Assembly: GCA_022703405.1 (NCBI GenBank)
Contig: JAKLDT010000001.1
Location: 1,523 to 65,522, forward strand
DNA length: 64,000 nucleotides
Direction: 5' to 3'
Origin: Bacteroidota bacterium
GTDB taxonomy: Bacteria > Bacteroidota > Bacteroidia > Bacteroidales > VadinHA17
The number at the start of each line of letters is the position of its first letter. The stretch's first letter is position 1. Below the pieces are notes generated by a model. The model saw only the letters and a program-made list of their open reading frames with translations. It searched no databases and had not been told where the DNA came from. This document shows, piece after piece, positions 1 through 64,000 of this stretch. Both the position numbers and the translations under genes were made by a program.

Positions 1-3000
1 AGCGATTCTTTCTGGAAAAATATATTCATATCCATTCTGCTGATCATGATATTGTTGAAGATATTCATTTGAGATTTGAGCGGTTATAAATTGCTTTTCA
101 TCCAATGTTGCAGTTATATTCAGAGTAGAAAGGCTAAGACTAATCAATTGACGGACTGTTTGTTCGAAATAGGGATCATTACGAAGTACTCCGCTGTTGA
201 GAAGAACCTTATCATCTATTACTGATTTTATAGAGTTTAAAGTATCACATATCTCAGTTTCACGCTTGGAAATTAAACCGCGTAATACTACTCGCTTATG
301 CACTCGGGCTAACTTTTCATCATTATTGTACACCTGCTTCAATTTAGCGTTCCGACGGTTTATTTCCCGGATTTTTTCCATTATGCCATCCATATATTTT
401 ATGCGGTCTTTAGCCTCTTGTGCAGTGGATGGTTCAATATTTTTATCCTTAAAGTATTCTCGAAACATTTTTGCTAAGGATATGAATTCCTCATCTGTTT
501 GATCAAAGTTCAAGTTGAATTCCCTCCAGGTACGCTGCCAGCATTCAGTATAATCATCACTTAACATCCGTAATTCTTCCTCTTTAACTTTTACAAATGA
601 GAAAGTAATTGTAGCCATTGCTTCATTGATAAGACCATTTATAGTATCCTGATTTTGCATTGAATTTTTAAGGTTCACTGTATCAAGCCTATGAGAAACC
701 TCACTATATAGCTCATTGACCTTAGAAATCGCAAATTTTGAAAATTGGTCTTTCAATTCCTGATCACCAAATGTCCGTACGACATTAGCCAGACTCTTAG
801 CCTGCTCAAGTGATTTCTTAATAGTCAGAAGGGTTTCCCGATCATTAATTTCATTAATCTGTTGAGAGAATTCCTCAGCATTGGTGCAACTATAGCCAAA
901 GAGGACTTCCTTAATATCCTTCATTTGTTCTATAATTTCATCGTTACTTTCAAATAAACCGGAGTAAGTTTCTATATTCTCCTCTCCTACCTCTTTTTTT
1001 AATTCTCTTAAATAGGCCTCATTTGTAGCGTCAAAAGCATCTTTAATATCTGCAAAATCAACAATGTAACCATATTTGAAATTATTGAAGGGCCTATTAA
1101 CTCGGGTGAGAGCTTGTAAAAGATTGTGATCTTTGATTTTTCGACCAAGATAGAGCTTCTTCAATCTTGGAGAATCAAAGCCTGTCAACAACATAATATT
1201 GACAATCAATATGTCAACTGATGCTTTCTTCTTGAAATCTTCAATATATCCTTTCCTGGTCTCCTTATCATCTTCATCATGCAAAATGAGTGCGCATTTC
1301 AGATGATGTTGATTCTGTTTATCATTGAAAATTTTGAACATAGTCCTTGCCTGCAGATTTGAGTCACAGACTATCATACCAGCAATTGAATTATCCCCAA
1401 AGTAAATCCGGCTTCTAATCAGATCTGCTGTAATATAGTCAAGTAAGGCTTCCACATAACGAGGATCAGCTATTATACGATCTTTCTTGATGTCACTACG
1501 CTTCAGCTGAACCTCCTCAAGTACCTTTTCAATCTCCATGCGATAATTGCTTTCTATATCCTCTCGCATTAACTTTAAGGTGTACCCGTCAGCAATTGAT
1601 TGGTTGTAGTAATATGTGTCAATGTAATCGCCAAATATCTTGCAGGAGTTCTTTTCATCCCCAATGAGAGGTGTCCCAGTCAAGGCAATTTTTATGGCAT
1701 TCGGATCAGAGTCAAACAAGTTAGCGAGGAAGCAACCATCCGGTTTATATCCTCTATGTGCTTCGTCAAGAAAATAAATGCGCTGAATGTTAATTGCGTA
1801 TTCATCCATTCTTACTTTGTGCTGATCTTCCTTAAACTTTTGGATGTTCACCACAGTTATTTCTGATTTTCCCTGCTGATTAAAAATGGAAGTTTGAGAA
1901 CGAAATTGCTCCATCAATTCAATTCTGTCGTTAACAGTATTTACTGTCAACCCTCGTTCTTCAAATTCTATCTTAGCCTGAGTAAGTAAGTCAATCCTAT
2001 CAACAATAAAATAGAACTTGGGAACAATAGGATTAGGAAGAGAGGCATAATAATCAGTCAAATACTTGACATTATAAAAGGCGAGAGCAGTTTTTCCACT
2101 TCCCTGAGTATGCCATATTATGCCAGATCTTACACCTTCTGACAACTTCCTTTTTAGTGCCAGCGTTGCGAACATTTGCTGATAACGCATTATATGCTTT
2201 TGAAGTACCTGAATATCGACCCCATCAATTTCTGTTTTTGTATCGACATAAGCAATCGCATAACGAATAATAAAAAGGAATCTCTCCTTACTAAACAGTG
2301 ACGTTATTAACCGATTTGTAGGAGTATTTACATTCTTGTTTGTCTGGTATTCGGGAGTATGTTTTATGACTGTTGCATTATTATCTGTTAGAATATAATA
2401 CTCAGTGGGGTCTTCTAATGTTAGATAGTGATAATCCTTGTAAAAATCAGCTTTGCTTTCCTCATACTTAGCTACTTTTTCTCTGAAACAATTAAATATA
2501 GCTTTGTCTTTAGCATTGGTACAATAGAAGGCCCCTTGAATCGGAACAATTGATTCGTTGTCATACTCCATATTGTTTGAAAAAAGCAGAACCTGTGACA
2601 GGTTTAGAAATCGACGAAATTTTCGATTTTTAAACCTCACATTGATTCTATCTCTTTCTGCCAGGATCCCTTCTTTATTATTAGGTTTCTTAACCTCTAT
2701 GAATGCAAGTGGCAAACCATTAATATACAGTGATATGTCAGGACGGAACTCATCTTCTCCATTTTTACAGGTAAATTCAGTTGTACATACAAAATCATTA
2801 TTTTCTACATTCTCAAAGTCAATGAGCTTAATGCCTGAATTCGTTGATAATATGCTGTAAAATTCTCTTCCTAAATCATCATTATCCAGAATAATCTTGA
2901 GTTTATCAATGAACTGATCTATTTCAATTGCTCTGAGTGAAGGGTTGAATTGATGAAGTTTGCTCTTCAGAACACTGATATTTATATTCGTGTCTGTATC

Positions 3001-3102
3001 ACAAATATCCTTAAGCTCTTTTTCTGATACATACTTATAACCCAATCGGCATAAATGAGTTAATGCTGGAATTTTGACACGTGAGTTCTCGTTAAAAGCC
3101 AT
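1..3102 (-). CDS. hsdR: Type I restriction enzyme R subunit (HsdR); the C-terminal end runs off the left window edge
   Basis: Minus-strand frame is open from the ATG at 3102 to position 1 (1034 codons, no stop, so it is absent from the supplied track). My translation shows PD-(D/E)xK nuclease motif PDISLYINGLPLAFIEVKK, Walker A TQGSGKT, DEAH box, LTGTP, LLTGFDSP and QALTRVNR, in the order typical of HsdR helicase-nucleases. Confidence 0.9.
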   Translation of the reverse strand, partial: MAFNENSRVKIPALTHLCRLGYKYVSEKELKDICDTDTNINISVLKSKLHQFNPSLRAIEIDQFIDKLKIILDNDDLGREFYSILSTNSGIKLIDFENVENNDFVCTTEFTCKNGEDEFRPDISLYINGLPLAFIEVKKPNNKEGILAERDRINVRFKNRKFRRFLNLSQVLLFSNNMEYDNESIVPIQGAFYCTNAKDKAIFNCFREKVAKYEESKADFYKDYHYLTLEDPTEYYILTDNNATVIKHTPEYQTNKNVNTPTNRLITSLFSKERFLFIIRYAIAYVDTKTEIDGVDIQVLQKHIMRYQQMFATLALKRKLSEGVRSGIIWHTQGSGKTALAFYNVKYLTDYYASLPNPIVPKFYFIVDRIDLLTQAKIEFEERGLTVNTVNDRIELMEQFRSQTSIFNQQGKSEITVVNIQKFKEDQHKVRMDEYAINIQRIYFLDEAHRGYKPDGCFLANLFDSDPNAIKIALTGTPLIGDEKNSCKIFGDYIDTYYYNQSIADGYTLKLMREDIESNYRMEIEKVLEEVQLKRSDIKKDRIIADPRYVEALLDYITADLIRSRIYFGDNSIAGMIVCDSNLQARTMFKIFNDKQNQHHLKCALILHDEDDKETRKGYIEDFKKKASVDILIVNIMLLTGFDSPRLKKLYLGRKIKDHNLLQALTRVNRPFNNFKYGYIVDFADIKDAFDATNEAYLRELKKEVGEENIETYSGLFESNDEIIEQMKDIKEVLFGYSCTNAEEFSQQINEINDRETLLTIKKSLEQAKSLANVVRTFGDQELKDQFSKFAISKVNELYSEVSHRLDTVNLKNSMQNQDTINGLINEAMATITFSFVKVKEEELRMLSDDYTECWQRTWREFNLNFDQTDEEFISLAKMFREYFKDKNIEPSTAQEAKDRIKYMDGIMEKIREINRRNAKLKQVYNNDEKLARVHKRVVLRGLISKRETEICDTLNSIKSVIDDKVLLNSGVLRNDPYFEQTVRQLISLSLSTLNITATLDEKQFITAQISNEYLQQYHDQQNGYEYIFPERIA

Positions 3103-3145
3103 ATAAATCCGATTGTATAAAAGAAGTATGAAATTAATTAAAATA

Positions 3146-3179
3146 ATAAGATATTTAAATTCATCAGACAATATCTTAT
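3146..3179. promoter_or_regulatory. Perfect 10-bp inverted repeat in the hsdR upstream region (possible operator)
   Basis: ATAAGATATT (3146-3155) and AATATCTTAT (3170-3179) are exact reverse complements with a 14-bp spacer. They lie 44-77 nt upstream of the hsdR ATG. Confidence 0.3.
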
Positions 3180-3276
3180 GTTAAAGTATTTACATTGAAA
3201 CAATATTGAAATGAATGAACTGAAATCAGTTAAATCGAATATAGTTCCTAAAACAATCGCTTGACAGGACCGGCAG

Positions 3277-3307
3277 AAAAAAAAGAGAGCACAAAACTCT
3301 CTTTTTT
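3277..3307 (-). terminator. Intrinsic terminator after the 152-aa ORF, isolating hsdR transcriptionally
   Basis: AAAAAAGAGAG / CTCTCTTTTTT stem with a 7-nt loop, directly after the stop at 3312. T-runs are present on both strands. Confidence 0.7.
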
Positions 3308-3311
3308 GGTC

Positions 3312-3770
3312 TCACCTGAGCGAAACTTCAGTAACTCCATACTTCTCTCGGATAATTTCAAGTGGTACCGGAGCCTGATTACTGGATCTGTGTTCATCCT
3401 GCCTGTAATACCAGGACATTTTGTTCGCTGAATACCTGAATCCAAGTTCTTTCAGGGTATCCTTAACCTGGAAGGTCCTCCCGGAGCACCAAAGCCATAA
3501 TCCGCATATCTCCAGGTGTAATCCCTCTGGATTAAGTCGCCCCTGTAGCTCTTTGATCTTCTCAGCAACAGTGGCTCTTTCCTTTACTACTTCTGCAGTA
3601 TCAACCGGCTCCTCTGACTGAGCTGGTGTAAGAACATTCATTAAAGTAGAATACTCAGTCCTAATTACTCTGAGCATCTCTTCCTGGCCGGTGAAAACTT
3701 TTGTAAGTTCATCGAAACGAAGTTGAACCTCTGCTGAAGAAGTGCAACCATAGAATAAATTACTTTTCAT
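3312..3770 (-). CDS. Hypothetical mobile-element protein with a W-rich C-terminal motif
   Basis: 152-aa ORF directly downstream of radC with its own terminator. The C-terminus reads ICGLWLWCSGRTFQVKDTLKELGFRYSANKMSWYY. I recall similar tails on degenerate J-domain-like proteins of plasmids and conjugative elements, but I cannot verify this. Confidence 0.5.
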   Translation of the reverse strand: MKSNLFYGCTSSAEVQLRFDELTKVFTGQEEMLRVIRTEYSTLMNVLTPAQSEEPVDTAEVVKERATVAEKIKELQGRLNPEGLHLEICGLWLWCSGRTFQVKDTLKELGFRYSANKMSWYYRQDEHRSSNQAPVPLEIIREKYGVTEVSLR

Positions 3771-3844
3771 AACATGTAAGTTTTAGTTCTGGTTAAGTGA
3801 TAATTGGTTTTAAAAAGTAAGCCATCCGGAGATGGCAAAGTTCT

Positions 3845-4315
3845 TTACAAAAGCCCGTTATCAGCAAAGCTGTAATAGTCATTTTCTGGTGAAAGAATGA
3901 GATGATCCAGTAACTGAATATCCATTATATTGCCAGCCTCTTTGAGCTTCTGAGTAATCCTTGAATCAGATTCACTCGGATTGAGATTGCCTGAGGGATG
4001 GTTATGACATACAATCAATCCTGATGCATTGCTTTTAAGGGCTGCCTGAAGAATGATCCTGACATCAGTTACAGTTCCTGATATCCCACCTTTTGAGATA
4101 GGTAAAAGACCAAGGACAGCATTAGAACGATTCATTAACAGTATCTTGAACTCTTCATAGTATTCAAGTGTACTGTCATTCCAGGACTCTCTGAAGATGT
4201 CATTGGCATCCTTTGAACAGGTTATCTTTTTACGCTGCGATGGAGGAACATTTGATTTGTAAGACAATACTACCTCGGCAACATTAAACATTGATAGTTG
4301 AATAGCGTTTTTCAT
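3845..4315 (-). CDS. radC: RadC-like JAB/MPN domain protein
   Basis: VCHNHPSGNLNPSESD matches the HxHPSG...SxxD JAB metalloprotease signature of RadC-family proteins. A terminator-like hairpin GCCATC-CGGA-GATGGC follows at about 3822-3837. Confidence 0.9.
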   Translation of the reverse strand: MKNAIQLSMFNVAEVVLSYKSNVPPSQRKKITCSKDANDIFRESWNDSTLEYYEEFKILLMNRSNAVLGLLPISKGGISGTVTDVRIILQAALKSNASGLIVCHNHPSGNLNPSESDSRITQKLKEAGNIMDIQLLDHLILSPENDYYSFADNGLL

Positions 4316-4927
4316 GATGAAACAGTTTTAAGTTTCAAAACATGAATAATTCGATGCCTCCGGATTATATATTGGGGCCCCAACTGGAACCTCAAAACAT
4401 ACCCCCCCGGTCGTTTTCTCTGCCCTACCCATTAAAGTCGTACACATTAGGTCATGGAGGCGGACCCGATAACACTGCAGACTATAGTAGCATTTAAGAA
4501 ATAAAATATGACACGGATCAACTTTAGAATTAACAAAATAACACCCCCCCGAAAACATCTATCTTCGAAATGCCATTCTTCAATTTTCCATTGCTGGACT
4601 CAATCGTTCTTTACAATTTCATCAGAAACAAGCCTGGGTTGAGCGTTTGAACGAAACCCTAAACTGAGTCTTGGAGTGCTGGAATATGAGATCTGCTATG
4701 ATTGCTTGACAGGCCAGTTAGCGGCAATTTGAGCTACTGCTTATTTCAATGTGTGTGCGTGGAAGGAAGAAGTTTCAGGCTTAGCTGCGCGGCTACTTTA
4801 TATAAAAATAGTTATAGGGCCAAAGGCCGTAGCACGAAGTGACTATAACTCTTTTTATGTAAACGGTAGACTTTGGATTTTGAGGGCTGAAGATAAGGTC
4901 TGAAACTTCTTCGCGCGAGGGCAGAAC
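4316..4927 (-). other. ~610-nt non-coding, GC-enriched block with nested hairpins (candidate structured RNA or ssDNA element)
   Basis: The only ORF is a Cys-rich 76-aa frame (4328-4558). There is a 13-bp perfect inverted repeat (4766-4778 / 4900-4912). It encloses a 14-bp stem (4804-4817 / 4843-4856, 1 mismatch), which encloses GGCC-AAA-GGCC (4818-4828). A C7/G7-containing ~17-nt motif occurs twice (4391-4410, 4533-4552). Confidence 0.35.
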
Positions 4928-5377
4928 TTACTCACAATTATTGGTTGAACTATTTACTTTGTCATCTGGGATATGAAGCACCTTTATGTTATTCAAAAGG
5001 ATTTTTCCAGTTCTCTCCTGGACTGTATTTATGATCTTCCTATGATCAAAATTTTTACTCCATTTAAATGAATAAAGTGGATTAACATAGTAGATATTGT
5101 TCTGTGCTCTCAGCATAAGTTCTGCCCTATTTAGCTCAGTTAATGCATTTCTGATTGTTTTTTCAGAATAATTCAGATGCAGGTTATGTTCACAATACTG
5201 AATATAAAAACTCATTCCATGATCACTAAAGTAGACCAGATTATCTTCTGGCCTCATAAAGGTCACAAAAACATCTAATAGATTTCTGGCTGAGGAGGAG
5301 AGTTTTGTTGTTTGCTGAAGATGGTTCGACAGATGTACTGTAGGCCACATTAATTCATTCTGAGATGAGATATTCAT
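4928..5377 (-). CDS. Hypothetical protein (possible winged-helix DNA-binding protein)
   Basis: 149-aa ORF in the unidirectional island gene string. No diagnostic motif recognised. Confidence 0.5.
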   Translation of the reverse strand: MNISSQNELMWPTVHLSNHLQQTTKLSSSARNLLDVFVTFMRPEDNLVYFSDHGMSFYIQYCEHNLHLNYSEKTIRNALTELNRAELMLRAQNNIYYVNPLYSFKWSKNFDHRKIINTVQERTGKILLNNIKVLHIPDDKVNSSTNNCE

Positions 5378-5400
5378 ATGATTACATTTCTATTTAGTTC

Positions 5401-5712
5401 CTACTTCTCTGACTTATTTGAATCAGGTAACTTTTCTAAAATACCTTTATAAATCCTCATTGTCACTCCTAACTCTTTTAATATCTCTTTTTCCCCCATT
5501 CCGGGAATAGTCTCTACAATAAAAAATACTTCCCCATTACCAATAGCTACGAATTTCTCTTCTGACTTTTTCTTCTGCTTTTTGGTGTTTAGGTTTGCTG
5601 GCTTTAAATGTTCCCTGATTTCAGGAGAATTCAGATTCTCTTTCTTTTTCATTACTTTTTTACTTTTAGATTTTATAATTATTATTTCTGTGCCGCAGAT
5701 ACTTACTCTCAT
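5401..5712 (-). CDS. Hypothetical small basic protein
   Basis: 103-aa ORF. The true start is more likely the internal MKKKEN (about 5652). It has a Lys-rich N-terminus and a possible HTH near the C-terminus (EKEILKELGVTMRIYKGIL). Confidence 0.45.
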   Translation of the reverse strand: MRVSICGTEIIIIKSKSKKVMKKKENLNSPEIREHLKPANLNTKKQKKKSEEKFVAIGNGEVFFIVETIPGMGEKEILKELGVTMRIYKGILEKLPDSNKSEK

Positions 5713-5730
5713 CTGAATATTATATATCTA

Positions 5731-6507
5731 CTAAAGCCAATCATCTTTTATACTTTTTGCATCAATTGTTTCATTTTCTATAAATTGATCATACTTCTCC
5801 GGCATTTCTACTTTTTCCCTGGAAATGGTAAAAACTTTTTCATCCTGCATATTTGGATCATCATCAATTTCAGATTGAAATTCTTCTTCTAACAGATATT
5901 GTGACTTTGAAATTTCACTTATTACTTTCCCTAATCTTTCTCTTGTTTCTGGATCTATTCCTTGACCTGTATCCATCATCTGGATTTGATCTTGCTCAGA
6001 ATCTTCATTCTTATTAGCAGATAATGGATTTAGCTCAGATATTTCTTTATTGTTATTATTTGTTGTATCCTTTATATCCTCAATATCCTTTATATCATTT
6101 CCTTTATATATAGCACCATTCTTAAATGCGTTTGGATTGCTGTCGCAATCGATTAAAAGATCATTTGATTTTTTACTCCATCTTTTTATTGCTGATTGTC
6201 TTGCAGATTCGGTTTTCTTCTTTCGAACCTCGAGTCTTCTTTCAATACTTTGTGAGCTAAAAAAGTCATTCTTGATAACGAATAGATCAAAATCATTTAC
6301 TATACTTTTAACTATGTCATCATCCGTCCGCAAATCAAATGCAATGTCATCATAGTCCGTTCGCATTGCGTTTGCATTATTATATAAATCCTCAACAATG
6401 GACCAGAATATTCCATATCCAGTCATTCCATACTTCTTAAGAAGTCTCTTTATCTTTTCATCAGTTCTTGCATTGTAGTCATGCGAAAAATAATACGTCT
6501 CTTTCAT
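5731..6507 (-). CDS. DUF4373-like (Lin1244/Lin1753-type, replisome-organiser-like) protein
   Basis: From the internal start MKETYYFSHDYNARTDEKIKRLLKKYGMTGYGIFWSIVEDLY, which resembles the N-terminal DUF4373 signature (YFxHDxNAxxDxK...GYGxYW). The track ORF extends to 6585, but that N-terminal extension looks non-native. Confidence 0.6.
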   Translation of the reverse strand: MKETYYFSHDYNARTDEKIKRLLKKYGMTGYGIFWSIVEDLYNNANAMRTDYDDIAFDLRTDDDIVKSIVNDFDLFVIKNDFFSSQSIERRLEVRKKKTESARQSAIKRWSKKSNDLLIDCDSNPNAFKNGAIYKGNDIKDIEDIKDTTNNNNKEISELNPLSANKNEDSEQDQIQMMDTGQGIDPETRERLGKVISEISKSQYLLEEEFQSEIDDDPNMQDEKVFTISREKVEMPEKYDQFIENETIDAKSIKDDWL

Positions 6508-6592
6508 ATTCCTGGCTTTTAAAGGCATCCATCCGGGATTATCAGGAACCTGACTTGCGGTCAGGCGTCCCGGATGGTGCCTCATATTGTTA

Positions 6593-6874
6593 TTATTCTG
6601 TCCTTAATCTTTTATATTTGAGAGTCGTTGCGTCCTGAATGGCAGCTTTAATATCAGATTCGAGATACAACATTCTTGTGCCAATTTTACTTCCCTTTAT
6701 TATGCCTTTTTTAGTATAGGTATTTAAAGTTGGCATACTGACCTTAAGAATTGTACATACCTCTTCTCGGGAGAGATACTTTAGATCAATATCCTCTTTC
6801 TTGAGGTTAAGGTCGATCAGCCGGTTTTCAATGCTGGTCAGCCTTAAGTTAATTTCTTCAAATGGATTTGACAT
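6593..6874 (-). CDS. Excisionase/MerR-type helix-turn-helix DNA-binding protein
   Basis: LSREEVCTILKVSMPTLNTYTKKGIIKGSKIGTRMLY is typical of HTH_17/excisionase-family proteins. It lies two genes from the integrase. Confidence 0.7.
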   Translation of the reverse strand: MSNPFEEINLRLTSIENRLIDLNLKKEDIDLKYLSREEVCTILKVSMPTLNTYTKKGIIKGSKIGTRMLYLESDIKAAIQDATTLKYKRLRTE

Positions 6875-6943
6875 ATTGCAACAGGTTTAAATTCTGGTGC
6901 AATTTATTATCAGGGAAATCCGGTTACTGGTTATTTCTGGTAA

Positions 6944-7651
6944 CTATTTTTTAAATATATCATTCTCAATATTGAATTTTAGCTTCATTAGATCTTTTTC
7001 AGCACGGTCTTTTGCATCCCCGGAGAGTTCTTTTATGACTTTCTCAAATAGTTTTATTTTATTCTTATTCTTTAATTCTGAACTTTCAGCACCTATTCTA
7101 TCAATCAGATTAACATACCCCAGATAAATTATATATAGTTTGCCTTTACCTTTTTTAATAATCTCATTTCTATAAATAGACAATAAAGCAAGTTCAGCAT
7201 TTGTCTTTTGTCCTTTAAGGTAATTATTTAACCACAATAGATATCTACAATAGACTAAAGCTAAACTATAGAAAAGTCTTCTATCTGTTAAATAATCTGG
7301 CACAAAATCATTTAGCTTATAAAACCAATCATCCCAGTCATTTTCTTCTAATTCATCAATATTATTATTGTTTACAATAAAATGAATCCAGAACTTTCTA
7401 ATCAACCATATCTGCATACTGTTGAACTCTGGAACTGAATAATCTTCAAGCGGTTCGTCATCGTGTGAAAGTATTGGTAAGGGCAACTTATCCTCATCAA
7501 AAAGTAATGAATAGCCCTTGATTTCCCTTGCTAAGAGTTCTTTCTTTCCTCTACTATTTTGATACCTGACGTTAAAATCATCCTTTAATTTCTGAAGTCT
7601 TATGGCTTCATCTTTAGTCAAAATAATATCTTCAATGCTCATATCATACAA
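6944..7651 (-). CDS. Hypothetical protein, overlaps the integrase stop by 8 nt
   Basis: 235-aa ORF. Its start overlaps the end of the integrase gene (7644-7651), which suggests co-transcription. No recognisable motif. Confidence 0.55.
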   Translation of the reverse strand: MYDMSIEDIILTKDEAIRLQKLKDDFNVRYQNSRGKKELLAREIKGYSLLFDEDKLPLPILSHDDEPLEDYSVPEFNSMQIWLIRKFWIHFIVNNNNIDELEENDWDDWFYKLNDFVPDYLTDRRLFYSLALVYCRYLLWLNNYLKGQKTNAELALLSIYRNEIIKKGKGKLYIIYLGYVNLIDRIGAESSELKNKNKIKLFEKVIKELSGDAKDRAEKDLMKLKFNIENDIFKK

Positions 7652-8987
7652 CTTTTAATTTTGTTTTGAAATATGGATGATTAGCAAGTTTTACGGCAGT
7701 CTCTTCTTTACTTATCCGAACATATTTCAAGAATTCTTTTGGTGTCCGGTGTCCACTGATCTTCATAATGTCTACTATTGGAATTCCAGCGAGATACATA
7801 AGGGTGACTCCAGTGCGTCTTGCACAATGAGTTGATATCAAATCACATTTCTTTACATTTAATTTTTTAATCATCCCACCTTTGTTCTTTTCGGTATGAA
7901 TCAACTCAGTAATCCCTGCTTTGGCTCCGATCTTTTTAATTGCTTTATTAACCTTTTGTTCGAATGACTTGGGTAAGTTGTAATCATATCTTTGAAGAAT
8001 TACTTCTAATTCTGGTCGGATTGGGATGATACATTTTTCACCAGTCTTCTTTTGAATCAATTCAATGTACTTTGTTCCACTAATTTCTTTAATGTTTGAT
8101 TTATTCAGTTTTGAGTAATCAGAATATCGTTGAGCGGTATAGCAGCCTGCAAGGAATACATCACGTACTTCCTGGTAGTGCTTATTATCACTTAGATCCA
8201 ACTCATAAAGGTTCTTCAACTCTGACTCAGTTAAATAAATGTGTTCCACTTCCTCAGACAGGGTTTTAAAGGCCTTTCTTTCTATTTCCATATTGCTGTG
8301 CAGACCTTCTTCCCTGGCAGATCTCATTATGGTTTTAAAACTCTTTATGTGTTTTCCAATATAGTTGGATCCACATCCACGTCCATAAAAGAATTCAACA
8401 AATTCATTGTAGATATCAATTGATATATCATTCCAATTCAGTGGCTTATAAGGCCTTTGGGGATATACTTTGGCTCCCTTACGTGGTTTAATGCCTTCAT
8501 TCTCTATGCCCTGGAATGTATTGAAGGTCAACATAAACCCCCTTAGAACCCGTAGTGAGCCATAACTATATTTCTTTTTAGTGTTCCCGGAATTAGCAAG
8601 GCGTTTTCCACTTGTTGCCTCATCCACAAACCTTTTAATGTATTCGTTCAATGTTTCTATTGAAGCTGGCTCCCTATAGTAGAAATCATCAATTACACCT
8701 TTTAACCATTCAGCCGTTGGTGTGGTAGTCAGTTTAAAAGATTCTCTGAGGATAGCATCTTTAAGCTGTGAAAACTTGTCCTGTATATCTTTAGCCTGGT
8801 CCTGAGTTATTTCCTCAGTAAACAGGATATTGGGCTTAAGTCTTTGAGCCTTTTCATTCCAATATGATGGATAAAGTCTATAAGGAGTTAGGAGGCGGAT
8901 TTTGATGTCAGTACCATCCTGGAAGCAGACATAAACTGAAGCCAGCTTATTCACCTTTGATCGGACATAGAATCTTATGGTTGCCAT
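7644..8987 (-). CDS. Tyrosine site-specific integrase (Bacteroidetes type with N-terminal arm-binding domain)
   Basis: Catalytic-region motifs TAQRYSD, HCARRTGVT, SGHRTPKEFLKYV (R...HxxR...H...Y). The N-terminus MATIRFYVRSKVNKLASVYV is typical of the arm DNA-binding domain of this integrase class. Confidence 0.9.
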   Translation of the reverse strand: MATIRFYVRSKVNKLASVYVCFQDGTDIKIRLLTPYRLYPSYWNEKAQRLKPNILFTEEITQDQAKDIQDKFSQLKDAILRESFKLTTTPTAEWLKGVIDDFYYREPASIETLNEYIKRFVDEATSGKRLANSGNTKKKYSYGSLRVLRGFMLTFNTFQGIENEGIKPRKGAKVYPQRPYKPLNWNDISIDIYNEFVEFFYGRGCGSNYIGKHIKSFKTIMRSAREEGLHSNMEIERKAFKTLSEEVEHIYLTESELKNLYELDLSDNKHYQEVRDVFLAGCYTAQRYSDYSKLNKSNIKEISGTKYIELIQKKTGEKCIIPIRPELEVILQRYDYNLPKSFEQKVNKAIKKIGAKAGITELIHTEKNKGGMIKKLNVKKCDLISTHCARRTGVTLMYLAGIPIVDIMKISGHRTPKEFLKYVRISKEETAVKLANHPYFKTKLKVV

Positions 8988-9018
8988 AGGCTATAATAGT
9001 TTTCACTAAAGATACAAC

Positions 9019-9041
9019 TTGTGTCTATAGTTGTGTCTATA
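9019..9041. repeat. Tandem TTGTGTCTATA x2 (candidate integrase arm-type sites)
   Basis: TTGTGTCTATA at 9019-9029 and 9031-9041. This is 30-50 bp beyond the integrase start and about 130 bp from direct repeat copy A. Confidence 0.4.
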
Positions 9042-9164
9042 ATTGTTTAATATATTTTTCTTTGATTTAACTTCCTTTTATGAAAACAAGGTTCATAAAA
9101 CAGAATACCAGACCATTATGGACTTATAATTAATTTCGGAAATTAAAGCGAATTAAATATTTAG

Positions 9165-9385
9165 CGTCCCGTCCGCACCGCGAATAAAAACATGAAAGCC
9201 ATCTGTCAGGATGGCTTTAGTGTTTTAAACCGTCGGCGTTGATCAGTAAAATGGCGCGCTGGCGTCATTTCATGTTTTTATTCGCAGGGTAACCAGTGGA
9301 GGAAAGGGTCCGGCGCAGCCATTTCCGGCTCCACCTTTATGATAGAAACTTTAAAGCCTCATTAAATGGGGCTTTTCGCTTTTTA
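9165..9385 (+). ncRNA. Candidate structured non-coding element at the island junction (identity unknown)
   Basis: Contains an 18-bp perfect inverted repeat (9180-9197 / 9268-9285), which encloses the hairpin AAAGCCATC-TGTCAG-GATGGCTTT (9195-9218). A bulged hairpin GTGGA-GGAAA...TTTCC-GGC-TCCAC lies at 9296-9334. A terminator-like AAAGCC...GGCTTT plus T-run lies at 9353-9385. No ORF. Confidence 0.25.
9167..9191 (+). repeat. att-like direct repeat, copy A (TCCCGTCCGCACCGCGAATAAAAAC)
   Basis: 24/25 identical to 11407-11431. The GC-rich half CCCGT-CCGCACC-G has the layout of a tRNA T-stem 3' strand, a 7-nt acceptor strand and a discriminator base. Confidence 0.6.
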
Positions 9386-9394
9386 TTAGGAATG

Positions 9395-9417
9395 ATTTGT
9401 CCGACATTTGTCCGACA
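9395..9417. repeat. Tandem ATTTGTCCGAC x2
   Basis: Perfect 11-bp tandem duplication. It resembles the TTGTnnnnA pattern of the 9019-9041 repeats, so these may be arm-type or accessory-protein sites. Confidence 0.35.
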
Positions 9418-9668
9418 TTGCCAAAATCACAAAAGCTTTTTCGATTTAATTTATAGAGATACTTCATACTTTTGCCTTGGTTTCTACTTTGTCATATTCT
9501 GAATTATTGCATTGATATTCAATCAAAGACAAGTGTAAATACTTACTTTAACAAATTAATCGAAACTCAAAAATGGAAAGAAAGGTAAAAAAATACACTC
9601 TATTCATACTCATTTTTTTATTACATTCTAAGGAATGAGTATTATATCACAAGAACAAAGCGTCTCTC

Positions 9669-9830
9669 TGGAAATTATTTTCCAATCGTATCCTCATACT
9701 GGAAAATAATTGATCATTTGGTGCAAACAATGCATTATATTGGAAATTATTTTCTAATTACAGCCCCTTGGTGGAAAATATTATCTAATTTTGTGCTTTT
9801 ACAAGATTATTATGGAAAATATTTTACCTA
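9669..9830 (+). promoter_or_regulatory. Phased array of five 18-bp repeats (TGGAAAwTATTwTCyAAT) ending on the fic start codon
   Basis: Copies start at 9669, 9700, 9741, 9772 and 9813, with spacings of 31, 41, 31 and 41 bp. R1 and R3 are 17/18 identical. R2, R4 and R5 share TGGAAAATA. R5 includes the ATG at 9812. Confidence 0.5.
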
Positions 9831-11293
9831 TACATCTTCAGGAGATAATTTTCAGTTCATCAGATCAAAAAATCTCAAAGCAGATTTCAAAACTTGTGAA
9901 GACTGGGAAGATCAGGAAAATTGCTCAACGAATATATTCTTCGAACTTTATTGACCAGCCAGATGCAATAATTCGGAGAAATTTATTCATTGTGCTTGGC
10001 AGGCTTCATCCAGGCGCAATCCTAAGTCATCGTTCAGCTTTTGAATATGAACCAACCAATGAAGGCCATATTTTCTTAACATATTCATATACAAAAAAGG
10101 TAAATCTGGCCGGGGTCATTCTAAGGTTTCTTGAGGGACATAAAGCCTTACCAGGCGATAATCAAATCTCTGGTGGATTATATGCTTCCCAGAGAGCAAG
10201 AGCATTTTTAGAAAATTTGCAACTTTCAAAAAATGTAAGTGGAAGTTCAAAATGTCTGCCAACAGCTACAATAGAAAGCAAATTAGAACAGATTATCAGG
10301 GTAAATGGAGAGGAAGAACTAAATAAAATAAGAGACAGAGCAAGGGAGATTGCTCCTGAACTCAATATGGAAAGAGAATTTGAAAGATTAAATAAGATAA
10401 TTAGTGCTCTTTTAACTACACAGACACCAAAGATATTATCATCTCCTATTGCAGTTGCCAGGGCATTTGGATTTCCTTATGATCCAGCCAGAATAAAACT
10501 TTTTGAGGACCTCTTCAGAGCATTAAAGACAAGTGAGTTCAAAAGCAGACCAGATAAAAACACAACTTCCGAATCCTTCAGGAATTTTGCATTCTTTGAA
10601 AGTTATTTTTCAAATTATATTGAAGGAACTGTGTTTGAAGTAGATGAGGCGAAGAACATTGTAGACTCAAATAAACCGTTACCAGCCAGAAATGAAGATA
10701 GCCATGATGTGCTGGGAACGTACAGGTTAGTCTCGAATAAGGCTGAAATGTCAGTAACACCGGCTAAAGCTGAAGATATGTTGCACATTATTACATATCG
10801 GCATAGAATTTTACTGGAAGCCAGACCAGAAAAGAATCCTGGTGTGCTTAAGGATAGAAACAATTTTGCAGGTTCGACATCATTTGTGGATTTTAATCTG
10901 GTTCGTGGCACATTATTACAATCATTTAACTTTTTTCAAGCACTTGATCACCCCTTTGCTAAGGCTTCTTTCATGATGTTCATTTTAAGTGAAGTTCATC
11001 CATTCCTTGATGGAAATGGTCGTATTGCCAGAATTATGATGAATGCAGAATTAGTAAAAGACGGGCAATCAAAGATTATTATACCAACTGTCTATCGTGA
11101 TGATTATTTTGTTACACTTAGAAAACTGACAAGACAAGGCGATCCGAAACCTTATATAGCAATGTTACAACGAGTACATGAATTTAGTGAAAACATTTAT
11201 GGAGACAATTATAAAGTTATGTTGGACTACATCAACCAATGTAATGCATTCTACGAACACACTGAAGCCAGATTAAAGGTTGCTAAAAGGTAG
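9812..11293 (+). CDS. Fic-domain protein (probable AMPylase) with a long N-terminal extension
   Basis: Canonical Fic motif HPFLDGNGRIARIM. An upstream SNYIEG matches the (S/T)xxxE(G/N) inhibitory-helix motif. The ATG at 9812 (MENILPI) is preferred over the TTG at 9791 used by the track. Confidence 0.9.
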   Translation: MENILPIHLQEIIFSSSDQKISKQISKLVKTGKIRKIAQRIYSSNFIDQPDAIIRRNLFIVLGRLHPGAILSHRSAFEYEPTNEGHIFLTYSYTKKVNLAGVILRFLEGHKALPGDNQISGGLYASQRARAFLENLQLSKNVSGSSKCLPTATIESKLEQIIRVNGEEELNKIRDRAREIAPELNMEREFERLNKIISALLTTQTPKILSSPIAVARAFGFPYDPARIKLFEDLFRALKTSEFKSRPDKNTTSESFRNFAFFESYFSNYIEGTVFEVDEAKNIVDSNKPLPARNEDSHDVLGTYRLVSNKAEMSVTPAKAEDMLHIITYRHRILLEARPEKNPGVLKDRNNFAGSTSFVDFNLVRGTLLQSFNFFQALDHPFAKASFMMFILSEVHPFLDGNGRIARIMMNAELVKDGQSKIIIPTVYRDDYFVTLRKLTRQGDPKPYIAMLQRVHEFSENIYGDNYKVMLDYINQCNAFYEHTEARLKVAKR

Positions 11294-11406
11294 GAGCATC
11301 TTTATTGAAAATGTAAGGCTAATCAACCTGGGCATCAATTCATATCTCCTTTTCTCTACAAGTTTCTTGTCTTGAATTATGAATAATTAATACAAATGCC
11401 AGCAGT

Positions 11407-11431
11407 TCCCGTCCGCACCGCGAACAAAAAC
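11407..11431 (+). repeat. att-like direct repeat, copy B (TCCCGTCCGCACCGCGAACAAAAAC)
   Basis: Second copy. It coincides with the transition from AT-rich accessory DNA to core genes (GH29 promoter region). Confidence 0.6.
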
Positions 11432-11499
11432 CACTCAGAAGGAAAAAAATAATCATTTTTGCTTTTTTAGTCCTACCTTTATTAAAATACTCATCCGCT

Positions 11500-12564
11500 A
11501 TGCAAAAATTCAAAATAAAACCTCTGCAGGTTTTCTGTTGCATACTGATTTTAATAACAGCGTGCAGATCAGAGAAAAAAAACATTGAATATACTCCTGC
11601 AACAGAAAAGACAGAAGCTTTAGCCTCCTGGGAAGACCTCCGCTTCGGGGCCTTCGTCCATTTCAACGACAATACCTTCTTTGGAAAGGAGATATGCAAA
11701 AACACCGATCCTGCCTTGTTTAATCCTGCTGATCTGAACTTCGATGATATGATGAAAACCTTTAATGAGGCTGGAATCCGTTATGCAGTTCTTACAACCC
11801 GTCACACTTCCGGTTTCTGCCTGTGGGACAGCAAGGTAAGCTCATTCGATGTTGCATCCGGTCCATTCAGAAAAGATGTTGTGAAACTTTTCACAGAAGC
11901 ATGCAGAAAATACAACATCAAGCCTTGCTTTTACTATTGCTTATGGGGCAAAAAAGACTGGAACCCGGCAGACTGGAACCCTGTTATCAGGGAGGAACTA
12001 AGAAATACTTCCCCGAAGGAAATTATTAAAACCCAGCTGAGTGAACTAGCTGATAATTATGGTGATATATGCGAGTTTTGGCTCGACATGTATTGCTGGT
12101 GCGACACAACGCTTTCGACTCAGGAAATTTATGATCTTATTAAAAGCAAAAACAAAAATACAATCGTTCATTTCAATCAGCATGTGCAGGACGGTTCAGA
12201 AATAAAATACTTCCCCACCGATATTCTTAACGGAGAAGAACGGCTTCCTCCTTCTTCAGGACATATTTCTGAAAGAACTGTTGGCGGAAAAACATACTAT
12301 CTGCCTTTTGAATACGAGATCACTTCGCAGAGCTGTGATTCAATTTCTCTTGGAAACGGACTCATGCCGGGTTCAGTATGGTTCACCTACCCGGGAAGTC
12401 ATTTCTATCCGGGCGACAGCCTTTACAGCTATATAAGGCAGAGCTTTGAAAGAGGTGGCAGAAATATCCTCCTGTCAACTGCGCCTGACAAAACAGGTTC
12501 GTACAGGAATGCTGACAGGGATAGCCTGATAAAACTCGGAAAGATGCTTTACAGAGACAACTAA
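11500..12564 (+). CDS. GH29-like alpha-L-fucosidase, exported
   Basis: N-terminal signal/lipoprotein-like sequence (LILITACRSE). RFGAFVHFN and TTRHTSGFCLWDS resemble GH29 catalytic-domain motifs. Confidence 0.6.
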   Translation: MQKFKIKPLQVFCCILILITACRSEKKNIEYTPATEKTEALASWEDLRFGAFVHFNDNTFFGKEICKNTDPALFNPADLNFDDMMKTFNEAGIRYAVLTTRHTSGFCLWDSKVSSFDVASGPFRKDVVKLFTEACRKYNIKPCFYYCLWGKKDWNPADWNPVIREELRNTSPKEIIKTQLSELADNYGDICEFWLDMYCWCDTTLSTQEIYDLIKSKNKNTIVHFNQHVQDGSEIKYFPTDILNGEERLPPSSGHISERTVGGKTYYLPFEYEITSQSCDSISLGNGLMPGSVWFTYPGSHFYPGDSLYSYIRQSFERGGRNILLSTAPDKTGSYRNADRDSLIKLGKMLYRDN

Positions 12565-12670
12565 GGCGCTTTTGAGACAGCAATAAAAATTATCCTTTAT
12601 CGGTTTAAGTCTGGGATACAGTTTCTGAAAAAGACTGAAAATTTTTTCTTCCACCTTCGAATGAGTGATT

Positions 12671-13612
12671 CTACCTGGCAATTGCTGATGAGTACTTTAC
12701 AGCATCTGCCTTATTCCAGGTGATTGTTGCAGTGCCATATCTGAAGTTAGTATCCAGGTATTTATTATAAGTGGTCTTCTCTTCAGAAGCTGATCCATCT
12801 CCAATCTTCCCGATAAGTAGCTGCATGTCAGTAATATATTGTCCCGTGAGCTTTTCCATCTTACCTTTCTGCCAGTAATGTCCACCGTAGATAATCAGCT
12901 TTTTGCTGTCGATTTTATTTTCAGGATCACTTATATATTTTGCCAGCCTTTCAATACTTTCCCTGTAAGTCAGAAAACTGTTGTTTGAAAAAAGCCATAC
13001 CCCGTTACCTGATCCTAATGCATCGCCCGTAAAAAGGAGATTTCTGTCCTTCAGAAAAAAGATTGTTGAATGAGCTGTATGACCAGGTACCTCATAAGAT
13101 GTTAATACAACACCTCCTCCCAGATCTAAGGTGGCATTTTCAGGGAATGCCAAAGTCCTTTCAGCCGGGAAGATATCCTTTCCTCTGAATTCTTCAGAAG
13201 GTATCCAGAAATGAGCATTCTGATCTTCCTTAAATGCCGGCAGCATTCCTAAATGGTCGCCATGATTATGTGTTACAGTAATAAAAAGTTCCTTCCTGCC
13301 TTTCTGTTCATAGATAATAGAACGCAATGAACTGATAGCTGAAGTATCCCATTTAATAAAATTTGAGAGATCTATCAGCAGAATTTTATCCCTGCCAGCT
13401 ATAAGGTACATATCGGAACAGTTGTTGAATCCGGTCGTCTTTCCGTCTGCATCAGTCTGAATACCTGACGGATTGCTTTTATTTGAATCCTCTATATGAA
13501 ATACTCCCTCATCAATGCAGGTGACTGTATAAGGTCCTTTTTCAAAGGTCTGTGAATGGCTTTCAGCACAAAACCAAATAGCGCATAGCGCAAGTACAAA
13601 TCTGGTCTTCAT
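12671..13612 (-). CDS. MBL-fold metallo-hydrolase, exported
   Basis: HNHGDH (HxHxDH) motif. The start is taken at the internal MKTRFVLALCAIW signal peptide (13612), because the track start overlaps the upstream gene. Confidence 0.8.
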   Translation of the reverse strand: MKTRFVLALCAIWFCAESHSQTFEKGPYTVTCIDEGVFHIEDSNKSNPSGIQTDADGKTTGFNNCSDMYLIAGRDKILLIDLSNFIKWDTSAISSLRSIIYEQKGRKELFITVTHNHGDHLGMLPAFKEDQNAHFWIPSEEFRGKDIFPAERTLAFPENATLDLGGGVVLTSYEVPGHTAHSTIFFLKDRNLLFTGDALGSGNGVWLFSNNSFLTYRESIERLAKYISDPENKIDSKKLIIYGGHYWQKGKMEKLTGQYITDMQLLIGKIGDGSASEEKTTYNKYLDTNFRYGTATITWNKADAVKYSSAIAR

Positions 13613-13619
13613 GAATTGA

Positions 13620-14720
13620 TTATTTGGTATCCTTACTTCCTCTTGCTTCATTATCAGCCCTTTCCTGCCTTTTAATGAGAATATCAGACAAGACCTGAAC
13701 CATTTTTCTCATTTCAGGATCATTACTTTGTGACATCCTTAACCAGGCTCCTCCCCCCTCATAATAGGCTACAAGTCTTTCGTCCCACACCCTGTTTTCA
13801 TCAAAGTACCTTATATATTCATAGTATTTTTCCCTTCCTTCCGGTTTTGCAACATTATTGTCAAACTCCAGTTCCATACCCATCCTGTGCAGTTTTCCAA
13901 ATTTGCAGGCATCATCAAGTCTCTGGGCAGATATCTCTTTGTTAAAGAAATAGTTAGGCTGCTGATAAGCGCAATCGAATCCGAGTTCATCCCATTTGTC
14001 CGATCTTTCTGCTTTCCAGTAAGGTATCCAGTAGAGTTTCATGGATTTCTGAACAAGGTATTTCTTTACTTCAGGAATTATTGCAAAGTCCTTTCCTGCA
14101 GCTTCATGAACCCAGTAGAAGCCATCGAGTTCTATATGCCGGTATCCCTTATTGTTCCATGTTTCAAGAACTCTGTCAACAAACCAGCATGCGGCAGCTA
14201 TCTGATCTTCAGCTTTATTGAAATCCAGTTTCTTTCCGTTTATTTCTCCCCAGTCTGTAAATCCAGAAACCGGACAGGGAATACTGATCACAACTTTCCT
14301 TGGCCTGACAGGCTTTTTCCCCTGTCGGGCAAGGCTATCCAAAACTGCCTCAAGTGCATCCGGGCCCTTTCCCTTTCCGAAATAGCGACCCAGAAGCCAC
14401 TCCCATTCAGTCTTTGAGGCTGTTGCATAACCGAATCCCGGGTCCCATTCCAGCTTCCGGTTTTTGTCAAAGATCTCCAGAAAAAGGAAGCCATCAAAAA
14501 GCCAGTTAAAACTGTTTGCGTCTGATTTATAAATATATGGCTTCAGTTCATTCTTATTCCAGTCAGGTCTGTGTGTCGATCCGTGATAAATAAGAACGAG
14601 ATCAGAGATGACAGAATTATTTTTAACCTGAGGTTGCGCCGAACAGATAAACAACTCTGAATTAAGAATAAGGAGAACTGTTACAATTAATAAAGAAACG
14701 AATGAGTTATTGTATTTCAT
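13620..14720 (-). CDS. Exported protein, DUF4855-like (putative glycosidase-like TIM-barrel fold)
   Basis: Signal peptide. Recollection-level resemblance to the DUF4855 family (FDGFLFLEI, YWVHEAA, YWIPYW). Not verifiable here. Confidence 0.4.
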   Translation of the reverse strand: MKYNNSFVSLLIVTVLLILNSELFICSAQPQVKNNSVISDLVLIYHGSTHRPDWNKNELKPYIYKSDANSFNWLFDGFLFLEIFDKNRKLEWDPGFGYATASKTEWEWLLGRYFGKGKGPDALEAVLDSLARQGKKPVRPRKVVISIPCPVSGFTDWGEINGKKLDFNKAEDQIAAACWFVDRVLETWNNKGYRHIELDGFYWVHEAAGKDFAIIPEVKKYLVQKSMKLYWIPYWKAERSDKWDELGFDCAYQQPNYFFNKEISAQRLDDACKFGKLHRMGMELEFDNNVAKPEGREKYYEYIRYFDENRVWDERLVAYYEGGGAWLRMSQSNDPEMRKMVQVLSDILIKRQERADNEARGSKDTK

Positions 14721-14881
14721 GTGAGTACACTAATTGATAGGTATCAAAGATATTTTAAAAACCAATCAGTTTGCCTTGAATATTAATAAAACCTGTATAT
14801 AAGCAGGATTCCGTTTATTGCATATTAAGTTTTATTAGATTTGAACATATCTTCTATCTCGTAATTATAAAATTGGAAATA

Positions 14882-15382
14882 ATGAAAATATCATTAGTAT
14901 TTGTAACCTCTGTTCTCATACTGTTCTCAGTACCGGAATATTCTTCAGCACAGAGTAAGGCATCGGCCCCTGATCAGGCTGAACTTTTGAAGCAGTTTAA
15001 AGGCTCATGGACCTGTGAGATAGGGAAAGATACTATAGCTCAATGGGATATGATACCATGGGGAACAGGCTTCGAAGCTAAACTGAAATATGTGTATAAA
15101 GGAAAAATTATTAAGGAAGGCAAAGGTTTATATGGTTATGATTCTGCACTGGACAAAATAGTTGAGGCAGGAATCACAAAAGGAATGGACATCGGCGTGT
15201 ATGTAATGTGGTTTATTACTGACAGAAAATGGATCCTTATTCCATACAACGATCTGAAAAATCCCGAAAAAGCCACTTTTAAAATGGAGGGTGAATTCAG
15301 ATCTTCTGATAAGCTTATTGAGATTAACTATACTAACGGCAAACCTGTCAAAACGAAAAGCTGGACTGCATCAAAACAATAA
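14882..15382 (+). CDS. Hypothetical secreted protein
   Basis: Signal peptide MKISLVFVTSVLILFSVPEYSSAQ. ATG at 14882 is preferred over the TTG at 14873. Confidence 0.5.
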   Translation: MKISLVFVTSVLILFSVPEYSSAQSKASAPDQAELLKQFKGSWTCEIGKDTIAQWDMIPWGTGFEAKLKYVYKGKIIKEGKGLYGYDSALDKIVEAGITKGMDIGVYVMWFITDRKWILIPYNDLKNPEKATFKMEGEFRSSDKLIEINYTNGKPVKTKSWTASKQ

Positions 15383-15715
15383 ATTTCCCATTGTTGCCCG
15401 ACAGATAATTTAGAATGCTTCCAAATTACAAAAGGGAACGAATCCTCTGCAGATTTTAAAAAAATGGCTTGTGCACAATAACACACTGAGTACCTTGCCG
15501 TTGTGAAGGCGCCAGGATTGTTAATAAGTTTTCCGCACTGTTTATGCTAAATATTTCTTTACTGTTAATTGGTTAACAAATATTTTTATTTTTGCCCGCA
15601 GGGTACGTCAAAGCCCTTATTAGTAGAGTGAAAGCCTTTTGGTGATGCATAAGCCGGAGGCTTTCATGTTTTATACTAATTTATTTATTTTCAGCCTGAT
15701 CGCATATAAATTCAT

Positions 15716-16135
15716 TCAAAACCAGGTTTTAGCAGAAACATGCTTATCGCTCTGATAATCTGTAAGCTTGTAGATCACAGCAGAATCATTCTCAATGAAG
15801 TATTCCCATCTGCCACCCACCATGCCCGGATTGTAATGCTTCCTTGTAAGGTATAACCTGTCCCCTTTTCTGAATTCACATCTTTTGCCTTCCGCACATA
15901 TCTTGCCATATATGCTCTCCAGCGAAGTTTTTATCCATACTACTTCAACCCTTGGCAGATCATCCGTAACAGTTGCCCTGTATTCAAGAAAAGTACCGGC
16001 AAATTTCCTTGTTGTAACAAGCTGTTCCCCATCAACGTCACCAGAAAATGAAGCCTTACCTCCGGTGGAACAGGAACCGATAATTAATTGAGAAATTAAG
16101 ATGACAGTAATCTGAAGAATTTTTTTGTATTCCAT
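15716..16135 (-). CDS. Hypothetical lipoprotein
   Basis: Lipobox-like LIIGSC after a hydrophobic N-terminus. Confidence 0.5.
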   Translation of the reverse strand: MEYKKILQITVILISQLIIGSCSTGGKASFSGDVDGEQLVTTRKFAGTFLEYRATVTDDLPRVEVVWIKTSLESIYGKICAEGKRCEFRKGDRLYLTRKHYNPGMVGGRWEYFIENDSAVIYKLTDYQSDKHVSAKTWF

Positions 16136-16164
16136 ATCTTCACGGGCTTTTGCTTATCAGCTGA

Positions 16165-17244
16165 TTATTTTTGTACAAAATCTGTTGTTTGACCAGTTTC
16201 AAATATCTCACTCCCCTGAGTATCTTCAAAATGAAAATGCACAATTTTCCCGGTACAGGCTACAAATGCAGAAAGTGAAAAGGGACTTACCCTGAATTTC
16301 ACTTTGTCAGTTTGCCTGATAGTATCGAAGTCCAGCTTATTGCCACATACTTCTGAATAACGGCAAAGTTTATATGTAATAACAATAAACATTGCATTAA
16401 GGTCAAAAAGAAACCTGTGCTTTGACTGTTCAGGCAGACTGAGTTCATTGATCATCCTGAACACCTTCACCCGCTGACTGTTAAGCGTGTTTAGAATCTC
16501 CCTGAAGTCTTGGCAGAAATGGATGTAAGTTTTAATACCTGCAACAGTATCTTTATGCATATCCTGGCAGTCATTCATCATCTGAATAAAGCCGCCTGTT
16601 TCATACAGTGATGAAAGAAGCTGTCTCTCATCCAGGCCTATTACCGATGCACAAAGCAGGACTGAAACTCCTCCCTTTTTTATTGTTAATTTATTAACAG
16701 CACTTTCTGTAACTGCATCAGAGAATTGTTCCCCGCTGTTAAGCTGAATATTAATAAGATCTGAGCTCTCACTTATTGTCTTCCAGAGTTCAGCGCCGGC
16801 TGCCTCTCTTAGCTTTCTCAGAAACAGGATACATATTTTAAGTACCGGAGCTGCCTCCTTGTATTCTTCAAGATCACCCCCGGAAAATGCCTGTTGCAGA
16901 AGGTCCTCTGTTACTTTCCTCCCGATCCTGTAATCATCAGTTACTATATCAATAAGCGCCATTACAGCACCCAGGTAAACAAGGATTTCAATATCCTTCC
17001 TTTCCGGTTTCTTCCCTGCAAGTGCACCGAGCATCTCACCTGTGACGAGAGTCTCAACCATGTACCACTGAATCTTTTTGTATACACGCGGTGCAACAGA
17101 TCCGTCATTGAGCTTATGTGCTTCTGTAATCACAGGTCTTGCAATATTCCGCACCCTGATGTGATACAGGCCATAAGTTTTATTGGCATTGAACATTTGC
17201 CAGGTAAGCCGGCAAAAATGGATGATATTGATATAGCTGACCAA
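16165..17244 (-). CDS. Divergent isoprenoid-synthase-fold protein (function unknown)
   Basis: FIQMMNDCQDMHKD fits the Q-x2-N-x3-D-x3-D pattern of the second Asp-rich motif of squalene/phytoene and polyprenyl synthases. LIDIVTDD is a possible first DxxxD motif. Confidence 0.35.
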   Translation of the reverse strand: MVSYINIIHFCRLTWQMFNANKTYGLYHIRVRNIARPVITEAHKLNDGSVAPRVYKKIQWYMVETLVTGEMLGALAGKKPERKDIEILVYLGAVMALIDIVTDDYRIGRKVTEDLLQQAFSGGDLEEYKEAAPVLKICILFLRKLREAAGAELWKTISESSDLINIQLNSGEQFSDAVTESAVNKLTIKKGGVSVLLCASVIGLDERQLLSSLYETGGFIQMMNDCQDMHKDTVAGIKTYIHFCQDFREILNTLNSQRVKVFRMINELSLPEQSKHRFLFDLNAMFIVITYKLCRYSEVCGNKLDFDTIRQTDKVKFRVSPFSLSAFVACTGKIVHFHFEDTQGSEIFETGQTTDFVQK

Positions 17245-17273
17245 GAATCTTTAACTGCGAAACTAACTAATTA

Positions 17274-18416
17274 TCAGACCGATTCAACAGCCTGCATCAT
17301 TGCCTTGCAGTAAGCTGCATTGTAGGTCCAGCCTGTATAGCCTGCATCGCCGGGATTTTTCCCTACGCCGCCCGGATATTCCCGGTCGTAATCAAGCGCT
17401 CTCGGATGTTCGGGGAAGATGCCGAACTTGTAACCCATACTGAATATTTCGCGCATTACTGCGAACATATTGACAGTACCCTCATCGAAAAATACTTCTT
17501 CATATTTAAGTGAAGGTGTCGTTGTTATCACATTTCTGTAATGAATATGGTTTATCCTGTCACGTGACCCAAGGTAATGCAGGACTTCAAGCGGATCCTC
17601 GCCTATTTCAACTGACACCCCGCAATCATAAGTCATTCCGTTTGACGGGCTGTCTACAATTGAGATGATCCGTTTCCAGTCGCTGAAGGTCGCAACTATC
17701 TGTGCATGACCGTGCGACTCAGGCACAGGAGGATCATTCGGATGAAGCGCCATTCTCACACCTGCCTTTTCGGCAACAGGGATAACAGCCTTCAGAAAAT
17801 ATGTAAGGTTTTCCCAGAGTTGTTCTGATGTAAGAGGTTTTCCCTCAGAAGGATCAGTGGGCAGGTTCTTCGCCCTGTCATAATCCATGCTGAGTGTTCC
17901 GGCTCCTCCGCGGGCAGAAGTATCATAATAACCATCCACAAACCGGTGTGCATAAAAGTTGTATTCGACAACAGGAAGTCCGACTGCACCTGCTGCCACA
18001 AGCGAATCCTGCACTTTCTGTATTTCCTCATCCCTTCCTTCACGGCCATATATTGCCTTGTCGAAACCGCCGATCATAAGGTTTATCAGGCTCAGTCCTT
18101 CTGAATTGTACATTTCCTGGTACTCCCTGAGGCTTTTTTCGGTCCAGGGCAGTCCCGGTCCGCCGCTTATGACATGGTTTACTCCTATCTGTTTCAGCTT
18201 CCGCATATAAGCCTTGTCAGATGTAGCCCACAGGCACATTTTGGGTTTATCGGGACCAAAAGTTACAGGCCATTGAACATCCTTCTTTTTAATATTGGCT
18301 CCGGTATCTGAAGCCGTTTTTTCTGCATTTCCTGAGCATGCTGACATTCCTGCCAGTGAAGCAGTTGCTGCATAAGCGGCACTCTTTCTGATAAAATCGC
18401 GACGGTTGTTTTTCAT
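17274..18416 (-). CDS. Mannonate-dehydratase (UxuA)-family protein with a Tat signal
   Basis: Twin-arginine signal NRRDFIRKSAAYAATASLAG. FLKAVIPVAEKAGVRMALHPNDPP aligns with E. coli UxuA [24 protein letters not shown]. Confidence 0.7.
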   Translation of the reverse strand: MKNNRRDFIRKSAAYAATASLAGMSACSGNAEKTASDTGANIKKKDVQWPVTFGPDKPKMCLWATSDKAYMRKLKQIGVNHVISGGPGLPWTEKSLREYQEMYNSEGLSLINLMIGGFDKAIYGREGRDEEIQKVQDSLVAAGAVGLPVVEYNFYAHRFVDGYYDTSARGGAGTLSMDYDRAKNLPTDPSEGKPLTSEQLWENLTYFLKAVIPVAEKAGVRMALHPNDPPVPESHGHAQIVATFSDWKRIISIVDSPSNGMTYDCGVSVEIGEDPLEVLHYLGSRDRINHIHYRNVITTTPSLKYEEVFFDEGTVNMFAVMREIFSMGYKFGIFPEHPRALDYDREYPGGVGKNPGDAGYTGWTYNAAYCKAMMQAVESV

Positions 18417-18439
18417 TGTTAGCTTATGTTTAACAGGTA

Positions 18440-20338
18440 TTATCTGAGAACAGGTAAAACAATATTGCTGGCATTCTGACTGTTATGTAATATTTTTATA
18501 GTTGCTTTCTGAAAATCGCTTTCTGAAGCCTGGTATATATTTAAAAATTTCTGTGGATTACGGTCTGCAAGCGGGAACCAGCTGCTCTGGATCTGTATCA
18601 TAATCCTGTGCCCCTTTCTGAAAGTATGTGCCACATCACCTGCATGGAATTTCACAGTTTCAGTTTTTCCAGGAAGAAAAGCTTCAGGCTTTTCAAAGCT
18701 GTTCCTGTATTTTCCCCTGAATATCTCACCGTGAACAAGCATCTGATATCCTCCCATCGGATATGCATTTTGAGCGTCATTCTCATCATAGATATCAACC
18801 GTGTTATATGAAAGGTTATCAGGAAAAACATCTATAAGCTTAACAACAAAATCAGCATCAGTGCCGGAAATAGCTGTGAAAAGCTCAGCTGTTATTGCTC
18901 CGGTAAGTGTCACATCTTCAGCAAGAACCTCTGTTTTAAATGAAAGAACATCTGGGCGTCTGTCGGCAAAGCGCTGATCATCAGTCATATACTCCCTTGT
19001 TCTGTTATAATGAACATCCTCTGTATAGGGAACTGGCTTTGAGGGATCATTGAGATATTCGGAATATGAATCTGCTGCCGAAGGTTTATTCCAGCTCAGT
19101 TTACCTCCTTCAGTAAAATAAATCTTCCTGTCAGTTTTACCTGCCGGAGGCCATTTGTCAAAGTTTTTCCATTCATTTGACCCTGTAATGAAAATATTAG
19201 CCTCTGCAATTTTATCAATACTCCCTTTGCCCTTCAGAAAATACTGAAAAAATGGTATCTCAATATTCTGCTGATACCACAGGGAAGTATTACTTCCGAA
19301 ATGAATGTTGCCCAGATGTGTTCCGTCTTTTCCTGCCCATTGCGTATGATACCAGGGACCCATCACAAGTTTGTTGAACTCTTTTCCGGGATTATTTTCT
19401 TCAGCAGCCTTGTAGGCATTCCATGCTCCCCAGTTGTCCTCGGCATCAAAATGACCACCCACCCACAACATTGCAGGTTTAAGGGTCCTGGTGGCATTCC
19501 GGGCATCTCTTGCCTGCCACCATTCATCATAGTCGGGATGGGCATAAAGATCTTTCCAGAATTTCACGCTGTCACCGGCAAGCCTTGCAAAAGATTGAAG
19601 CGTTCCTGTTTCAAGGAAAAACTTGTAATTGTCATGATCGGGAACATCAACAGTAGCAGGACGTTTTGTTGTCGGTAAGGGCCTGGGCAGTCCGAATCCG
19701 GCTCCCATTGCCGGGTAAAAGCTGAAAGCATCGAGCAGGAAGAAGGTACCGTTACGATGGAAATCGTCGCCGATGAACCAGTTTGTAACAGGAGCCTGCG
19801 GACTTACGGCAACAAGAGCCGGGTGACCACTTGCGGCGGCCATTGTGGAATAGAATCCCGGATAGGAAATACCGTAAACTCCAGCCTTTCCGCTGTTGCC
19901 GGGAATATTTTTTATCAGCCAGTCAATAGCATCATAAGTATCACTGGCCTCATCAATATCATTTTTACCTTTTTTATCCGGATTGAAAGGGCGGATATCA
20001 ACGAATTCCCCTTCACTCATCCACCGCCCGCGGACATCCTGGGTAACCATAATATAACCCTCCCTTAAATAAGCCATAGTGTATGAATTCCAGAATTTCT
20101 TCCACCTTGCTGTACCGTATGGAGAACATGAATAGGGTGTCCTGTCCATCAGGATCGGGTGCTTCTCTGACTTATCCCTGGGCAGGTAAATTGCCGTAAA
20201 AAGCCTTACTCCGTCGCGCATGGGTATCATGACCTCCATTTTGGTATAGTTGTTTACCACCCAGATACTGTCCTGATTCTGGGCAAACAAGCCCGAAAAA
20301 CATGTTATAAAACATAAAATGAAAAAGTATTTTTTCAT
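18440..20338 (-). CDS. CocE/NonD-family (S15) serine hydrolase / Xaa-Pro dipeptidyl-peptidase-like
   Basis: MRDGVRLFTAIYLPRD...HPILMDRTPY N-terminal signature and GISYPGFYS nucleophile elbow. The start is taken at the MKKYFFILCF signal peptide. Confidence 0.75.
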   Translation of the reverse strand: MKKYFFILCFITCFSGLFAQNQDSIWVVNNYTKMEVMIPMRDGVRLFTAIYLPRDKSEKHPILMDRTPYSCSPYGTARWKKFWNSYTMAYLREGYIMVTQDVRGRWMSEGEFVDIRPFNPDKKGKNDIDEASDTYDAIDWLIKNIPGNSGKAGVYGISYPGFYSTMAAASGHPALVAVSPQAPVTNWFIGDDFHRNGTFFLLDAFSFYPAMGAGFGLPRPLPTTKRPATVDVPDHDNYKFFLETGTLQSFARLAGDSVKFWKDLYAHPDYDEWWQARDARNATRTLKPAMLWVGGHFDAEDNWGAWNAYKAAEENNPGKEFNKLVMGPWYHTQWAGKDGTHLGNIHFGSNTSLWYQQNIEIPFFQYFLKGKGSIDKIAEANIFITGSNEWKNFDKWPPAGKTDRKIYFTEGGKLSWNKPSAADSYSEYLNDPSKPVPYTEDVHYNRTREYMTDDQRFADRRPDVLSFKTEVLAEDVTLTGAITAELFTAISGTDADFVVKLIDVFPDNLSYNTVDIYDENDAQNAYPMGGYQMLVHGEIFRGKYRNSFEKPEAFLPGKTETVKFHAGDVAHTFRKGHRIMIQIQSSWFPLADRNPQKFLNIYQASESDFQKATIKILHNSQNASNIVLPVLR

Positions 20339-20499
20339 GACTGCAGTAATTAGTAAAGGCTTATAATAAGGTATTTCATGCAATATAATAAATATATTTT
20401 GCCTCTGGAACAGAGCCTGCTTCGAAATTTTGCAGCCTGGGAAAAGTGAATATTAAAGCATGAATTAAATTCCGATAGTGAACTGTATCAGTGGCTTTT

Positions 20500-21672
20500 T
20501 CAGTAGCGAGTGGAAAATTTCCTTGCATAGCCTATTACAGGGATGGGGAAAACATCGCTTCCGGTAGGTCCGTCTATGCTCCAGGCATTATGATTGTTGT
20601 ATGGGGATGGTACCTCTCCGTATATCATTGAAATAAATGACAGCCCAATCTGCCAGCACCTCACATCCTTCGACTTGTTTATAAATCTGAAACCAATCAG
20701 GTTATAAATGAATGTTGCATTTAAATCAAATGATCCCTCTGTCGAATAGCCTTTTGAATAATCATAATTCCATGCTGTTTTCCTCTGTTTTGAAAAAGAA
20801 ATATAATTCTCGGTAATAAAATAGATATGATCAGATATCCTTCCAAGTGCCGAAATATTAAGAACCGGAGCATCGAAACCGTTGCTTATTTCCCGGCCTC
20901 CGAAAGCCAGGTATCCTCCTCCAGCGGTGAAATGGCTGGTCCGGTTTCCCCTCGTATACGTGATATACAGAAGGTTACCCGTGAACTTAGAACCATAAGT
21001 CCCTATCATAAGCATATCACCGAGGGCTATTGATGATTTTTCATTGACCGGAAAGGATACTTTTGGAGTCAGATAGAATGGAAAACCAATAATACTTGTC
21101 CCCATGCCAAGCGAAAAATCATTGCTTATACCATATTGAACATCATGCAGAAAGAAATACAAGGTATTATAGTATAATTCTCCTTTTTCAAGATTGTATG
21201 AAGAAGGTGCAAAGAAATATCGCGATCTGTGCTGACCGGGATCTATCGGAGGCAGTGTTTCCGGCTGAAGTGCTGTACCTGGAATTGCCACGGGAACATC
21301 TTTATAAGGATTTCTGATAATTTCGGTAATGGAATAATACAGCAGAAGTGCTTTTTCCTGGTCTGTTGCACTGAATATAACCGATCCGAGGTTTTTGCTG
21401 CCGGCAGTCTTGTCAATGCAGTCGGTTATTATTAACTGAAGATCATTCCCTGTTTTTGACAGCCTTGCAAACCAATAGTCACATCTCTTCCTGTTGTCAA
21501 TCATCCTGGTCAGGCTTAAAGAATCATTTCCCAGTCGTGTGGCCAGATTTGCCTCAGCAGAATCATTCAGAAAAGCAGCCCTGTCATCAATTGACAGTAA
21601 TTTCTGAGCTGACAAGGGTGCGGATAGCAGAAGCGCAAGAGTTAATGCAAGATAACTTAGCTTCATTTTCAA
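20500..21672 (-). CDS. Hypothetical exported (possibly outer-membrane) protein
   Basis: Signal peptide. The C-terminal half is rich in alternating aromatic/Gly segments and ends in an aromatic residue (STRY). Confidence 0.45.
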   Translation of the reverse strand: MKMKLSYLALTLALLLSAPLSAQKLLSIDDRAAFLNDSAEANLATRLGNDSLSLTRMIDNRKRCDYWFARLSKTGNDLQLIITDCIDKTAGSKNLGSVIFSATDQEKALLLYYSITEIIRNPYKDVPVAIPGTALQPETLPPIDPGQHRSRYFFAPSSYNLEKGELYYNTLYFFLHDVQYGISNDFSLGMGTSIIGFPFYLTPKVSFPVNEKSSIALGDMLMIGTYGSKFTGNLLYITYTRGNRTSHFTAGGGYLAFGGREISNGFDAPVLNISALGRISDHIYFITENYISFSKQRKTAWNYDYSKGYSTEGSFDLNATFIYNLIGFRFINKSKDVRCWQIGLSFISMIYGEVPSPYNNHNAWSIDGPTGSDVFPIPVIGYARKFSTRY

Positions 21673-21676
21673 TATA

Positions 21677-21874
21677 TTATGGAAGATCTCTCAGATACTG
21701 CTTTCTCTCAATGTCAATTTCCATTTTTTGTGCAATTGAAAACTCTGTTCCGCATTCAACGCATACATAATTTGTAAGGAAAGCCCCCGAATAATACTCC
21801 CGCTCCAAATGAGGATGATCACAAGGTTTTTCTCCCCACTCCTTCTTAATTTTCTGAGCTGTGTAATATTCCAT
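21677..21874 (-). CDS. Small Cys/His-containing hypothetical protein
   Basis: 65-aa ORF with a 4-nt gap to the downstream gene. Contains CDHPH...CVEC (possible zinc ribbon). Confidence 0.4.
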   Translation of the reverse strand: MEYYTAQKIKKEWGEKPCDHPHLEREYYSGAFLTNYVCVECGTEFSIAQKMEIDIERKQYLRDLP

Positions 21875-22028
21875 AACTAACTCTTTTTCAAATAATGAAC
21901 ACTATTAAAGGTATGAAAAAAAACTATCAATGCCAAGAGAAAACTGACAATTAACATTTTCTGTAAAATAGTTTCATTATATTGGTATTTAACAATCAGG
22001 CCTGAACCCTAATCAAAAAGATCATCCA

Positions 22029-22529
22029 ATGAAAAGATCTATCTTGTTACTATACATTGTCTTACTGGCAGGACTGCTTACACAGGCTGTCGGCCAGGAC
22101 AGTAATATCAGAGCCGGTATTGATTCAGTCAATACGGTTCTTAAAGCAAATCCCTACTATGACGGATTCAATGAAATAGCGTTTAATTACACTGTAAGCA
22201 TCACAAATGAAAGAGAACTTGTTGTTGAAATGAATTTCGATGGGCCCTTCAAATGGATATACAAGGCAAAAATTGATGATCTGGAACTTAACCTGAGAAA
22301 TGAGCCCTGCAGGGAATCTCCCTCTTCTGTATGCTGGGTATGCAAAAAAAATGAAACAGGAGTACCGGGAAACTGTATTCAGGCTGAAATGCTGATGACT
22401 GACGGAGGATCGCAGAAAGAAAATGCAAGCAACATCTGTATCAGTTTTTCAGCAAGGGGAGGCATCTGCAACAGTATCTACTACAGTATGAACAGGCTGA
22501 TGACTAATGTTATGAATAGTAACAGGTAA
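22029..22529 (+). CDS. Hypothetical secreted Cys-containing protein
   Basis: Signal peptide MKRSILLLYIVLLAGLLTQAVG. Confidence 0.5.
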   Translation: MKRSILLLYIVLLAGLLTQAVGQDSNIRAGIDSVNTVLKANPYYDGFNEIAFNYTVSITNERELVVEMNFDGPFKWIYKAKIDDLELNLRNEPCRESPSSVCWVCKKNETGVPGNCIQAEMLMTDGGSQKENASNICISFSARGGICNSIYYSMNRLMTNVMNSNR

Positions 22530-22550
22530 ATCAAATAAGATAAATAAGAC

Positions 22551-24527
22551 ATGAAATCTTTCTGCCGGCTACTGCTGCTGCTTTTTCTGACAACAGCATG
22601 CACAGGGAATAAACCCGATGTAAAAAAGATTGGAAACAGGGGGATACACTCAACTGAAACAGAGCTTGAATCATTCACCGACATTGGATCCCTAGGCAGG
22701 TATTCTGATAAAGCTGTTTGTGCACAGACTTCCTCATGGGATACAACAGGGGGAAACGATGACGGCTTCAGCGGAAAATATTCCTTCCTCAGGAAAAATG
22801 AAGATGGATCTCTTGTAGTCTTTGAGGTCAGGGGCAGCGGTGTAATAAACAGGATATGGACTCCCACGCCAAACAGTGATACTCTTGATTTCTACATTGA
22901 CGATTTTACAAAACCCTCTTTTTCAGTATCATTCATTGATCTTTTTTCAGGAAAAGTATATCCCTTTGTAAAGCCTCTCTGCGGAAATCAGCTTGGAGGT
23001 TATTACTGCTACCTTCCTGTTACATTCAGTGAAGGATGCAGAATTGTTTCAAGGGGAAACAGGATACAGTTTCATCAGATACAGTACCGCTTATACAATG
23101 ACGGTATTAAAGTGATCCCCTTCTCAATGCAACCTTCTGTAGAAACAAAGGACCTGCTGAATAAAATATCAGAACTCTGGGACAGCAAAAGAATCAGTGT
23201 AAGTGATATTTACAACAGCAAAATCACAACAGAAACAACTGAAACAGAACTCATTCCGGGCGGTAGTAAAAAAATTTTTGATCTGAAAAAGGGAGGAAGG
23301 ATTCTTGGAATTGAAATATCACCGGCTTCTGCTTTTGAAGGACTTTTTAAAAATACCGATATCAGGATCACCTGGGACAATGCAAAAACACCTGCTGTGT
23401 ACTGCCCGCTTGCTGATTTTTTCGGCTATGCTTATGGTACACCTTCAATGCAGAGCTTTTTGCATGGCAGCAACGGTGAATACAATTACTGCTACTTCCC
23501 TATGCCCTTCGACAGGAGCGCAAAAATTGAACTGATAACAAGGAAGGCTGAAGGTAATAACTCTGTGTCACAGAAGATTGTTGCAAGAATATTGTATTCA
23601 GACGAAAAGAGGGATCCTGAAAAAGAAGGAAGGTTTAATGCCTACTGGAATAAAAACAATCCTGCGAAAAAGGGTGTGCCTCATACTCTTGCAGATATAA
23701 AAGGCAGGGGACATTATATCGGGACTATCCTTCAGGCACAGGGATTAAAGGCAGGGATGACCCTTTTCTTTGAAGGCGATGACTCCACTGCTGTTGACGG
23801 AGAATTCAGGATGCACGGTACAGGTTCTGAAGATTACTTCAACGGGGGATGGTACGCACTGATGGACCGGTGGGACGGCAGGATGAGCCTGCCGCTTCAT
23901 GGCTCGCTCGGTTACTCTCTGCCATTCTGCAGAACAGGAGGATACCGTCTGTTTATCAGCGATAAGATCTCCTTTGAAAAAAGCCTTTTCCACAGCATTG
24001 AACACGGACCCACAGAGAATGCATTTCCTGCAGACTACACTTCCGTTGCCTTTTATTACTCTGATTCCCAGCCGGAAATAACTGCTGTTCCTTCGAATGA
24101 GACTTCATTTGTATACATGCCCGATACGCTTTTCCTTTATCCGCAGCTTATGAACCTGACGTTGTCGGGCAGCATAGGCATAGAGACTACATGGAAATAC
24201 GGCACGGGTGGTGAGACATATACTTTCACACCGGGCAGCGAATCATCTGTAAGAATATCAATGCAGGAAATACCTGAAGGCAGCTACAAAATGTACTTCG
24301 ACATAATCTCTCAACCTTATGGCTGCGACTTTTCAGTCTGGCAGAGACAGACTCAGCTGACTGACTGGCTTTCAGCTTATGGAAAAACTGAAGAAAGAAT
24401 TTACGGGCTCTATGTATGTGACCTGGATATCAGCCGGATGAAAAATACAATAACAACAAGGTTCCGCACAGAAAAAGGAAGGACAGGGATGCTGCTGAAC
24501 AGGATCATTCTGATAAGAAAGCACTGA
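22551..24527 (+). CDS. DUF2961 / GH172-like glycoside hydrolase, lipoprotein
   Basis: HGTGSEDYFNGGWY matches the conserved GTEDYFxGGW segment of DUF2961 proteins. Lipoprotein-type signal (LFLTTACTG). Confidence 0.7.
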   Translation: MKSFCRLLLLLFLTTACTGNKPDVKKIGNRGIHSTETELESFTDIGSLGRYSDKAVCAQTSSWDTTGGNDDGFSGKYSFLRKNEDGSLVVFEVRGSGVINRIWTPTPNSDTLDFYIDDFTKPSFSVSFIDLFSGKVYPFVKPLCGNQLGGYYCYLPVTFSEGCRIVSRGNRIQFHQIQYRLYNDGIKVIPFSMQPSVETKDLLNKISELWDSKRISVSDIYNSKITTETTETELIPGGSKKIFDLKKGGRILGIEISPASAFEGLFKNTDIRITWDNAKTPAVYCPLADFFGYAYGTPSMQSFLHGSNGEYNYCYFPMPFDRSAKIELITRKAEGNNSVSQKIVARILYSDEKRDPEKEGRFNAYWNKNNPAKKGVPHTLADIKGRGHYIGTILQAQGLKAGMTLFFEGDDSTAVDGEFRMHGTGSEDYFNGGWYALMDRWDGRMSLPLHGSLGYSLPFCRTGGYRLFISDKISFEKSLFHSIEHGPTENAFPADYTSVAFYYSDSQPEITAVPSNETSFVYMPDTLFLYPQLMNLTLSGSIGIETTWKYGTGGETYTFTPGSESSVRISMQEIPEGSYKMYFDIISQPYGCDFSVWQRQTQLTDWLSAYGKTEERIYGLYVCDLDISRMKNTITTRFRTEKGRTGMLLNRIILIRKH

Positions 24528-24528
24528 A

Positions 24529-25791
24529 ATGACAACAGGGCATAATTTATTGAGAATAGCAGTAATGGGTGCCGGTGTAAGGGGCACAAATCTTGCACGG
24601 AAAGTCAGGTCTTCAGGTCTGCCGGCAGTAATAATTGCTGTTGCCGAACCTGATCCTGTTAAGAAGAACAGCTTCAGACAGGAATTCGGACTTGGCGAGG
24701 ATGCTGCATATAACACCTGGGCTGAATTGCTTGCAGGCGTCAAAGAATGTGATGCTGCAATAATTGCCACACTCGACAATCAGCATGCTGAACCTGCACT
24801 TGCATCTCTTGAACGGAACTGGCATATACTTATTGAAAAACCTTTGGCCGACACTCTCAGCGATTGCAGGCTTATAGTAAAAAAACAACAGGAGAAGAAC
24901 AGGGTTATAGCTGTTTGCCATACACTGAGGTTCATGGAAGCCTACAGAACTGTAAGAGACCTCGTTAAACAGGGTGCAGTAGGTGAAATTATCCACATTG
25001 AGCACATGGAAGCAATTGGTAATCTGCGATTTGCCCACAACTATGTCAGGAGCAGATGGTCACAGGAAAAGCTGAACACCTTCCTCCTGCTGCACAAATG
25101 CAGCCATGACATTGACTATATTTCATGGCTTATTGATGATGAATGCAGACAGGTTTCATCATTCGGTTCCCTTAAATATTTTACGGCCGCTAATGCACCT
25201 GAAGGCAGTACAAAGAAATGTACCGACGGCTGCAGGGTAGCTGAATCATGTCCATATAATGCAATTAAGCTGTATACAGATTCTCCTCTTGAGGAATGGC
25301 CGGCAAGGGATGCATGCCTTACGCATACAAGGGAAGCTCATCTTGAAGTAATAAAAAACGGTCCTCTTGGCAACTGTGTCTGGAAAGGTGATAATGATGT
25401 AGTTGATCACCAGGTTGTGATGATGGAATTCAGCAGAGGAACAACTGCAACATGCACTCTTACAGGATATTCCGCAACAAACGGCAGGAGAATCCGTGTG
25501 CAGGGCACAAAAGGTGAACTTCTGTTCGATGAAGCCGAAGGTACAATAAAGGTAAGTGAGTTTTATGGCGAGGGGCAGAAGACTATAAGAATCAAACAAC
25601 AAACAACATATCACCCTGAAGATCAGGATATTGTTAATGAATGGCTGAATTCTATCATGAGTGCGGGTTCGGTAACAGTTGATGCAAACGAAGCCCTGCG
25701 TACTCATGCACTTGTATTTGCAGCTGAACTGTCAAGGAAGGAAGGAAGGTTGATAAAAATGGATGAAATGCTGAATGCCTCTGAATTATAA
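24529..25791 (+). CDS. Gfo/Idh/MocA-family oxidoreductase
   Basis: N-terminal Rossmann motif RIAVMGAGVRG, then EKP (LIEKPLA) and a C-terminal alpha/beta domain. It starts 2 nt after the preceding gene. Confidence 0.8.
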   Translation: MTTGHNLLRIAVMGAGVRGTNLARKVRSSGLPAVIIAVAEPDPVKKNSFRQEFGLGEDAAYNTWAELLAGVKECDAAIIATLDNQHAEPALASLERNWHILIEKPLADTLSDCRLIVKKQQEKNRVIAVCHTLRFMEAYRTVRDLVKQGAVGEIIHIEHMEAIGNLRFAHNYVRSRWSQEKLNTFLLLHKCSHDIDYISWLIDDECRQVSSFGSLKYFTAANAPEGSTKKCTDGCRVAESCPYNAIKLYTDSPLEEWPARDACLTHTREAHLEVIKNGPLGNCVWKGDNDVVDHQVVMMEFSRGTTATCTLTGYSATNGRRIRVQGTKGELLFDEAEGTIKVSEFYGEGQKTIRIKQQTTYHPEDQDIVNEWLNSIMSAGSVTVDANEALRTHALVFAAELSRKEGRLIKMDEMLNASEL

Positions 25792-25830
25792 TTAAGTGCA
25801 GTTTTAACCCCAAAATAAACTATTGCTGAA

Positions 25831-26985
25831 ATGAAAACAAACAGAAGGAATTTCATAAGGAACACAGCCATTGCGGCTACAGCTATCTCAGTTGCCGGTC
25901 CTGCAGCTCTGGCATCAGGAACAGAAGCATCCAGGAACAAATTTCCAAGGTGGAAAGGATTCAATCTCCTCGATTTCTTCTCACCTGCACCTCCCGACGG
26001 ACCGGACAAGGGCAGATCGACTGAGGATGACTTCAAATGGATGAGCGACTGGGGCTTTGATTTTGTACGGATTCCAATGGCTTATCCAAGGTATCTTGCG
26101 ATAGACCGTACAAAGGACATAACAAAAGATGATGTCTACAAGCTTGACGAGAAAATGCTGAATGAGGTTGAAAACCTCGTTTATCTTGCAAACAAGTATA
26201 AAATGCATGTCAGCCTCAACCTTCACCGCGGTCCGGGATACTGCATCAATGCCGGTTTCCATGAGCCTTTCAACCTCTGGAAAGACAAGGACGCCCAGGA
26301 AGCATTCAATTATCACTGGAAAATGTGGGCTAAAAGATTCAGGAATATCTCTCCGGAACTGCTCAGCTTCGACCTTCTGAATGAGCCCGCATACATTGAG
26401 GATATGAATGACCAGTATGCAAAAAAAGGACCGGTTCCAGGACAGACCTACAGGCTTGTGATTGAAGGGGCAGCAAAAGCCATCAGAAGCGAGAGCCCTG
26501 ACAGACTGATAATTGCAGATGGCAATAATGTGGGAAACATGGTTTCCCCTGAGCTTATAGACCTGAATGTCGGACAGAGCTGCAGAGGATACTGGCCGGG
26601 AGTAATATCACATTACCAGGCATCATGGGTATGGAAAGATCCTTCAAAAGCTCCGACTCCGGTATGGCCCGGTACAATGGATGGCAAGTATTACGACAGA
26701 AAGGGACTTGAAGACCTTTATAAACCATGGATAGAGCTTAAGGACCAGGGAGTAGGCGTTCATTGCGGTGAATGCGGCTGCTGGAGAAATACACCACATG
26801 ATGTATTTCTTGCATGGTTCACCGATGTTATTGATATACTGACAAATGCAGGAATCGGTTATGCCTTGTGGAACTTCAGGGGCGACTTTGGCATACTTGA
26901 TTCAGGCCGCAAGGATATCCAGTATGCTGACTGGTACGGGCATAAGCTCGATAAGAAGCTGCTGGATCTGCTTAAAAAGTATTAG
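25831..26985 (+). CDS. GH5-like glycoside hydrolase with a Tat signal
   Basis: Twin-arginine signal NRRNFIRNTAIAATAISVAG. FDLLNEP contains the GH5 NEP acid/base motif. Confidence 0.7.
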   Translation: MKTNRRNFIRNTAIAATAISVAGPAALASGTEASRNKFPRWKGFNLLDFFSPAPPDGPDKGRSTEDDFKWMSDWGFDFVRIPMAYPRYLAIDRTKDITKDDVYKLDEKMLNEVENLVYLANKYKMHVSLNLHRGPGYCINAGFHEPFNLWKDKDAQEAFNYHWKMWAKRFRNISPELLSFDLLNEPAYIEDMNDQYAKKGPVPGQTYRLVIEGAAKAIRSESPDRLIIADGNNVGNMVSPELIDLNVGQSCRGYWPGVISHYQASWVWKDPSKAPTPVWPGTMDGKYYDRKGLEDLYKPWIELKDQGVGVHCGECGCWRNTPHDVFLAWFTDVIDILTNAGIGYALWNFRGDFGILDSGRKDIQYADWYGHKLDKKLLDLLKKY

Positions 26986-26990
26986 CTGAA

Positions 26991-27073
26991 ACCGGCTATC
27001 GGCTACCGGCTACCGGCAAAAAATGAACAAATTACATTTTCCCCGGATGCCGGTTGCCGTCTGCCGGGTGCCG
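26991..27073. repeat. Two blocks of 7-nt-periodic GC-rich repeats between convergent genes
   Basis: (ACCGGCT/ATCGGCT)x4 at 26991-27018 and (nnTGCCG)x4 at 27046-27073. The CGGC cores are mutually complementary. An A/T-rich spacer lies between them. Confidence 0.5.
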
Positions 27074-27913
27074 TTATTTACATTTCATTGCTCCCTTGAA
27101 ATAGCCTATAGATTCTGCTATTCCGGCAAGCGGGTCTTTCATGTCTTTTTCAAATTCGAGACTGCACATACCTGTGAATCCTATTTTCCGGAGGGCACCA
27201 ATTACTCCCGGGATATCAATAATTCCACGGCCAATCTCAACTGTCTTTCCTTCTTTTGTTGCGCCGTCAACATCCTTGATATGCACATCGAAGATCCTTG
27301 ATCCGTACCTGAGAATGTCAAATACAGGATTCTTGCCATCTCTTGTTGTGTGACCGATATCGATACAGATCCCCATCCTCTTGTCCTTGTCCCAGATATT
27401 GTTCCAGATATCTGTGGCATTGGGAAAAAGGGGATTGTCCGGTCCGTGATTGTGGATAGCCAGCCTGATATCGTACTGCTTTACCTTCTTTTCCACGTAT
27501 GGAATCAGGGCGTAATCAGGAGCTCCGACGATAATCTTAACGCCTGCCAGTTTTGCATATTCGAAGGCACGGTCAACTTCCTGTTCGGTTTTCATGTATA
27601 CAACCCCGACAGCATAGACATTAACACCCCCTGCCCTGAATTTGGATATTACAGAGTTTATCTGTTCCGGTGTGCTGTTGTATGGCATGTGAAAATCCTT
27701 TACGGAGAGATTAGATACCTGCACCCTTTTCATCATCTCTATTGACTGTTCAACAGAGAATTCCCTGAAGGTATAGCCGGCAATACCAAGACCAAAAAGA
27801 TCTTTTACTTCTTCCTGTGCCTGCTGAAATACCGGAGCACCATAAGCAGAGCTGACGCCTGCTGCAAGCAGTCCAGTGCCTGCCACTTTGAAAAACTCGC
27901 GACGTGTTTTCAT
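27074..27913 (-). CDS. Sugar phosphate isomerase/epimerase (xylose-isomerase-like TIM barrel) with a Tat signal
   Basis: Twin-arginine signal TRREFFKVAGTGLLAAG. The AIHNH and DIGH metal-ligand segments are typical of the AP-endonuclease-2/xylose-isomerase-like fold. Confidence 0.7.
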   Translation of the reverse strand: MKTRREFFKVAGTGLLAAGVSSAYGAPVFQQAQEEVKDLFGLGIAGYTFREFSVEQSIEMMKRVQVSNLSVKDFHMPYNSTPEQINSVISKFRAGGVNVYAVGVVYMKTEQEVDRAFEYAKLAGVKIIVGAPDYALIPYVEKKVKQYDIRLAIHNHGPDNPLFPNATDIWNNIWDKDKRMGICIDIGHTTRDGKNPVFDILRYGSRIFDVHIKDVDGATKEGKTVEIGRGIIDIPGVIGALRKIGFTGMCSLEFEKDMKDPLAGIAESIGYFKGAMKCK

Positions 27914-27937
27914 ATTAAATATTTAATTTACAGATAA

Positions 27938-29869
27938 TTACTTACGTACAACCATGTTATTGTCAAGCAGCCTGCTGTTATAGGTCTGCATTATAGCTTT
28001 AAGCTTATTTTCCATTGTCGTCTGAAGCTCCGGCTCTTTTCCCAGAAGATTATTGCCAAGAAATACGTCAGTTTTGAAATTATACAGCCCTGCGGATTTC
28101 CTGTCAACCATCTCAAGTATGTGATCCTTCATATACAAATGGTAATTACTTCCGTTTGTATTGAAGCCGAATGACTCGCTTCCTTCATCGAACAGGTCAT
28201 TTCCAAAGGCGATATACTCCTCATCAAAATTAAGATAATTCAGGACAGTTGGCATTATATCTACCTGCTGGGCAATCTTTTTCTTAACGCCTTTCATATC
28301 GCTTCCCGGCTTGTAGAAAATTACAGGAATGCTATATGAACCAAAATCGTTCTGAAATTCCTTCAGGATTGACTGATTTGTATGGTCGGCGGTAATTACA
28401 AATAAGGTATTGCTGAACCAGGGGCTGGCAGAGATCTGCTTAAAAAGTTCCCGGAGGGCAAAATCCGTATAGCCAACTACCTCAACAATTGGCGCAGCAC
28501 CTTTAGGGAACCTGCCCTTGTATTTTTCAGGAACTTCAAAGGGGTGGTGAGATGATACAGAGAAGATTGATGCAAAAAAAGGTTGCTTGAATGTATTCAG
28601 CTTATCACCGAAAAACTTAAAGAAAGGTTCATCCCATACCCCCCACATTCCGTCAAAATCATTCTTGTCGGGATACTGATCAAGGCCGAAATAATCATCA
28701 AAACCTATCATCCGGGCAAATGAGTCAAATCCCATTGAACCATTAGGTGCGCCATGAAAAAAGGCAGAATAATAACCTTTCCTTTTCAGAAGTTCCGGAA
28801 AGCCGTTTATCTCGTTATTGGCGTAGTGTGATATAATATAAGGAGTTTCAAGCGAAGGGATTGAGGCCAGTATTGATGGCATTGCGTCAATAGACTTTTT
28901 GCCGTTTGCAACAGAAACATCGAAGGTTATGCTCACCTTCAGAAGGGAATCAATGAAGGGCGTATAACCTTTGTAATTCCCGTTCTCAAGTGTCGGGTTC
29001 AGACCTCCGATATACTCTCTTGCAAAACTCTCAAGAATAATCACAACTACATTCTCATTTTTAAACGGCCCCTTGAGAACCGGCTTATAATGAGGATCAT
29101 AGATTGCCTTCAACTGCTCTTCATCGAAAAAACTGTACCTCTCTAGTGTTTTCTTCCCGAAAGTCCTGAAAATGCTGAATGGAGTGTTTAGCACTATCGC
29201 TACATCCCTGGGCGATTCAACATAACGTGCGGCATTGCTTATTGTAATTGGTCGGGTTGAATGCTTGTATCCGCCACGGGCGGCTCCAATAATAAGAGCA
29301 GCAACAACAGGTATCATCAGGACATTTATTGAATGATATGCCAGCTTATTTGAAACCTCCGGCTTCGACGTTTTGACCTTATTGTACAGCCAAACCATGA
29401 GGAACCAGAGAAAGATAGTAAAGAGAGTTGCAGGCCAGTAATCGAACAGGAAGCGGAAGAACATCCTGCCAAGGTGCTCTTCATTCGAAAAAGTTCCGAA
29501 TACATCAGCAGTGGCACGCTTGTAAACAAAACGGTAATAAACGAAATCCATGCCATTCATTGCAATGGCAACACCATTTACAAAAAAGTATATGTATTTT
29601 ATAACATTCTGATATATTACATTATACCTGAAATCGAACGGTATGATGCAGAGCAAGATCACAAGGCTGTTGAGATAAACCACGGCAGAGATATCAAAAA
29701 CAAGTCCTCCCCCAAGGATCTTTACAAAACTGCCTGCGGATATATCCGGGAACATTTCAATGTTAAACACATAAAAGCCCGCCCGGCAGAGTGTGAACAA
29801 AAACATCACAAGCAATATCCTGTATGCAAGGCCTGTATAGATATTGCCCGACAAATCAACTCTCTTCAT
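27938..29869 (-). CDS. LTA-synthase/sulfatase-family membrane protein (phosphoglycerol-transferase-like)
   Basis: Has about 5 N-terminal transmembrane segments followed by an alkaline-phosphatase-superfamily domain (VVIILESF, TADH). Confidence 0.75.
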   Translation of the reverse strand: MKRVDLSGNIYTGLAYRILLVMFLFTLCRAGFYVFNIEMFPDISAGSFVKILGGGLVFDISAVVYLNSLVILLCIIPFDFRYNVIYQNVIKYIYFFVNGVAIAMNGMDFVYYRFVYKRATADVFGTFSNEEHLGRMFFRFLFDYWPATLFTIFLWFLMVWLYNKVKTSKPEVSNKLAYHSINVLMIPVVAALIIGAARGGYKHSTRPITISNAARYVESPRDVAIVLNTPFSIFRTFGKKTLERYSFFDEEQLKAIYDPHYKPVLKGPFKNENVVVIILESFAREYIGGLNPTLENGNYKGYTPFIDSLLKVSITFDVSVANGKKSIDAMPSILASIPSLETPYIISHYANNEINGFPELLKRKGYYSAFFHGAPNGSMGFDSFARMIGFDDYFGLDQYPDKNDFDGMWGVWDEPFFKFFGDKLNTFKQPFFASIFSVSSHHPFEVPEKYKGRFPKGAAPIVEVVGYTDFALRELFKQISASPWFSNTLFVITADHTNQSILKEFQNDFGSYSIPVIFYKPGSDMKGVKKKIAQQVDIMPTVLNYLNFDEEYIAFGNDLFDEGSESFGFNTNGSNYHLYMKDHILEMVDRKSAGLYNFKTDVFLGNNLLGKEPELQTTMENKLKAIMQTYNSRLLDNNMVVRK

Positions 29870-29997
29870 AAAACAACTTTATTCAGAATCATAAACATAA
29901 TGATTCAGCTACAGTATTAAAACCAACAAGGTCTTAAAACTATAAAATCTGACAATGAGTTGCAAGAAAATAAAGCAGAAGAGGATATATATGAAGC

Positions 29998-30687
29998 TTA
30001 TTTTGTTTCCTTTTCCAGATCCTTCATCATCTCCTTGAAATCGGAATTCTTAAAGCCTTCCATAAACTGATTGGCCTTCCTGTAAGTCACAATACTGCTT
30101 ATCATCATAAGAACAAACAGGGCAATAAGTACATAACTGACAATCTTTACAGTGTCAGCTTTTGCCTTTAGTGTCTCAATAAGGGCATTATAGAGGAGCC
30201 AGAGCATGAACAGGTTAACAAGCAGGGAAATGAACACACCAAGGTAAATATTGATACCTCCTGCAAATCCGAGCAGGGCTGATACAGGCATTACAACCAT
30301 CAGAGCTGCTGAAACCCTTACATTGGTTTCAAAATCAGTGCTTCCCTTGCAGATGGCAGATATAACAAGAATTATTACTGCGCCAATGAACAATCCTATC
30401 ACAGCTGCAACAATATAATAGACAAAGGCCATTACACCAACAGCTCCTCCCAGCATTCCTCCGGACACAGTATTAAGATTCAGAAGGCTCCAGATAAATG
30501 CAAAGACCCCGGCAACAGCTCCGTAGATCACTGCTTTTATAAGTGGTTCTGCCAATCCTCCGGTTGTTTTCATGCCGGCGAAATATCCTTTCGGATTCAT
30601 CAGGGTCTCTTTTGATTCGTTAATTAATGCATTGAAATCAAATGATCCATTGCCCTGAGGGGTGGTTTCTGTTGCTTCGTTGCTCAT
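29998..30687 (-). CDS. Yip1-domain-like integral membrane protein
   Basis: Soluble N-terminus followed by about 5 hydrophobic helices. The family assignment is from memory only. Confidence 0.45.
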   Translation of the reverse strand: MSNEATETTPQGNGSFDFNALINESKETLMNPKGYFAGMKTTGGLAEPLIKAVIYGAVAGVFAFIWSLLNLNTVSGGMLGGAVGVMAFVYYIVAAVIGLFIGAVIILVISAICKGSTDFETNVRVSAALMVVMPVSALLGFAGGINIYLGVFISLLVNLFMLWLLYNALIETLKAKADTVKIVSYVLIALFVLMMISSIVTYRKANQFMEGFKNSDFKEMMKDLEKETK

Positions 30688-30787
30688 AATAAATCGATTA
30701 AAGGGTTAGTATTAACAAAGTACAAAATCAGTACCTAAGTTAGAAATATTTTCCAACAATTAATAAAAACCTTCTTAAAAGAGCCTG

Positions 30788-32680
30788 TTATTCCAGGTAA
30801 GTATAGCCGTAAAGACCTGAACGGTAGTTTGAAAGAAACTCCTTCCCTTCCTCAAGTGTAATTATGCCTGCCTTGACTGATGATGTCACCCATGATTCAA
30901 CAGTTCTCACCATTTTCTTCGAATTGTACTGAACATAGTCAAGAACCTCGGCAACACTCTCACCATCAATTATTTTATCGATACGATATCCTTCATCGTC
31001 AACGGAAACATGCACGGCATTTGTATCACCGAAAAGATTATGAAGATCGCCTAATATTTCCTGGTAAGCGCCCACTAGGAAAACACCAAGATAATATGGT
31101 TCCTTTCCTCTCATAACATGCAATGGTATCTGGTGAGGTGAATTTCTTGTTGAAATAAAGTTGTCAATCTTACCGTCAGAGTCACAGGTCATGTCCTGTA
31201 TTGTGGCAGTCCGTGTAGGCTCTTCATTCAGCCTGTGGATGGGCATTATGGGAAAGATCTGGTCAATAGCCCAGGCATCGGGCAGGGATTGAAAAAGCGA
31301 GAAGTTGCAGAAATACTTGTCGGACATCATCCTCGATATCTGCCGCAATTCTGAAGGCACGTGTTTTGTATTATTTGCCATCTGGTCTATTTCCCTTGCT
31401 ATTGACCAGAAGAGCCTTTCAATCTGAGCCCTTGTACGCAGGTCTATGAGTCCGAAACTGAACTTATCCAGGGCTTCCTCCCTGATCTGCTGCGCATCAT
31501 GCCAGGTCTCAAGCATCCTTGTCTGGTTAATATTGTCCCACAGCTGATACAGATCCTTTACAAGTTCATGATCATTTTCGCCAAGCATCTCTTCATCTTC
31601 CCATGTGGGCTGTGTGGTAGTCTCCAGAACTTCAAAGATAAGTACTGAATGATGGGCGGTAAGCGAACGTCCTGACTCTGTAATTATATTTGGATGAGGC
31701 AGTTTTGCCTTGTTGCTGGCATCAACAAAAGTGCTTATTGAGTCATTTACATACTCCTGTATTGTATAGTTAACACTGCTTTCGCTGTTTGACGAGCCTG
31801 TGCCGTCATAATCAACACCAAGTCCTCCGCCGATGTCAACAAACTCAACTTCAAAACCAAGCTGTCTGAGTTGTATATAGAACTGGGAAGCCTCCCTGAG
31901 AGCGATCTTTATCCGCCTGATTTTTGTAACCTGACTGCCAATGTGGAAATGTATCAGCTTGACACAATCCCTCATTTTGTTTCTCTCTATGTAGTCGAGC
32001 GCTTCAATCAGCTCACTTGATGTTAGTCCGAACTTACTTATGTCGCCGCCTGATTCCTCCCACTTGCCGCTGCCAACGCTTGCAAGCTTGATCCTGATTC
32101 CAAGGTTTGGCTTTATTTTCAGCCGTTTAGATATAGTTGCAATGAGTTTCAGCTCATTCAGCTTTTCAACTACAAGGAAGATCCTTTTGCCCATTTTCTG
32201 AGCAAGAAGTGCAAGCTCAATATAATCCTCATCTTTATATCCGTTGCAGATTATAAGCGACTCTGGATCTGTGTTGATTGCAATAACGGCATGAAGTTCA
32301 GGCTTTGAACCGGCTTCAAGACCAATGTTGAATTTTTTCCCATGGCTCACAATTTCCTCAACAACAGGCCTCATCTGGTTTACCTTTATGGGGTAGATGA
32401 TGAAGTTCTGAGCCTTGTAGCCATACTCTTCCGAAGCCGATTTAAAACACTTCGAGATGCTGATGATCCTGTCGTCAAGAATATCGGGAAAGCGTACAAG
32501 CACAGGTGCAGCTACATCGGAGAGTGTTAGCTCATCAAGTAATTCCTTCAGATCGACTGAAACACCATTCTTCTGGGGAGTTACAATGACATTTCCCTTC
32601 TCGTTAATTGAAAAATAGTCAACGCCCCATCCGTTAATGTTGTATAGCTCAGCTGAATCGTCCACTCTCCATTTTCTCAT
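30788..32680 (-). CDS. speA: Biosynthetic arginine decarboxylase
   Basis: 630 aa. The N-terminus WRVDDSAELYNINGWGVDYFSINEKGNV and the overall length are typical of SpeA. Confidence 0.9.
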   Translation of the reverse strand: MRKWRVDDSAELYNINGWGVDYFSINEKGNVIVTPQKNGVSVDLKELLDELTLSDVAAPVLVRFPDILDDRIISISKCFKSASEEYGYKAQNFIIYPIKVNQMRPVVEEIVSHGKKFNIGLEAGSKPELHAVIAINTDPESLIICNGYKDEDYIELALLAQKMGKRIFLVVEKLNELKLIATISKRLKIKPNLGIRIKLASVGSGKWEESGGDISKFGLTSSELIEALDYIERNKMRDCVKLIHFHIGSQVTKIRRIKIALREASQFYIQLRQLGFEVEFVDIGGGLGVDYDGTGSSNSESSVNYTIQEYVNDSISTFVDASNKAKLPHPNIITESGRSLTAHHSVLIFEVLETTTQPTWEDEEMLGENDHELVKDLYQLWDNINQTRMLETWHDAQQIREEALDKFSFGLIDLRTRAQIERLFWSIAREIDQMANNTKHVPSELRQISRMMSDKYFCNFSLFQSLPDAWAIDQIFPIMPIHRLNEEPTRTATIQDMTCDSDGKIDNFISTRNSPHQIPLHVMRGKEPYYLGVFLVGAYQEILGDLHNLFGDTNAVHVSVDDEGYRIDKIIDGESVAEVLDYVQYNSKKMVRTVESWVTSSVKAGIITLEEGKEFLSNYRSGLYGYTYLE

Positions 32681-32809
32681 TTCAAATAAATTTCTTTAAG
32701 TTAAACAAGCCGCAAATGTCAGAAAAAAAAGTATTTTTTGCAATGCAGTTTAAATATCATCATTTCATGGAATTAATCCAAAATAAATGAAGGAAGATTA
32801 AGATCTGTA

Positions 32810-34444
32810 TTAATGTTTCAGTGCTTTTGTATGAAAAGGGCCTGATCCATACACCTTATATACCGGAAAATTATTGTATCCCGGCCCCCACTGCGGAACA
32901 AGGTATTTGTCGAAATAATTCCATGCCAGCAGCCCTTCTCCCGACTCAGCTTCAAGTAAATAAGCAGCAACACGGGCAAGTGGCTGGTTCATTTTCACAA
33001 CTATGGCACCGGCAGGAAATTTTATCTTTTCAGTAAGATATTTACCCTTGACCGAATTGAGATAATGACCCTGGTTCAACCTGGCAGAACCCTTCAGCTC
33101 AGTTATATCAAATCTTTCAATACTGACTTCGGTCTCCTGTTCAAGTTCTTCGAGCATGATTCCGTGAAGCTGCAGAAGGTCGGTAACTGCCCTGTCGGAT
33201 GTTCCAAGTATATATGCAGAGGGCAGTGCAACACTTCTTACCGGAAAGAAATCGATGAAATAGGGAACTGTCACGTCCTTTCTACGGCCTGTGTTCCTGT
33301 ATGTCATCCATCCCCCTGTATTTCCTGCTTCCTCTGCTTCATAAGTGCGGATTGCAACCGGCTTCTCAATCGCCCTTACATCGTATGTTATTGCAAATGA
33401 ATCTATTGCAGCATTATTTAATTCATTTTCCGTAAAATGCATATCGGCATCCTTTAACAGTTGCCTTATCTCATCCCTGTTTTCAGAAACATAGTCGCAC
33501 AGGGTATTTATAAGATAATAACAGCCCCACACCCTTGATCTGAAGTCGGCATAGACATAATTCTCATTAAGTATTGCAATTCTGTTCCTCAGGCCATAAT
33601 AGTTTGTCATGTATCTTGGTTCCGATGCTTCCATCACCCAGCCTTTTTCAGGATTAAGCATGTCGATAAACTCGCCGTAGAAACAGTTTTCCACTTTATA
33701 TATGTCATTTAAGCGGGAAGACATTGCGGGCATCATTCTGTCGCGCATATACGAAATCAGCCTGCTGTCGGTATTAGGATTGACCATCCATGTGAAGGTA
33801 ACAGGTTCAGTATGATATGATCCGTTAGTAGTATGGCAATCCATGAAAACGTCAGGATCCCATCTGCCGAATACATTTTTCAGAAGCCCTCTCACCTCCG
33901 GCGATTCAGCTTTAAGTGCATCACGGTTCAGGTCAAGGAACTGGGCATTATGCCTTACTCCGACACCATTAACAGGACCATTCTGTGAAGGCCTGTTGTT
34001 TGTTTTTATACGGTCGTTGCCATCAGGATTGAAATCGGGGCAGATCAGCAGAACGGCATTCCTGAGCAGTTCCGGATCTTTTTGTTTAAGAAGGTCCCTC
34101 GCGAACATGAGTGTGGCTTCCTTTCCTTCAACCTCACCGGCATGAATATTAGCCTGAATATAAACAACAAGCCTTTTGTCATTTTTCAGATCTTCAGGAC
34201 AGGAAGGAAGTGGTTTTCCAATGATGAGAAGGGGTATATCCCGCCCTTCACAGCTCATTCCCATGCTTTCAGTTCTCAGCCAGGGTGAAGATTTTTTCAG
34301 GATATTGATGAATTCAATTACATCCTTATGCTCTGATGTCGACCGGAAATCGGATTTCTCGGCAACAGTCAGAATGGTAGGCTGAGAAAGAAGATTTACA
34401 GCAGAAAATAAAGAGATTAAAGCTACAAACAGATATCTTTTCAT
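32810..34444 (-). CDS. M14-family zinc carboxypeptidase-like protein, exported
   Basis: QANIHAGEVEGKEA contains the HxxE zinc-ligand motif of M14 peptidases. Signal peptide present. Confidence 0.75.
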   Translation of the reverse strand: MKRYLFVALISLFSAVNLLSQPTILTVAEKSDFRSTSEHKDVIEFINILKKSSPWLRTESMGMSCEGRDIPLLIIGKPLPSCPEDLKNDKRLVVYIQANIHAGEVEGKEATLMFARDLLKQKDPELLRNAVLLICPDFNPDGNDRIKTNNRPSQNGPVNGVGVRHNAQFLDLNRDALKAESPEVRGLLKNVFGRWDPDVFMDCHTTNGSYHTEPVTFTWMVNPNTDSRLISYMRDRMMPAMSSRLNDIYKVENCFYGEFIDMLNPEKGWVMEASEPRYMTNYYGLRNRIAILNENYVYADFRSRVWGCYYLINTLCDYVSENRDEIRQLLKDADMHFTENELNNAAIDSFAITYDVRAIEKPVAIRTYEAEEAGNTGGWMTYRNTGRRKDVTVPYFIDFFPVRSVALPSAYILGTSDRAVTDLLQLHGIMLEELEQETEVSIERFDITELKGSARLNQGHYLNSVKGKYLTEKIKFPAGAIVVKMNQPLARVAAYLLEAESGEGLLAWNYFDKYLVPQWGPGYNNFPVYKVYGSGPFHTKALKH

Positions 34445-34606
34445 GCGAAAAATTCAGAAACGGATAAATGTAGGTATTATTTTCGTATCAAAAGACGTAA
34501 AAAATAGATACATATAGTACTGATTTGTAGACATATATAAATTTATTTAGAATATTTCAAAATTATTTCATATCTTTCGGCCCTTAATTTTTAAAACATC
34601 AAAGAA

Positions 34607-34798
34607 ATGAACAAAGGAACAGTTAAATTTTTCAACGTATCAAAAGGATTCGGATTCATCAAAGATGCTGATTCAGACAACGAGTATTTTGTACACGCAA
34701 CAGGTCTGAAAGACCAGATCAAAGAAAACGACGAAGTAACATTTGAACTTGCTGAAGGTAAAAAGGGAATAAATGCAGTTAATGTTAAATTAGCTTAG
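34607..34798 (+). CDS. Cold-shock protein (CspA family)
   Basis: GTVKFFNVSKGFGFI (RNP-1-like) and YFVHAT (RNP-2-like). Confidence 0.95.
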   Translation: MNKGTVKFFNVSKGFGFIKDADSDNEYFVHATGLKDQIKENDEVTFELAEGKKGINAVNVKLA

Positions 34799-34817
34799 TT
34801 TATCTATAAAAAGTTAA

Positions 34818-34846
34818 AGCCGGTGATTAACTCACCGGCTTTTTTA
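34818..34846 (+). terminator. Intrinsic terminator of csp
   Basis: AGCCGGTGA-TTAAC-TCACCGGCT followed by TTTTT. Confidence 0.85.
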
Positions 34847-34881
34847 TTGAATAAACACAAACTTTTCTTCAGGCATGGATA

Positions 34882-34995
34882 TTAAAGCCTGCCCTTTTCT
34901 TCTTTCTTGGCTTTTTTGGCAGCACGTTTTTCTTTAAGACTCTTGGCTGGTTCTTTTTTGATTTTCACCTGTTCTTTTGATCTCTCGTGTGACAT
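34882..34995 (-). CDS. Possible 37-aa lysine-rich small protein (below the track length cutoff)
   Basis: My translation gives MSHERSKEQVKIKKEPAKSLKEKRAAKKAKKEEKGRL-stop, in an otherwise empty 270-bp gap. Confidence 0.3.
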   Translation of the reverse strand: MSHERSKEQVKIKKEPAKSLKEKRAAKKAKKEEKGRL

Positions 34996-35072
34996 GGCTT
35001 TTTGATTTTGGTTAATAAAAGTTGATTCAAATATACTAAACTCTGTGTTTCAGTAAATATTATCAGGGCACT

Positions 35073-35801
35073 TTACAATAATTTTGCGGCATCAGCATCA
35101 AGCAGCCACTCAGCAGTTCCCTGTACAGGAACAATTTTTGAAGCAGGATAGTTCATATAGCCACCCTCCTTTTTAACAACCTGTCGAATAATTTCAGATT
35201 TCTTACCTCCTGTAATAATAAATGCAATCCTGGCTGCATTATTAAGCACCCTGCCTGTTACCGTGATTCTTTTCTGCTTTGTTTCGGGATGTAAGGTAAC
35301 CTCGCAATTTTTTTCCGACTTAAACAGCTTTTCATAACCCGGAAATATTGATGCCGTATGGCCATCCTCTCCCATTCCCAGAATTATGAGGTCAAAAACA
35401 GGCATGCCTTCTGTTTTACTGACGTATTTCTCTATTACAGCTGAATATCTTGCAGCTTCACCTGAAGGATCTTTCTCACCATAGATCCGGTGGATGTTTT
35501 CCTCCGGTATCCTGATTTTCTTAATAAGGTTTCTGAATGCCATTCCAAAATTTGAATCGGGACTAACAGGAGGAACACAGCGTTCATCACCCCAGAAAAA
35601 ATGGACATGGCTCCATGGTGCTGAATTAGTGAAGTGGTCGCCCATTATCGAGAAAAGGAGTTCAGGTGTTGACCCTCCTGACAGTGCAATAGTTACATAG
35701 CGGTTTTCCGAAGCAGCGTCACTTATCATCTTCACTATTTCGCCGGCAAAGGTCTCTGCCAGTTCATACGGGGTACTGAAGACTCTTACTTTTACACTCA
35801 T
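35073..35801 (-). CDS. pgl: 6-phosphogluconolactonase
   Basis: GMGEDGHTASIFPG motif. Overlaps the zwf stop by 4 nt. Confidence 0.9.
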   Translation of the reverse strand: MSVKVRVFSTPYELAETFAGEIVKMISDAASENRYVTIALSGGSTPELLFSIMGDHFTNSAPWSHVHFFWGDERCVPPVSPDSNFGMAFRNLIKKIRIPEENIHRIYGEKDPSGEAARYSAVIEKYVSKTEGMPVFDLIILGMGEDGHTASIFPGYEKLFKSEKNCEVTLHPETKQKRITVTGRVLNNAARIAFIITGGKKSEIIRQVVKKEGGYMNYPASKIVPVQGTAEWLLDADAAKLL

Positions 35802-37321
35802 AATTCACAATAAAGTTCATCATCAGCAAGGTTCTTGCATGGGTATCTCCATGTAAGACCCTCTCCTTCAATTAAATCATTAGTACATTCAGGCCCCCAG
35901 GTACCGGCAGGATAGCCATATACCTTAATTGACGGATCCTCAGCCCAGGCTTTCTGCACGGGCTCAAGGAATTTCCATGCTGTTTCGACCTCATCATCCC
36001 TTGAGAACAGGGTTGAATCACCAGTTGTTACATCGTACAGAAGCCGTTCATAAGCCGAAGGTACCCGTACGTTTGCCAGGTCCTTGTAGTGAAAGTCCAT
36101 ATTGACATTCTTCACATTGAAACCGGCTCCGGGTTCCTTCATATCAAATTTAAGAAGAATTCCCTCATCAGGCTGTATCCTTATAATAAGCTGGTTTGCA
36201 TTTATTTTTCCTGAATCCCTTCTGAAAAGATGGTGAGGAGTAGGCTTAAAATGAATTACAATTTCAGTAACCCGTGTAGGAAGTCTTTTTCCTGTACGTA
36301 TATAAAAAGGCACCCCGCCCCATCTCCAGTTATTTATAAAGAATTTAATCGCTACAAAGGTTTCAGTCCTTGAGTTCTTATCGACCCCTGTCTCCTGCCT
36401 GTATCCCTTAACACATTCTCCACGTATAATCGATGGTGTATACTGACCTCTTATAACCTGCTTAGGCACATCCTCCTGCCTGATAGGCTGCAGGGACTGG
36501 AAGACCTTTAGCACCTCATTCCTGATAGCATTTGAATCAAGTGATGAAGGAGGCTCCATTGCTGTGAGTCCTACCATCTGAAGAAGATGATTCTGTACCA
36601 TGTCTCTGAGTGCACCTGAAGAATCGTAATATCCTCCCCTCTCCTCAACACCGATATTCTCCGACGATGTTATCTCAATACGGTCAATATAATTTCTGTT
36701 CCACAGCGGCTCAAAAAGACCGTTTGCAAAACGCGTTACGAGAAGGTTCTGCACAGTCTCCTTTCCAAGATAATGATCTATCCTGAAAATCTGCTCTTCT
36801 TCAATAATGTCATGCAGTACCTTGTTAAGCTTTCTGCCCGATTCGAGATCGTAACCAAATGGCTTCTCGATAATTATCCTTCTGAAACCAGTCTTGCTCT
36901 TCAGTAATCCTGCTGCGGACAGATTCAGGGCTATAGACTCATACATTACTGGAGGTGTGGCCATGTAAAAAATAAAGTTACCGCTTTTAATATCTGCAGC
37001 ATCTGTCTCTTCAACAAGCTCCCTAAGCCTTCTGAAATCATCCGGATTCCTGTTATCCATTGTAAGATATTTCAGATTAGCGGTAAAAGTATCTATATCC
37101 GTACCGCTGACTTTTTCCTCTGAATATGTCAGTATTGAATCCCTCATCCTGTTTCGGAAATCAGAATCGGTATAGCTTGTTCTTCCTGTACCTATTATTG
37201 AAATTTTATTCGGAAAAAGTCCCTGGGCGCTAAGTGAATATAATGCAGGCATCAGCTTCCTTGAAGTAAGGTCGCCTGAAGCTCCGAAAATGACAAGAAT
37301 CAGATTTTTTGGTTTATCCAT
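35798..37321 (-). CDS. zwf: Glucose-6-phosphate dehydrogenase
   Basis: GASGDLTSRKL NADP-binding motif and RIDHYLGKE active-site motif. Confidence 0.95.
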   Translation of the reverse strand: MDKPKNLILVIFGASGDLTSRKLMPALYSLSAQGLFPNKISIIGTGRTSYTDSDFRNRMRDSILTYSEEKVSGTDIDTFTANLKYLTMDNRNPDDFRRLRELVEETDAADIKSGNFIFYMATPPVMYESIALNLSAAGLLKSKTGFRRIIIEKPFGYDLESGRKLNKVLHDIIEEEQIFRIDHYLGKETVQNLLVTRFANGLFEPLWNRNYIDRIEITSSENIGVEERGGYYDSSGALRDMVQNHLLQMVGLTAMEPPSSLDSNAIRNEVLKVFQSLQPIRQEDVPKQVIRGQYTPSIIRGECVKGYRQETGVDKNSRTETFVAIKFFINNWRWGGVPFYIRTGKRLPTRVTEIVIHFKPTPHHLFRRDSGKINANQLIIRIQPDEGILLKFDMKEPGAGFNVKNVNMDFHYKDLANVRVPSAYERLLYDVTTGDSTLFSRDDEVETAWKFLEPVQKAWAEDPSIKVYGYPAGTWGPECTNDLIEGEGLTWRYPCKNLADDELYCEL

Positions 37322-37525
37322 CAGAAGTAAGGCTTATAACATATTTTGAACCTAAAATTTCCGCCAGGCAAAATAACAATAAATATCTTTAATTGGTTCA
37401 GAATGTAAATTTAAGACAGTCTGAAAAAGACAATGTCAACTTATAATTTAGCAACCTATTTATGATATTTAAAATATTTTATTAATTTTTTTGGTATTTT
37501 ATGCTACAATTTAAAAGATCAATTA

Positions 37526-37686
37526 TATATTTGCACGAAATTAATAAACAGGAATGAGTTTAATTAATCATATCAGGTTCGAAAGTCTCATCGCCAGGCT
37601 ATCTGGAAATGAATGAGGATGGTTTTTATTGTTAAATAGGGATAACCGTTCTCAAGTTTTAATGAGAACGGTTTTTTTGTATAAAT
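37526..37686 (+). promoter_or_regulatory. gltBD promoter plus leader with mutually exclusive antiterminator/terminator hairpins
   Basis: TATATTTG -7 box at 37526-37533. The terminator is AACCGTTCTCA (37644-37654) / TGAGAACGGTT (37663-37673) plus a T-run, and it ends 8 nt before the gltB ATG. The upstream TGAGGATGGTT (37614-37624) can pair with the same 5' arm (9 Watson-Crick plus 2 G-U pairs). Confidence 0.5.
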
Positions 37687-40600
37687 ATGGAAAAAGAAAT
37701 GATAAGAAAAGAACGTCCTGCAAGCCAGGGTTTGTACCGGAAAGAGTTTGAACATGAGAACTGCGGTATTGGTTTTGTTGCACATATTAAAGGAAGAAAA
37801 TCACATTCAATTATAAGACAGGGCCTTGAGGTGCTTGAAAACATGACACACAGGGGCGCTGAAGGTGCTGACAAGAAAACCGGGGACGGGGCAGGAATGC
37901 TCATTCAGGTACCCCGTGATTTTTACCTCATCCAGGGCTACTCACTTCCACCAGAAGGCCAGTTCGGAACAGGGCTGATTTTCCTGCCACAGGAAAAGAA
38001 TGCTGCAGAAAAATGCAGGAATATACTTCTTGGTATTATTAAAGAGGAAGGAGTTAATGTTATTGGTTTCAGGGAGGTTCCCAGAAACAGTGCGGCAATC
38101 GGCGAAATTGCAAAAGCAGCTGAACCAGATATTGTTCAGATACTCCTTGGCGCAGATATAGCACAGGACGAGCTCGAAAGAAAACTATATATAATTAGGA
38201 AGAGGACTGAAAACATTATAAGGGATTCTGATATTGATCAGAAAAGCTTCTTCTATATCCCTTCATTGTCGACCAAGGTATTGGTATACAAGGGGATGCT
38301 GACTTCAATGCAGCTCAGGGAATACTTCCTCGACCTCAGTGATGAAAGAATGCAGAGCGCAATTGCCCTCGTGCATTCACGCTTCAGTACAAATACTTTC
38401 CCAAGCTGGGACCTCGCACAGCCATTCAGGGTGCTTGGTCATAACGGTGAAATAAATACAATAAAGGGAAACAGGTTCTGGATGGAAGCCCGCGAATCAC
38501 TGCTCAAATCGGAAAAGCTGGATGACCTTTCAAGACTTTTCCCTATTGTCGAACCCGGTAAAAGCGATTCAGCCTCACTCGACAATGTTCTTGAATTTCT
38601 GCTTATGAGCGGAAAATCACTGCCTTATGCCATGTCAGTACTGATCCCCGAATCATTCAATACAAAGAATCCTATTTCAAACGAACTCCGGTCATTCTTT
38701 CTGTACCACTCAACCTTCCTGGAACCCTGGGATGGTCCTGCCTCACTGATATTCTCTGACGGAAGGTATATCGGGGGCATGCTCGACAGGAACGGACTTC
38801 GTCCTTCAAGATACCTCATCACTTCAAATGATCTTATAGTTATGGGGTCCGAAACAGGTGTTCAATCATTTCCTGCTTCCGAGATAAGGGAGAAAGGAAG
38901 ACTTAAAGCCGGAAAAATGCTTCTCGTCGACACTGAGGAGGGTAGGGTTTACTATGACGATGAGCTGAAGGCTAAGATCGCAAACGAGTATCCTTACGGG
39001 GAATGGATCAGACAGAATATGGTCACCCTCGAGGAAATAGAATCAGGTCATACAGAATCCCCTGAAATGGGTGACCAGTATGATAAATATCTCACCTCAT
39101 TCAACTACTCACTCGAAGATACTGATAAGATTATCAAGGAAATGGCCGCTACAGGCAAGGAACCTATCAGTTCAATGGGTAATGATGTACCTGTTGCCGT
39201 ACTTTCAAAAAAACCTTACAGGCTTTTTAATTATTTCAAGCAGCTTTTTGCCCAGGTGACAAACCCGCCAATTGATCATATCAGGGAAGAGCTTGTGATG
39301 ACACTAACCGGTTACCTTGGATCATTGCAGCAAAATGTCCTTGACAAATCGCCTTACCATGTAAAAATGGTCCGCTTTAAGAATCCTGTAATCTCAAACA
39401 CTTATTTCCAGATAGTTAAAAATCTGAGATACAAGGGATTCTCTGCTGCAAACCTTTCCCTCCTGTTTGATGCAACTGGTGGCACAACCGCACTGCAGAA
39501 TGCAGTTGACAAGCTTTGTACAGATGCAGAAAAAGCAGTTGATGAAGGTAAAAACTATATTATTCTGTCTGACAGAGGCATTACAGAACAACTTGCCCCT
39601 ATACCCTCGCTTCTGGCTGTATCTGCTGTGCATCATCACCTCATCAGGACAAAAAAGCGCATGCAGATCGATATAGTTGTTGAATCAGCCGAGCCCAGGG
39701 AAGTAATGCATTTTGCCCTTCTCTTCGGCTATGGTGCCAGCATAATAAATCCATATATGAGTTTTGCAGTTATCGACAAACTTGTAAAAAGGAAGGAAAT
39801 ACAACTCGATTATCAGAGGGCTGAGGAGAATTATATTCACGCCATTAATAAGGGAATACTGAAGACTATGTCGAAGATGGGTATAAGCACTCTCAGGAGT
39901 TACCGCTCATCGCAGATCTTCGAAGCAATAGGGATACACCAGGCTGTAATTGACAGGTACTTTGCAGGCACAACTTCAAGAATTGGCGGCATTGGCATAA
40001 ATGAAATCACCGAAGAAATACTGATCCCTCACAGAAAAGCCTTTACTACAGCCAGACAGCCTGAAATACTTACAGAGGGCGTATACGCATACAGGAAAAA
40101 CGGGGAACATCACGGCTGGAATCCTGAAACAATTTCCCTTCTGCAATGGAGCACACGCACTGCCAGCTATGAAAAGTTCAAGGAGTATTCAAAGCTTGTT
40201 GATGCCGACAATGCCCGTCCGGGATTCATAAGAGGACTTCTGAGATACAAGTCAAACCCGATACCTGTTGAGGAGGTTGAGCCTGCTTCAGATATAATGA
40301 AAAGATTTGTTACAGGTGCAATGTCGTATGGTTCAATAAGCCGCGAGGCTCATGAAACACTTGCAATTGCAATGAACAGGATCGGAGGACGTAGCAACAC
40401 CGGCGAAGGCGGAGAAGATCCTGAAAGGTTCAAACCACTGGAGAATGGCGACAGCGCCAGAAGTGCAATCAAACAGGTTGCCAGTGGCCGTTTCGGTGTA
40501 ACAACACATTATCTTGTTAATGCCGATGAGATACAGATTAAGGTAGCCCAGGGAGCAAAACCGGGTGAAGGAGGACAGTTGCCTGGCCATAAGGTTGATA

Positions 40601-42228
40601 AAATAATTGCAAAAACCCGTTACTCAATACCGGGCATCACCCTGATATCGCCGCCTCCGCATCACGACATCTATTCAATTGAAGACCTTGCCCAACTCAT
40701 CTTCGACCTGAAAAATGTAAATCCACAGGCCAGAATAAGTGTAAAGCTTGTTTCTGAAAGCGGAGTGGGAACAATTGCAGCAGGTGTAACAAAAGCAGGA
40801 GCCGACCTGATTACAATAAGCGGTTATGAAGGCGGAACAGGCGCCAGCCCGTCCTCTTCAATAAAACATGCCGGACTTCCTCTTGAACTGGGTCTTGCAG
40901 AAACACAGCAGACTCTTGTAATGAATAACCTCAGAAGGAAGGTTATGCTTCAGACTGACGGGCAGCTGAAGAACGGAAGAGACATCATTATTGCAGCCCT
41001 GCTTGGCGCTGAAGAATTCGGCTTCGCAACAAGCGCACTTGTTGTTCTGGGATGCGTGATGATGCGAAAATGTCATCTGAATACCTGTCCTGTTGGCGTT
41101 GCCACACAGAATGAGGAACTAAGGAAGAGGTTCAGAGGCCAGGCTGATTACCTTGTAACCTTCTTCAGCTTCCTTGCTGAGGAGGTCAGAGAGCACCTTG
41201 CCGGACTAGGCTACAGAAAACTCGATGATATAATTGGCAGAGCTGACCTTCTTGAAAGAAATCCTGATATAACACACTGGAAGATTGCCAACCTCGACCT
41301 TACAGGCTTGCTAGCAATGCCTCAGGAAGCAGCTGCAAATGCACTTCACTGTGTTGACAAACAGGAAAACAAATTAGTCGATCTTCTTGATAATGAACTG
41401 CTTGAACTCTCTTCAGAAGCGATCAGGTCGAAAGTACCTGTCGAAATAAGAAAGACTATTAAAAACACCGACCGTACTGCCGGGGCAATGCTTTCAGGGG
41501 CTATAACCAAATTACATGGCCCTGACGGACTACCGGACGGAACTATAAAATGCCAGTTCACCGGATCGGCAGGTCAGAGCTTCGGGGCTTTCATAGTACC
41601 GGGGGTGGAACTCCACCTTGAAGGAGATTCGAATGATTATATGGGCAAAGGTCTTTCCGGCGGAAGGATTATTGTGGTGCCACCGTCAGGATCGTTATTT
41701 GCACCTGATAAAAACATTATTATCGGTAACACATCCCTTTACGGGGCAACCCGCGGAGAAGCATATATTAATGGTGTGGCCGGTGAGAGGTTTGCTGTAA
41801 GGAACAGCGGTGCAATAGCTGTTGTTGAGGGTACAGGCAACCATTGCTGCGAGTATATGACAGGGGGCAGGGTTGTTGTGCTCGGCACAACGGGCAGTAA
41901 CTTTGCAGCCGGTATGAGCGGCGGAATAGCATACGTTCTGAATGAGAACGACAACTTCGACTACTATTGCAACATGGGAATGGTGGAACTATCACTCGTG
42001 GATGAGTACAGTGATGTGAATGAATTAACAGACCTTATCTCACGCCATTACAAATATACAGGCAGCGCAAAAGCTAAACTGATACTGGATGATATTAACA
42101 AGTATATTCCAATGTTTATCAAGGTGATACCTTACGATTACAAAAGAGTTCTCCAGGAGCAGAAACTTGAGGAGCTCAGGAAGAAAATCGCAAATGTCGA
42201 ACTTGATCTCGAGATCAGCGCCCAATAA
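37687..42228 (+). CDS. gltB: Glutamate synthase large subunit
   Basis: 1513 aa. Ntn-amidotransferase N-terminal region CGIGFVAHIKG, plus FMN and GXGXG domains (e.g. GQLPGHKV, CHLNTCPVGVATQ). Confidence 0.95.
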   Translation: MEKEMIRKERPASQGLYRKEFEHENCGIGFVAHIKGRKSHSIIRQGLEVLENMTHRGAEGADKKTGDGAGMLIQVPRDFYLIQGYSLPPEGQFGTGLIFLPQEKNAAEKCRNILLGIIKEEGVNVIGFREVPRNSAAIGEIAKAAEPDIVQILLGADIAQDELERKLYIIRKRTENIIRDSDIDQKSFFYIPSLSTKVLVYKGMLTSMQLREYFLDLSDERMQSAIALVHSRFSTNTFPSWDLAQPFRVLGHNGEINTIKGNRFWMEARESLLKSEKLDDLSRLFPIVEPGKSDSASLDNVLEFLLMSGKSLPYAMSVLIPESFNTKNPISNELRSFFLYHSTFLEPWDGPASLIFSDGRYIGGMLDRNGLRPSRYLITSNDLIVMGSETGVQSFPASEIREKGRLKAGKMLLVDTEEGRVYYDDELKAKIANEYPYGEWIRQNMVTLEEIESGHTESPEMGDQYDKYLTSFNYSLEDTDKIIKEMAATGKEPISSMGNDVPVAVLSKKPYRLFNYFKQLFAQVTNPPIDHIREELVMTLTGYLGSLQQNVLDKSPYHVKMVRFKNPVISNTYFQIVKNLRYKGFSAANLSLLFDATGGTTALQNAVDKLCTDAEKAVDEGKNYIILSDRGITEQLAPIPSLLAVSAVHHHLIRTKKRMQIDIVVESAEPREVMHFALLFGYGASIINPYMSFAVIDKLVKRKEIQLDYQRAEENYIHAINKGILKTMSKMGISTLRSYRSSQIFEAIGIHQAVIDRYFAGTTSRIGGIGINEITEEILIPHRKAFTTARQPEILTEGVYAYRKNGEHHGWNPETISLLQWSTRTASYEKFKEYSKLVDADNARPGFIRGLLRYKSNPIPVEEVEPASDIMKRFVTGAMSYGSISREAHETLAIAMNRIGGRSNTGEGGEDPERFKPLENGDSARSAIKQVASGRFGVTTHYLVNADEIQIKVAQGAKPGEGGQLPGHKVDKIIAKTRYSIPGITLISPPPHHDIYSIEDLAQLIFDLKNVNPQARISVKLVSESGVGTIAAGVTKAGADLITISGYEGGTGASPSSSIKHAGLPLELGLAETQQTLVMNNLRRKVMLQTDGQLKNGRDIIIAALLGAEEFGFATSALVVLGCVMMRKCHLNTCPVGVATQNEELRKRFRGQADYLVTFFSFLAEEVREHLAGLGYRKLDDIIGRADLLERNPDITHWKIANLDLTGLLAMPQEAAANALHCVDKQENKLVDLLDNELLELSSEAIRSKVPVEIRKTIKNTDRTAGAMLSGAITKLHGPDGLPDGTIKCQFTGSAGQSFGAFIVPGVELHLEGDSNDYMGKGLSGGRIIVVPPSGSLFAPDKNIIIGNTSLYGATRGEAYINGVAGERFAVRNSGAIAVVEGTGNHCCEYMTGGRVVVLGTTGSNFAAGMSGGIAYVLNENDNFDYYCNMGMVELSLVDEYSDVNELTDLISRHYKYTGSAKAKLILDDINKYIPMFIKVIPYDYKRVLQEQKLEELRKKIANVELDLEISAQ

Positions 42229-42256
42229 CTTTTTACTTTTTACTTTTTACTTTTTA
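42229..42256. repeat. (CTTTTTA)x4 heptamer tandem repeat in the gltB-gltD spacer
   Basis: Four perfect units immediately after the gltB stop and 8 nt before the gltD ATG. Confidence 0.9.
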
Positions 42257-42263
42257 CTTGAAT

Positions 42264-43685
42264 ATGGCAGACATAACAGGATTTTTGAAGATAAAACGCA
42301 AGGAAGCAGGCAACAGACCTGTAAATGAAAGAATACGTGACCACAGTGAGGTTGAGCAGATCCTGAACAGCGAGGACAGGATGCTTCAGGCTTCAAGGTG
42401 CATGGAATGCGGCATACCATTCTGCCACTGGAGCTGTCCGGTGGATAACCTTATCCCTGAATGGAACGACCTTCTTTACAAAGGTGACTGGAAAGCAGCT
42501 TACCAGAGGCTCAGTGCAACAAACAACTTCCCTGAGTTTACCGGAAGGATCTGCCCTGCCAGTTGCGAACATGCCTGTGTTCTCAATATAAATAAGGAAC
42601 CGGTCACAATAAGGGAAAATGAAGTTGCAATTGTAGAGCATGCCTTTGCCGAAGGTTATATTAAACCTGTTATCCCTGAGATCAGGACTGGCAAAAAGGT
42701 TGCAGTTATAGGAAGTGGTCCGGCCGGGATGGCTGCTGCCGATCTTCTAAACCAGGCAGGTCATACTGTTACCTTGTTTGAAAAGGATAATAAGCCGGGC
42801 GGCCTTCTCCGCTATGGTATTCCTGACTTCAAGCTTTGCAAGGATACTATTGACCGCCGGATAAGTCTAATGGAAAAGGAGGGCGTGATTGTCAGGACTC
42901 TTGTAACAGTTGGCCGCGATATAAGCCCGGAACAGCTTGAAAAAGAGTTTGATGCAATTTGCATTACAATTGGCGCCGGTCATCCGCGTGACCTGCCGAT
43001 AAATGGCAGAGACCTGAACGGAGTACATTTTGCCATGGACTTTCTTAAACTGCAGAACAGGGTGAATTCAGGTGAACTTGATAGTTCTGACAATCCCATC
43101 AGCGCAGAGGGTAAAAAGGTTGTCGTTATAGGCGGAGGGGATACAGGCTCTGATTGTGTAGGCACTTCCATTCGCCAGAAAGCTGAAAAGGTCACCCAGA
43201 TTGAGATACTTCCCAAACCTCCGGCTGAAAGAACACAGGATAATCCTTGGCCTTACTATGGCAAAGTCCTGAAAACATCTTCCTCTCACGAAGAAGGATG
43301 CGAAAGATACTGGAACATATCCTCTGTCAGGTTCATTGGTGAAAACTTTAAGGTCAGGGCCATTGAAATTGAAGATGTTGAATGGAAAAACATTGATGGG
43401 AAATACACAATGGCACCTGTTCCTGGTTCAAGAAGGAATATTGAGGCTGATCTGGTCCTGCTGGCAATGGGATTTGTTCATCCGGTGCTTGAAGGACTTG
43501 TTACAGATGCCAGGCTGGATCTGAATCTGAGAAAGAATATTAAGGTTGATGATAATTACAAAACCAATCGTCAGAAATTCTTTGCTGCAGGTGATGCAAT
43601 AAGCGGGGCCAGCCTTGTTGTAAATGCAATAGCCTCAGGCCGGAAAGTTGCCGGCGAAATCGACATGTATCTGAAAAACAACTGA
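42264..43685 (+). CDS. gltD: Glutamate synthase small subunit (NADPH-dependent)
   Basis: Cys clusters CMECGIPFC / CPASCEHAC and FAD/NAD motif GSGPAGMAAA. ATG at 42264 is preferred over the TTG at 42258. Confidence 0.9.
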   Translation: MADITGFLKIKRKEAGNRPVNERIRDHSEVEQILNSEDRMLQASRCMECGIPFCHWSCPVDNLIPEWNDLLYKGDWKAAYQRLSATNNFPEFTGRICPASCEHACVLNINKEPVTIRENEVAIVEHAFAEGYIKPVIPEIRTGKKVAVIGSGPAGMAAADLLNQAGHTVTLFEKDNKPGGLLRYGIPDFKLCKDTIDRRISLMEKEGVIVRTLVTVGRDISPEQLEKEFDAICITIGAGHPRDLPINGRDLNGVHFAMDFLKLQNRVNSGELDSSDNPISAEGKKVVVIGGGDTGSDCVGTSIRQKAEKVTQIEILPKPPAERTQDNPWPYYGKVLKTSSSHEEGCERYWNISSVRFIGENFKVRAIEIEDVEWKNIDGKYTMAPVPGSRRNIEADLVLLAMGFVHPVLEGLVTDARLDLNLRKNIKVDDNYKTNRQKFFAAGDAISGASLVVNAIASGRKVAGEIDMYLKNN

Positions 43686-43688
43686 TTA

Positions 43689-44879
43689 TTACAGCAGGGA
43701 CTTCCAATTCCTGCTAATTTCAACTGAAAATACCGTTCCGTCAGCTTCACTGCTAATGAAGCTGACTTTTCCTTTAAGGTAGTTCTCTGTCATGAGCCTT
43801 ACACTGTATGTTCCCAGTCCCCTGTTTTTATCTTTTGTTGAAAACGATCTCTGGAAAATATGATAACGTACTTCCTCAGGTATGACTCCATAGTTATGTA
43901 CTGTAAAAATTATACTGTCATTTTCAACATGGGTTGCCACAGTCACAATCCCATCTACCGGAGTAGCTTCAAGTGCATTTTTCATAAGGTTTATCATCAC
44001 CCTCTGAAGCAGTAATCTGTCAGTTTGAATTGTAATATCCGGAGTGCTTTCACTGAGAACTATAGATTTCTTCTGCCCCACTTCATGGAAGCTGATATTA
44101 CTAATTGCATATTTAAGAAACTCAACAGTTTTTATTTCCTCGACCTCTACCTTTATATCACCATTTTCTGCAGCTCTCAGCTGACGGTACGACATTATCT
44201 CTTCGAGAATCAACTGGCTGGCAGCTTCCGAAAGGGTGATAAGTTCCTTCAGCTCATCAGGATAGGTTCCCATCTTAAGGACAGTCAGCAATCCGTTCAG
44301 CCCGCCTGCAGTATTGAGAAGATCATGAAAAAACACTCTCTCGATGGCGCGAAGCTTTTTATCAGAGCTAATATCCTGGAGGGATAGTGCAAACAGCTTC
44401 TGACCATTAAGCCGCACCGGAGCACAAGTTACATTTAAGTCCCAGCTTATTGACCTGTTGTCGATAACTGAAGTTATATGAGCTTCCCTCGATGACCGGC
44501 TATCCTTCATTATGCTTTCCAATATTGCTGCAACAGCACCGCAATAACGGCATTCCTTTGCAGTGCCACAGCCTGAAGGCCCCTTAAATGAATTAATGCA
44601 CGAAATGACCTCACCTGTACGTTTGCCAAGTACTGATTCTATACTCGTGAATCCGATCAGGTTAAGAAATTCATTATTGGCAAACACAATCTGCCTCTCA
44701 TTGTTTATTATGGCACATACTCCTGTCAGTGCACCAAATAATTCAGTCAGAATTCTTTGGGATTCAAGCAGTTCTTTCTCATCCAGAATCTTTTCAAATG
44801 ATTGCCTTCCTGCCGGTGCGAAATATGTCTCACCTTCCATAAAACAGATACACAATGTGAAAGTAAATATAGTAATCAA
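43689..44879 (-). CDS. Sensor histidine kinase (PAS-like sensor with Cys cluster, HisKA, HATPase); no response regulator nearby
   Basis: H-box FFHDLLNTAGG, N-box LMKNALEA, G-box GLGTYSVRL. The sensor region contains C-x9-C-x5-C-x2-C (CINSFKGPSGCGTAKECRYC). Confidence 0.8.
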   Translation of the reverse strand: MITIFTFTLCICFMEGETYFAPAGRQSFEKILDEKELLESQRILTELFGALTGVCAIINNERQIVFANNEFLNLIGFTSIESVLGKRTGEVISCINSFKGPSGCGTAKECRYCGAVAAILESIMKDSRSSREAHITSVIDNRSISWDLNVTCAPVRLNGQKLFALSLQDISSDKKLRAIERVFFHDLLNTAGGLNGLLTVLKMGTYPDELKELITLSEAASQLILEEIMSYRQLRAAENGDIKVEVEEIKTVEFLKYAISNISFHEVGQKKSIVLSESTPDITIQTDRLLLQRVMINLMKNALEATPVDGIVTVATHVENDSIIFTVHNYGVIPEEVRYHIFQRSFSTKDKNRGLGTYSVRLMTENYLKGKVSFISSEADGTVFSVEISRNWKSLL

Positions 44880-44973
44880 TACAATATTTCAAAATTGTTG
44901 GTGATATTAAATACAAGAAAAACCTCAGCACCAGATTTTTATACTGCTGCTGAGGCCTTGTGAGACTGAGAGT

Positions 44974-46851
44974 CTATTCTTTCTCTGCCAATATCTTCAT
45001 CTCCCTGGCAGTTGCGATAAGCCTGATCATCTCAGCCCTGTAACCATCATCATCCCTGCCCCTTGAATTCCTTGCCAGAGCTTCAGCGCTCTCAAATGTT
45101 GATGTGCCTTTGAATTCAGAATTCCTGAGCAGCATTCCGAATTCGGCTACAGCCGCTGCAAACCTGAGATTATCAGTAGCTTCTCCTGACTCTTTTACCC
45201 TTCCGCTTACAGCTTTATCAAGAAGTATACTTGTATTTCCATCAGCTTTCTTATAACGGATCTTTATTGTAAGATACTCACTTGAATATGAACCTGTTCC
45301 TGTTTTTGTTTCATCTCTTTTCTGATATTTCAGCGGATCAACTGATGGCACTTTTTCATCTGCCCCTGCAGGTACAAGTTCATAAAGGGCAGTCACATTA
45401 TGACCGGCACCCATTTCACCGGCATCCTTCCTGTCATCGTTAAAGTCCTCATCTGCCAGCAGCCGGTTTTCATAACCTATAAGCCTGTATGACTGTATTT
45501 TCAAAGGATTGAACTCTATCTGAAACTTAACATCCTTTGCAAGGGTAAATAATGTTCCCCCGAATTCCCGTACAAGGACTTTCCTTGCCTCCTGGAGGTT
45601 ATCGATATACGAGTAATTACCATTTCCCTTGTCTGCAATGATCTCCATTTTATCATCCTTAATATTGCCCATGCCAAATCCGAGAACTGTTATGTAAACT
45701 CCCTCTTCCCTCTTTTCCTCAACAAGTCTTTCCATGCCTCCGTTGCTTGATTCACCCACATTGAAATCTCCATCAGTTGCGAGGATGATCCTGTTGTTTC
45801 CACCCTTTATAAAATTCTTCTGTGCTACAGAATATGCAAGCCTGAGTCCTTCACCACCTGCAGTTGATCCACCTGCCTCAAGATTATCAATGGCTGCCAT
45901 TATTTTCTCCTTCATATTTCCCGGTGTTGATTCAAGAACGAGTCCTGCTGCTCCGGCATAAACCACAATGGCCACCTTATCAACTGGCCTGAGTTCATTC
46001 ACAAGAAGCCCGAAAGCTGATTTGAGCAGAGGAAGTTTGTTGGGAGAACTCATTGAACCTGAGACATCTAAAAGAAAAACAATATTTGACGGAGGAAGTG
46101 ATGTTTTATCTATGCTCTTTGCCTTCAGGCCCACATGGAGAAGGTGATGATTCCTGTCCCAGGGACAAACTGCAAGCTCGGTATATACTGAGAAAGGATG
46201 TTCCCCGTCTGGTTCTGGATAGTCGAACTTAAAATAGTTGATCATCTCCTCTATCCTCACAGCGTCAGCAGGCGGCAATTGTCCCATGTTTATGTACCTC
46301 CTTATGTTTGAATATGAGGCATTGTCAACATCAATTGAGAAGGTTGACAGAGGATTATTCATAACACTTTTAAATCCATTTTCATTTACTGATGCATAGC
46401 CTTCTGTATTGAAATTATCCCTCCTTCCAGTAAAAGCATTGCCGGCATCATACGTCATCATGGCATAAGGAGCAGCAACTGCCATACCCATTGATTTTGA
46501 TTCCATCCTGCTTTGCTCTTCCAATTTATGTTTTATAACATCTTTTTCCTGAACAGGCGAAGGATTCATAACAACATTTATAAGACTCCTTGCAGCTATC
46601 TTTTCTGTTACTGTGGTATATCCCTGTAACGAAAAAACAAGCATAAGAGATTTGTCCTCAGGAGTTATCCTGTAAAAGCCGTTATTGCCTGTAAAGGCAG
46701 TCGCTGAACCTGGTTTTGCCTTAACCAATACACCTGGCAAAGGGTTTCCTGCAGCATCTGTCACAGTACCGGTGATTGTTACCGGTATTGTGTGTGAAGT
46801 AAGCATTATGCTAATGATTACTATTGAAATAAATGACATTGTTGTTTTCAT
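44974..46851 (-). CDS. von Willebrand factor type A domain protein with N-terminal carboxypeptidase-regulatory-like domain
   Basis: MIDAS motif LLDVSGSMS. N-terminal ITGTVTDAAGNPLPGVLV beta-sandwich motif. Signal peptide present. Confidence 0.8.
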   Translation of the reverse strand: MKTTMSFISIVIISIMLTSHTIPVTITGTVTDAAGNPLPGVLVKAKPGSATAFTGNNGFYRITPEDKSLMLVFSLQGYTTVTEKIAARSLINVVMNPSPVQEKDVIKHKLEEQSRMESKSMGMAVAAPYAMMTYDAGNAFTGRRDNFNTEGYASVNENGFKSVMNNPLSTFSIDVDNASYSNIRRYINMGQLPPADAVRIEEMINYFKFDYPEPDGEHPFSVYTELAVCPWDRNHHLLHVGLKAKSIDKTSLPPSNIVFLLDVSGSMSSPNKLPLLKSAFGLLVNELRPVDKVAIVVYAGAAGLVLESTPGNMKEKIMAAIDNLEAGGSTAGGEGLRLAYSVAQKNFIKGGNNRIILATDGDFNVGESSNGGMERLVEEKREEGVYITVLGFGMGNIKDDKMEIIADKGNGNYSYIDNLQEARKVLVREFGGTLFTLAKDVKFQIEFNPLKIQSYRLIGYENRLLADEDFNDDRKDAGEMGAGHNVTALYELVPAGADEKVPSVDPLKYQKRDETKTGTGSYSSEYLTIKIRYKKADGNTSILLDKAVSGRVKESGEATDNLRFAAAVAEFGMLLRNSEFKGTSTFESAEALARNSRGRDDDGYRAEMIRLIATAREMKILAEKE

Positions 46852-46953
46852 GACAAAAAATTTTGGTTAAACTTTTTATACATGATGCAGACTTCCGGCA
46901 GATTCCATAAAAAGAGGGCACAATTTTTGTAAATTGCTGAAAAACAAGGACTG

Positions 46954-47541
46954 TTGCAGTTCAGGAAAACATATCAACATAACAGTGAGAGTACAGACGA
47001 TGAACTCCTCGAGAATTTTACCTCCACGGGCGATCCGGAACTTCTCGGGAAACTGTACCTGCGATACATGCATCTTGTGTATGGAGTATGCCTGAAGTAT
47101 CTTAAAAACAGGGAGGAAGCTTCTGATACAGTTATGCAGATCTTTGAAAAACTAATTACAGAAATACCCAGACAGAAAATAGAGAACTTCAGGAGCTGGC
47201 TTCATGTTGTAAGCCGGAATTATTGCCTGATGCATCTCAGATCAGAGAAGTCAAAGGCTGAAAAATTAAATGAATGGATAAATGATCCTGTAGTTTTTAT
47301 GGAAAATACTGTTTCAATGCATCCTGTTGATGAAGACAACCCACAACTTGACAAAAAACTTGAGGAATGCATTGGCAGACTTAAGTCGGAACAGAAATTA
47401 TGCATATCCCTTTTCTATTTTGAAAACAGGTGTTACAGGGATATTGCTGCAAGCACAGGTCTGGATGAGAATAAGGTTAAGAGTCATTTGCAGAATGCTA
47501 AAAGAAATCTGAAAATCTGTCTTGAAGAGAGAAATGGATAG
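46954..47541 (+). CDS. ECF-type RNA polymerase sigma factor
   Basis: Region 2 (LLGKLYLRYMHLVYGVCLKYL...FRSWLHVVSRN) and region 4 HTH (CYRDIAASTGLDENKVKSHLQNAKRNL). There is no in-frame ATG upstream of region 2, so a TTG start is assumed. Confidence 0.75.
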   Translation: MQFRKTYQHNSESTDDELLENFTSTGDPELLGKLYLRYMHLVYGVCLKYLKNREEASDTVMQIFEKLITEIPRQKIENFRSWLHVVSRNYCLMHLRSEKSKAEKLNEWINDPVVFMENTVSMHPVDEDNPQLDKKLEECIGRLKSEQKLCISLFYFENRCYRDIAASTGLDENKVKSHLQNAKRNLKICLEERNG

Positions 47542-48523
47542 GAAAAACAAAAACGGAGTATCACGACCTGATGATTTTATAAGGTACAGTAAGGATGGAA
47601 TGTCAGGCAGCGAGAGAAACTCTTTTGAAAAAGAGCTTCAGAAGGATCCATTTGCAGAGGAGGCTGCAGAAGGATTTTCATTTCTTCAGTCGTCAGAGCT
47701 TGAACAGGATCTTAAAACGCTTGAAGACAGAATCAGAAAGCGGACTGCAAAAAGGTCATATACTGCAATTTACCGCATTGTTGCCGGTTTTGCATTACTT
47801 GTCTCAATATCAGTTGCTTATTACTATTCCACAAGAAGCAGGGAAGAGACAGTGCTGACAGATGCTTTAATTATCAATCAGGATACAAGCGCCGGGAATG
47901 AGCTCGTAATTGCACAGGCTGAACCTCTGAGGAAAGCCCGCGAATCCATTTCAGTTCCACTTACCCCCATATCCCCGTCTCCATCACTAAAATTAAAACA
48001 GACTGATATCCAGACTACTGCATCCATGAAAGCAGAGGAAAATGACGCTGTTAAGGAAGAAATGAAAGACATTGAAGCACTGCCTTCCGACACGAAAGCT
48101 GCCGTAAACAGGTTAGCCGAAGCTGCTGCAGATGAAGCCGGAATATTACAGGGACAGGAAGCAGACAAGAAAGGTGAATACAGGAGGATATCAGGACTGG
48201 CTGCCCCTGCTGCTGCAAAGAGCAGTCTGGCAGCGGAACACCAGGCTCCAGTGCCTGTGACAGGAATTGACAGTTTTAATATTTACCTTGAAAAGAATCT
48301 GAGGAATCCTGAACCTGAAGGTAAAGCGGAACTGTTTGTGCTTGTAAGTTTCATTGTTAAGCCTGACAGTACTGTTTCAAAAATCAGGATAATTGAATCT
48401 CCCGGAAAGAAATGGTCTGATGAGGCTAAACGCCTTATAATTGAGGGTCCCCGCTGGGTCCCAGCATCTTTAAACGGAAACCTCATGGAAGAGACGATTA
48501 CAATAAAAATACACTTCAGGTAA
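47534..48523 (+). CDS. Putative anti-sigma factor with one transmembrane helix and a TonB-C-like C-terminal domain
   Basis: Overlaps the sigma gene stop by 8 nt. It has a central hydrophobic helix (IYRIVAGFALLVSISVAYYY) and a Pro/Ala-rich linker. The C-terminal beta-rich segment resembles the TonB C-terminal fold. Confidence 0.45.
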   Translation: MDRKNKNGVSRPDDFIRYSKDGMSGSERNSFEKELQKDPFAEEAAEGFSFLQSSELEQDLKTLEDRIRKRTAKRSYTAIYRIVAGFALLVSISVAYYYSTRSREETVLTDALIINQDTSAGNELVIAQAEPLRKARESISVPLTPISPSPSLKLKQTDIQTTASMKAEENDAVKEEMKDIEALPSDTKAAVNRLAEAAADEAGILQGQEADKKGEYRRISGLAAPAAAKSSLAAEHQAPVPVTGIDSFNIYLEKNLRNPEPEGKAELFVLVSFIVKPDSTVSKIRIIESPGKKWSDEAKRLIIEGPRWVPASLNGNLMEETITIKIHFR

Positions 48524-48528
48524 CCGCC

Positions 48529-49110
48529 CTAAGAAATATTTATATTGTATTTATAAAGAAGTCCGGGTATACCTGACAGGGAAAAAGCTGCCTGCCTAAT
48601 TTTGTTTCGTTCGGGATCAATTGAATAGTTGATTGCCGTTTTAAGATCGGCTTTCTCGAGTATGGAATCCATAAAAACAGCTCGGTCAAGATCGCAATTC
48701 TCAAACTTTGATCCGGAAAGATCTGTTCCGGTAAAATCAGCCTCCCTGAGAGAGCATGAAAGAAAGGGCGTTTTATTAATCTTCATTTTCATGAAGGAAG
48801 CCAGGTCAAGTCCGCATTTTCCGAAGGAAATTGAAAGGAAGGTGCTTTTGCATCCGCTGAAATCAGTTCCCGTCAGCTTGCATCCTGTGAAAGCAACCTC
48901 CCTCAGACCTGTATTTCCGAATCGGACAAGACTCAGATCACAGTTCTCAAACCGGCAGTCAGTGAGGTTAGCCCCGGAAAAATAACACTTGGAAAAACTG
49001 CAGTTAATAAATGTACATGCATCAAATTCCTTTTCAGTAAGATCAGCTTCCTGAAAATCAATATTCTTAAATGTCTGATCAATAATAATATTATCTACCT
49101 GCTTGCTCAT
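48529..49110 (-). CDS. Pentapeptide-repeat protein
   Basis: Repeated A(D/N)LxX units throughout (ADLTE, ANLTD, CDLSL, TDFSG, TDLSG, CDLDR). Confidence 0.8.
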   Translation of the reverse strand: MSKQVDNIIIDQTFKNIDFQEADLTEKEFDACTFINCSFSKCYFSGANLTDCRFENCDLSLVRFGNTGLREVAFTGCKLTGTDFSGCKSTFLSISFGKCGLDLASFMKMKINKTPFLSCSLREADFTGTDLSGSKFENCDLDRAVFMDSILEKADLKTAINYSIDPERNKIRQAAFSLSGIPGLLYKYNINIS

Positions 49111-49339
49111 TACTATTTTCGCTTCCTTAAATTAATATTCTTCCTCAATTATACTCTTCATTTTTTACCTCTGGCATTTTCTTCACCATTCTCAGAGTTG
49201 CCAATCTAAGTGTTTTTGATTTGAACGATGAAGGTGTTTACATTTCTCCTCCTTTTGAAGGAGGGGAAACTTTTTTGACATATTTCTGGAAATCATAATC
49301 CCTAAGTTTGATGGCTTTTGTGCCACCCTCACAAAGCCT

Positions 49340-50824
49340 TTATTCAATCTGTTGTTGTATCACATCCTCAATAGTCCTGCTGCAAACCTTGCAGAACGTC
49401 AGATGTCTGGTGTACATAATACAGTCAACCTGAGGCCTGTACAGTCCCTTTGCCAGATATCCTGCACCTTCAAAAGCCCCAACCTTATCGCGGTATTTTT
49501 CTGATGCAAAGAATTGATCTTCCTGCTGCATCTGCTTCCTGAAGAGCTCTTCCATAACACTCTCCGGGGCCAAAACCTTCCTTATGCTGTCGCGTTCCCT
49601 CTGAATTGCATAACCTGCTTTGTCAAATGCCTCCTTGTTCCAGGGAGTGGGCAGAGGCGTTCCCTCCTCCAGAAGATCCTTCCATTTAAGGTTTTCCTTG
49701 TCGAAAAGAGCTGTAATATTTGTCTCCCAGGGTTCAACTTTAACCTCGGGCATCTCGTATGCAACTGATGAAGTGTAATATTCATCGGCAAGCGCAGCAA
49801 GATGATGACCCATTTCATGTATCATTATGTACTCTGCAAAATTATTATCAGCCGATACAGTTGTATACAGATTATATATACCACCGCCACCATAGGTTCT
49901 CTCGTTTACAAGTATCACCATAATATCATAAGGCACTGCAGAGGCTATATCCCTTATTGTTCTGTTATCATAGCTGAGCGCATAGCGTTCAGAATCGAAA
50001 CTGCTGTAATGAACAGTCAGGGGTGTACGGCTGAAAACGCCATGATGCGGCTTATTCACACCTGAGCCGGGTGAAGGAGTCTCTATAGCACGTATATTGA
50101 AATCATCAGCATGTCTGCTGAAAGGCTCCCTGCTCATAAGGAAACCAGACAGTCTTTTTGCATCCTTTCTGAATTTCTCCATCCCGGCCTGAGTATATCC
50201 GTCACCCAGTATTACGAGATCCACTTTTTTCTCAGCAGGGCCATTCTCACTTATCACATATATCTTTTCATTATGTACAAGGTCGGCAGGATTGACTTTC
50301 CTCGCCGCAGGATCAGGATCGATATCAGTTGTCCATACTATGTTGAATCTGTTAAGATTGTTTCTTTTCTTAAGAATGACCCTGACAGGCTTCAAAGGCC
50401 ACGGGAACCGTACCGATTCATGAAAAGTGCCCCATACTTCCGATGCTTCGGGAGTTGACTGCCATTCACCAAAAATACTACCGAATCCCCTGGAATACAA
50501 TAATATACTGCTTTCCCTGTCTATAACTTCATAAAAATAACTTCCCAGTTCAAGCGCATCGCAAAGGGCATGTTTGCTCCCGCTCCATCTACCGTCTGAT
50601 ACTATCCTGTCAGTAGAAAAATGCTCCTCTTCAGCAGTTCCGGAATGGAAATAATCAAGGCGCATGGTTTTATCAGTGAAATACCTGCTGAATTCAACAT
50701 TACCGTTATTAATAACCTTCAGCGTGTCATTATTCACAGAAACTGCGGCTGTATCACCTGTGCTCTTTTTGCCGCATGACATCACTGCCAGAAAGGTCAG
50801 AAGATAAAAAAATGATCTTTTCAT
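49340..50824 (-). CDS. M64-family (IgA-peptidase-like) zinc metallopeptidase, lipoprotein
   Basis: HEMGHHLAALADEY zinc-binding motif. Lipoprotein signal (LAVMSCG). Confidence 0.75.
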   Translation of the reverse strand: MKRSFFYLLTFLAVMSCGKKSTGDTAAVSVNNDTLKVINNGNVEFSRYFTDKTMRLDYFHSGTAEEEHFSTDRIVSDGRWSGSKHALCDALELGSYFYEVIDRESSILLYSRGFGSIFGEWQSTPEASEVWGTFHESVRFPWPLKPVRVILKKRNNLNRFNIVWTTDIDPDPAARKVNPADLVHNEKIYVISENGPAEKKVDLVILGDGYTQAGMEKFRKDAKRLSGFLMSREPFSRHADDFNIRAIETPSPGSGVNKPHHGVFSRTPLTVHYSSFDSERYALSYDNRTIRDIASAVPYDIMVILVNERTYGGGGIYNLYTTVSADNNFAEYIMIHEMGHHLAALADEYYTSSVAYEMPEVKVEPWETNITALFDKENLKWKDLLEEGTPLPTPWNKEAFDKAGYAIQRERDSIRKVLAPESVMEELFRKQMQQEDQFFASEKYRDKVGAFEGAGYLAKGLYRPQVDCIMYTRHLTFCKVCSRTIEDVIQQQIE

Positions 50825-50947
50825 GTTTTCAATATTATTATACTTTAAAGGTATATCTTTTTATTTAGTTACATTTATCCGGATAAAGACAGATTGGCCT
50901 GAACATCACAGGCAGGATTTTAATTCTTACAAGGATCAGACAAGGTT

Positions 50948-52990
50948 ATGGGAACTGCTTTCAAGTACAATATATTTATTTTCAGATTATTATTTATCAC
51001 AATCTTACTACTGCCTTTTCCTTCTTCAGTACAAAATGCATACACCCAGGGAAAGGGCACTCCAGCCTTCAGGTTACTGACAAGATATAGCTTCTACTCC
51101 TATGAAAAGTCAGGAGAATTCCTGCTTCATGTCCCTTCAAACCTGCGGCAGACTCATCTCAGCGTGACAGTATTGTCAGGAACTGATTCACTTTGTTCAT
51201 GGAAAGGAATTGCAGCCAATAATGTAATACGCATGCAGTTTGCTCTTAAGGAAAGCCAATCAGTATATCCGGCAGAGGCTATTATTTCGATAAGCGGCAA
51301 CAGGGCAATTCAGTACAGAGCTCTTACAAATATCACAAAGCTTCCATACAAGACAAATGAAGTAAAGACCGACAGGCTCACAGGCGCCGTTATTGTAAAC
51401 AGGAAACCCCAGTTCCCGTTCGGCTTTTATTGTTATTCTCCTGTCAGCCCCACAATCCAGGAAGAGGAAATAGTCCGCGGTTTCAGTATGATCTCACCCT
51501 ATCAGAAAATACATCCGAATACAATAAGCGAACGCAGGGCTTACATGGACAGATGTGCAGAACTGGGGATGAAGGTGCATTATAGCCTGTTAACTGTTTC
51601 GGCATCAACCGGACCAAAGGCGGATACAATTTCCGAAGAAGAAAAAAACAGGAGGCTTGTAAATGAAGTAAAAGCCTTCATGAATCACCCTGCTCTTCTG
51701 GCATGGTACATATCAGATGAGCCGAATGGCTATAAGATCCCTCCGGAAATTCTGGAGAAAATATACAATACAGTAAAAGAGCTCGATCCCTGGCACCCTG
51801 TAACAATGGTTTTCATGGCGCCTTTCATGGCATCGAGGCAATATGCTTCTGCCTTTGACATAGTTATGGCCGACCCCTACCCTGTTCCGCGCACTCCTGT
51901 AAACATGGTAAGTGACCTCGGAAAACAGCTCAGAGATGAATTTTACGGAAAACAGCCCCAATGGATGGTGATTCAGCAGTTCGGCGGAGGTGAATGGTGG
52001 GAAAGGGAGCCTACAATACAGGAAAGCAGGTCGATGACCTGGCAGGCAATAATAAACGGAGCTACAGGCATTCAGTACTTTGTCCGCTGGGGGCCGAATT
52101 TCTTCCCTAAATCAACAGCTGCCTGGAATGAATGCGGACGTATGGCGCTTGAAGTGGCGGAAATGTCACCCTGGCTTCTTTCTGATGAAAAAGCAAATCA
52201 TGTTACTTCATCATCAGCTGATATTGATGTAACCTCGAGGCTGCACAATGGGAAACTGGCCATTTTTGCCGTGAACAAAGTGAATAAACCCCTTTCGCTT
52301 AATGTCAGCATATCAGGCATTTACGGAGGAACCGCAGATGTGATTTTCGAAAACAGGAAGATAGACTTAAATGTCAATACAATTAATGACCACCTGCCTG
52401 CTTTTGGTTCTCAGGTTTATCTGATTGACCTCAGAAAGGCAGCTGCAGAATCTGTATCTGACAAAAAAAATCTTATAACTGATCCCGGATTTGAAACAGT
52501 CTCAACACCCGGAATCCCCACAGCATCTTATGCCCGTGCCGGAACAGACAAGGGATCAACATATTTTACTGACACAAGGGAGTATGTCAGTGGCAGTCAT
52601 TCCCTGAGGCTGCAGACACCAAGGGAAGGCCAGGGAGTTACTCTGAGGTTTTTCCCGTGCAAGGTGTCGGCCGGCAAATCATACATAATTTCCTTATGGG
52701 CCAGGTCGGAACCGGAACAAAGGTTTATTGCAATATACGACACTATAAATCAGTGCTATACAAACTCCCAGCTTAAACCTCAATATGCAGAGATCTCATT
52801 CGGCGAGTTTCATACTGCACGTTTTGTGCCTGAAGAAAGGTGGAAGCAATTTGTAACATTTGTTACAATTCCATCCGACACCACTGCAACTGTCCGGACA
52901 AATCTGAGTCTCAGCATGCCAGGTCAGGGTGTAGCATGGTTTGATGAGATACGTGTTGTTGAAGAGGCAGATAGATCTGTACAGCATTGA
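50948..52990 (+). CDS. Exported protein with glycosidase-like central region and C-terminal carbohydrate-binding-like domain
   Basis: Signal peptide. The AWYISDEPNG segment is typical of TIM-barrel glycosidase-like proteins. The C-terminus ITDPGFE...GSHSLRL resembles CBM4/9-type modules. No firm family assignment. Confidence 0.4.
   Translation: MGTAFKYNIFIFRLLFITILLLPFPSSVQNAYTQGKGTPAFRLLTRYSFYSYEKSGEFLLHVPSNLRQTHLSVTVLSGTDSLCSWKGIAANNVIRMQFALKESQSVYPAEAIISISGNRAIQYRALTNITKLPYKTNEVKTDRLTGAVIVNRKPQFPFGFYCYSPVSPTIQEEEIVRGFSMISPYQKIHPNTISERRAYMDRCAELGMKVHYSLLTVSASTGPKADTISEEEKNRRLVNEVKAFMNHPALLAWYISDEPNGYKIPPEILEKIYNTVKELDPWHPVTMVFMAPFMASRQYASAFDIVMADPYPVPRTPVNMVSDLGKQLRDEFYGKQPQWMVIQQFGGGEWWEREPTIQESRSMTWQAIINGATGIQYFVRWGPNFFPKSTAAWNECGRMALEVAEMSPWLLSDEKANHVTSSSADIDVTSRLHNGKLAIFAVNKVNKPLSLNVSISGIYGGTADVIFENRKIDLNVNTINDHLPAFGSQVYLIDLRKAAAESVSDKKNLITDPGFETVSTPGIPTASYARAGTDKGSTYFTDTREYVSGSHSLRLQTPREGQGVTLRFFPCKVSAGKSYIISLWARSEPEQRFIAIYDTINQCYTNSQLKPQYAEISFGEFHTARFVPEERWKQFVTFVTIPSDTTATVRTNLSLSMPGQGVAWFDEIRVVEEADRSVQH
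52875..52950 (+). repeat. 76-bp direct repeat, copy 1 (inside the 3' end of the 50948-52990 gene)
   Basis: 73/76 identical to 54953-55028. Lower-identity similarity continues for about 60 bp past each copy. Confidence 0.9.
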
Positions 52991-53039
52991 TAATGACGTG
53001 TTAATGCAGCAATTTTCCTTTTTTAACAGTCTTTATGCA

Positions 53040-53265
53040 TGTATTTTCAGCTACAAATTATTGAAAGGTGACACCAGATCAGCGCTTTTTGAACCAGATA
53101 AAATAATTCCTACTGTAAAAACTTCAAGGAATAACCTGCCTAAGCAACTCGGCAACTGGGGAAATATTGGTGTTTATACATACCTGCTTCTTCCTGATAA
53201 TATGAATGTTAAAGCTTTTGAATCCAAAATTCATGGCATGTATGAGGCTTATATGAAGGAGTTAG
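53040..53265 (+). pseudogene. Decayed fragment of an FtsX/MacB-type permease paralog
   Basis: Translation SRNNLPKQLGNWGNIGVYTYLLLPDNMNVKAFESKIHGMYEAYMK parallels ARNNLPKQLGSWGNFGVFTYLLFPENFDIKPFETKIQAMYDAYMK of the 55149-57521 gene. It has an internal deletion and lacks the N- and C-terminal parts. Confidence 0.8.
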
Positions 53266-53531
53266 GCGTCAGAGTTCACCAAAACGACAGCCCGTCTTCG
53301 TTAGAGAATTTATCATGACAATTATATTTCTTTTGTTCTAGTAACCTGACTCCTCACTTAACTTATCAAATTTTATCTTGAAATGACAACTCTTACTCAT
53401 CTACCAGGATTTGAAACCTCGGCGCCTAACTAAAAAATCGATTTTTTAATAATTGTTTTGTTTAGGTAAATTAATTTATCTTCAACTATTTTGTTAGAAG
53501 AAATTGACTGCTAAAGTTTAAAAACAATATT

Positions 53532-53963
53532 ATGAGACACTTAACTTATTTTTTGTTTATCATGCTATTAGTGATAGGTTCATGCACTAAAGAAAAACAA
53601 AGCCCTCCACCCGAGCTTATTGGATATTGGCAATGGGAAATTACCCACCAAGGTCTTCCCATTTACGATTTAACACCTGAGAACACTGGAATTGAAAAAA
53701 TACTTGTGCTAACAGAAGATTTCGGATGGAAAAAATTTGAAAATGATATTATAGTCGATTCTGGTACTTTTTCAATTGGCCATGGGACTTATTCACCATC
53801 AGTTTATAAAACTTGGATTTATGATAGCATAGTCTTCCATAACCCAGTGAAAACGATACCTGCAAATTGGGATTTTTATGAAATAGAGGCTGATACATTA
53901 ACCTTTTGTTGTTGCTTTCGAGGATATGCTGGATGTTATAAAACAAAATATATTAAACATTAA
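53532..53963 (+). CDS. Small lipoprotein of unknown function (intact copy of a tandem pair)
   Basis: Lipobox LVIGSC. 143 aa. The paralogous sequence lies about 590 bp downstream. Confidence 0.6.
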   Translation: MRHLTYFLFIMLLVIGSCTKEKQSPPPELIGYWQWEITHQGLPIYDLTPENTGIEKILVLTEDFGWKKFENDIIVDSGTFSIGHGTYSPSVYKTWIYDSIVFHNPVKTIPANWDFYEIEADTLTFCCCFRGYAGCYKTKYIKH

Positions 53964-54124
53964 AAATAGAATTACGTCTCTTTTTCTTTCCCAAATCCGA
54001 GTAACTATTCGAATCCATAGCTAATATAGATTCATTTTTATATAAATTGCTTTTGGTTAAAGATAATGATTAACCTTTAACTATTTTCTGAAGAAGTATG
54101 ATTGCATTTTTTATAAAACTTATT

Positions 54125-54552
54125 ATGAGATACTTAACCTGTTTTATGCTTATCATATTATTAGTGATAGGTTCATGCACTAAAGAACAAACAGCGCCCC
54201 CTGAACTTTTTGGAAACTGGTGATGGAAAATTTCTTACGGATTCAATCTATAGCCGATAAAACCCCTGAGAACACCGGGATTGAAAAACTACTTGTCCTA
54301 TCAGAAGATTTTAAATGGGAAAAATTAGAAAAAAATAGTCTAGTCAACTCAGGTCGCTTTTCAGTAGGACATGGGACATATATAAATTATTTTAGGAATT
54401 TGAGTTATGATAGCATAGTTTTCCATAAACCTGGTGAAATTAAAATCACGGACTGGGATTATTATGAAGTAGATGCGGATACTTTAACCTTTTGTGCGTG
54501 CTTTGCGGGGTTTACTGGAATGAAAACAATTTATGTCAGGCAAGTACAATAA
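54125..54552 (+). pseudogene. Inactivated paralog of the small lipoprotein gene
   Basis: Same signal/lipobox (MRYLTCFMLIILLVIGSC). There is an in-frame TGA at 54221 after 32 codons, and the homologous remainder (PENTGIEKLLVLSEDF...DADTLTFCACF) continues in another frame. Confidence 0.75.
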
Positions 54553-54664
54553 TTAAATATTTATACTATGAAAAGAAATATTATGTTTACTTATTTATCT
54601 AACTCACCTTCTCCAGGAAAATTATTTTCTTAATATTACAAAAATAGTGATAATCATTCTTTTA

Positions 54665-54706
54665 TCATCTTCATCTTCATCTTCATCTTTATCTTTATCT
54701 TTATTT
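54665..54706. repeat. Hexanucleotide simple repeat (TCATCT)4(TTATCT)2
   Basis: Read directly. It produces the low-complexity Ser/Leu N-terminus of the track ORF 54647-54985. Confidence 0.9.
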
Positions 54707-54745
54707 TTTTCCCAAACAAAAAATATAAACTATACGGGTGGGGCT

Positions 54746-54952
54746 ATGCCTATATCACAGGAAGAATATGAAAAATTGCCAAAAGTTAATTGGGACACAT
54801 TAGACAAGTACTCTAATCCAAGTGTCTTTTTAGAACGTGCTTTAAATGGTACCGTAACACTTGTCACACCTCCAATCGGAGACCAAGGAGCCAATATCGG
54901 CTCTTGTGTAGGATGGGCAGTTGGTTATACAGCGTTAGGCATACTTACATAC
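54746..54952 (+). pseudogene. N-terminal fragment of a papain-like (C1-type) cysteine peptidase, truncated at the repeat junction
   Basis: PPIGDQGANIGSCVGWAVGY resembles the DQGxxGSC(W) catalytic-Cys region. The reading frame runs straight into the unrelated 76-bp repeat at 54953. Confidence 0.4.
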
Positions 54953-55028
54953 CCGACACCACTGCAACTGTCCGGACAAATCTGATTCTCAGCATGCCTG
55001 GCCAGGGTGTAGCATGGTTTGATGAGAT
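54953..55028 (+). repeat. 76-bp direct repeat, copy 2 (orphan 3' gene fragment upstream of the permease)
   Basis: Begins abruptly at 54953. Would encode ...DTTATVRTNLILSMPGQGVAWFDEIRVIEEK-stop, which is the tail of a paralog of the 50948-52990 gene. Confidence 0.9.
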
Positions 55029-55148
55029 CAGGGTGATTGAGGAGAAATAAACGACGAGTGTTAATGCAGGGTTAATGCAGCGATTTTACTTTTTCTGCAG
55101 TCATTATTGATGTAACTTTAATCCTTATTATCCACAAGAAATTGCCTC

Positions 55149-57521
55149 ATGTTAAAAAACCTTTTAAAAACCGCATTCAGACATATCCTGAAACATTATG
55201 GCTATAGCATCCTGAACATACTCGGACTTACAATAGGCATTACCAGTGCCCTGTTCCTTATTATATATGTTTCAGATGAAGTAAGCTATGATCGTTACAA
55301 CAAAAATGCAGACCGCATTTACCGTGTATCATCTAAGATAACCGAGCCTGATGATCAGTTTACATGGATAGTTGCTCAGATTCCTTTCGGGCCACAGGTA
55401 GCTAAAGATTATCCCGAAATACAGTCTTTTGTCAGGTTTATACCAATGAACAGGACACTTGTCAAATATGAAGACAAGGAGTTCAACGAGGAAGATTTTT
55501 ACTATGTTGATTCAACCCTCTTCGATATTTTCACATATAAGGTAAAAAAGGGAGAAGTTAAAACAGCATTGGTCGACCCGAAAAAAATAATTATAACTGA
55601 AAAAATTGCAGCAAGGTATTTTGGGAATGCAGATCCTATAGGTAAGACACTCACAGCAGGAACAAATACATTTGAAGTAACCAGTGTCATTGAGGATGTT
55701 CCGGAAAACTCACATTTCAGCTTTGATGCTGTTGCGGCAAGGAATAACCTTCCAAAACAGTTAGGATCCTGGGGTAATTTTGGGGTCTTTACCTATCTTC
55801 TTTTTCCTGAAAATTTTGATATAAAACCATTCGAAACAAAAATTCAGGCGATGTATGACGCCTATATGAAAACAATTTTTGAATCGATGAAGATCAGGAT
55901 AGAATATGAACTTGTGCCACTAACAAAGATTCATCTGTATTCCACAAACGCAGGAGAACCAAAACCAACGGGGAGTATAACTTACGTTTATATCTTTTCA
56001 ATTGTTGCACTTTTCCTGGTGCTGATTGCAGCAATGAACTACATGAACCTGGCAACGGCAAGGTCAACACAAAGAGCAAGGGAAGTGGGTTTAAGAAAGG
56101 TTGTAGGTTCCCGCAGAGGGCCTCTGATTCTCCAGTTCATCTCTGAATCAGTAGCATTTACTCTTATTGCTCTGATCATAAGTATTATAATCCTTATCAT
56201 ACTTATTCCCAGCTTCAATACGCTTGCAGGTAAAGCATTTGACCTGCATATCATACATAGCCCGGTTGTGTTGCTCACACTCCTTGCAGTTGTACTTGTT
56301 GTCGGTATTTTTGGTGGCAGTTATCCGGCATTTTTCCTTTCAAGGTTCAGCCCTGTGGTAGTTCTTAAAGGAGAAATAACCCAGGGATCGGCTGGCAGTA
56401 TTTTCCGTAAAATACTGGTTGTGATACAATTTGCAGTCTCAGTAATAATGATCATCTGTACTCTTGTAGTTTTCAAACAGATTAATTTCCTGAAAAACAA
56501 GGACCAGGGCTTTGATCAGACGAATGTCATAAGCCTTCAGCTGAACGACAGAAATACTATCAGAAAATATCCACTCCTGAAGGAGAGTCTTCTTGAAAAT
56601 CAGAATATCAAATATGTAACTTCAACAAATAGTCCGATAGGTGAAGGGTCCGGAAAGGTAATATTTAATGTGGAAACCGATCAGGGAATGACTCAGAAGG
56701 GGGTAAATTTCGTTGTCGCAGATCATGACTTTATAGATGCTCTCGGAATAAAAATGGCTCAGGGACGTGAATTTCAGCTGGACATGCCATCTGATACTCT
56801 TACTGGTGTTGTGGTTAATGAGACTTTTGTAAATCGCATGGGGTGGAAAGATCCCATAGGCAAGAAAGTAGAATTAGGAGATGCCAATACTATACGTGCA
56901 AGGGTAATTGGCGTAATGAAAGATTATCATCAGACAGGAATGTACAATGGTATTGAATCACTGCTTCTTGTTTACAGGCCTCTCAATAATATAATCTATA
57001 TTAAACTAAGCGGCAATGAGATACAGCCCACAATTACATATATTGAGAACAAATGGAAAGAAATCTTTCCCGATCAGCCGTTTGCTTATACATTCCTGTC
57101 GGAAAGGTTCAACCGGCAATTTGAAGCCGATGAAAAAAGAGGTCTGATATTTACATTGTTCACAATCCTGGCAATATTTATTGCCAGCCTTGGTCTCTTT
57201 GGACTTGCATCGTATACGGTTGAACAGAGAACAAAAGAGATCGGGATCAGAAAAGTATTTGGTGCCAATGAGGCCATTATACTCAGATTAATTGCCAGGG
57301 ATTTTCTGATACTGGTTTCAATAGGCATTGCAATAGCTATGCCCCTTGCATATTATTTCATGAACAACTGGCTCCAGAACTACGTCTACAGGACAAGCGT
57401 CGGTATTCCTTTGCTCCTGACGGCAGCAGCAATTACCATTGCAATAACCTTTATCACAATAGCTTATAAGGCATACCAGGCAGCTGTACTGAATCCGGCA
57501 GAATCAATAAAAACAGAATAG
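55149..57521 (+). CDS. ABC-transporter permease, FtsX/MacB family (two FtsX modules)
   Basis: 790 aa. N-terminal transmembrane helix, large periplasmic MacB-like domain, and two 4-TM-type FtsX blocks (e.g. EIGIRKVFGA). Confidence 0.85.
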   Translation: MLKNLLKTAFRHILKHYGYSILNILGLTIGITSALFLIIYVSDEVSYDRYNKNADRIYRVSSKITEPDDQFTWIVAQIPFGPQVAKDYPEIQSFVRFIPMNRTLVKYEDKEFNEEDFYYVDSTLFDIFTYKVKKGEVKTALVDPKKIIITEKIAARYFGNADPIGKTLTAGTNTFEVTSVIEDVPENSHFSFDAVAARNNLPKQLGSWGNFGVFTYLLFPENFDIKPFETKIQAMYDAYMKTIFESMKIRIEYELVPLTKIHLYSTNAGEPKPTGSITYVYIFSIVALFLVLIAAMNYMNLATARSTQRAREVGLRKVVGSRRGPLILQFISESVAFTLIALIISIIILIILIPSFNTLAGKAFDLHIIHSPVVLLTLLAVVLVVGIFGGSYPAFFLSRFSPVVVLKGEITQGSAGSIFRKILVVIQFAVSVIMIICTLVVFKQINFLKNKDQGFDQTNVISLQLNDRNTIRKYPLLKESLLENQNIKYVTSTNSPIGEGSGKVIFNVETDQGMTQKGVNFVVADHDFIDALGIKMAQGREFQLDMPSDTLTGVVVNETFVNRMGWKDPIGKKVELGDANTIRARVIGVMKDYHQTGMYNGIESLLLVYRPLNNIIYIKLSGNEIQPTITYIENKWKEIFPDQPFAYTFLSERFNRQFEADEKRGLIFTLFTILAIFIASLGLFGLASYTVEQRTKEIGIRKVFGANEAIILRLIARDFLILVSIGIAIAMPLAYYFMNNWLQNYVYRTSVGIPLLLTAAAITIAITFITIAYKAYQAAVLNPAESIKTE

Positions 57522-57636
57522 ACACCCGACCTTCCGGTATCCTGTACTTATATTATTACCTGTAATCGGCTGCAATAAGGCTCCCTTGTTCAAAAGTTTC
57601 TTACTTTTACGGGGTTCCCGAAAAATTATTTATACA

Positions 57637-59697
57637 ATGAAGAAGATATATTTCCTGCTTGCAGCTCTCCTTATAATTTCTGTTTCCAGTTGCTCAAAGC
57701 ATAAGGGCAATGTTAACTACAGGAACAATCCTGAACCATTGAAAACAAATGCATATATAAAGCTGCCTCTTGGAGCTGTTAAGCCCGCGGGATGGCTTAA
57801 ATCGCAACTTGAAGTTCAGGCAGAGGGACTTACAGGCCACCTGGATGAATTCTGGCCCGATCTTGTAAATTCTTCATGGCTCGGCGGAGAAGGTGAAGGC
57901 TGGGAAAGAGGTCCATATTACCTCGACGGTCTTGTGCCACTCGCATATATCCTTGATGATAAAAGGTTGATAGAAAAAGTACAGAAATGGATTAAACCCA
58001 TGATTGAAAGTGCCAGAGATTCAGGATGGTACGGACCCGCCAGGAACAAGGACCGCTGGCCTCTTGCCGTTTCAAACAAGGTACTTATGCAATATTTTGA
58101 GGCAACAGGAGACAGTTCTGCATTGAACGTCCTGCTTGGATATTTCAGGTATCTTCATACCGCACCGCCCGACTGGCCTGCTATCGACTGGAGGGGAGTA
58201 AGGGCAATGGAAAATGCAGTTACCGGTTACTGGTTATACAGGCAGACCGGGGAAGAATGGATAATTGAGACTATAAAAACAATTCAGGAAACAAGCGCTG
58301 ACTGGACAAGCTATTATGAGAAGTACCCGTGGGATTCAACCGCTGCGGCAAACAAAACAATTCCTCATAACGGCACTGCAGAAGACAAAACAGCCCATGG
58401 TGTAAATAATGCTATGGCTATCAAGTATCCGGGACTCTGGTATCAGCAGTCGGGTGACGACAGGTACAAAAATGCAGTATACGAAGGAATAAGGAAATAT
58501 GATCTTAACCATGGTCAGGCCGGTGGCAGGTTCTCATGCGACGAACACCTTTCAGGAAAAGGCCCCAACCAGGGGACAGAGTTGTGCACAGTTGTTGAAT
58601 ATATGTTCTCCCTTGAAAAACTCTTTGAAATTTTCGGGGACAGCAGGTTTTCAGACAGGCTTGAACTGCTGACTTACAATTCATTGCCAGGAACCACAAC
58701 TCCCGATTTCTGGGCACATCAGTATGATCAGCAGGCTAACCAGGTACTTGTATCTGCAGCAAAAAGAGACTGGAGCTCAAATGGCGACTATTCCAATATT
58801 TACGGACTGATGCCTAACTTCGGATGCTGCCTCGCCAATATGCACCAGGGCTGGCCGAAGTTCGTTGAAAGCTTATGGATGGCAACAAATGACAACGGTC
58901 TTGTTGCAGTAGCCTACGGGCCTTCTGTAGTTAAGGCTAAAGTTGCTGATGGTGCGGATATAACAATATCTGAAGAAACTGATTATCCTTTCAACGGGCT
59001 TATTACCTTCACAATAGATACTGACAAACCTGTAAGGTTCCCCATCGAACTGAGGATACCGGCATGGGCTGATTCTGTAACTGTTGAATACAGGGGAAAA
59101 TCATTTGTCCGCAAGGGAGAGGACCTGATCAGACTGAATGAGAAATGGAAAGATGGTGAAAGGATTACACTTCAGGTTCCCATGAATATCAGATATGAGA
59201 GACGTTACAATAATTCAGCCTCCCTGATGCGCGGACCACTTTATTTTTCCCTTAGAATTGCCAAAGAATACAAAAGTGTAAAGATCAATTACGACAATTA
59301 TGGTTACAAGGGCAGCACCGACTGGGAGATTACACCGAAAAGTCCCTGGAATTATGGTCTGCTCCTTGACGAGAGAAATCCACTTAGAGGTATAAACATA
59401 ACTGAGAATCCTTTAGGCAGACTGGCCTTTGCAGACAAAGATGATATGGTATGGTCGGAGGATTCTTCGAAATATGTTCTGTACCAGAATGATGCACCTG
59501 TTGTAATCAAGACCAGGGGAATCAGAATCCCGGAATGGACAATGAAAAACAATTCAGCCGACGTTCCTCCGGTGAGTCCTGTTGCACCACAGGGCGACCC
59601 CGAGGTAATAGAGCTTGTACCTTACGGTTGCACAAGACTGAGGATAACAGAATTCCCGGTTATGGATGTTACTCTTATGGAGGAGGTTATAAAATAA
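57637..59697 (+). CDS. GH127/GH146-like beta-L-arabinofuranosidase-family protein (DUF1680), lipoprotein
   Basis: GTELCTV (E-x-C) and NFGCCLANMHQGW (CC) match the Glu/Cys3 zinc and nucleophile constellation described for GH127. Lipoprotein signal (ISVSSCSK). The start is taken at MKKIYFLL. Confidence 0.7.
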   Translation: MKKIYFLLAALLIISVSSCSKHKGNVNYRNNPEPLKTNAYIKLPLGAVKPAGWLKSQLEVQAEGLTGHLDEFWPDLVNSSWLGGEGEGWERGPYYLDGLVPLAYILDDKRLIEKVQKWIKPMIESARDSGWYGPARNKDRWPLAVSNKVLMQYFEATGDSSALNVLLGYFRYLHTAPPDWPAIDWRGVRAMENAVTGYWLYRQTGEEWIIETIKTIQETSADWTSYYEKYPWDSTAAANKTIPHNGTAEDKTAHGVNNAMAIKYPGLWYQQSGDDRYKNAVYEGIRKYDLNHGQAGGRFSCDEHLSGKGPNQGTELCTVVEYMFSLEKLFEIFGDSRFSDRLELLTYNSLPGTTTPDFWAHQYDQQANQVLVSAAKRDWSSNGDYSNIYGLMPNFGCCLANMHQGWPKFVESLWMATNDNGLVAVAYGPSVVKAKVADGADITISEETDYPFNGLITFTIDTDKPVRFPIELRIPAWADSVTVEYRGKSFVRKGEDLIRLNEKWKDGERITLQVPMNIRYERRYNNSASLMRGPLYFSLRIAKEYKSVKINYDNYGYKGSTDWEITPKSPWNYGLLLDERNPLRGINITENPLGRLAFADKDDMVWSEDSSKYVLYQNDAPVVIKTRGIRIPEWTMKNNSADVPPVSPVAPQGDPEVIELVPYGCTRLRITEFPVMDVTLMEEVIK

Positions 59698-59701
59698 GAA
59701 C

Positions 59702-61492
59702 CTAAATTGGTTCACATTTTTCCTGGAGCCAAAGTCTTTCCTCATGCTCAAGGAAAAAACTTAGCTTGCTGTAAACTTCTGAATGATAATCATCAAGCCA
59801 CTTTATTTCATTTTCATGGAGAAGAGACTTATCTATAAGTTTTTTCTCGATATGGCACAATGACAAGGTTTCAAATCTGAGAAACCTTCCTGATTCGCTC
59901 TCCTCATCTTCATACGAAAGGACCATGTTTTCAGTCCTGATTCCGTATTCCCCTTCATGGTATACAGCAGGTTCATTTGAAAAAAGCATTCCCGGTTCAA
60001 TGCCATTGGCCGAATCGGGATTTGATCCGGCACTTATACTGACTGGTCCTTCATGAACATTCAGACAATAACCTATACCATGTCCTGTCCCATGACCATA
60101 ATTCAATCCCTCCTTCCAGAGCGGCTGACGGGCAAGTATGTCAAGCTGTATTCCTCTTGTAAAAACAGGGAATTTCGCTGTTGACAATGCAATCATACCT
60201 TTAAGCACAAGAGTGAAATCCTTCTTTTGTTTTTCCGATGGTCTCCCAACAGCTATCGTCCTTGTTATATCAGTGGTACCGTCTTTATACTGTCCTCCGG
60301 AATCGATAAGGATGATTCCATTTCCCTTTATTTCATAATCAGTTCCGGCAGAAGGAACATAATGAGGAAGCGCTGAATGATCATTAAATGCTGCTATTGT
60401 GGCAAAGCTTGGTCCAAGATAGTTCTCAGCCTGTGACCTGAATTCACCTAATTTACCTGCAAGCGACATTTCAGTCATTTTAATACCGGTACTGCTTTCA
60501 AACCAATGCAGGAATCTGACTAGAGCAGTTCCGTCCCTTAGCATCGCCCGTTCAATTCCTTCTATTTCTGTTCTGTTCTTAACTGCCTTCAATCTGGCAG
60601 GAAATGACAGACCTTCCTTAATTTTTACACGTCTTGCTATTGATTTATAAACAGATACTGATGTCAGAAGCGGATTCAGCAACAAAACAGAATCAGGAGA
60701 CAGGTCAGAAAGCACTTCAGCTGTTCCTTCATAAGGAAGGATTACAACATCAGATTTGTCAAATGCAGCAGCAAGCTTAAAAGGTATCTTTCTTTCATCG
60801 ATAAAAAGAATAAGCTGGTCCTCACCCACCAGGGCAAATGATAAAAGGACCGGAGAAAATTCAATATCTCCTCCCCGTATATTGAGCAGCCACATGATCT
60901 CATCAGGAGAGGTAAGGAGATTATAATTAATTCCTGACCTTTTCATCATATCCCGTACCCTGGCTATCTTCTCCTCACGTGATATCCCGCAAAAGCGCAA
61001 CTCATGTTCAAAAGCCTCTGAAAATGGCAAATCAGGCCTGTTATCCCATACAGGTGAAACAAGATCTTTTCTTAGATTTGTCCTTATCCCTTTTCCTTTC
61101 AGAATTTTTTCAAGCTTTCTGTATTTTGCGAGTGGATAGATCCTGCCATCCAGGACTGCCATCTCTCCCTGTTTACAGTTTTCTCCTATCCAGTCAGTAT
61201 AATCACCTGCACTTTTACCCTGATTCATGAGGCACACCCCGCTCCCCCTGAGCTCAACCTCTGCCTGCAGATGGTATCTCGAGTCGGTCCATAAACCGGC
61301 AAACTTTGCTGTCACCACAACTGTTGCCGCGGATCCTGTAAAGCCAGTAAGCCAGCGTATTATTTTCCAGTGCTCTGGTATGTATTCGCTGAGGTGAGGA
61401 TCTGTATTCGGAATAATGAAGATATCCGTCTTTTGCTTACTCATCTGATCACGGAGCAGGTCAAGACGCTTCTGATATACTGACATAAACAT
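59702..61492 (-). CDS. pepP: Xaa-Pro aminopeptidase (M24B, aminopeptidase P family)
   Basis: HGTGHGIG and the pita-bread metal-ligand segments (DSGGQY, EPG), with creatinase-like N-terminal domains. Confidence 0.85.
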   Translation of the reverse strand: MFMSVYQKRLDLLRDQMSKQKTDIFIIPNTDPHLSEYIPEHWKIIRWLTGFTGSAATVVVTAKFAGLWTDSRYHLQAEVELRGSGVCLMNQGKSAGDYTDWIGENCKQGEMAVLDGRIYPLAKYRKLEKILKGKGIRTNLRKDLVSPVWDNRPDLPFSEAFEHELRFCGISREEKIARVRDMMKRSGINYNLLTSPDEIMWLLNIRGGDIEFSPVLLSFALVGEDQLILFIDERKIPFKLAAAFDKSDVVILPYEGTAEVLSDLSPDSVLLLNPLLTSVSVYKSIARRVKIKEGLSFPARLKAVKNRTEIEGIERAMLRDGTALVRFLHWFESSTGIKMTEMSLAGKLGEFRSQAENYLGPSFATIAAFNDHSALPHYVPSAGTDYEIKGNGIILIDSGGQYKDGTTDITRTIAVGRPSEKQKKDFTLVLKGMIALSTAKFPVFTRGIQLDILARQPLWKEGLNYGHGTGHGIGYCLNVHEGPVSISAGSNPDSANGIEPGMLFSNEPAVYHEGEYGIRTENMVLSYEDEESESGRFLRFETLSLCHIEKKLIDKSLLHENEIKWLDDYHSEVYSKLSFFLEHEERLWLQEKCEPI

Positions 61493-61496
61493 TTAA

Positions 61497-62933
61497 TTAC
61501 AAGCTCTTTACCTCTTTAACGAGGTTTTGAAGGGTATTTTTTGCATCACCAAACAGCATCCTTGTTTTATCGTTGAAAAACAGGAGGTTTTCAATCGCTG
61601 CATATCCTTTTCCCATGCCGCGTTTCATAACAATAATATTTTTTGCATCCCTTGCCTTGATTATTGGCATCCCGTAAATAGGACTTGAAGGATCGTCTTC
61701 GGCAGCAGGGTTTACCACGTCATTTGCGCCTATTACAACCAGAACATCAGTACCGGGAAGATCAGGATTAATCTCATCGCTTTCTATCAGCTTTTCATAG
61801 GGCACATCTGCTTCAGCAAGCAGAACATTCATGTGCCCGGGCATCCTTCCGGCTACGGGATGGATAGCGTATTTCACCTCAACACCCTTTTCCTCAAGCA
61901 GTTCATCAAGCTCGTGGCATATATGCTGTGCCTGAGCAACAGCAAGACCGTATCCTGGCACAATGACAACCTTTTTTGAATAACTAAGAAGCACTGCGGA
62001 ATCACTTAATGAGATCTCCTTTATCGATCCGCCTGCAGCAATGTTTGATTCGCCTCCTCCTCCAAATACGCCGACAATTACATTCAGCAATGACCTGTTC
62101 ATAGCCTTGCACATCAGGACAGTAAGGATAGTACCGGCAGATCCTACAAGGATACCGCCAGTGAGCATGGCCTGGTTATTATACAGAAAGCCTCCCATTG
62201 CTGCAGCCACACCTGTAAAAGAATTGAGAAGCGATATAACAACCGGCATGTCCGCTCCCCCGATAGGCATCACGAACAGCACACCGTAAACTATTGCAAT
62301 TGAGAATATTATGTAAATAAAATGTGTCAATTCCTTTGTCGACTGAACATCCCGGGTCATAACAAAAGCTATCAGACCAATAAGTGTCGCCAGAATGGCA
62401 AGGTTGACCCATTTCATCGATTTTATTCTCAGGTCCCCTATCCACCCGTCAAGCTTACCGTAGGCTATCATACTGCCTGCCCAGGATACTGTACCTATCA
62501 ACAAACCAAGAAGGATTGCAAGCACTTCTCCGTTGGCCATTCCGGATTTTTCTATTAGTTCAGGATCAACATGAGGGAACTCCATCATTGAAATCAGAGC
62601 TGCAGCCGCACCACCCATTCCATTAAAGAAAGAAACAAGCTGCGGCATGGCTGTCATTTTTACCTTCTTTGCAATTACCCAGCCAATAATAGTACCGACT
62701 GCAATAGCAGCAAGTATGAGAGGTATGTTCTTTATCGGTTCCCCGTCTTTTCTGTGGAAAATAATTGTTGCTATTATCGCAAGACCCATCCCGAACGCTG
62801 CAAGTATATTGCCACGTCTCGCAGAAAGCGGATGACTTAACATCTTCAGTCCTAAAATAAAAAACACTGAAGCGATCACGTATGTGACTTCAAGTATTGT
62901 GATTCCCGCTGTAAACTGTGTCAGATTGTTCAT
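61497..62933 (-). CDS. pntB: NAD(P) transhydrogenase beta subunit
   Basis: Multi-TM N-terminal half and C-terminal NADP(H) domain (VIVPGYGLAVAQAQH, GANDVVNPAA). Confidence 0.9.
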   Translation of the reverse strand: MNNLTQFTAGITILEVTYVIASVFFILGLKMLSHPLSARRGNILAAFGMGLAIIATIIFHRKDGEPIKNIPLILAAIAVGTIIGWVIAKKVKMTAMPQLVSFFNGMGGAAAALISMMEFPHVDPELIEKSGMANGEVLAILLGLLIGTVSWAGSMIAYGKLDGWIGDLRIKSMKWVNLAILATLIGLIAFVMTRDVQSTKELTHFIYIIFSIAIVYGVLFVMPIGGADMPVVISLLNSFTGVAAAMGGFLYNNQAMLTGGILVGSAGTILTVLMCKAMNRSLLNVIVGVFGGGGESNIAAGGSIKEISLSDSAVLLSYSKKVVIVPGYGLAVAQAQHICHELDELLEEKGVEVKYAIHPVAGRMPGHMNVLLAEADVPYEKLIESDEINPDLPGTDVLVVIGANDVVNPAAEDDPSSPIYGMPIIKARDAKNIIVMKRGMGKGYAAIENLLFFNDKTRMLFGDAKNTLQNLVKEVKSL

Positions 62934-62965
62934 TCTGCCTTATTTATTTGAGACTCCTTATTCTT

Positions 62966-63268
62966 TCACTTTTTCTTTTTGAACATCTCGAGCATCCTGT
63001 CGGTCACAACAAAGCCTCCCACCACGTTGAGGGTTCCAAGGATAACTGCAAGGAAGCCAAGGATCATTGAGACTGTTGTGTCAGCATGACCAAGGACTAT
63101 TATTGCACCGATTATCACAACACCATGGATTGCATTTGCTCCCGACATAAGGGGTGTATGCAGAATTGCAGGCACATTGCTAATCACTTCTATACCAAGG
63201 AATACCGAGAGAATCACAATAAAAATTGCTTCTCTGTGCTGCAGGAAAAAAACCGAAATACTCTCCAT
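62966..63268 (-). CDS. pntA: NAD(P) transhydrogenase alpha subunit, membrane part 2
   Basis: 100-aa, 3-TM protein with the TPLMSGANAIHGVVIIGA motif. Confidence 0.8.
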   Translation of the reverse strand: MESISVFFLQHREAIFIVILSVFLGIEVISNVPAILHTPLMSGANAIHGVVIIGAIIVLGHADTTVSMILGFLAVILGTLNVVGGFVVTDRMLEMFKKKK

Positions 63269-63307
63269 CGTTGTTCTAATTTTATTATTGACACAAAGGC
63301 TCCTTCA

Positions 63308-64000
63308 CTAAAGATTCAATATCTGCTTAATTCTGTCACTTACATATTCTCCTGAATGAACAGCTGTAGTTCCGTTAACAATATCATCTGCCAGGTTGAT
63401 TCTGACAGTTGCATCCTTGTCGGCCATGATCTTAACAAGGTTTATAATATTATTGCCGAACATCTTACTTGAATCGGAGGGCATATCCGACGGAAAATCT
63501 GATTTGCCAATAATTGTTACTCCATTCACGGAAATTGTTTTTCCGTTTTCAGTAAGTTCACAATTTCCTCCGCCTGATGCTGCAAGGTCAACAATTACAG
63601 AGCCCGGTTTCATCTTCATTACAGTATCCTTTATTATCAGGATAGGCGCTTTCTTTCCCGGTATCTGGGCTGTTGAAATGACTACATCCGACAGAATGGC
63701 TCTCTGCTGGATTAGCTCCTGTTGTTTTCTTTTGTACTCCTCACTTTGTTCTACAGCATAACCTCCTGCACCCGAATCTTCAGTCGATCCTTCCACCTCA
63801 ACGAATTTTCCTCCAAGGCTTTTTACTTCTTCCTTTACTGCGGAACGCACATCAAAAACTTCGACAACAGCTCCAAGCTTCCTTGAAACTGCCAGGGCCT
63901 GAAGACCGGCAACCCCTGCCCCGAGAACAAGAACCTTTGCAGGTTTTATAGTTCCAGCAGCAGTCATAAACATTGGAAAGAACTTCGGAAGCCTCGATGC
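63308..64000 (-). CDS. pntA: NAD(P) transhydrogenase alpha subunit part 1 (N-terminus beyond the right window edge)
   Basis: VLVLGAGVAGLQA NAD(H)-binding Rossmann motif. The frame stays open to position 64000. Confidence 0.85.
   Translation of the reverse strand, partial: ASRLPKFFPMFMTAAGTIKPAKVLVLGAGVAGLQALAVSRKLGAVVEVFDVRSAVKEEVKSLGGKFVEVEGSTEDSGAGGYAVEQSEEYKRKQQELIQQRAILSDVVISTAQIPGKKAPILIIKDTVMKMKPGSVIVDLAASGGGNCELTENGKTISVNGVTIIGKSDFPSDMPSDSSKMFGNNIINLVKIMADKDATVRINLADDIVNGTTAVHSGEYVSDRIKQILNL

Follow-up and report, generated by a model that had tools for sequence, protein, structure and literature searches.

A conserved, covarying hairpin element that precedes radC in a Bacteroidales island family and matches no catalogued RNA family

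Since 2010, structured non-coding motifs that precede radC and anti-restriction genes have entered the catalogues without an assigned function. In mobile DNA the radC motif is found before integrase, methylase and anti-restriction genes too, and Pedo-repair is linked to radC-type genes. Hairpins are also found among the single-strand origins of the ssoA type, which are orientation-specific, imperfect hairpins of ~150 nt that behave as modules with respect to the Rep gene. Weinberg et al. 2010 (PMC2864571) describe structured motifs upstream of radC-type genes and list Enterobacteriales as hosts of STAXI, Proteobacteria as hosts of the radC motif and Pedobacter as the host of Pedo-repair; there the authors of STAXI themselves raised the question of whether it acts as RNA or as single-stranded DNA (ssDNA). 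Some plasmid hairpins in such a position are single-strand promoters, from which anti-defence genes fire before the DNA becomes double-stranded, and in enterobacterial plasmids hairpin classes of ssDNA promoters have been described that precede ardA, klcA, ssb and a methylase gene (PMC12672017; PMC11541004). Here we describe a structured element upstream of radC in Bacteroidales islands and compare it with these systems.

The DNA analysed is a 64-kb stretch from a Bacteroidota bacterium, called the window hereafter, whose closest relatives are Bacteroidales MAGs. The window corresponds to the reverse complement of the JGI metagenome contig Ga0116241_10000689. It carries an island in which all genes are co-directional, on the minus strand, from the integrase end to the HsdR end. 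The tyrosine integrase gene (7644-8987) is followed by a hypothetical gene and an HTH_17 excisionase-like gene, by a Lin1244_N replication initiator gene (5731-6585) and by two small ORFs, the second of which (4928-5377) encodes a 149-aa HTH-like protein. Then come a gene-free gap of 612 nt (4316-4927), radC (3845-4315), encoding a 156-aa protein with a RadC-like JAB domain (Pfam PF04002, E = 1.7e-37), a gene for a 152-aa protein and the type I restriction gene HsdR. The remaining intergenic gaps of the island in the window are all short. An earlier reading of this region, made from the sequence alone, had placed the gap 5' of radC and a possible anti-restriction-type gene, close to an integrase; the integrase and RadC were confirmed, and the gene 5' of the gap encodes the small HTH-like protein and is not recognisable as anti-restriction. 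Directly 3' of radC, on the minus strand, a terminator-like hairpin (GCCATCTCCGGATGGC) with a T-rich tail was observed at 3821-3836, suggesting that radC is the end of a transcription unit.

The sequence-only reading had described the gap as a structured, GC-enriched non-coding block holding several repeats. Every one of these repeats is present, namely the 13-bp perfect inverted repeat (4766-4778 / 4900-4912), GGCC-AAA-GGCC (4818-4828), GGGTT...AACCC (4636-4640 / 4655-4659), the GGGGCCCC palindrome (4375-4382) and the C7 motif, which occurs twice (4394-4409 and 4536-4551). The inner stem is also real and longer than had been proposed, with arms of 21 nt (4797-4817 / 4843-4863) and 90% complementarity. 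Among 500 dinucleotide shuffles of the gap, 3 contained a perfect inverted repeat of at least 13 bp. The 16-nt C7 motif is the sole direct repeat in 4200-5000 (two copies, 142 nt apart), and the only two C/G runs of at least 7 in the whole 64-kb window both fall in the gap (4402-4408 and 4544-4550). The idea of a structured block of 612 nt did not hold, however, as the whole gap folds like its shuffles (z = +0.03 and -0.36) and the structure signal is limited to about 4756-4922. The GC enrichment is true with respect to the neighbouring island genes (0.34-0.39), but the gap (0.422) does not stand out against the window mean (0.408), and its GC content is matched or exceeded by 43% of 612-nt segments. 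The motifs first listed belong to at least three separate units of the gap.

The structured unit, which we call E1, is 167 nt long (4756-4922, minus strand; 174.6 bits with covariance model R1) and lies at the distal end of the gap, with the stop codon of the 149-aa HTH-like gene 6 nt from it. Read on the radC-sense strand, it is composed of an outer clamp (P1/P1b), an asymmetric internal loop, an inner hairpin of ~28 bp and a three-way tip. The 5' flank, (G)CCNUCGCGC, is conserved. The arms of P1, GAAGAAGUUUCAG on the 5' side (4900-4912, minus strand) and CUGAAACUUCUUC on the 3' side (4766-4778, minus strand), are the two halves of the 13-bp inverted repeat; inside this clamp come the P1b helix of ~6 bp and the internal loop, whose 5' strand has ~27 nt, rich in C and A, and whose 3' strand has ~10 nt (CCGCNCAG). 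The core inner hairpin (4793-4869, minus strand) begins with a base helix that varies between loci (CUAC/GUAG, GCUAU/AUAGC, GCAAU/AUUGC, CCUGG/CCAGG) and contains a near-invariant box, UU(G/U)ACAUAA / UUAU(G/A)U(C/A)AA, above which are a covarying middle part and then UUAUAG/CUAUAA. The tip carries two small minus-strand hairpins, P3b (4818-4828, GGCC UUU GGCC), whose stem covaries (GGCC, GCCC/GGGC, UGC/GCA, GCC/GGC), and P3a (4833-4841, CAC UUC GUG); the tip triloops read U-N-C on the sense strand in 6 of 7 cases, which is G-N-A on the other strand. Folded as RNA and compared with shuffles, the segment 4765-4913 had z = -4.6 (minus strand) and -5.7 (plus strand), and folding it with DNA parameters gave -30.1 (+) and -24.4 (-) kcal/mol, with z about -6 on both strands. 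Over both strands and with RNA or DNA parameters, z for E1 ranged from -4.6 to -6.3. The minimum-energy fold of the sense strand is the consensus structure, and its unpaired segments are C/A-rich.

To collect homologues, relatives of RadC were located in one genome per species and then by protein search and exact-protein look-ups, and copies of E1 were found with nhmmer and model R1. E1 is present in ten distinct loci (the window, L005, L011, L018, L166, L176, L177/L206, L198, L199 and L207), with R1 scores of 70-168 bits in the nine besides the window. In all ten, it lies on the radC strand in the same orientation, 212-930 nt upstream of a PF04002 radC gene, and the radC gene is inside an integrase-bearing island; other close radC loci, such as L004/L187, do not have E1. 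A pattern scan of metagenomes gave three true matches, L166, L169 (identical to the window) and L172 (partial). Among viral contigs, two specific DNA patterns produced chance matches or none, and an AT-rich two-arm pattern was non-specific (>120 chance matches). A blastn search with the gap found no match in PLSDB plasmids or phages.

We fitted a ten-sequence alignment to model R1. Standard base pairs occupy 89.8% of the aligned predicted-stem positions, compared with 37-47% in slid controls, and 18 of the 44 pairs show changes on both sides; none of 500 shuffles reached any of the measures. The same helices were already visible in plain MAFFT/RNAalifold alignments of four or five sequences. 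P1 is present in seven of the ten copies and is compensated in L176, where it reads AGGAAGUUCAG/CUGAACUUCCU. The three copies without P1 (L018, L199 and L198) retain the inner hairpin, found in 10/10 homologues, which identifies the inner hairpin as the core of the element. E1 is a genuine, uncatalogued, covariation-supported cis-element of a Bacteroidales island family; the suggestion of the sequence-only reading that the region may be an undescribed cis-element of the island family is supported for these distal 167 nt.

The same alignment bears on whether E1 might be a palindromic remnant, selfish or neutral, for instance a MITE-like insertion or a scar of module shuffling, or a decayed gene. 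The 13-bp terminal inverted repeats and the size of ~150 nt are MITE-like, and P1 is missing in three of the ten copies. Against this, E1 is single-copy and keeps a constant place, with one copy in the window and one per related locus (about 0.5 Mb searched), its compensatory changes are spread across divergent copies, and there are no direct repeats in the aligned flanks. Nor was any conserved frame or Pfam match found, and we regard an origin of this kind as very improbable. The absence of a credible ORF from the gap of the window was confirmed, its 76-aa frame having no Pfam match. A six-frame comparison of homologous gaps gave short matches in several frames on both strands, indicating conservation at the nucleotide rather than the protein level. 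A decayed protein-coding gene is not supported, since no frame is conserved and neither the 76-aa ORF nor the ORFs over E1 match Pfam. Public gene calls run across E1 at L199:1866-2249 (127 aa) and L207:2331-2789 (152 aa), without a family match; these ORFs are not kept as frames and are probably false calls caused by the stop-free structured region.

The islands with E1 have a common order of integrase, small gene, HTH_17 gene, replication module, gap with E1 and radC, followed by small genes and then variable cargo; this layout was seen, for example, in the window (1-9000), L206 (4508-20468) and L176. Homologues of the 149-aa HTH-like gene sit before E1 in L176 and L166. The replication module is exchangeable: some islands have Lin1244_N, others have a DUF5906 helicase and a BT4734/PriCT_2 primase, and the remainder have unknown proteins. 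The cargo is mostly of the defence type (type I R-M; an HD protein; an S8 peptidase and AAA; Vsr, Dcm and a helicase). No relaxase or transfer genes were found within 20 kb of L206 or in the other E1 loci.

The sequence-only reading had named the STAXI and radC RNA motifs and hairpin single-strand promoters as possible explanations. When the window and about 45 related loci were searched with Rfam 15 at gathering and permissive thresholds, only tRNAs were found. Neither STAXI nor the radC motif had a gathering-score match in the window or a match at E<=10 within 3700-5500, and both are absent from all related loci searched; the radC motif (RF01754) had no match in 40 related radC loci, and Pedo-repair (RF01715) none in the window or in the Pedobacter radC loci searched. 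The radC motif resembles E1 as a conserved structured non-coding element upstream of radC, but it is unrelated in sequence and architecture and is listed for Proteobacteria only. STAXI (RF01728) has a similar setting, being associated with ssb, anti-restriction and integrase genes, but it is a short pseudoknot in 2-3 tandem units, whereas E1 is a single nested hairpin without tandem units. Pedo-repair shares the phylum Bacteroidota with E1 but is restricted to Pedobacter. The idea that STAXI is itself the ssDNA promoter of the ardA/klcA type was rejected, as the F leading region has no Rfam match to STAXI.

The Frpo/ssi hairpins (F, ColIb-P9, pESBL, classes 1-3) are large, imperfectly paired hairpins that precede establishment and anti-restriction genes, with several sequence-unrelated classes existing side by side, and they are strand-specific. 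E1 is likewise predicted to form a long imperfect hairpin from one DNA strand. However, Frpo/ssi lie directly upstream of an operon in the leading region by oriT, whereas as much as 930 nt can separate E1 from radC. Their stems also rebuild -35/-10 boxes of the sigma-70 type, which E1 does not have. [quoted passage not shown] The ssoA-type origins resemble E1 in that one box of the stem and one unpaired stretch are conserved, but E1 appears to lack an RSB or CS-6 (TAGCGT) motif, and its islands carry theta-type or primase-helicase replication genes where ssoA plasmids carry a rolling-circle Rep. In its setting E1 parallels the radC and STAXI motifs as well as the Frpo/ssi hairpins, without belonging to any of them. 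Other candidates were also rejected: an intrinsic terminator, as there is no terminator-like site in 4316-4927 on either strand, and, on context alone, a retron ncRNA (no reverse transcriptase), an attC site (no attC R-boxes), an IS110 bridge RNA (no IS110 recombinase) and the att site of the island itself, as about 2.7 kb separate E1 from the integrase gene.

Bacteroidales mobile elements repeatedly carry long hairpins before establishment-type genes. More distant radC genes (63-70% identity) have, 110-270 nt upstream, a second type of nested hairpin with a sequence unrelated to E1, which is found in six loci (L008, at 3731-3900, L009, L010, L012, L013 and L016). In this type 12 of 56 pairs are compensated, a U.G pair on the sense strand is invariant, and in most copies two T-run terminator hairpins follow before the radC ATG; a blastn search against plasmids gave no match. 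A third type, long imperfect hairpins without an Rfam match, was found in a conjugative transposon of Bacteroides ovatus, once before radC/JAB and once before ardA (L208:6847-6959 and L208:7556-7690), and in one of Prevotella nigrescens before the pcfK/pcfJ operon (L210:~3458-3575). In the third type the tip, GAAAATCTCCACACCT(A/G)CGGGT(A/C)GTATTT, is invariant and on the gene-sense strand folds into a C(UNCG)G tetraloop, while the outer stems are entirely different in sequence among the copies; each copy comes after the terminator of the preceding gene. In Bacteroides finegoldii (L209:6125-6988), an integrase and three hypothetical genes are followed by an 865-nt gene-free gap and JAB/radC, and this gap contains a nested hairpin of ~150 nt, from 6495, with yet another sequence.

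The part of the gap between E1 and radC is composed of different units. The spacer (about 4467-4755) is poorly conserved except for a hairpin at 4636-4659 (minus strand), in which GGGUU/AACCC enclose a 3-bp stem and a 4-nt loop (fold z = -1.8); in alignment it is conserved in a few close relatives only, with a GCAA tetraloop in two loci. The distal G7 motif (4536-4551, minus strand; C7 on the plus strand) is specific to the window and partly common with L011. Next to radC is block 2 (4350-4466, minus strand), which was found by nhmmer at a fixed place, -150..-35 from radC, in 14 distinct loci. Its layout is AACCUAAU .. AAAACGA .. a run of 5-7 G (4402-4408) .. GGGG(N)CCC (4375-4382) .. AAGUUAUUC, the start and the finish being also written AACCTAAT and AAGTTATTC; it has little consensus secondary structure and, with its G-run and the palindrome, occurs also at loci without E1. 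Although the length of the proximal G-run varies between loci (5-7 G), phase variation at the G7 run was rejected because contigs from different samples are identical across the gap. Finally, a 6-bp hairpin, UGAAAC .. GUUUCA (4318-4337, minus strand), appears in the consensus fold abutting the radC start codon. Five of its six pairs change on both sides in some locus, and its distance from radC is constant in 14 loci, not all of which have E1. Block 2 probably holds radC's own promoter, and together with the start-codon hairpin it may be the promoter and translation-control region of radC.

Among signals of transcription, a conserved Bacteroidetes promoter (TAnnTTTG) was found neither in the gaps nor upstream of E1, and the arms and flanks of E1 contain no TAnnTTTG, TTTG or Bacteroidetes -33/-7 boxes. 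TTGACA is present in the P2 box of several copies, yet no -10 hexamer follows 16-18 bp on. Between the 5' gene and radC, neither the window nor three homologous loci showed any terminator. Just upstream of E1, within the end of the 149-aa gene, the minus strand at 4937-4965 contains a sigma-70-like ATGACA-17-AATAAT (10/12) and a near-consensus Bacteroidetes -7 box, TAATTGTG; these promoter-like matches are not conserved in the other loci.

As the genes are co-directional, with no terminator and no canonical promoter, read-through on the sense strand is the default expectation. Our preferred reading, held tentatively and at somewhat under an even chance, is that E1 is a cis-acting structured RNA, a sense-strand platform in the radC leader or intercistronic region. 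E1 would be made within a radC-sense transcript running from the replication module into radC, and its RNA would fold into the 13-bp clamp, the ~28-bp hairpin and the three-way tip. It would most likely act as a protein-binding or processing platform, which could control the radC-module mRNA through its 5' end, its stability or its read-through, while block 2 and the start-codon hairpin would tune initiation at radC. We infer the transcription of E1, RNA as its active form and this role from several lines of evidence. The ten copies have a constant strand and position and strong covariation, the unpaired segments of the sense strand are C/A-rich, and the minimum-energy fold of that strand coincides with the consensus. 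The sister elements and the spacer hairpin bear marks of the RNA type (U.G, UNCG, GCAA and terminators), and there is the precedent of structured motifs before radC-type genes (PMC2864571).

Some observations disfavour a simple RNA. Mismatches in the modelled pairs of E1 in a 9-sequence alignment comprise 13 G.U and 9 A.C, the latter rising to 13 with the four C.A of an unmodelled pair (columns 64/147), and in the inner hairpin alone there are 7 G.U and 10 A.C, whereas an RNA acting from one strand normally shows a clear excess of G.U. The tips read C-GNA-G on the other strand, while U-N-C is unremarkable in RNA. An RNA reading is further disfavoured by the absence of a conserved promoter upstream of E1 and by the distance of 212-930 nt to radC, and also by block 2, which lies between E1 and radC and is present without E1 as well. 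On the plus strand, exact GCGAAGC, a classic stable DNA mini-hairpin, occurs in L011, in L207 and in an insertion of L005/L177 (four loci).

The free energy is lower on the plus strand in 10/10 copies, which, together with the GNA triloops carried by that strand, could point to an antisense small RNA encoded by E1 on the plus strand of the window. The energy advantage is attributable to base composition, however, since the z-scores are similar on both strands, and no promoter or terminator was found on the plus strand. The unpaired regions of such an RNA would be G/U-rich, and no target is suggested nearby. We consider an antisense RNA quite improbable, even more so than the DNA-site reading discussed last.

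Alternatively, E1 may work as folded ssDNA on the template (+) strand of radC, as an initiation site of the ssi/Frpo/sso kind or an oriT-type hairpin. It would then serve the entry of the island or its ssDNA replication, priming the complementary strand and/or early transcription of the radC region. The plus-strand tips, C-GNA-G with N being any of the four bases, and exact GCGAAGC in four loci agree with this possibility, as does the balance of G.U and A.C, which lacks a wobble signature of the RNA type. E1 is kept despite differing replication modules, which is how host-dependent ssi/sso modules behave, and the co-oriented layout from integrase to defence cargo without a relaxase resembles oriT-only 'hitcher' islands, in which defence and counter-defence genes cluster by oriT (bioRxiv 10.64898/2026.01.13.699239). 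In enterobacterial plasmids, sequence-unrelated hairpin classes set a precedent as ssDNA promoters, and here three sequence-unrelated hairpin families precede radC, ardA or pcfK. On the other hand, up to 20 kb of sequence contained no relaxase or transfer genes and no recognisable oriT, the stems have neither Bacteroidetes -33/-7 boxes nor correctly spaced sigma-70 boxes, and there is no similarity to the F leading region. E1 is also 212-930 nt away from radC instead of immediately before it, the sister families have their RNA-type marks on the gene-sense strand, and the folding z-scores favour neither strand. We regard folded ssDNA as the main rival of the RNA reading and as somewhat less likely than it.

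The symmetry of the mismatch statistics between the strands is also what a site in double-stranded DNA would show, serving replication or maintenance as part of an origin, a cruciform or a protein-binding palindrome. E1 lies in the only large non-coding stretch of the island, just 3' of the replication genes, and in all loci it is downstream of genes for a replication initiator or a primase; in addition, the box TTGACATAAT/ATTATGTCAA hardly varies, suggesting sequence-specific recognition. However, we found no iterons or DnaA-box-like sites, E1 is kept though the replication proteins differ, and half-sites 45-60 bp apart are unsuited to a dimeric DNA-binding protein. The compensatory changes along a stem of ~40 bp instead indicate selection on an extruded hairpin, and a double-stranded site is improbable.

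To the catalogued motifs our results add an element whose helices are defined and supported by covariation and whose box hardly varies, along with two sister families from Bacteroidales mobile elements with defence cargo. If E1 is only a leader RNA, it would be a useful but ordinary entry in the catalogue of RNA families. A further interpretation, which we rate as rather unlikely, is that E1 and its two sister families are the Bacteroidota counterpart of ssDNA promoters or initiation sites; the hairpins would fold on the incoming ssDNA and recruit a polymerase that does not use boxes of the sigma-70 type. If this were true, a mechanism shown so far only in enterobacterial plasmids would extend to the main gut phylum, and it would reach islands without transfer genes of their own. 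The choice between an RNA leader and an ssDNA signal is now directly testable in a phylum with different promoter rules.

What the first reader, a model, noticed from the sequence alone, without database searches (positions are those of the whole stretch)
9167..11431. Tandem island architecture: an integrase-less Fic module bracketed by 25-bp repeats next to the integrase end of the larger island
TCCCGTCCGCACCGCGAA(T/C)AAAAAC occurs at 9167-9191 and at 11407-11431, in direct orientation and 24/25 identical.

Copy A lies about 180 bp from the integrase start. Copy B sits exactly where the AT-rich accessory DNA gives way to core genes.

The 2.2-kb interval encodes only a Fic protein plus repeats. 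It looks like a satellite or remnant that uses the same attachment site as its integrase-bearing neighbour, and possibly the same integrase.

The GC-rich part of the repeat, CCCGT-CCGCACC-G, has the layout of a tRNA T-stem 3' strand, acceptor 3' strand and discriminator base. No tRNA body precedes either copy. If this reading is right, the intact tRNA lies left of the window and a third repeat copy should be there too.
Basis: partly seen in the sequence, partly recalled or inferred. Interest (0 to 1): 0.6.

Follow-up and report, generated by a model that had tools for sequence, protein, structure and literature searches.

The report
Stacked genomic islands at tRNA-Asp site
The two 25-bp repeats are integration scars copied from the end of a tRNA-Asp gene. 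They bracket an integrase-less Fic gene block that sits next to an integrase-bearing defence island, which is an ordinary, well-known way for bacterial genomic islands to pile up at one tRNA site.

Summary
TCCCGTCCGCACCGCGAA(T/C)AAAAAC occurs only at 9167-9191 and 11407-11431, where chance predicts no copy.

Its first 14 nt are the 3' end of tRNA-Asp(GTC): T-stem 3' strand, acceptor 3' strand and discriminator G. Forty-eight metagenome loci and four ARAGORN-called genes end this way.

Copy A lies 179 nt from the start of an intact tyrosine integrase. Integrases 77%, 63% and 33% identical to it have the same layout elsewhere.

DNA right of copy A is the native tRNA-Asp trailer. A relative at about 95% nucleotide identity (L120) joins this trailer directly to the fucosidase flank and lacks about 9341-11424, the Fic block. 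Other Bacteroidales carry the same Fic block just downstream of an intact tRNA-Asp.

The best reading is tandem accretion. An older integrase-less Fic block (CIME-like remnant) sits beside a later island carrying an integrase and type I restriction-modification genes.

- The intact tRNA and a third repeat copy could not be checked. The source contig ends 1.5 kb left of the window.
- Nothing supports the Fic block being an active satellite of the neighbouring integrase. The arms share no sites and no excision junctions were found.

This is a new member of a known kind, of low to moderate interest.

The parts
1..3102 (-). hsdR (type I restriction subunit R), cargo of the integrase island. Its stop codon lies 32 nt beyond the window start, and hsdM follows on the source contig.
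   Evidence: Pfam HSDR_N, ResIII, SWI2_SNF2 and T1R_D3. L001 gene table and sequence.
3845..4315 (-). RadC-like JAB protein, island cargo.
   Evidence: Pfam RadC, 1.7e-37.
5731..6585 (-). Protein with a Lin1244_N domain (replication-organiser-like), part of the island backbone.
   Evidence: Pfam PF14297, 3.8e-13.
6593..6874 (-). Small HTH_17 protein, a candidate excisionase or regulator of the island.
   Evidence: Pfam HTH_17, 1e-09. A small HTH protein sits at the same position after the integrase in L172 and L173 (HTH_17) and in L170 (HTH_39). The role is inferred.
7644..8987 (-). Tyrosine integrase (447 aa), intact.
   Evidence: Pfam Phage_integrase and Phage_int_SAM_5. R287, H387-x-x-R390, H413 and Y422 are invariant among 8 homologues. 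Homologues 89-55% identical have the same length.
9019..9041 (+). Tandem TTGTGTCTATA x2 between the integrase start and copy A, putative arm-type or operator sites.
   Evidence: Tandem repeats of the same kind lie upstream of int in L170 (TTGTACAA x2) and L172 (ATGGACACAAC x2). Function is inferred.
9167..9191 (+). Copy A: the last 14 nt of tRNA-Asp(GTC) plus 11 nt of trailer. It is the attR-type junction of the integrase island and the left bracket of the Fic block.
9178..9292 (+). Structured tRNA-Asp trailer. It has an 18-bp outer stem (9180-9197 with 9268-9285), an inner terminator-like hairpin at 9195-9218 followed by a T-run, and a second hairpin at 9249-9270.
   Evidence: Fold z-score -4.7. 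Of 35 pairs, 7 show compensatory changes across the window, L120 and L162. Homologous trailers follow tRNA-Asp in L120 and L162.
9331..9345 (+). Possible eroded internal copy (A') of the tRNA-Asp 3' end, TTTCCGGCTCCACC. It lies where homology with L120 ends.
   Evidence: The homologous position carries TCCTGTCCGCACTG (12/14) in L162 and a perfect 14-mer in L172, after the invariant motif GAAAGGGT. In the window itself the match is not significant, so this is a lead only.
9395..9416 (+). Tandem ATTTGTCCGAC x2, downstream of a terminator-like hairpin at 9353-9375.
   Evidence: Tandem repeats of a similar kind (GCCACAAAAT) lie at the same relative place in L162 and L166. Function unknown.
9669..9823 (+). 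Five phased TGGAAAWTATT repeats spaced 31/41/31/41 nt. The last overlaps the Fic start codon. Operator-like array.
   Evidence: Positions -71, -40 and +1 are conserved in 7 Fic loci.
9812..11293 (+). Fic protein (493 aa): a class II Fic AMP-transferase core with an AbiEi-like N-terminal region.
   Evidence: Pfam Fic. HPFLDGNGRIAR at residue 396 and inhibitory SNYIEG at 267. Best PDB matches are FICD. PADLOC SoFic 8e-18 and AbiEi 2e-5 at residues 15-116.
11407..11431 (+). Copy B: the right bracket, and the boundary with core DNA.
   Evidence: Homology of the Fic block to L169 stops at 11404, and collinearity with L120 starts at 11426.
11500..12564 (+). Alpha-L-fucosidase, the first core gene on the right flank.
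   Evidence: Pfam Alpha_L_fucos. 96% aa identity and collinear in L120.

Best explanation
The left 11.4 kb of the window is a tandem array of horizontally acquired DNA stacked at the 3' end of a tRNA-Asp(GTC) gene. This site is an integration hot spot in Bacteroidales.

The 25-bp repeats are att-site scars, made of 14 nt of tRNA 3' end plus 11 nt of trailer.

Module 1 runs from beyond the window start to 9166. It is an integrative defence island carrying a tyrosine integrase, an HTH_17 protein, a Lin1244_N protein, RadC and a type I restriction-modification system. Its integrase-proximal end abuts copy A.

Module 2 (9192-11406) has no recombinase. It consists of the structured tRNA-Asp trailer followed by a self-contained Fic gene block. 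That block is an AbiEi-like N-terminus fused to a class II Fic core, behind a phased operator-like repeat array. It ends at copy B.

The most likely history (inferred) has three steps:
1. The Fic block was already joined to the tRNA-Asp 3' end, with copy B as its distal scar.
2. It kept no integrase of its own, making it a CIME-like remnant.
3. The integrase island then recombined with the regenerated tRNA 3' end. This pushed the tRNA body leftwards and left copy A as a hybrid junction between the two modules.

Shown: the tRNA origin of the repeat, the integrase geometry, absence of the Fic block from the closest relative, and tRNA-Asp-to-Fic adjacency in other genomes. Inferred: the order of events, the existence of the intact tRNA and third copy at the far left, and any present-day mobility.
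For: -: two copies, none expected by chance.
- the 18-mer is the 3' end of tRNA-Asp(GTC) in 48 loci. About 11 further low-GC loci carry it without a tRNA body.
- at least four occupied/empty pairs share the same trailer (L047/L021, L061-L067/L035-L082, L090/L052, L118/L081-L119). Integration at this site is therefore recurrent.
- ARAGORN calls tRNA-Asp(gtc) genes ending in the same 14-mer.
- the integrase is intact.
- integrases 77% (L170/L171), 63% (L172) and 33% (L118) identical lie 50-650 nt from a body-less tRNA-Asp 3' end, with the same relative strand arrangement.
- L120 is 92-96% identical over 8 kb. It joins tRNA T-loop and 3' end, trailer and fucosidase flank, and lacks window ~9341-11424.
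- L162 and L165-L167 carry an intact tRNA-Asp 520-650 nt upstream of an 85-88% identical Fic. L162 also has the same trailer.
- homology of the Fic block in L169 ends 2-3 nt before copy B.
- the published definition of CIMEs and of accretion matches this layout.
Against: - The far-left junction (intact tRNA plus third copy) is unseen.
- L120's contig begins inside the tRNA. It therefore does not prove the integrase island is absent there.
- In L162 and L165-L167 no att copy follows Fic. Fic can thus be plain chromosomal DNA next to tRNA-Asp rather than an element.
- Copy B is perfect while the internal A' is nearly erased. The trailer is only ~81% identical to L120, against ~96% for the flank. 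Simple serial accretion does not predict either fact.
- No integrase or transfer-gene pseudogene remnants were identified in the Fic block.
Confidence: 0.62

Rival explanations
1. Single composite arrival. The integrase island and the Fic block entered this genome together as one accreted unit. They had been assembled in an earlier host, for example an L162-like genome where tRNA-Asp, trailer, A' and Fic are contiguous. Excision there used the tRNA core and a site downstream of Fic. Copy A is then an internal att site and copy B the true attR of the composite.
For: - Copies A and B are both pristine and 24/25 identical, including 11 nt beyond the tRNA, while the internal A' is eroded.
- The trailer is much more diverged from L120 (~81%) than the flank is (~96%), as if it were imported.
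- The order trailer, A', Fic matches L162.
- Transfer of CIME-ICE composites is documented.
Against: No donor-type junction has been seen and no second genome carries the same composite. L049 is the same element from another sample. L120 also has a trailer at this locus, so the trailer need not be imported.
Confidence: 0.2
2. Active integrase-less satellite. The Fic block is a currently mobilisable element that is excised and integrated in trans by the neighbouring integrase, or another tRNA-Asp-specific one.
For: - The block is flanked by near-perfect direct att copies next to a cognate-site integrase.
- The Fic block has sharp homology borders and occurs in several genomic contexts. Many homologues lie on 1.7-2.5-kb contigs.
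- There are tandem 11-mers near its left end.
Against: - The arms next to A and B show no significant similarity. The integrase-side TTGTGTCTATA repeats are absent from the block.
- The block encodes no excisionase.
- No circular or empty junctions occur among 115 metagenome loci.
- Fic homologues elsewhere lack flanking att copies.
- The first 150 nt of the block are ordinary tRNA trailer.
Confidence: 0.08
3. The Fic block is not an element at all. It is native DNA downstream of tRNA-Asp, as in L162 and L165-L167. Copy B and the junction with the fucosidase region arose from a rearrangement, such as recombination between att copies at two tRNA-Asp loci, or loss of an element that once lay between Fic and the fucosidase.
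For: tRNA-Asp-to-Fic adjacency recurs with core genes on both sides and no distal repeat. Several genomes have multiple tRNA-Asp genes.
Against: The closest relative lacks Fic at this locus while keeping both flanks. GC content is lower than in the core. Fic-block homology ends exactly at copy B.
Confidence: 0.1

Closest known systems
CIME-ICE/IME tandem accretion (ICESt1/ICESt3-CIME of Streptococcus thermophilus; review PMC5704250)
   Same: An integrase-less segment bounded by direct att copies lies in tandem with an integrase-bearing element at the 3' end of the same target gene. The shared middle att site is a hybrid junction.
   Different: The host phylum is Bacteroidota and the target is tRNA-Asp. 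The neighbour shows no conjugation or relaxase genes in the part visible. No decayed integrase or transfer genes are seen in the Fic block. Cis-mobilisation is untested.
Bacteroides NBU1/NBU2-type integrative mobilisable elements targeting tRNA 3' ends (tRNA-Leu, tRNA-Ser; from general knowledge)
   Same: A tyrosine integrase sits at the element end. A short core identical to the 3' end of a tRNA gene is duplicated on integration.
   Different: The tRNA target differs. No mobilisation gene or oriT was identified here. The cargo is a type I restriction-modification system. Integrase relatives also serve prophages (L170).
Composite island with IME_Sag2603_tRNAlys of Streptococcus agalactiae (described in PMC5704250)
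   Same: Two elements lie in tandem at a tRNA 3' end, with a chimeric internal att site.
   Different: There both modules encode integrases. Here only one does.
SoFic / class II Fic AMP-transferases (PADLOC SoFic; FICD structures)
   Same: The protein has the canonical HxFx(D/E)GNGRxxR motif and an N-terminal inhibitory (S/T)xxxE(G/N) helix. It lies in a defence-island neighbourhood.
   Different: It scores far below the NCBIfam SoFic equivalog cut-off (23 bits against 550). It has an extra ~245-aa N-terminal region with weak AbiEi similarity. A defence role is untested.

Membership tests
tRNA-targeting integrative genomic island (tyrosine integrase) | Encodes an intact tyrosine recombinase with the catalytic R...HxxR...H...Y residues | tested here: met
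   Pfam Phage_integrase above the cut-off. R287, H387, R390, H413 and Y422 are invariant in the alignment.
tRNA-targeting integrative genomic island (tyrosine integrase) | The element end carries a direct copy of the 3' end of the target tRNA gene | tested here: met
   Copy A equals the last 14 nt of tRNA-Asp(GTC). Integrase relatives have the same geometry.
tRNA-targeting integrative genomic island (tyrosine integrase) | An intact tRNA gene with a matching core lies at the opposite end | not testable with these tools
   The contig ends 1521 nt left of the window, inside hsdM. The exact HsdR is on no other record.
tRNA-targeting integrative genomic island (tyrosine integrase) | Empty site in a related genome | tested here: inconclusive
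   L120's contig begins inside the tRNA T-loop. Absence of the integrase island there is likely but unproven. Occupied/empty pairs exist for other elements at this tRNA.
CIME (cis-mobilisable element) | Bounded by attL and attR in direct orientation | tested here: met
   Copies A and B are 24/25 identical and in direct orientation.
CIME (cis-mobilisable element) | Lacks integration and transfer genes | tested here: met
   The only gene in 9192-11406 is Fic.
CIME (cis-mobilisable element) | Derived by decay of an ICE or IME | tested here: inconclusive
   No recombinase remnants were recognised. The Fic block occurs elsewhere as a plain chromosomal gene next to tRNA-Asp. The first 150 nt are tRNA trailer.
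CIME (cis-mobilisable element) | Excised or transferred together with, or by, the adjacent element | not testable with these tools
   This needs reads or experiments. No alternative junctions occur among 115 assembled loci, and the arms share no similarity.
Fic/DOC family, class II | Active-site motif HxFx(D/E)GNGRxxR | tested here: met
   HPFLDGNGRIAR at residue 396. Pfam Fic scores 43 bits against a cut-off of 24.
Fic/DOC family, class II | Inhibitory (S/T)xxxE(G/N) motif on the same chain, N-terminal to the core | tested here: met
   SNYIEG at residue 267. The protein aligns to FICD from residue ~247.
AbiE toxin-antitoxin system | AbiEi antitoxin paired with an AbiEii nucleotidyltransferase toxin | tested here: not met
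   There is only a weak AbiEi-like N-terminal match (E 2e-5). No AbiEii gene lies in the block.
Phage satellite (P4/PICI-like) | Own integrase plus replication or packaging-hijack genes | tested here: not met
   The Fic block has none of these.

The most novel reading that the evidence does not exclude
The Fic block, together with the structured tRNA-Asp trailer whose stems are kept by compensatory changes, could be a recombinase-less cassette. It would recurrently occupy the tRNA-Asp 3' site across Bacteroidales by borrowing the tRNA-Asp-specific integrases of passing islands and prophages. The trailer would serve as its recombination or processing module, and the AbiEi-like/Fic fusion would autoregulate through the phased TGGAAAWTATT array.
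Probability: 0.1. Interest if true: 0.5.

Novelty: new member of a known kind. Interest (0 to 1): 0.25.

Why it matters
The finding identifies tRNA-Asp(GTC) as a recurrent integration hot spot in Rikenellaceae-like Bacteroidales. One integrase family, 55-100% identical, serves both defence islands and prophages there.

It also gives a clean example of island stacking (accretion), which explains why assemblies break at this locus. This is useful for annotating metagenome-assembled genomes and for bioprospecting integrase and att-site pairs.

It does not change how genomic islands are understood. The side observations are more original than the architecture itself: the covarying tRNA trailer structure, and the conserved phased repeat array upstream of an AbiEi-like/Fic fusion.

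Tried and rejected
- Chance repeat: rejected.
- Generic dispersed repeat: rejected. Outside tRNA-Asp genes and att scars, the 18-mer hits are GC-rich chance matches (51 loci). The full 25-mer occurs only in this element. The two viral-contig hits were chance matches in GC-rich coding DNA.
- Known RNA family in 8900-11600: none. Only chance-level Rfam hits appeared.
- Extending the contig leftwards: failed. The window is the reverse of Ga0116241_10000689, which ends in hsdM. The exact HsdR is on no other record.
- HsdR homologues as a route to the left end: these lie in unrelated elements. One is a CTnDOT-like ICE (L161). Another is an island with a 35%-identical integrase and no tRNA-Asp core (L173).
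- A decayed tRNA body next to either copy, or at 9192-9460: local alignments were no better than shuffles.
- Shared arm-type sites between the integrase arm and the Fic-block arms: none significant.
- More distant fucosidase loci (L121 onward) for an empty site: synteny with tRNA-Asp is not conserved.
- Fic block as a member of AbiE or of the SoFic equivalog: not met.
Full report
**Observation.** The 25-mer TCCCGTCCGCACCGCGAA(T/C)AAAAAC is present at 9167-9191 and 11407-11431 on the + strand, 24/25 identical. No other copy occurs in the 64-kb window even with three mismatches, and 100 dinucleotide-preserving shuffles gave none. A 447-aa ORF at 7644-8987 (- strand) is a tyrosine integrase (Pfam Phage_integrase and SAM-like domains). 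It starts 179 nt from copy A. The catalytic Arg/His-x-x-Arg/His/Tyr residues are invariant in an alignment with seven homologues. The only gene between the repeats is a Fic protein (9812-11293). ARAGORN finds no tRNA, and Rfam finds no family, anywhere in the window.

**What the repeat is.** I scanned public metagenome contigs for the first 18 nt and obtained 115 loci.
- In 48 loci the 18-mer is preceded by ...CCTGTCACG...GGTCGCGGGTTCGAG. It is therefore the 3' end of tRNA-Asp(GTC): T-stem CCCGT, acceptor strand CCGCACC, discriminator G.
- Two more loci are cut at contig edges.
- Fifty-one are chance matches in GC-rich DNA.
- Fourteen low-GC loci carry the 18-mer without a tRNA body. One of these, L049, is this same element in another sample, and three look like chance matches.

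ARAGORN independently calls tRNA-Asp(gtc) genes ending in the same 14-mer in L162 and L165-L167. Several body-less copies are followed by exactly the trailer that follows an intact tRNA-Asp in another contig (L047/L021, L061-L067/L035-L082, L090/L052, L118/L081-L119). These are occupied and empty versions of the same site. The site is a recurrent integration target, not a generic dispersed repeat. The full 25-mer occurs only in this element.

**The integrase island ends at copy A.** Homologues of the integrase were retrieved.
- The 77%-identical one (L170/L171) sits at the edge of a prophage carrying Prim-Pol, terminase and tape-measure genes. ACCCGTCCGCACCG lies 167 nt upstream of its start on the opposite strand.
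- The 63%-identical one (L172) has two perfect 14-mers about 580-650 nt upstream.
- A 33%-identical one (L118) lies about 50 nt from a body-less copy.

In all of them, as in the window, the integrase lies next to the body-less (distal) tRNA copy. Tandem short repeats lie between the integrase start and the core (window 9019-9041). The visible part of the island carries an HTH_17 protein, a Lin1244_N protein, RadC and a type I restriction-modification system.

**What lies right of copy A.** The window is the reverse complement of JGI contig Ga0116241_10000689. A search with the flanking fucosidase found a MAG contig, L120. It is annotated as an uncultured Rikenellaceae bacterium, is collinear with the window and is 92-96% identical over about 8 kb.

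L120 begins inside the tRNA-Asp T-loop (GGTTCGAG plus the 14-mer). It continues through a ~190-nt trailer homologous to window 9181-9340. It then runs straight into AAAAAACCACTCAGAAGG and the fucosidase gene. Relative to this close relative, window ~9341-11424 is therefore an insertion or deletion difference. This segment is the Fic gene, its upstream region and most of copy B. The sequence immediately right of copy A is ordinary tRNA-Asp trailer.

The trailer is strongly structured (z-score -4.7). Its stems are kept by compensatory changes in the window, L120 and L162 (7 of 35 pairs). It contains a terminator-like hairpin.

**The Fic block elsewhere.** Fic homologues are abundant in Bacteroidota, and 84-89% identical ones were examined in context.
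- L162: an intact tRNA-Asp is followed by the same trailer, then a 12/14 copy of the tRNA end (A'), then Fic.
- L165-L167: an intact tRNA-Asp lies about 650 nt upstream of Fic.
- L164: a body-less tRNA-Asp end lies 5.4 kb upstream, with toxin-antitoxin and Fic genes between.
- L163, L168, L169: other contexts.

DNA homology to the window is confined to about 9634-11404. In L169 it stops 2-3 nt before copy B. None of these loci has an att copy after Fic.

**The Fic protein.** It has the canonical HPFLDGNGRIAR motif and an upstream SNYIEG inhibitory motif, which makes it class II. Its best structural relatives are FICD. It also has a weak AbiEi-like N-terminal match.

**Interpretation.** The layout matches published tandem accretion. 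An integrase-less segment that keeps attL and attR (a CIME) sits next to an element that integrated later into the same target-gene end (PMC5704250). The states tRNA-Asp, trailer, Fic (L162) and tRNA-Asp, trailer, fucosidase (L120) bracket what is seen here. I therefore favour a resident integrase-less Fic block, with the integrase island arriving later.

Three facts do not fit the simplest serial model:
- Copy B is pristine while the internal A' is almost erased.
- The trailer is ~81% identical to L120, against ~96% for the flank.
- Other genomes have no distal copy after Fic.

These facts keep two alternatives alive. One is arrival of the island and Fic block as a single composite. The other is that Fic is native DNA brought here by a rearrangement.

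The active-satellite idea has no positive support. There is no arm similarity, no excisionase in the block, and no alternative junctions in assemblies.

**Limits.** The intact tRNA and third copy predicted to lie left of the window could not be examined. The contig ends in hsdM 1521 nt beyond the window, and the exact HsdR is on no other record. Sibling restriction-modification cargo rides on unrelated elements. L120 starts inside the tRNA, so it proves absence of the Fic block but not absence of the integrase island.

**Verdict.** The tandem architecture is well supported, and the mobility claims are not. This is a new example of a known phenomenon, with low to moderate interest (0.25).

Noticed in passing
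window 9178-9292; L120 17-160; L162 5476-5626: The tRNA-Asp trailer folds into a long-range stem enclosing a terminator-like hairpin and a second hairpin (z-score -4.7). Seven of 35 pairs show compensatory double changes among only three sequences. The outer stem reaches into the tRNA's own 3' end. No Rfam family matches.
   Followed up: partly
window 9669-9823; the same array in L162, L163, L164, L166, L168, L169: A phased array of TGGAAAWTATT repeats lies upstream of Fic, at -176/-145/-104/-71/-40/+1 with spacings of 31, 33 or 41 nt. The last repeat overlaps the start codon. Positions -71, -40 and +1 are conserved in all seven loci, and the window lacks the -104 unit. Together with the AbiEi-like N-terminus of Fic (PADLOC E 2e-5), this suggests an autoregulatory operator.
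   Followed up: partly
L172 9349-9362 and 9411-9424 (- strand): Two perfect copies of the tRNA-Asp 3' 14-mer lie only 48 nt apart, beside a 63%-identical integrase. The 48 nt contain the motif GGATGAAAGGGT, which is also invariant in the trailers of the window, L120 and L162.
   Followed up: partly
window 9166-9330 compared with 11426-12548, against L120: The tRNA-proximal trailer is only ~81% identical to the close relative. The adjacent core flank is ~96% identical. This points to a separate history for the trailer, such as replacement by element-borne DNA or fast evolution of the structure.
   Followed up: no
protein list: Many 80-89% identical Fic homologues lie on contigs of only 1.7-2.5 kb, about the size of the A-to-B interval. 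Assemblies seem to break routinely around this gene block.
   Followed up: partly
L161 and L173: The type I restriction subunit HsdR, 84-88% identical to the window's, rides on quite different elements. One is a CTnDOT-like conjugative element with TraJ, TraM, TraG and a relaxase. The other is an island with a 35%-identical integrase plus GmrSD and other defence genes. The restriction-modification cargo appears to be exchanged between element backbones.
   Followed up: partly
L038 344, 782, 1125: Three copies of ...AGCATTCGAG plus the tRNA-Asp 3' 14-mer lie 438 and 343 nt apart on a 1.9-kb contig, with no canonical tRNA body. This may be an array of att scars or pseudo-tRNA repeats.
   Followed up: no
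window 12549-12661 and 14622-14968, against L120 1330-2158 and 4119-6271: The close relative carries about 0.8 kb and 2.1 kb of extra DNA at two points in the otherwise collinear core region right of copy B.
   Followed up: no
L010, L019, L057, L070, L074, L075, L104: Many Bacteroidales contigs carry two or three tandem tRNA-Asp genes about 100-200 nt apart. This offers several equivalent att sites and helps explain contig breaks at this locus.
   Followed up: no
L164 1122-5643: A small cluster sits between a body-less tRNA-Asp end and the Fic homologue. It contains a second Fic (514 aa), AbiEii, AbiEi and a SoFic-like Fic. It looks like a defence/toxin-antitoxin islet at the same hot spot.
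   Followed up: no

Follow-up and report, generated by a model that had tools for sequence, protein, structure and literature searches.

A phased repeat array over the promoter and start codon of an AbiEi-like::Fic fusion gene in Bacteroidota recurs without the gene in phages and defence islands

In a 64,000-nt stretch of DNA from a Bacteroidota bacterium, hereafter called the window, a series of short repeats runs into the start codon of a fic gene, which raises the question of whether these repeats are a functional operator and, if so, which protein reads them. The original prediction of five regularly spaced 18-bp repeats could be reproduced: sites of the type TGGAAAWTAWTW start on the + strand at 9669, 9700, 9741, 9772 and 9813, with start-to-start steps of 31, 41, 31 and 41 bp, i.e. 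three and four helical turns, so that all sites are on one face of the DNA. The 64-kb window contains 9 matches to TGGAAAWTAWTW compared to 0.33 expected, an about 27-fold excess; none of 100 shuffles gave 9 matches, and 6 of the 9 are located within 9669-9824. The distal unit begins with the near-palindrome R1 (9669..9686, TGGAAATTATTTTCCAAT), which is followed 31 bp further by R2 (9700..9717, TGGAAAATAATTGATCAT). R3 (9741..9758, TGGAAATTATTTTCTAAT) is located at -71 from the ATG, a position at which most homologous loci have a site, and R4 (9772..9789, TGGAAAATATTATCTAAT) at -40 in the core promoter, where its right half enters the -7 box. R5 (9813..9830, TGGAAAATATTTTACCTA) covers the start codon and codons 1-6; its first base is the T of the ATG at 9812, as had been predicted for the last site.

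The two alternating subtypes were likewise recovered, R1 and R3 conforming to TGGAAATT and R2, R4 and R5 to TGGAAAAT. The partial dyad that had been noticed within R1 and R3 is real, and the family consensus of the -71 site is a perfect 16-bp palindrome, TGGAAAATATTTTCCA, which many individual -71 sites match fully. A duplicated 72-bp unit had been deduced from the alternation. R3 is common to both units, being the last site of the distal (9669/9700/9741) and the first site of the proximal one (9741/9772/9813). The two 72-bp units are identical at 47 of 72 positions, and their spacers match at 17 of 36 positions compared to about 11 expected. Because of this spacer similarity and of a degenerate copy of the -7 box (TCATTTGG, 9714..9721, + strand), which lies exactly 72 bp 5' of the functional-looking box, a local 72-bp duplication in the lineage of the window is plausible; it is peculiar to the window, however, and not the design of the family.

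This became apparent from 80 homologous loci on contigs of one genome per species, which cover Bacteroidales, Chitinophagales, Flavobacteriales and Cytophagales at 63-89% protein identity. Most of these loci have TGGAAA at -71, -40 and +1. Site gaps were analysed in 76 homologous loci; of the 265 gaps between consecutive sites, 100 have a length of precisely 31 bp and 82 of precisely 41 bp. The final two steps are 31 bp and then 41 bp in 67 of the 76 loci. The phasing emphasized in the original prediction is thus non-random and conserved, with the repeats kept and their spacing fixed. Column conservation in 60 non-redundant upstream regions is limited to three ttATAnTGGAAAATAtT blocks and a TAnnTTTG box, staying at background upstream of -80, and a conserved TTATAn flank lengthens each site on its 5' side. 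The recurrent unit consists of three sites (31 + 41 bp). A second three-site unit is present farther upstream in about one fifth of the loci, and the overlapping two-unit layout of the window is rare, 41-then-31 being seen 4 times compared to 85 times for 31-then-41. Divergent subfamilies with proteins starting MDLKEV or MSELIF retain the phased array, partly as a TAGAAAAT variant, and their last site is located 15-18 nt 5' of the ATG. From this displacement we conclude that the third site is an element of the DNA in its own right, rather than a mere consequence of the MEN codons.

The repeats could also be a non-functional, decaying tandem duplication of the 5' end of the gene, for which the spacer similarity of 17 in 36 between the two units of the window speaks. 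Between orders of Bacteroidota, however, and even among proteins that are only about 55% identical, it is the sites and not the spacers that are fixed in position, and the sites also recur independently in about 70 other contexts (see below). In the comparative data we encountered neither homologues without the repeats nor random spacing; these data refute a decaying duplication, to which we assign next to no probability. Judged from this conservation, the array is certainly a real, functional phased module of the protein-binding type.

The claim that the array lies over the control region also held, since its sites overlap both the core promoter and the start codon. The conserved box TAATTTTG (9786..9793, + strand), which stands out in the column conservation, we take to be the Bacteroidota -7 element with the consensus TAnnTTTG; in the Fic loci this box is conserved at -26 to -19, and the right end of the -40 site extends into it. 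Transcription would then probably start about 10-14 nt 5' of the ATG, and in this case the site centres would fall at approximately -51, -20 and +21, a geometry that suits a repressor. The array of the window certainly overlaps the promoter and the start of the Fic-fusion gene, and this position strongly suggests that it represses the gene. We also considered the array itself as a promoter and rejected this, as a sigma-54 promoter (GG-N10-GC) fits few of the sites, the spacing misfits sigma-70, and the host-type TAnnTTTG is absent in most arrays that lack a Fic gene. DnaA, NrdR and ARG boxes were rejected by eye due to consensus mismatch.

The gene behind the array (9812..11293, + strand) encodes an AbiEi-like::Fic fusion of 493 aa. 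All homologues begin with MEN or MEK, and the ATG at 9812 is therefore the true start and not the upstream TTG of the mechanically called open reading frame. The original prediction had named the N-terminal extension as a candidate binder by analogy with AbiEi-type antitoxins. In line with this, residues 15-119 (9854..10168, + strand) are matched by seven PADLOC AbiEi models (best E = 9.2e-6) and residues 9-49 by the NCBIfam model TAA_AbiEi (E = 0.008). In an hhalign comparison, residues 5-43 pair with the part of a DUF6088/AbiEi antitoxin that forms its winged helix (E = 0.0013). Residues 19-44 (QKISKQISKLVKTGKIRKIAQRIYSS) would represent a putative recognition helix with its wing, and residues 18-45 are strongly basic (8 K/R vs 1 D/E). 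Pfam gave nothing in the first 250 residues, its AbiEi models included, and the apparent similarity to AbiEi is modest, with E values between 1e-5 and 1e-2. The AlphaFold2 model of the full-length protein has a pLDDT below 50 over residues 1-50, and the N-terminus modelled alone reached 40; a Foldseek search with the model returned matches to Fic structures only (FICD, SoFic and others).

The Fic half is more readily assigned. The active-site motif HPFLDGNGRIAR (10997..11032, + strand; residues 396-407) fits HxFx(D/E)GNGRxxR, and the inhibitory-helix motif SNYIEG (10610..10627, + strand; residues 267-272), of the form (S/T)xxxE(G/N), lies N-terminal to the core and marks a class II self-inhibited Fic; both are invariant in 55 homologues. 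The core matches Pfam Fic with E = 8e-11, the PDB profile of FICD with 1.6e-13 and PADLOC SoFic with E = 8e-18, the latter match covering only profile positions 55-265 of 361, and it is closest to FICD, in sequence as well as in fold, and to SoFic. We therefore read the protein as a predicted AbiEi-like DNA-binding module, this part on modest similarity, joined to a self-inhibited Fic toxin. The family comprises more than 6,000 proteins at 90% clustering, nearly all of 493 aa, and the N-terminal domain alone forms 951 clusters at 50%. Other architectures of this domain were not found among mid-length representatives, which have no other Pfam domain and resemble truncated genes.

A paralogous Fic-fusion family of 516 aa was first met by chance in locus L352. 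Each member examined has its own 24-bp tandem repeat array just 5' of the ATG, and the repeat differs from the TGGAAAAT-type sites and varies by locus, co-varying with it. This provides an indirect argument that repeat arrays are a family trait following the adjacent gene.

The surroundings of the Fic loci vary. A conserved neighbouring gene was not detected, the best family occurring in 5 of 76 loci; neither an AbiEii (DUF1814) nucleotidyltransferase partner nor a small downstream antitoxin gene like AS1 is conserved in the 76 loci. In the window, the gene downstream of the Fic fusion encodes a fucosidase. About 680 bp upstream, a tyrosine integrase gene (7644-8987, opposite strand) is located in a low-GC island, which also contains RadC and Lin1244-like genes. 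The conserved unit is consequently the array plus one gene, which favours autoregulation.

We consider it the best explanation, at about an even chance, that the array autorepresses the Fic fusion via the AbiEi-like N-terminus of the protein itself. The array would be a cooperative repressor-binding operator for a single-gene toxin or defence module, in which each site of 18-20 bp consists of the TTATAn flank and the near-palindrome TGGAAAATATTTTCCA. Within the proximal unit, the site at 9741 would be occupied upstream of the promoter, the site at 9772 in the core promoter against the -7 box, and the site at 9813 over the transcript start and the start codon; the second unit, which has the site at 9741 in common, may raise the occupancy. 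The likeliest binder would be the product of the gene, its AbiEi-like winged helix contacting the sites while the large Fic bodies, in contact with each other, bridge sites that are 100-140 angstroms apart. The wide spacing of the sites would fit such a bulky Fic-mediated oligomer. The outcome would be a low transcription of an intact, self-inhibited AMPylating Fic toxin, as in the autorepression by AbiEi and CccR. We infer the repression, the cooperativity, the identity of the binder and the transcription start; what supports autoregulation is that the Fic fusion is the sole recurrent partner of the array among the matches listed, that the protein has a credible DNA-binding module and that direct precedents exist.

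The array is, however, not a private operator of the Fic gene. When viral contigs were scanned with the exact three-site pattern, 66 loci in 23 independent groups were obtained, and only 2 of these loci encode the Fic fusion. A metagenome scan yielded at least 120 loci with the three-site pattern, with a Fic gene behind at least 40 of the arrays and clearly none behind at least 73. After dereplication, at least 70 non-Fic and at least 17 Fic arrays remained among the matches listed; three contigs with apparently many arrays (L326, L329 and L339) were left out, as these are low-complexity tandem repeats. Fic and non-Fic arrays agree in their three-site profile, and also in the TTATA flank, for which the search pattern had not selected. 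A -7 box at the equivalent position is kept in the genome-derived Fic loci and not in the non-Fic arrays, and exact matches to it are equally scarce in both classes of scan arrays among the matches listed (2 of 17 Fic and 6 of 70 non-Fic).

The non-Fic arrays occur as one copy per locus, share no neighbouring gene and are packed between genes: the upstream stop codon abuts site 1 in 8 cases, and the downstream gene, once a DNA methyltransferase, begins on site 3 in 7 cases. Some are flanked on both sides by tRNA genes of the opposite strand, and some phage arrays have a terminator hairpin after site 2; one phage lineage maintains the same array-plus-terminator cassette next to differing flanking genes. 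Phage arrays are co-directional with the downstream gene in 31 cases vs 17. In the array-bearing phages TAnnTTTG is enriched four- to five-fold at -40 to -11 of open reading frame starts, which indicates that these phages use Bacteroidota-type promoters. Their gene content consists of ordinary early or nucleotide-metabolism genes, and cultured relatives were not found among the GenBank phages by DNA and protein search. The bacterial orphan arrays are located in toxin-antitoxin or defence islands, where they look solitary, and a few of them are remnants of a deleted Fic gene (L277, in which MEKNNPIHLQ is followed by a stop, and L122). With local HMMs, no relative of the Fic N-terminus and no AbiEi-like wHTH was detected within several kb of the orphan arrays; only full-length Fic fusions were matched, and in the viral scan only the two contigs already known to encode Fic. 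Three orphan arrays abut DUF6088/AbiEii operons, but 13 homologous operons lack arrays and bear an inverted-repeat operator of their own. A link between the array and AbiE operons was therefore rejected as a defence-island coincidence.

Several points count against autoregulation, namely the roughly 70 arrays without Fic, the lack of N-terminal relatives within several kb of these, the invariance of the motif, the low pLDDT of the modelled N-terminus and the modest similarity to AbiEi. With the many orphan copies and an invariant motif, an unlinked trans-acting factor stays a serious rival. The array might be a platform for a separate protein, either a Bacteroidota regulator or nucleoid-type protein (e.g. 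Lrp/AsnC-like) or a phage-encoded regulator, of which the Fic gene would be one obligatory target, with the N-terminal domain doing other work such as the recognition of a target or partner. We regard this as possible, although rather unlikely. It would account for 70 non-Fic compared to 17 Fic arrays among the matches listed with one profile and an unselected flank, for the single arrays next to differing neighbours in 23 independent viral groups, for a phage cassette that is kept while its flanking genes change and for the Bacteroidota-type promoters of the phages concerned. The motif is, moreover, invariant across orders and does not change even in family members whose N-termini are only about 52-55% identical, in contrast to the usual drift of private operators in toxin-antitoxin systems. 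In addition, the shape of the sites and their phasing by three to four turns resemble Lrp/FFRP sites such as the three-box operator of Ss-LrpB. Unlike in a regulon, however, no host gene but the Fic fusion recurs behind the arrays among the metagenome matches listed (40 of 120), and no other gene family recurs beside the viral arrays in more than 4 of the 23 groups. Furthermore, we found no candidate regulator gene bearing its own array, the bacterial orphan arrays are solitary in defence islands and include clear Fic remnants, and the Fic protein already has a credible DNA-binding module.

The repeats could act as RNA instead, either as a repeated antitoxin or leader as in type III toxin-antitoxin systems or as an operator of translation; the phage copies would then be pseudo-antitoxin mimics. 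The overlap of the third site with the translation start, the terminator hairpins in some phage arrays and the bias towards co-direction with the downstream gene are in line with a function at the RNA level, as are the 516-aa paralogues, the near-identical 24-nt tandem repeats of which are located downstream of a -7 box and hence in the leader. The region in the window also folds better than shuffles (z = -5.2), but this would be expected anyway from several copies of palindromic AT-rich sites. In the Fic loci, however, sites 1 and 2 precede the conserved -7 box, with site 3 behind it, and are therefore outside that transcript, and upstream of -80 there is no conserved candidate promoter. Only 18 of each 31-41 nt are conserved, unlike in type III repeats; by type III (ToxI-like) criteria the array falls short, and the 516-aa paralogues fit the repeat criterion better. 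About one third of the phage arrays, including those within tRNA clusters, are antisense to their neighbours. Rfam contains no relevant family for the array, and to our knowledge Fic is not an RNase. Taken together, we consider an action as RNA very improbable.

Equally, recombination or replication sites, i.e. arm-type sites of an integrase, cassette junctions or iterons, are given only a very small chance. The integrase gene upstream in the low-GC island of the window would point in this direction, and so would the position of the phage arrays exactly at junctions between different gene pairs (the 8 stop-abutting cases and the 7 with the start on site 3). Such an upstream integrase is, however, present at only about 4 of 77 Fic loci, the register of the array is fixed to the Fic promoter and ATG whatever the context, and two direct repeats at 9019-9046 and 9395-9419 are better arm-site candidates for the integrase of the window. 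Motif copies are absent downstream of the gene, so that there is no second element end, and we rejected a two-ended mobile element for this reason. The original prediction had also mentioned an iteron-like function, which did not hold up, as no replication gene is linked to the array and the loci are found in various chromosomal surroundings, on large contigs.

The phage copies can also be combined with autorepression. A regulatory cassette of phages might be what the evolved AbiEi-like::Fic protein recognizes, with phage DNA either titrating the repressor-toxin as a trigger or acting as a decoy, which we consider unlikely in this specific form. In the uninfected host, copies of the cassette would be kept over the promoter of the gene, and the product would repress it. 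During infection, the replicating phage cassettes would titrate the repressor-toxin off the promoter, leading to a Fic-mediated abortive response, and titration could perhaps also alter its oligomeric or active state. Conversely, a phage-borne cassette might be a DNA decoy soaking up the toxin.

Autorepressed toxins and Fic-HTH fusions are already known. In the literature we found no description of an AbiEi-like::Fic protein with a conserved 31+41-bp operator that also occurs solitarily in phages, and a literature search by motif gave nothing relevant. The locus bears on how single-gene Fic defence proteins like SoFic and AbiE-type systems are restrained and then triggered by phages, and the large family offers a compact case, in which a fused, putatively DNA-binding antitoxin-like module, a phased operator and the same operator in phages of the same phylum come together. 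If the protein binds its own and the phage copies, autoregulation would be tied directly to phage sensing or counter-defence; if it is coupled to phages as outlined above, the defence would be triggered, or countered, by a specific phage-borne DNA operator array. If a separate factor binds, the array would represent a previously undescribed regulatory module of Bacteroidota phages and defence islands. Whichever protein is the binder, the three-site motif is a useful annotation marker for such loci.

Several known systems share individual features with the array. The promoter-early stem-loop (PeSL) cassettes of T4-type phages are compact conserved intergenic cassettes between different ORFan genes, and the phage array, sometimes with a terminator hairpin, is likewise found between different ORFan genes. 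Unlike PeSL cassettes, the arrays mostly lack a host-type promoter box and consist of three phased repeats that look like protein sites. Phased multi-site operators are known from the Lrp/AsnC (feast/famine) regulators, for example the three boxes of Ss-LrpB or the pap sites 1-3 and 4-6, and the common features comprise AT-rich palindromic sites of 13-16 bp with GG/CC-type ends, three sites per unit, a spacing by whole turns and a location at the regulator's own promoter. This likeness is geometric only, however, since the arrays are not accompanied by a linked Lrp/AsnC gene and differ in consensus sequence.

The Fic half resembles SoFic, a single-gene anti-phage defence in which AMPylation leads to abortive infection (PMC12249575). 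An AbiEi-like N-terminal region is absent from SoFic, and the SoFic profile is matched only partially by the Fic half described here (positions 55-265 of 361). For the N-terminal half, the parallel is AbiEi, a wHTH protein that binds cooperatively to spaced 23-bp sites overlapping its own promoter and thereby represses it (PMC3985639). Models of this antitoxin, known from AbiEi/AbiEii systems (S. agalactiae AbiE, M. tuberculosis Rv2827c/Rv2826c), match the N-terminal part of the fusion, but an AbiEii nucleotidyltransferase is missing here and the toxin-like part is a covalently fused Fic. Moreover, AbiEi uses a pair of inverted 23-bp repeats, whereas the array consists of at least three direct phased repeats (31/41 bp). 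The DUF6088/AbiEii operons of Bacteroidota differ as well, as their operator is TTGTAACAAAT...ATTTGTTACAA and they have no TGGAAAAT arrays.

A parallel in architecture is CccR of Yersinia pseudotuberculosis, a class II Fic protein that carries a fused HTH and acts as a repressor at its own promoter (PMC9755527). The roughly 70 angstroms by which the Fic dimer separates the DNA-binding domains account for the wide gap between its half-sites, AGATAATCAT-N26-ATGATAATCT (PMC9755527). CccR is a T6SS effector, and its operator is a single inverted repeat, unlike the array described here. We know of no orphan copies of the CccR operator in phages. The HTH of CccR is C-terminal and unrelated to AbiEi, while the predicted module of the present family is N-terminal, which makes CccR an analogue and not a homologue. 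Both nevertheless join a self-inhibited Fic and a DNA-binding module, a predicted one in our case, in one chain, with an operator over the promoter of their own gene.

The three-site array (spacing 31 + 41 bp) that precedes the gene of the AbiEi-like::Fic fusion in the window was also found at loci where hardly anything of the Fic gene is left. At L277 (array at 5382) and on the viral contig L122 (array at 8397), the array is followed by no more than the initial 8-14 codons of a gene of the Fic family, reading MEKNNPIHLQAACL and then a stop codon in L277 and MENIFSIHKV... in L122. From these remnants we conclude that the toxin gene can disappear while the array persists, in the case of L122 on a viral contig. 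One metagenome-assembled genome carries two paralogous Fic fusions (L009 and L014) with 84% and 75% identity to the window protein, each of which has a separate array, the one of L014 being without a recognisable -71 site (counted from the ATG).

In the window itself, the composition over 5000-11500 reveals a low-GC island (30-36% GC vs about 42% past 11500) with the fic locus at its right edge. The island contains, all on the minus strand, a RadC-like gene (3845-4315), a gene with a Lin1244_N domain (5731-6585), an unannotated 235-aa ORF (6944-7651) and a tyrosine integrase gene (7644-8987), and it probably represents an integrated mobile element. The stretch from the integrase gene to the array contains two short tandem direct repeats, TTGTGTCTATAA (2.3 copies, 9019-9046) and ATTTGTCCGAC (2.3 copies, 9395-9419), as well as three terminator-like hairpins (9195-9218, 9249-9270 and 9353-9375); these are candidates for integrase arm sites or for features of an att region. 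Positions 1-3300 are nearly devoid of ORFs of at least 110 aa; only three ORFs of 88-101 aa start there, all of them with TTG, which is unusual for a bacterial genome. One further copy of the motif, TTGGAAAATATTTCTAAC, is intergenic (30744-30755, minus strand) and precedes the ATG of the gene at 29998-30687 by about 57 nt; this isolated site has no phased partners.

In phages, arrays occupy gaps between tRNA genes on the strand opposite to the tRNAs (L307, 1088-1166; L315, 355-433; L322, 2971-3049), and the array of L307 is flanked by tRNA-Thr(ggt) on one side and tRNA-Thr(tgt) on the other. The three-site pattern also occurs inside phage ORFs. A large group of related phages has it in antisense orientation within a 230-300-aa coiled-coil-like ORF (...KIFQKEQEFEQQRKVFSTKTQEMENIFQEE...), and in another group it is part of the reading frame of a membrane protein, close to the C-terminus (...IIVENIFQKP...VIVEN...). 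These ORF-internal matches, which include L091, L092, L104, L118, L152 and relatives as well as L126, L231 and L208, may be dual-use or coincidental. Three apparent multi-array contigs (L329, L326 and L339) were rejected, because their low-complexity tandem repeats (ATGGAAAATGATGGAAAAT...) produce many pattern matches by construction; these repeats are unrelated to the array element.

A conserved inverted-repeat operator, TTGTAACAAAT...ATTTGTTACAA, is common to Bacteroidota DUF6088/AbiEii operons (L372, L375, L377, L378 and L384), where it lies about 20-70 bp ahead of the DUF6088 start (position 2501). It overlaps a -7-type box (Bacteroidota promoter element, consensus TAnnTTTG), here TATATTTG, and is probably the site of AbiEi autoregulation in that family. 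At L298, a perfect 18-bp palindrome, TTTTCCTATATAGGAAAA (about 5896-5920, array-oriented coordinates), lies between an orphan array, i.e. one without a Fic gene, and a DUF6088/AbiEii operon; its GGAAAA half-site is the same as that of the array, in the opposite arrangement.

Another large family of Fic proteins with an N-terminal extension (about 516 aa, starting with MATPxEKLA) is always preceded by 4-9 tandem 24-bp direct repeats, which end 10-45 nt upstream of the ATG and vary in sequence from locus to locus (L352, gene at 3895-5445 on the minus strand in array-oriented coordinates; L385, L388, L389, L390, L391 and L393, gene start at 701). The first repeat is directly preceded by a -7-type box in L352 and L388, so that the repeats would fall in the mRNA leader. 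This layout is like that of type III toxin-antitoxin systems; alternatively, the repeats could constitute a roadblock operator.

Follow-up and report, generated by a model that had tools for sequence, protein, structure and literature searches.

The classical leader-peptide attenuators are those of E. coli trpL, hisL, pheL, thrL and ilvL, and the Bacteroid-trp leader motif is a further example. Glutamate synthase, the entry point of the high-affinity route of ammonium assimilation, is controlled by Lrp in E. coli (gltBDF) and by GltC, TnrA and RocG in B. subtilis (gltAB), where arginine represses the enzyme. To our knowledge, the regulation of glutamate synthase in Bacteroidota is poorly known, and we know of no NtrC-type or GlnR-type paradigm established for the phylum. 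A cis-acting RNA has been described for related genes in cyanobacteria, where the glutamine riboswitch, or glnA RNA, is found before genes for glutamine synthetase, glutamate synthase, PII and ammonium transporters (PMC2864571). Here we describe an RNA leader before gltBD in the window, i.e., the whole stretch of 64,000 nt of Bacteroidota DNA that was analyzed. On balance, this leader is probably a ribosome-mediated, trp-type transcription attenuator of gltBD that works through a leader peptide and is new to description, a reading that we draw from comparative sequence data. A literature search found no published gltB leader or attenuator in Bacteroidota, which agrees with an earlier note on this DNA that knew of no described leader of such kind for Bacteroidota gltBD. 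The features of the locus are:

35798–37321, minus strand: zwf, the divergent neighbor (TIGR00871, 650 bits)
37526–37533, plus strand: Bacteroidota-type −7 box, TATATTTG, nearly invariant in the alignment of relatives
37554–37616, plus strand: leader ORF, MSLINHIRFESLIARLSGNE, 20 codons plus UGA
37588–37592, plus strand: candidate segment 1, UCAUC, at codons −9/−8; can pair with GAUGG of arm 2 (37618–37622)
37596–37598, plus strand: Arg codon AGG, candidate control position, six codons before the leader stop
37614–37624, plus strand: putative antiterminator 5′ strand (segment 2), TGAGGATGGTT, conserved core 37615–37623
37644–37654, plus strand: terminator 5′ arm (segment 3), AACCGTTCTCA, the shared strand, also the putative antiterminator 3′ strand
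37663–37673, plus strand: terminator 3′ arm (segment 4), TGAGAACGGTT
37672–37678, plus strand: U-run, seven T
37687–43685, plus strand: gltBD, putative target of the leader
37687–42228, plus strand: gltB, glutamate synthase large subunit (NCBIfam, 1789 bits)
42258–43685, plus strand: gltD, glutamate synthase small subunit (NCBIfam, 615 bits)

Immediately upstream of gltB lies a hairpin that a pattern scan scored as a terminator-like site. Its stem, AACCGTTCTCA with TGAGAACGGTT, has 11 perfect pairs closing a loop of 8 nt, the isolated terminator has a folding energy of −15.2 kcal/mol, and the T-run ends 8 nt before the gltB ATG at 37687. A perfect 11-bp stem with an 8-nt loop and a T-run had been reported in the earlier note, with coordinates that are all correct. 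Since zwf diverges, the hairpin serves no plus-strand gene further upstream. The same argument had been made before, and it is borne out both by the minus-strand position of zwf and by the related loci, in 70 of 74 of which the gene 5′ of the leader is on the opposite strand. A bidirectional terminator for a convergent gene was ruled out, given that zwf diverges and that no T-run follows the hairpin on the minus strand. Where, then, would gltB transcription begin? The −7 box TATATTTG, previously proposed as a TAnnTTTG promoter element, is indeed the sole TAnnTTTG between 36145 and 41898, and transcription is predicted to start at ~37537–37540 (~37538). Because this sole −7 box precedes the leader, and because there is no room for gltB to have a promoter of its own, gltB transcripts must cross the terminator, which argues strongly that it acts as an attenuator of gltB.

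There are additional features around the promoter and the start codon. No TTTG −33 element is found at the usual spacing upstream of the −7 box. The relatives share a box, TTTATTAAT, ~40 nt upstream of the −7 box (window 37477–37486, TTTTATTAAT), and the main clade has an inverted repeat, TGTTAA-N8-TTAACA, ~100 nt upstream of it (~37440–37470; see, for example, the upstream region of L018). Transcription factors for gltB or for the divergent zwf gene could bind at these two boxes. At the other end of the leader, GltB of most relatives starts at the residue aligned to Met5 of the window protein, so the window gltB start may be 37699 rather than 37687; in that case the distance from the U-run to the start codon would be 20 nt instead of 8 nt.

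The hairpin is widely conserved. A scan with the GltB N-terminus, using one genome per species, gave 80 loci from uncultured Bacteroidales with 79%–97% identity, and the leader hairpin is present 4–41 nt before gltB in 77 of these 80 species genomes. One of the others (L068) retains the 3′ arm and T-run alone, at a contig end. The remaining two (L020 and L076; GltB 79%–82% identical) lack the hairpin and the leader, and their upstream sequence is unrelated and AT-rich; since these are close relatives without a leader, the attenuator can evidently be lost. Elsewhere, the entire leader aligns across relatives, with the −7 box, an ATG at a fixed distance, a near-invariant GAGRATGGT and an invariant CCGTTCT. 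The hairpin itself reads CCGTTCTC ... GAGAACGG followed by a T-run. Ordinary terminators do not retain their stem sequence across so many species, and the recurrence of the same arm sequences before gltB in 77 of 80 genomes and in metagenome contigs means that the hairpin is not due to chance. The earlier note had called for a covariation analysis, and for the terminator helix the support is clear: across 72 relatives the helix is 98.4% paired, and it beats all 500 shuffles in paired cells, in double-change cells and in covariation score. The CCGTTCT of segment 3 is invariant in the 72 aligned relatives and becomes CCATTCTC in distant lineages only, with arm 4 compensating. The terminator is real and conserved.

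Is the element specific to gltB? A metagenome scan for arms 2, 3 and 4 with flexible spacers matched at least 119 contigs. Among the matches listed, gltB is directly downstream in all 112 of the 112 that are genuine and complete, and five others are cut off at the contig end. Two apparent copies away from gltB (L111 and L174) were ruled out as chance matches in GC-rich coding DNA. No second copy of the leader was found in the 64-kb window, and the genuine metagenome matches listed all precede gltB; hence, the element is a gltB leader, and a regulon-wide motif is ruled out. The same positional evidence bears on the idea that the leader is an independent small-protein or sRNA gene, in which case gltBD expression would depend on constitutive leak-through or on a cryptic promoter over the U-run. 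The unit measures ~140 nt from promoter to terminator, like an intergenic sRNA, and many members have a G after the U-run (TTTTTTTG), loosely resembling the TTTG half of a −7 box. However, the TA of TAnnTTTG is absent there, the spacing between the U-run and the ATG varies from 4 to 41 nt, and the unit is always directly before gltB and nowhere else among the matches listed. Moreover, the peptide is poorly conserved apart from one residue, and the conserved competing helix described below would have no role. We regard an independent gene as very improbable.

The lineage that carries the leader is abundant in wetlands, peat, sediments and digesters. Outside it, the leader is absent before gltB in a Mariniphaga MAG, a Prolixibacteraceae MAG, a Porphyromonadaceae MAG and the non-Bacteroidota matches. 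Three Mariniphaga- or Prolixibacteraceae-like sequences (L201 859–885, L202 862–885, L209 363–386) have a common stretch at the −7 box, TAyTTTTG-sTTTCAsTTyGTAA, followed by a gltB 5′ region of ~130 nt; this stretch may be part of another regulatory leader or an operator. The Porphyromonadaceae MAG (L203, ~935–975) has gltB directly after a type III glutamine synthetase gene (glnA), with a GC-rich hairpin and T-run ~30 nt before the gltB ATG and no leader ORF. One contig (L105, 7232–7295) has the three arms in an atypical setting, with an unusual upstream region, a 272-nt spacer and a GltB that is only 48% identical, and may represent a diverged or rearranged copy.

There is also evidence for a competing helix. 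Segment 2, TGAGGATGGTT, is complementary to 37644–37654 at 11 of 11 positions (nine Watson-Crick pairs and two G-U pairs), and the folding energy of the antiterminator segment is −12.6 kcal/mol. A competing segment of 11 positions had been noted previously; all 11 hold in the window, but the relatives keep only the central nine pairs, GAGRAUGGU with ACCGUUCUC. These nine are paired in at least 94% of the 72 relatives, and the two outer pairs are limited to the window’s own small clade. The covariation analysis gave a mixed result for this helix. On the one hand, it is conserved, and the changes within it are always compatible (G-U to A-U, A-U to G-U). On the other hand, it has no independent double changes and does not exceed the shuffle control in the 72 relatives; since its two strands do not vary, covariation is essentially absent. 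RNAalifold, run on the aligned leaders, predicts the terminator as the sole structure and does not predict the antiterminator.

The way in which the three arms change is informative. In the main clade, segment 3 never changes and segment 2 almost never does, while segment 4 drifts freely through A/G transitions that preserve U-A or U-G pairs. A strand that stays fixed while its partner drifts with pairing kept fits a strand with two alternative partners. A protein search followed by retrieval of 12 genomic contexts yielded three lineages with variant arms (L205, L207 and L211; GltB 61%–63% identical), in which segment 3 is CCAUUCUC. Here, a C in segment 4 becomes U, so that a G-C pair of the terminator is compensated as A-U, and the segment 2 U that is G-U paired in the main clade is A-U paired. 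Thus, the three variant-arm lineages show compensation in the terminator and none in the antiterminator. Overall, the three-arm pattern is compatible with a two-partner strand, short of proof.

When the full leader was folded, the terminator was the minimum-free-energy structure in 72 of 74 sequences, and the whole leader folds somewhat better than its shuffles (z = −2.2). For transcripts that end before segment 4, the 2:3 helix is predicted in 41 of 74, including the window (9/9 pairs). In the other 33, a long-range helix wins, usually by 0–3 kcal/mol; it joins the 5′ half of the ORF to the 3′ half of segment 2 and the inter-arm region, and recurs among those inspected. This brings in a candidate segment 1. 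The inner five 1:2 pairs, UCAU(U/C) with (A/G)AUGG, are retained in every clade, with a C-G pair in the window versus U-A in most relatives. In the main clade, the 1:2 helix extends to a long-range helix of 18 pairs that is 78.6% paired, as compared with 31%–51% in slid controls. Its covariation is weak: the double-change cells number 34 versus 25 ± 4 in shuffles, with 8 of 500 shuffles reaching the observed value, for a structure that was drawn from one sequence of the alignment being scored. Support is thus moderate, and candidate segment 1 may sequester segment 2.

Segment 2 contains an AUG (37619–37621), 2 nt past the leader UGA, that is present in 171 of 176 leaders, and the U of this AUG makes a G-U pair that keeps the antiterminator weaker than the terminator. 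An ORF starting at this AUG, as in a termination-reinitiation scheme, was ruled out because its length varies from 2 to 36 codons owing to 1-nt indels.

The central part of the leader is a short ORF. The leader ATG is 16–20 nt from the −7 box in most loci and ~20 nt from it in the window. Among 163 distinct leaders, obtained by pooling the genome set with the metagenome set, the leader frame is open over 19 codons in 145, whereas the other two frames are open in 16 and 8, and the ORF is 19–20 codons long in 125. Indels within the ORF come in multiples of three, and frame, length and start position are kept even below 40% peptide identity. The UGA (37614–37616) overlaps the start of arm 2, such that the conserved core begins with its G and A. 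About 90% of leaders have this overlap, and the U of the UGA is at least 90% conserved although the antiterminator leaves it unpaired in most relatives. At codons −5, −8 and −9, no base is better conserved than the second-position T, a sign that hydrophobic residues are kept there. Summed entropies for codon positions 1, 2 and 3 are 18.4, 19.6 and 21.6, the excess at the third position being modest. The leader peptide matched no family in NCBIfam. Taken together, these patterns suggest that the conserved 20-codon ORF is translated.

One residue stands out. Position −6 is Arg in 153 of the 163 distinct leaders, encoded by AGG, with four synonymous AGA codons. In a set of 41 peptides with <40% mutual identity, position −6 is Arg in 32, Lys in five and His in one (basic in 38 of 41), and no other position is nearly as conserved; Lys or His replaces Arg in the most distant variants. 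AGG was considered as a rare “hungry” codon, and this was ruled out since it is the commonest Arg codon in the genome (44%). The codon after the fixed Arg is TTA in 41 of 64 relatives and CTA in the window (37599–37601); these are the two rarest Leu codons among window genes (8% and 3%, respectively). Neither tandem repeats nor a series of control codons for the pathway product occur in the leaders: Gln makes up 0.2% and Glu 2.2% of leader residues, and Arg, Ile and Asn are enriched about twofold.

Identification of this ORF changes one part of the scheme that had been proposed for the locus. In that scheme, gltBD was attenuated by a leader with a terminator and a mutually exclusive antiterminator, and these elements stand. 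Its sensing elements, by contrast, were mis-assigned: the conserved ORF at 37554–37616 was overlooked in favor of two mini-ORFs at 37609–37635 and 37613–37639. The mini-ORFs do exist as described but are not conserved: of 176 distinct leaders, 16 have the start codon at 37609 and 56 the one at 37613, and the ORF lengths are erratic.

Alternatively, a trans-acting RNA-binding protein, or a metabolite that binds the leader RNA as in a riboswitch, could decide between terminator and antiterminator, with the ORF being incidental or modulatory. Such a mechanism would fit the strong nucleotide invariance of GAGAAUGG and CCGUUCUC, and in the main clade also of UUAGGGAU between them, as well as the better conservation of arm 2 than of arm 4. 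However, in the divergent members of the family (GltB 63%–68% identical), the ORF, the arms and the Arg at −6 are all retained and the inter-arm UUAGGGAU is gone, which rules this stretch out as an essential protein or ligand site. A conserved ORF frame, length and stop position would not be expected of a riboswitch, and RNAalifold shows no conserved aptamer-like structure beyond the terminator. The Rfam scan proposed in the earlier note for glutamine or other riboswitch classes was run and gave no match. Specifically, across the 64-kb window every family stays below its gathering score, and a permissive scan of 37200–37800 with Rfam 15 (E up to 10) returned unrelated snoRNA and miRNA models with E of at least 0.2, far below thresholds. 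A known riboswitch or leader family at the gltB leader is rejected. Inspection of the leader also revealed no ANTAR dual-hexaloop arrangement; the competing 2:3 helix closes a loop of 19–22 nt, which is unlike the two-hexaloop ANTAR target. We think it quite unlikely that a protein or metabolite is the primary sensor.

How would a trp-type attenuator work at this locus? From the features above we infer both termination and regulation by the leader, as follows. Transcription would begin a few bases past the −7 box, at ~37538, and ribosomes would translate the 20-codon ORF as RNA polymerase continues along the leader. A ribosome with UGA in the A site protects roughly 12–15 nt downstream. Thus, a ribosome that moves unhindered to the UGA at 37614 would cover the next 12–15 nt, i.e., the antiterminator strand; segments 3 and 4 would then pair, and transcription would terminate at the U-run just before gltB. 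A ribosome held within the ORF would instead cover candidate segment 1 and leave segment 2 free. The range of stall positions that might have this effect is approximately codons −11 to −4, centered on the near-invariant Arg at −6. For example, a ribosome with codon −6 in the A site would protect approximately −33 to −5 relative to the stop, covering the core of segment 1 (−26 to −22) and leaving segment 2 exposed. Free segment 2 would capture segment 3 before segment 4 is made, allowing polymerase to read into gltBD. Without any translation, segment 1 may pair with segment 2, such that the terminator forms. By this logic, gltBD would be off when the leader is translated fast and on when its translation stalls, as would happen when a charged tRNA is scarce. 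This would be sensible for an enzyme that is needed when amino acids or nitrogen are scarce.

What might the leader sense? One candidate is the supply of Arg-tRNA, which the leader could report through its single fixed Arg codon. This codon lies 19 nt before segment 2, a spacing close to the one that separates the Trp codons from segment 2 in E. coli trpL. Because branched-chain amino acids and arginine modulate glutamate synthase elsewhere, a leader rich in Arg, Ile and Leu is plausible. Nonetheless, one Arg codon alone would make a weak sensor when judged by the classical systems, and the replacement of Arg by Lys at −6 in distant members points to a requirement for charge or for a purine-rich codon rather than to Arg-tRNA sensing. 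Such a charge or codon, always equally far from the stop, would suit an effect of the nascent chain on ribosome dwell time.

A related explanation keeps the same RNA switch and makes the nascent leader peptide the sensor. Elongation or release close to the stop would be slowed by the basic residue at −6 and the hydrophobic residues at −5, −8 and −9, perhaps with the involvement of a nitrogen-related small molecule. As with TnaC or SpeFL, termination would then depend on how long the ribosome masks the antiterminator. That a basic residue at −6 is the sole conserved position in peptides with <40% identity would fit this explanation, and the substitution of Lys for Arg argues for charge over tRNA identity. 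It is also in keeping with the retention of hydrophobicity through second-position T and with the tight ORF length of 19–20 codons. However, the family has no extended peptide motif in common, whereas known arrest peptides usually carry several invariant residues. In addition, pairing of the RNA with arm 2 accounts for part of the Leu-Ile conservation at −9/−8, and none of the evidence points to a ligand. We consider a pure nascent-peptide sensor unlikely.

Returning to the ribosome-mediated attenuator, we tentatively raise the possibility that it is a new type of sensor of nitrogen or amino acid status. The peptide would set gltBD read-through via the time that the ribosome spends on the antiterminator, and the role of the basic residue at −6 would rest on either Arg-tRNA supply or a ligand-dependent pause of the nascent chain. 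If so, the availability of arginine or nitrogen would be read at the ribosome without a DNA-binding regulator.

What are the implications of such a leader? First, a conserved cis-acting attenuator would provide a concrete, mutable handle on nitrogen control. Second, if the proposed mechanism is true, leader-peptide attenuation would extend to a central nitrogen gene, in a phylum that does not use Shine-Dalgarno pairing. Third, one fixed residue at one fixed distance would be a clean case for separating codon-supply sensing from nascent-chain sensing. If the leader is a plain amino-acid-starvation attenuator, the finding is a useful annotation and no surprise; it would carry more weight if a single basic residue defines a new mode of sensing.

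The gltBD leader resembles the classical attenuators in several respects. As in those leaders, whose ORFs have 14–30 codons, there is a promoter-proximal ORF and a terminator just before the first structural gene, the putative antiterminator uses the 5′ arm of the terminator, and the stop codon is placed such that a ribosome would mask the antiterminator. The resemblance extends to a candidate control codon ~19 nt upstream of segment 2 and to a possible 1:2 helix. Unlike the classical systems, the leader precedes glutamate synthase genes, which are not among the classical attenuated operons; it has a single Arg (or Lys) at a fixed distance from the stop in place of tandem codons for the product; and it occurs in a phylum without Shine-Dalgarno initiation and has no Rfam model. 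With TnaC, SpeFL and the fungal arginine attenuator peptide, it shares a short upstream ORF and a conserved residue at a fixed distance from the stop, and dwell time near the stop would similarly decide the outcome for transcription termination. Those systems act through Rho-dependent termination or translation and have multi-residue motifs and known ligands, whereas the gltBD leader would act on an intrinsic terminator via a masked antiterminator and has one basic position, with no ligand indicated. Like glnA RNA, it is a cis-acting RNA 5′ of nitrogen-assimilation genes that include glutamate synthase; glnA RNA, however, is a ligand-binding aptamer without a leader ORF, and the gltBD element consists of an ORF and a terminator, with no match to glnA RNA in sequence or structure. 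Lastly, glutamate synthase is the physiological target here as it is for Lrp, GltC, TnrA and RocG. These are proteins that control initiation at the DNA, whereas the gltBD leader would act after initiation, through RNA structure.
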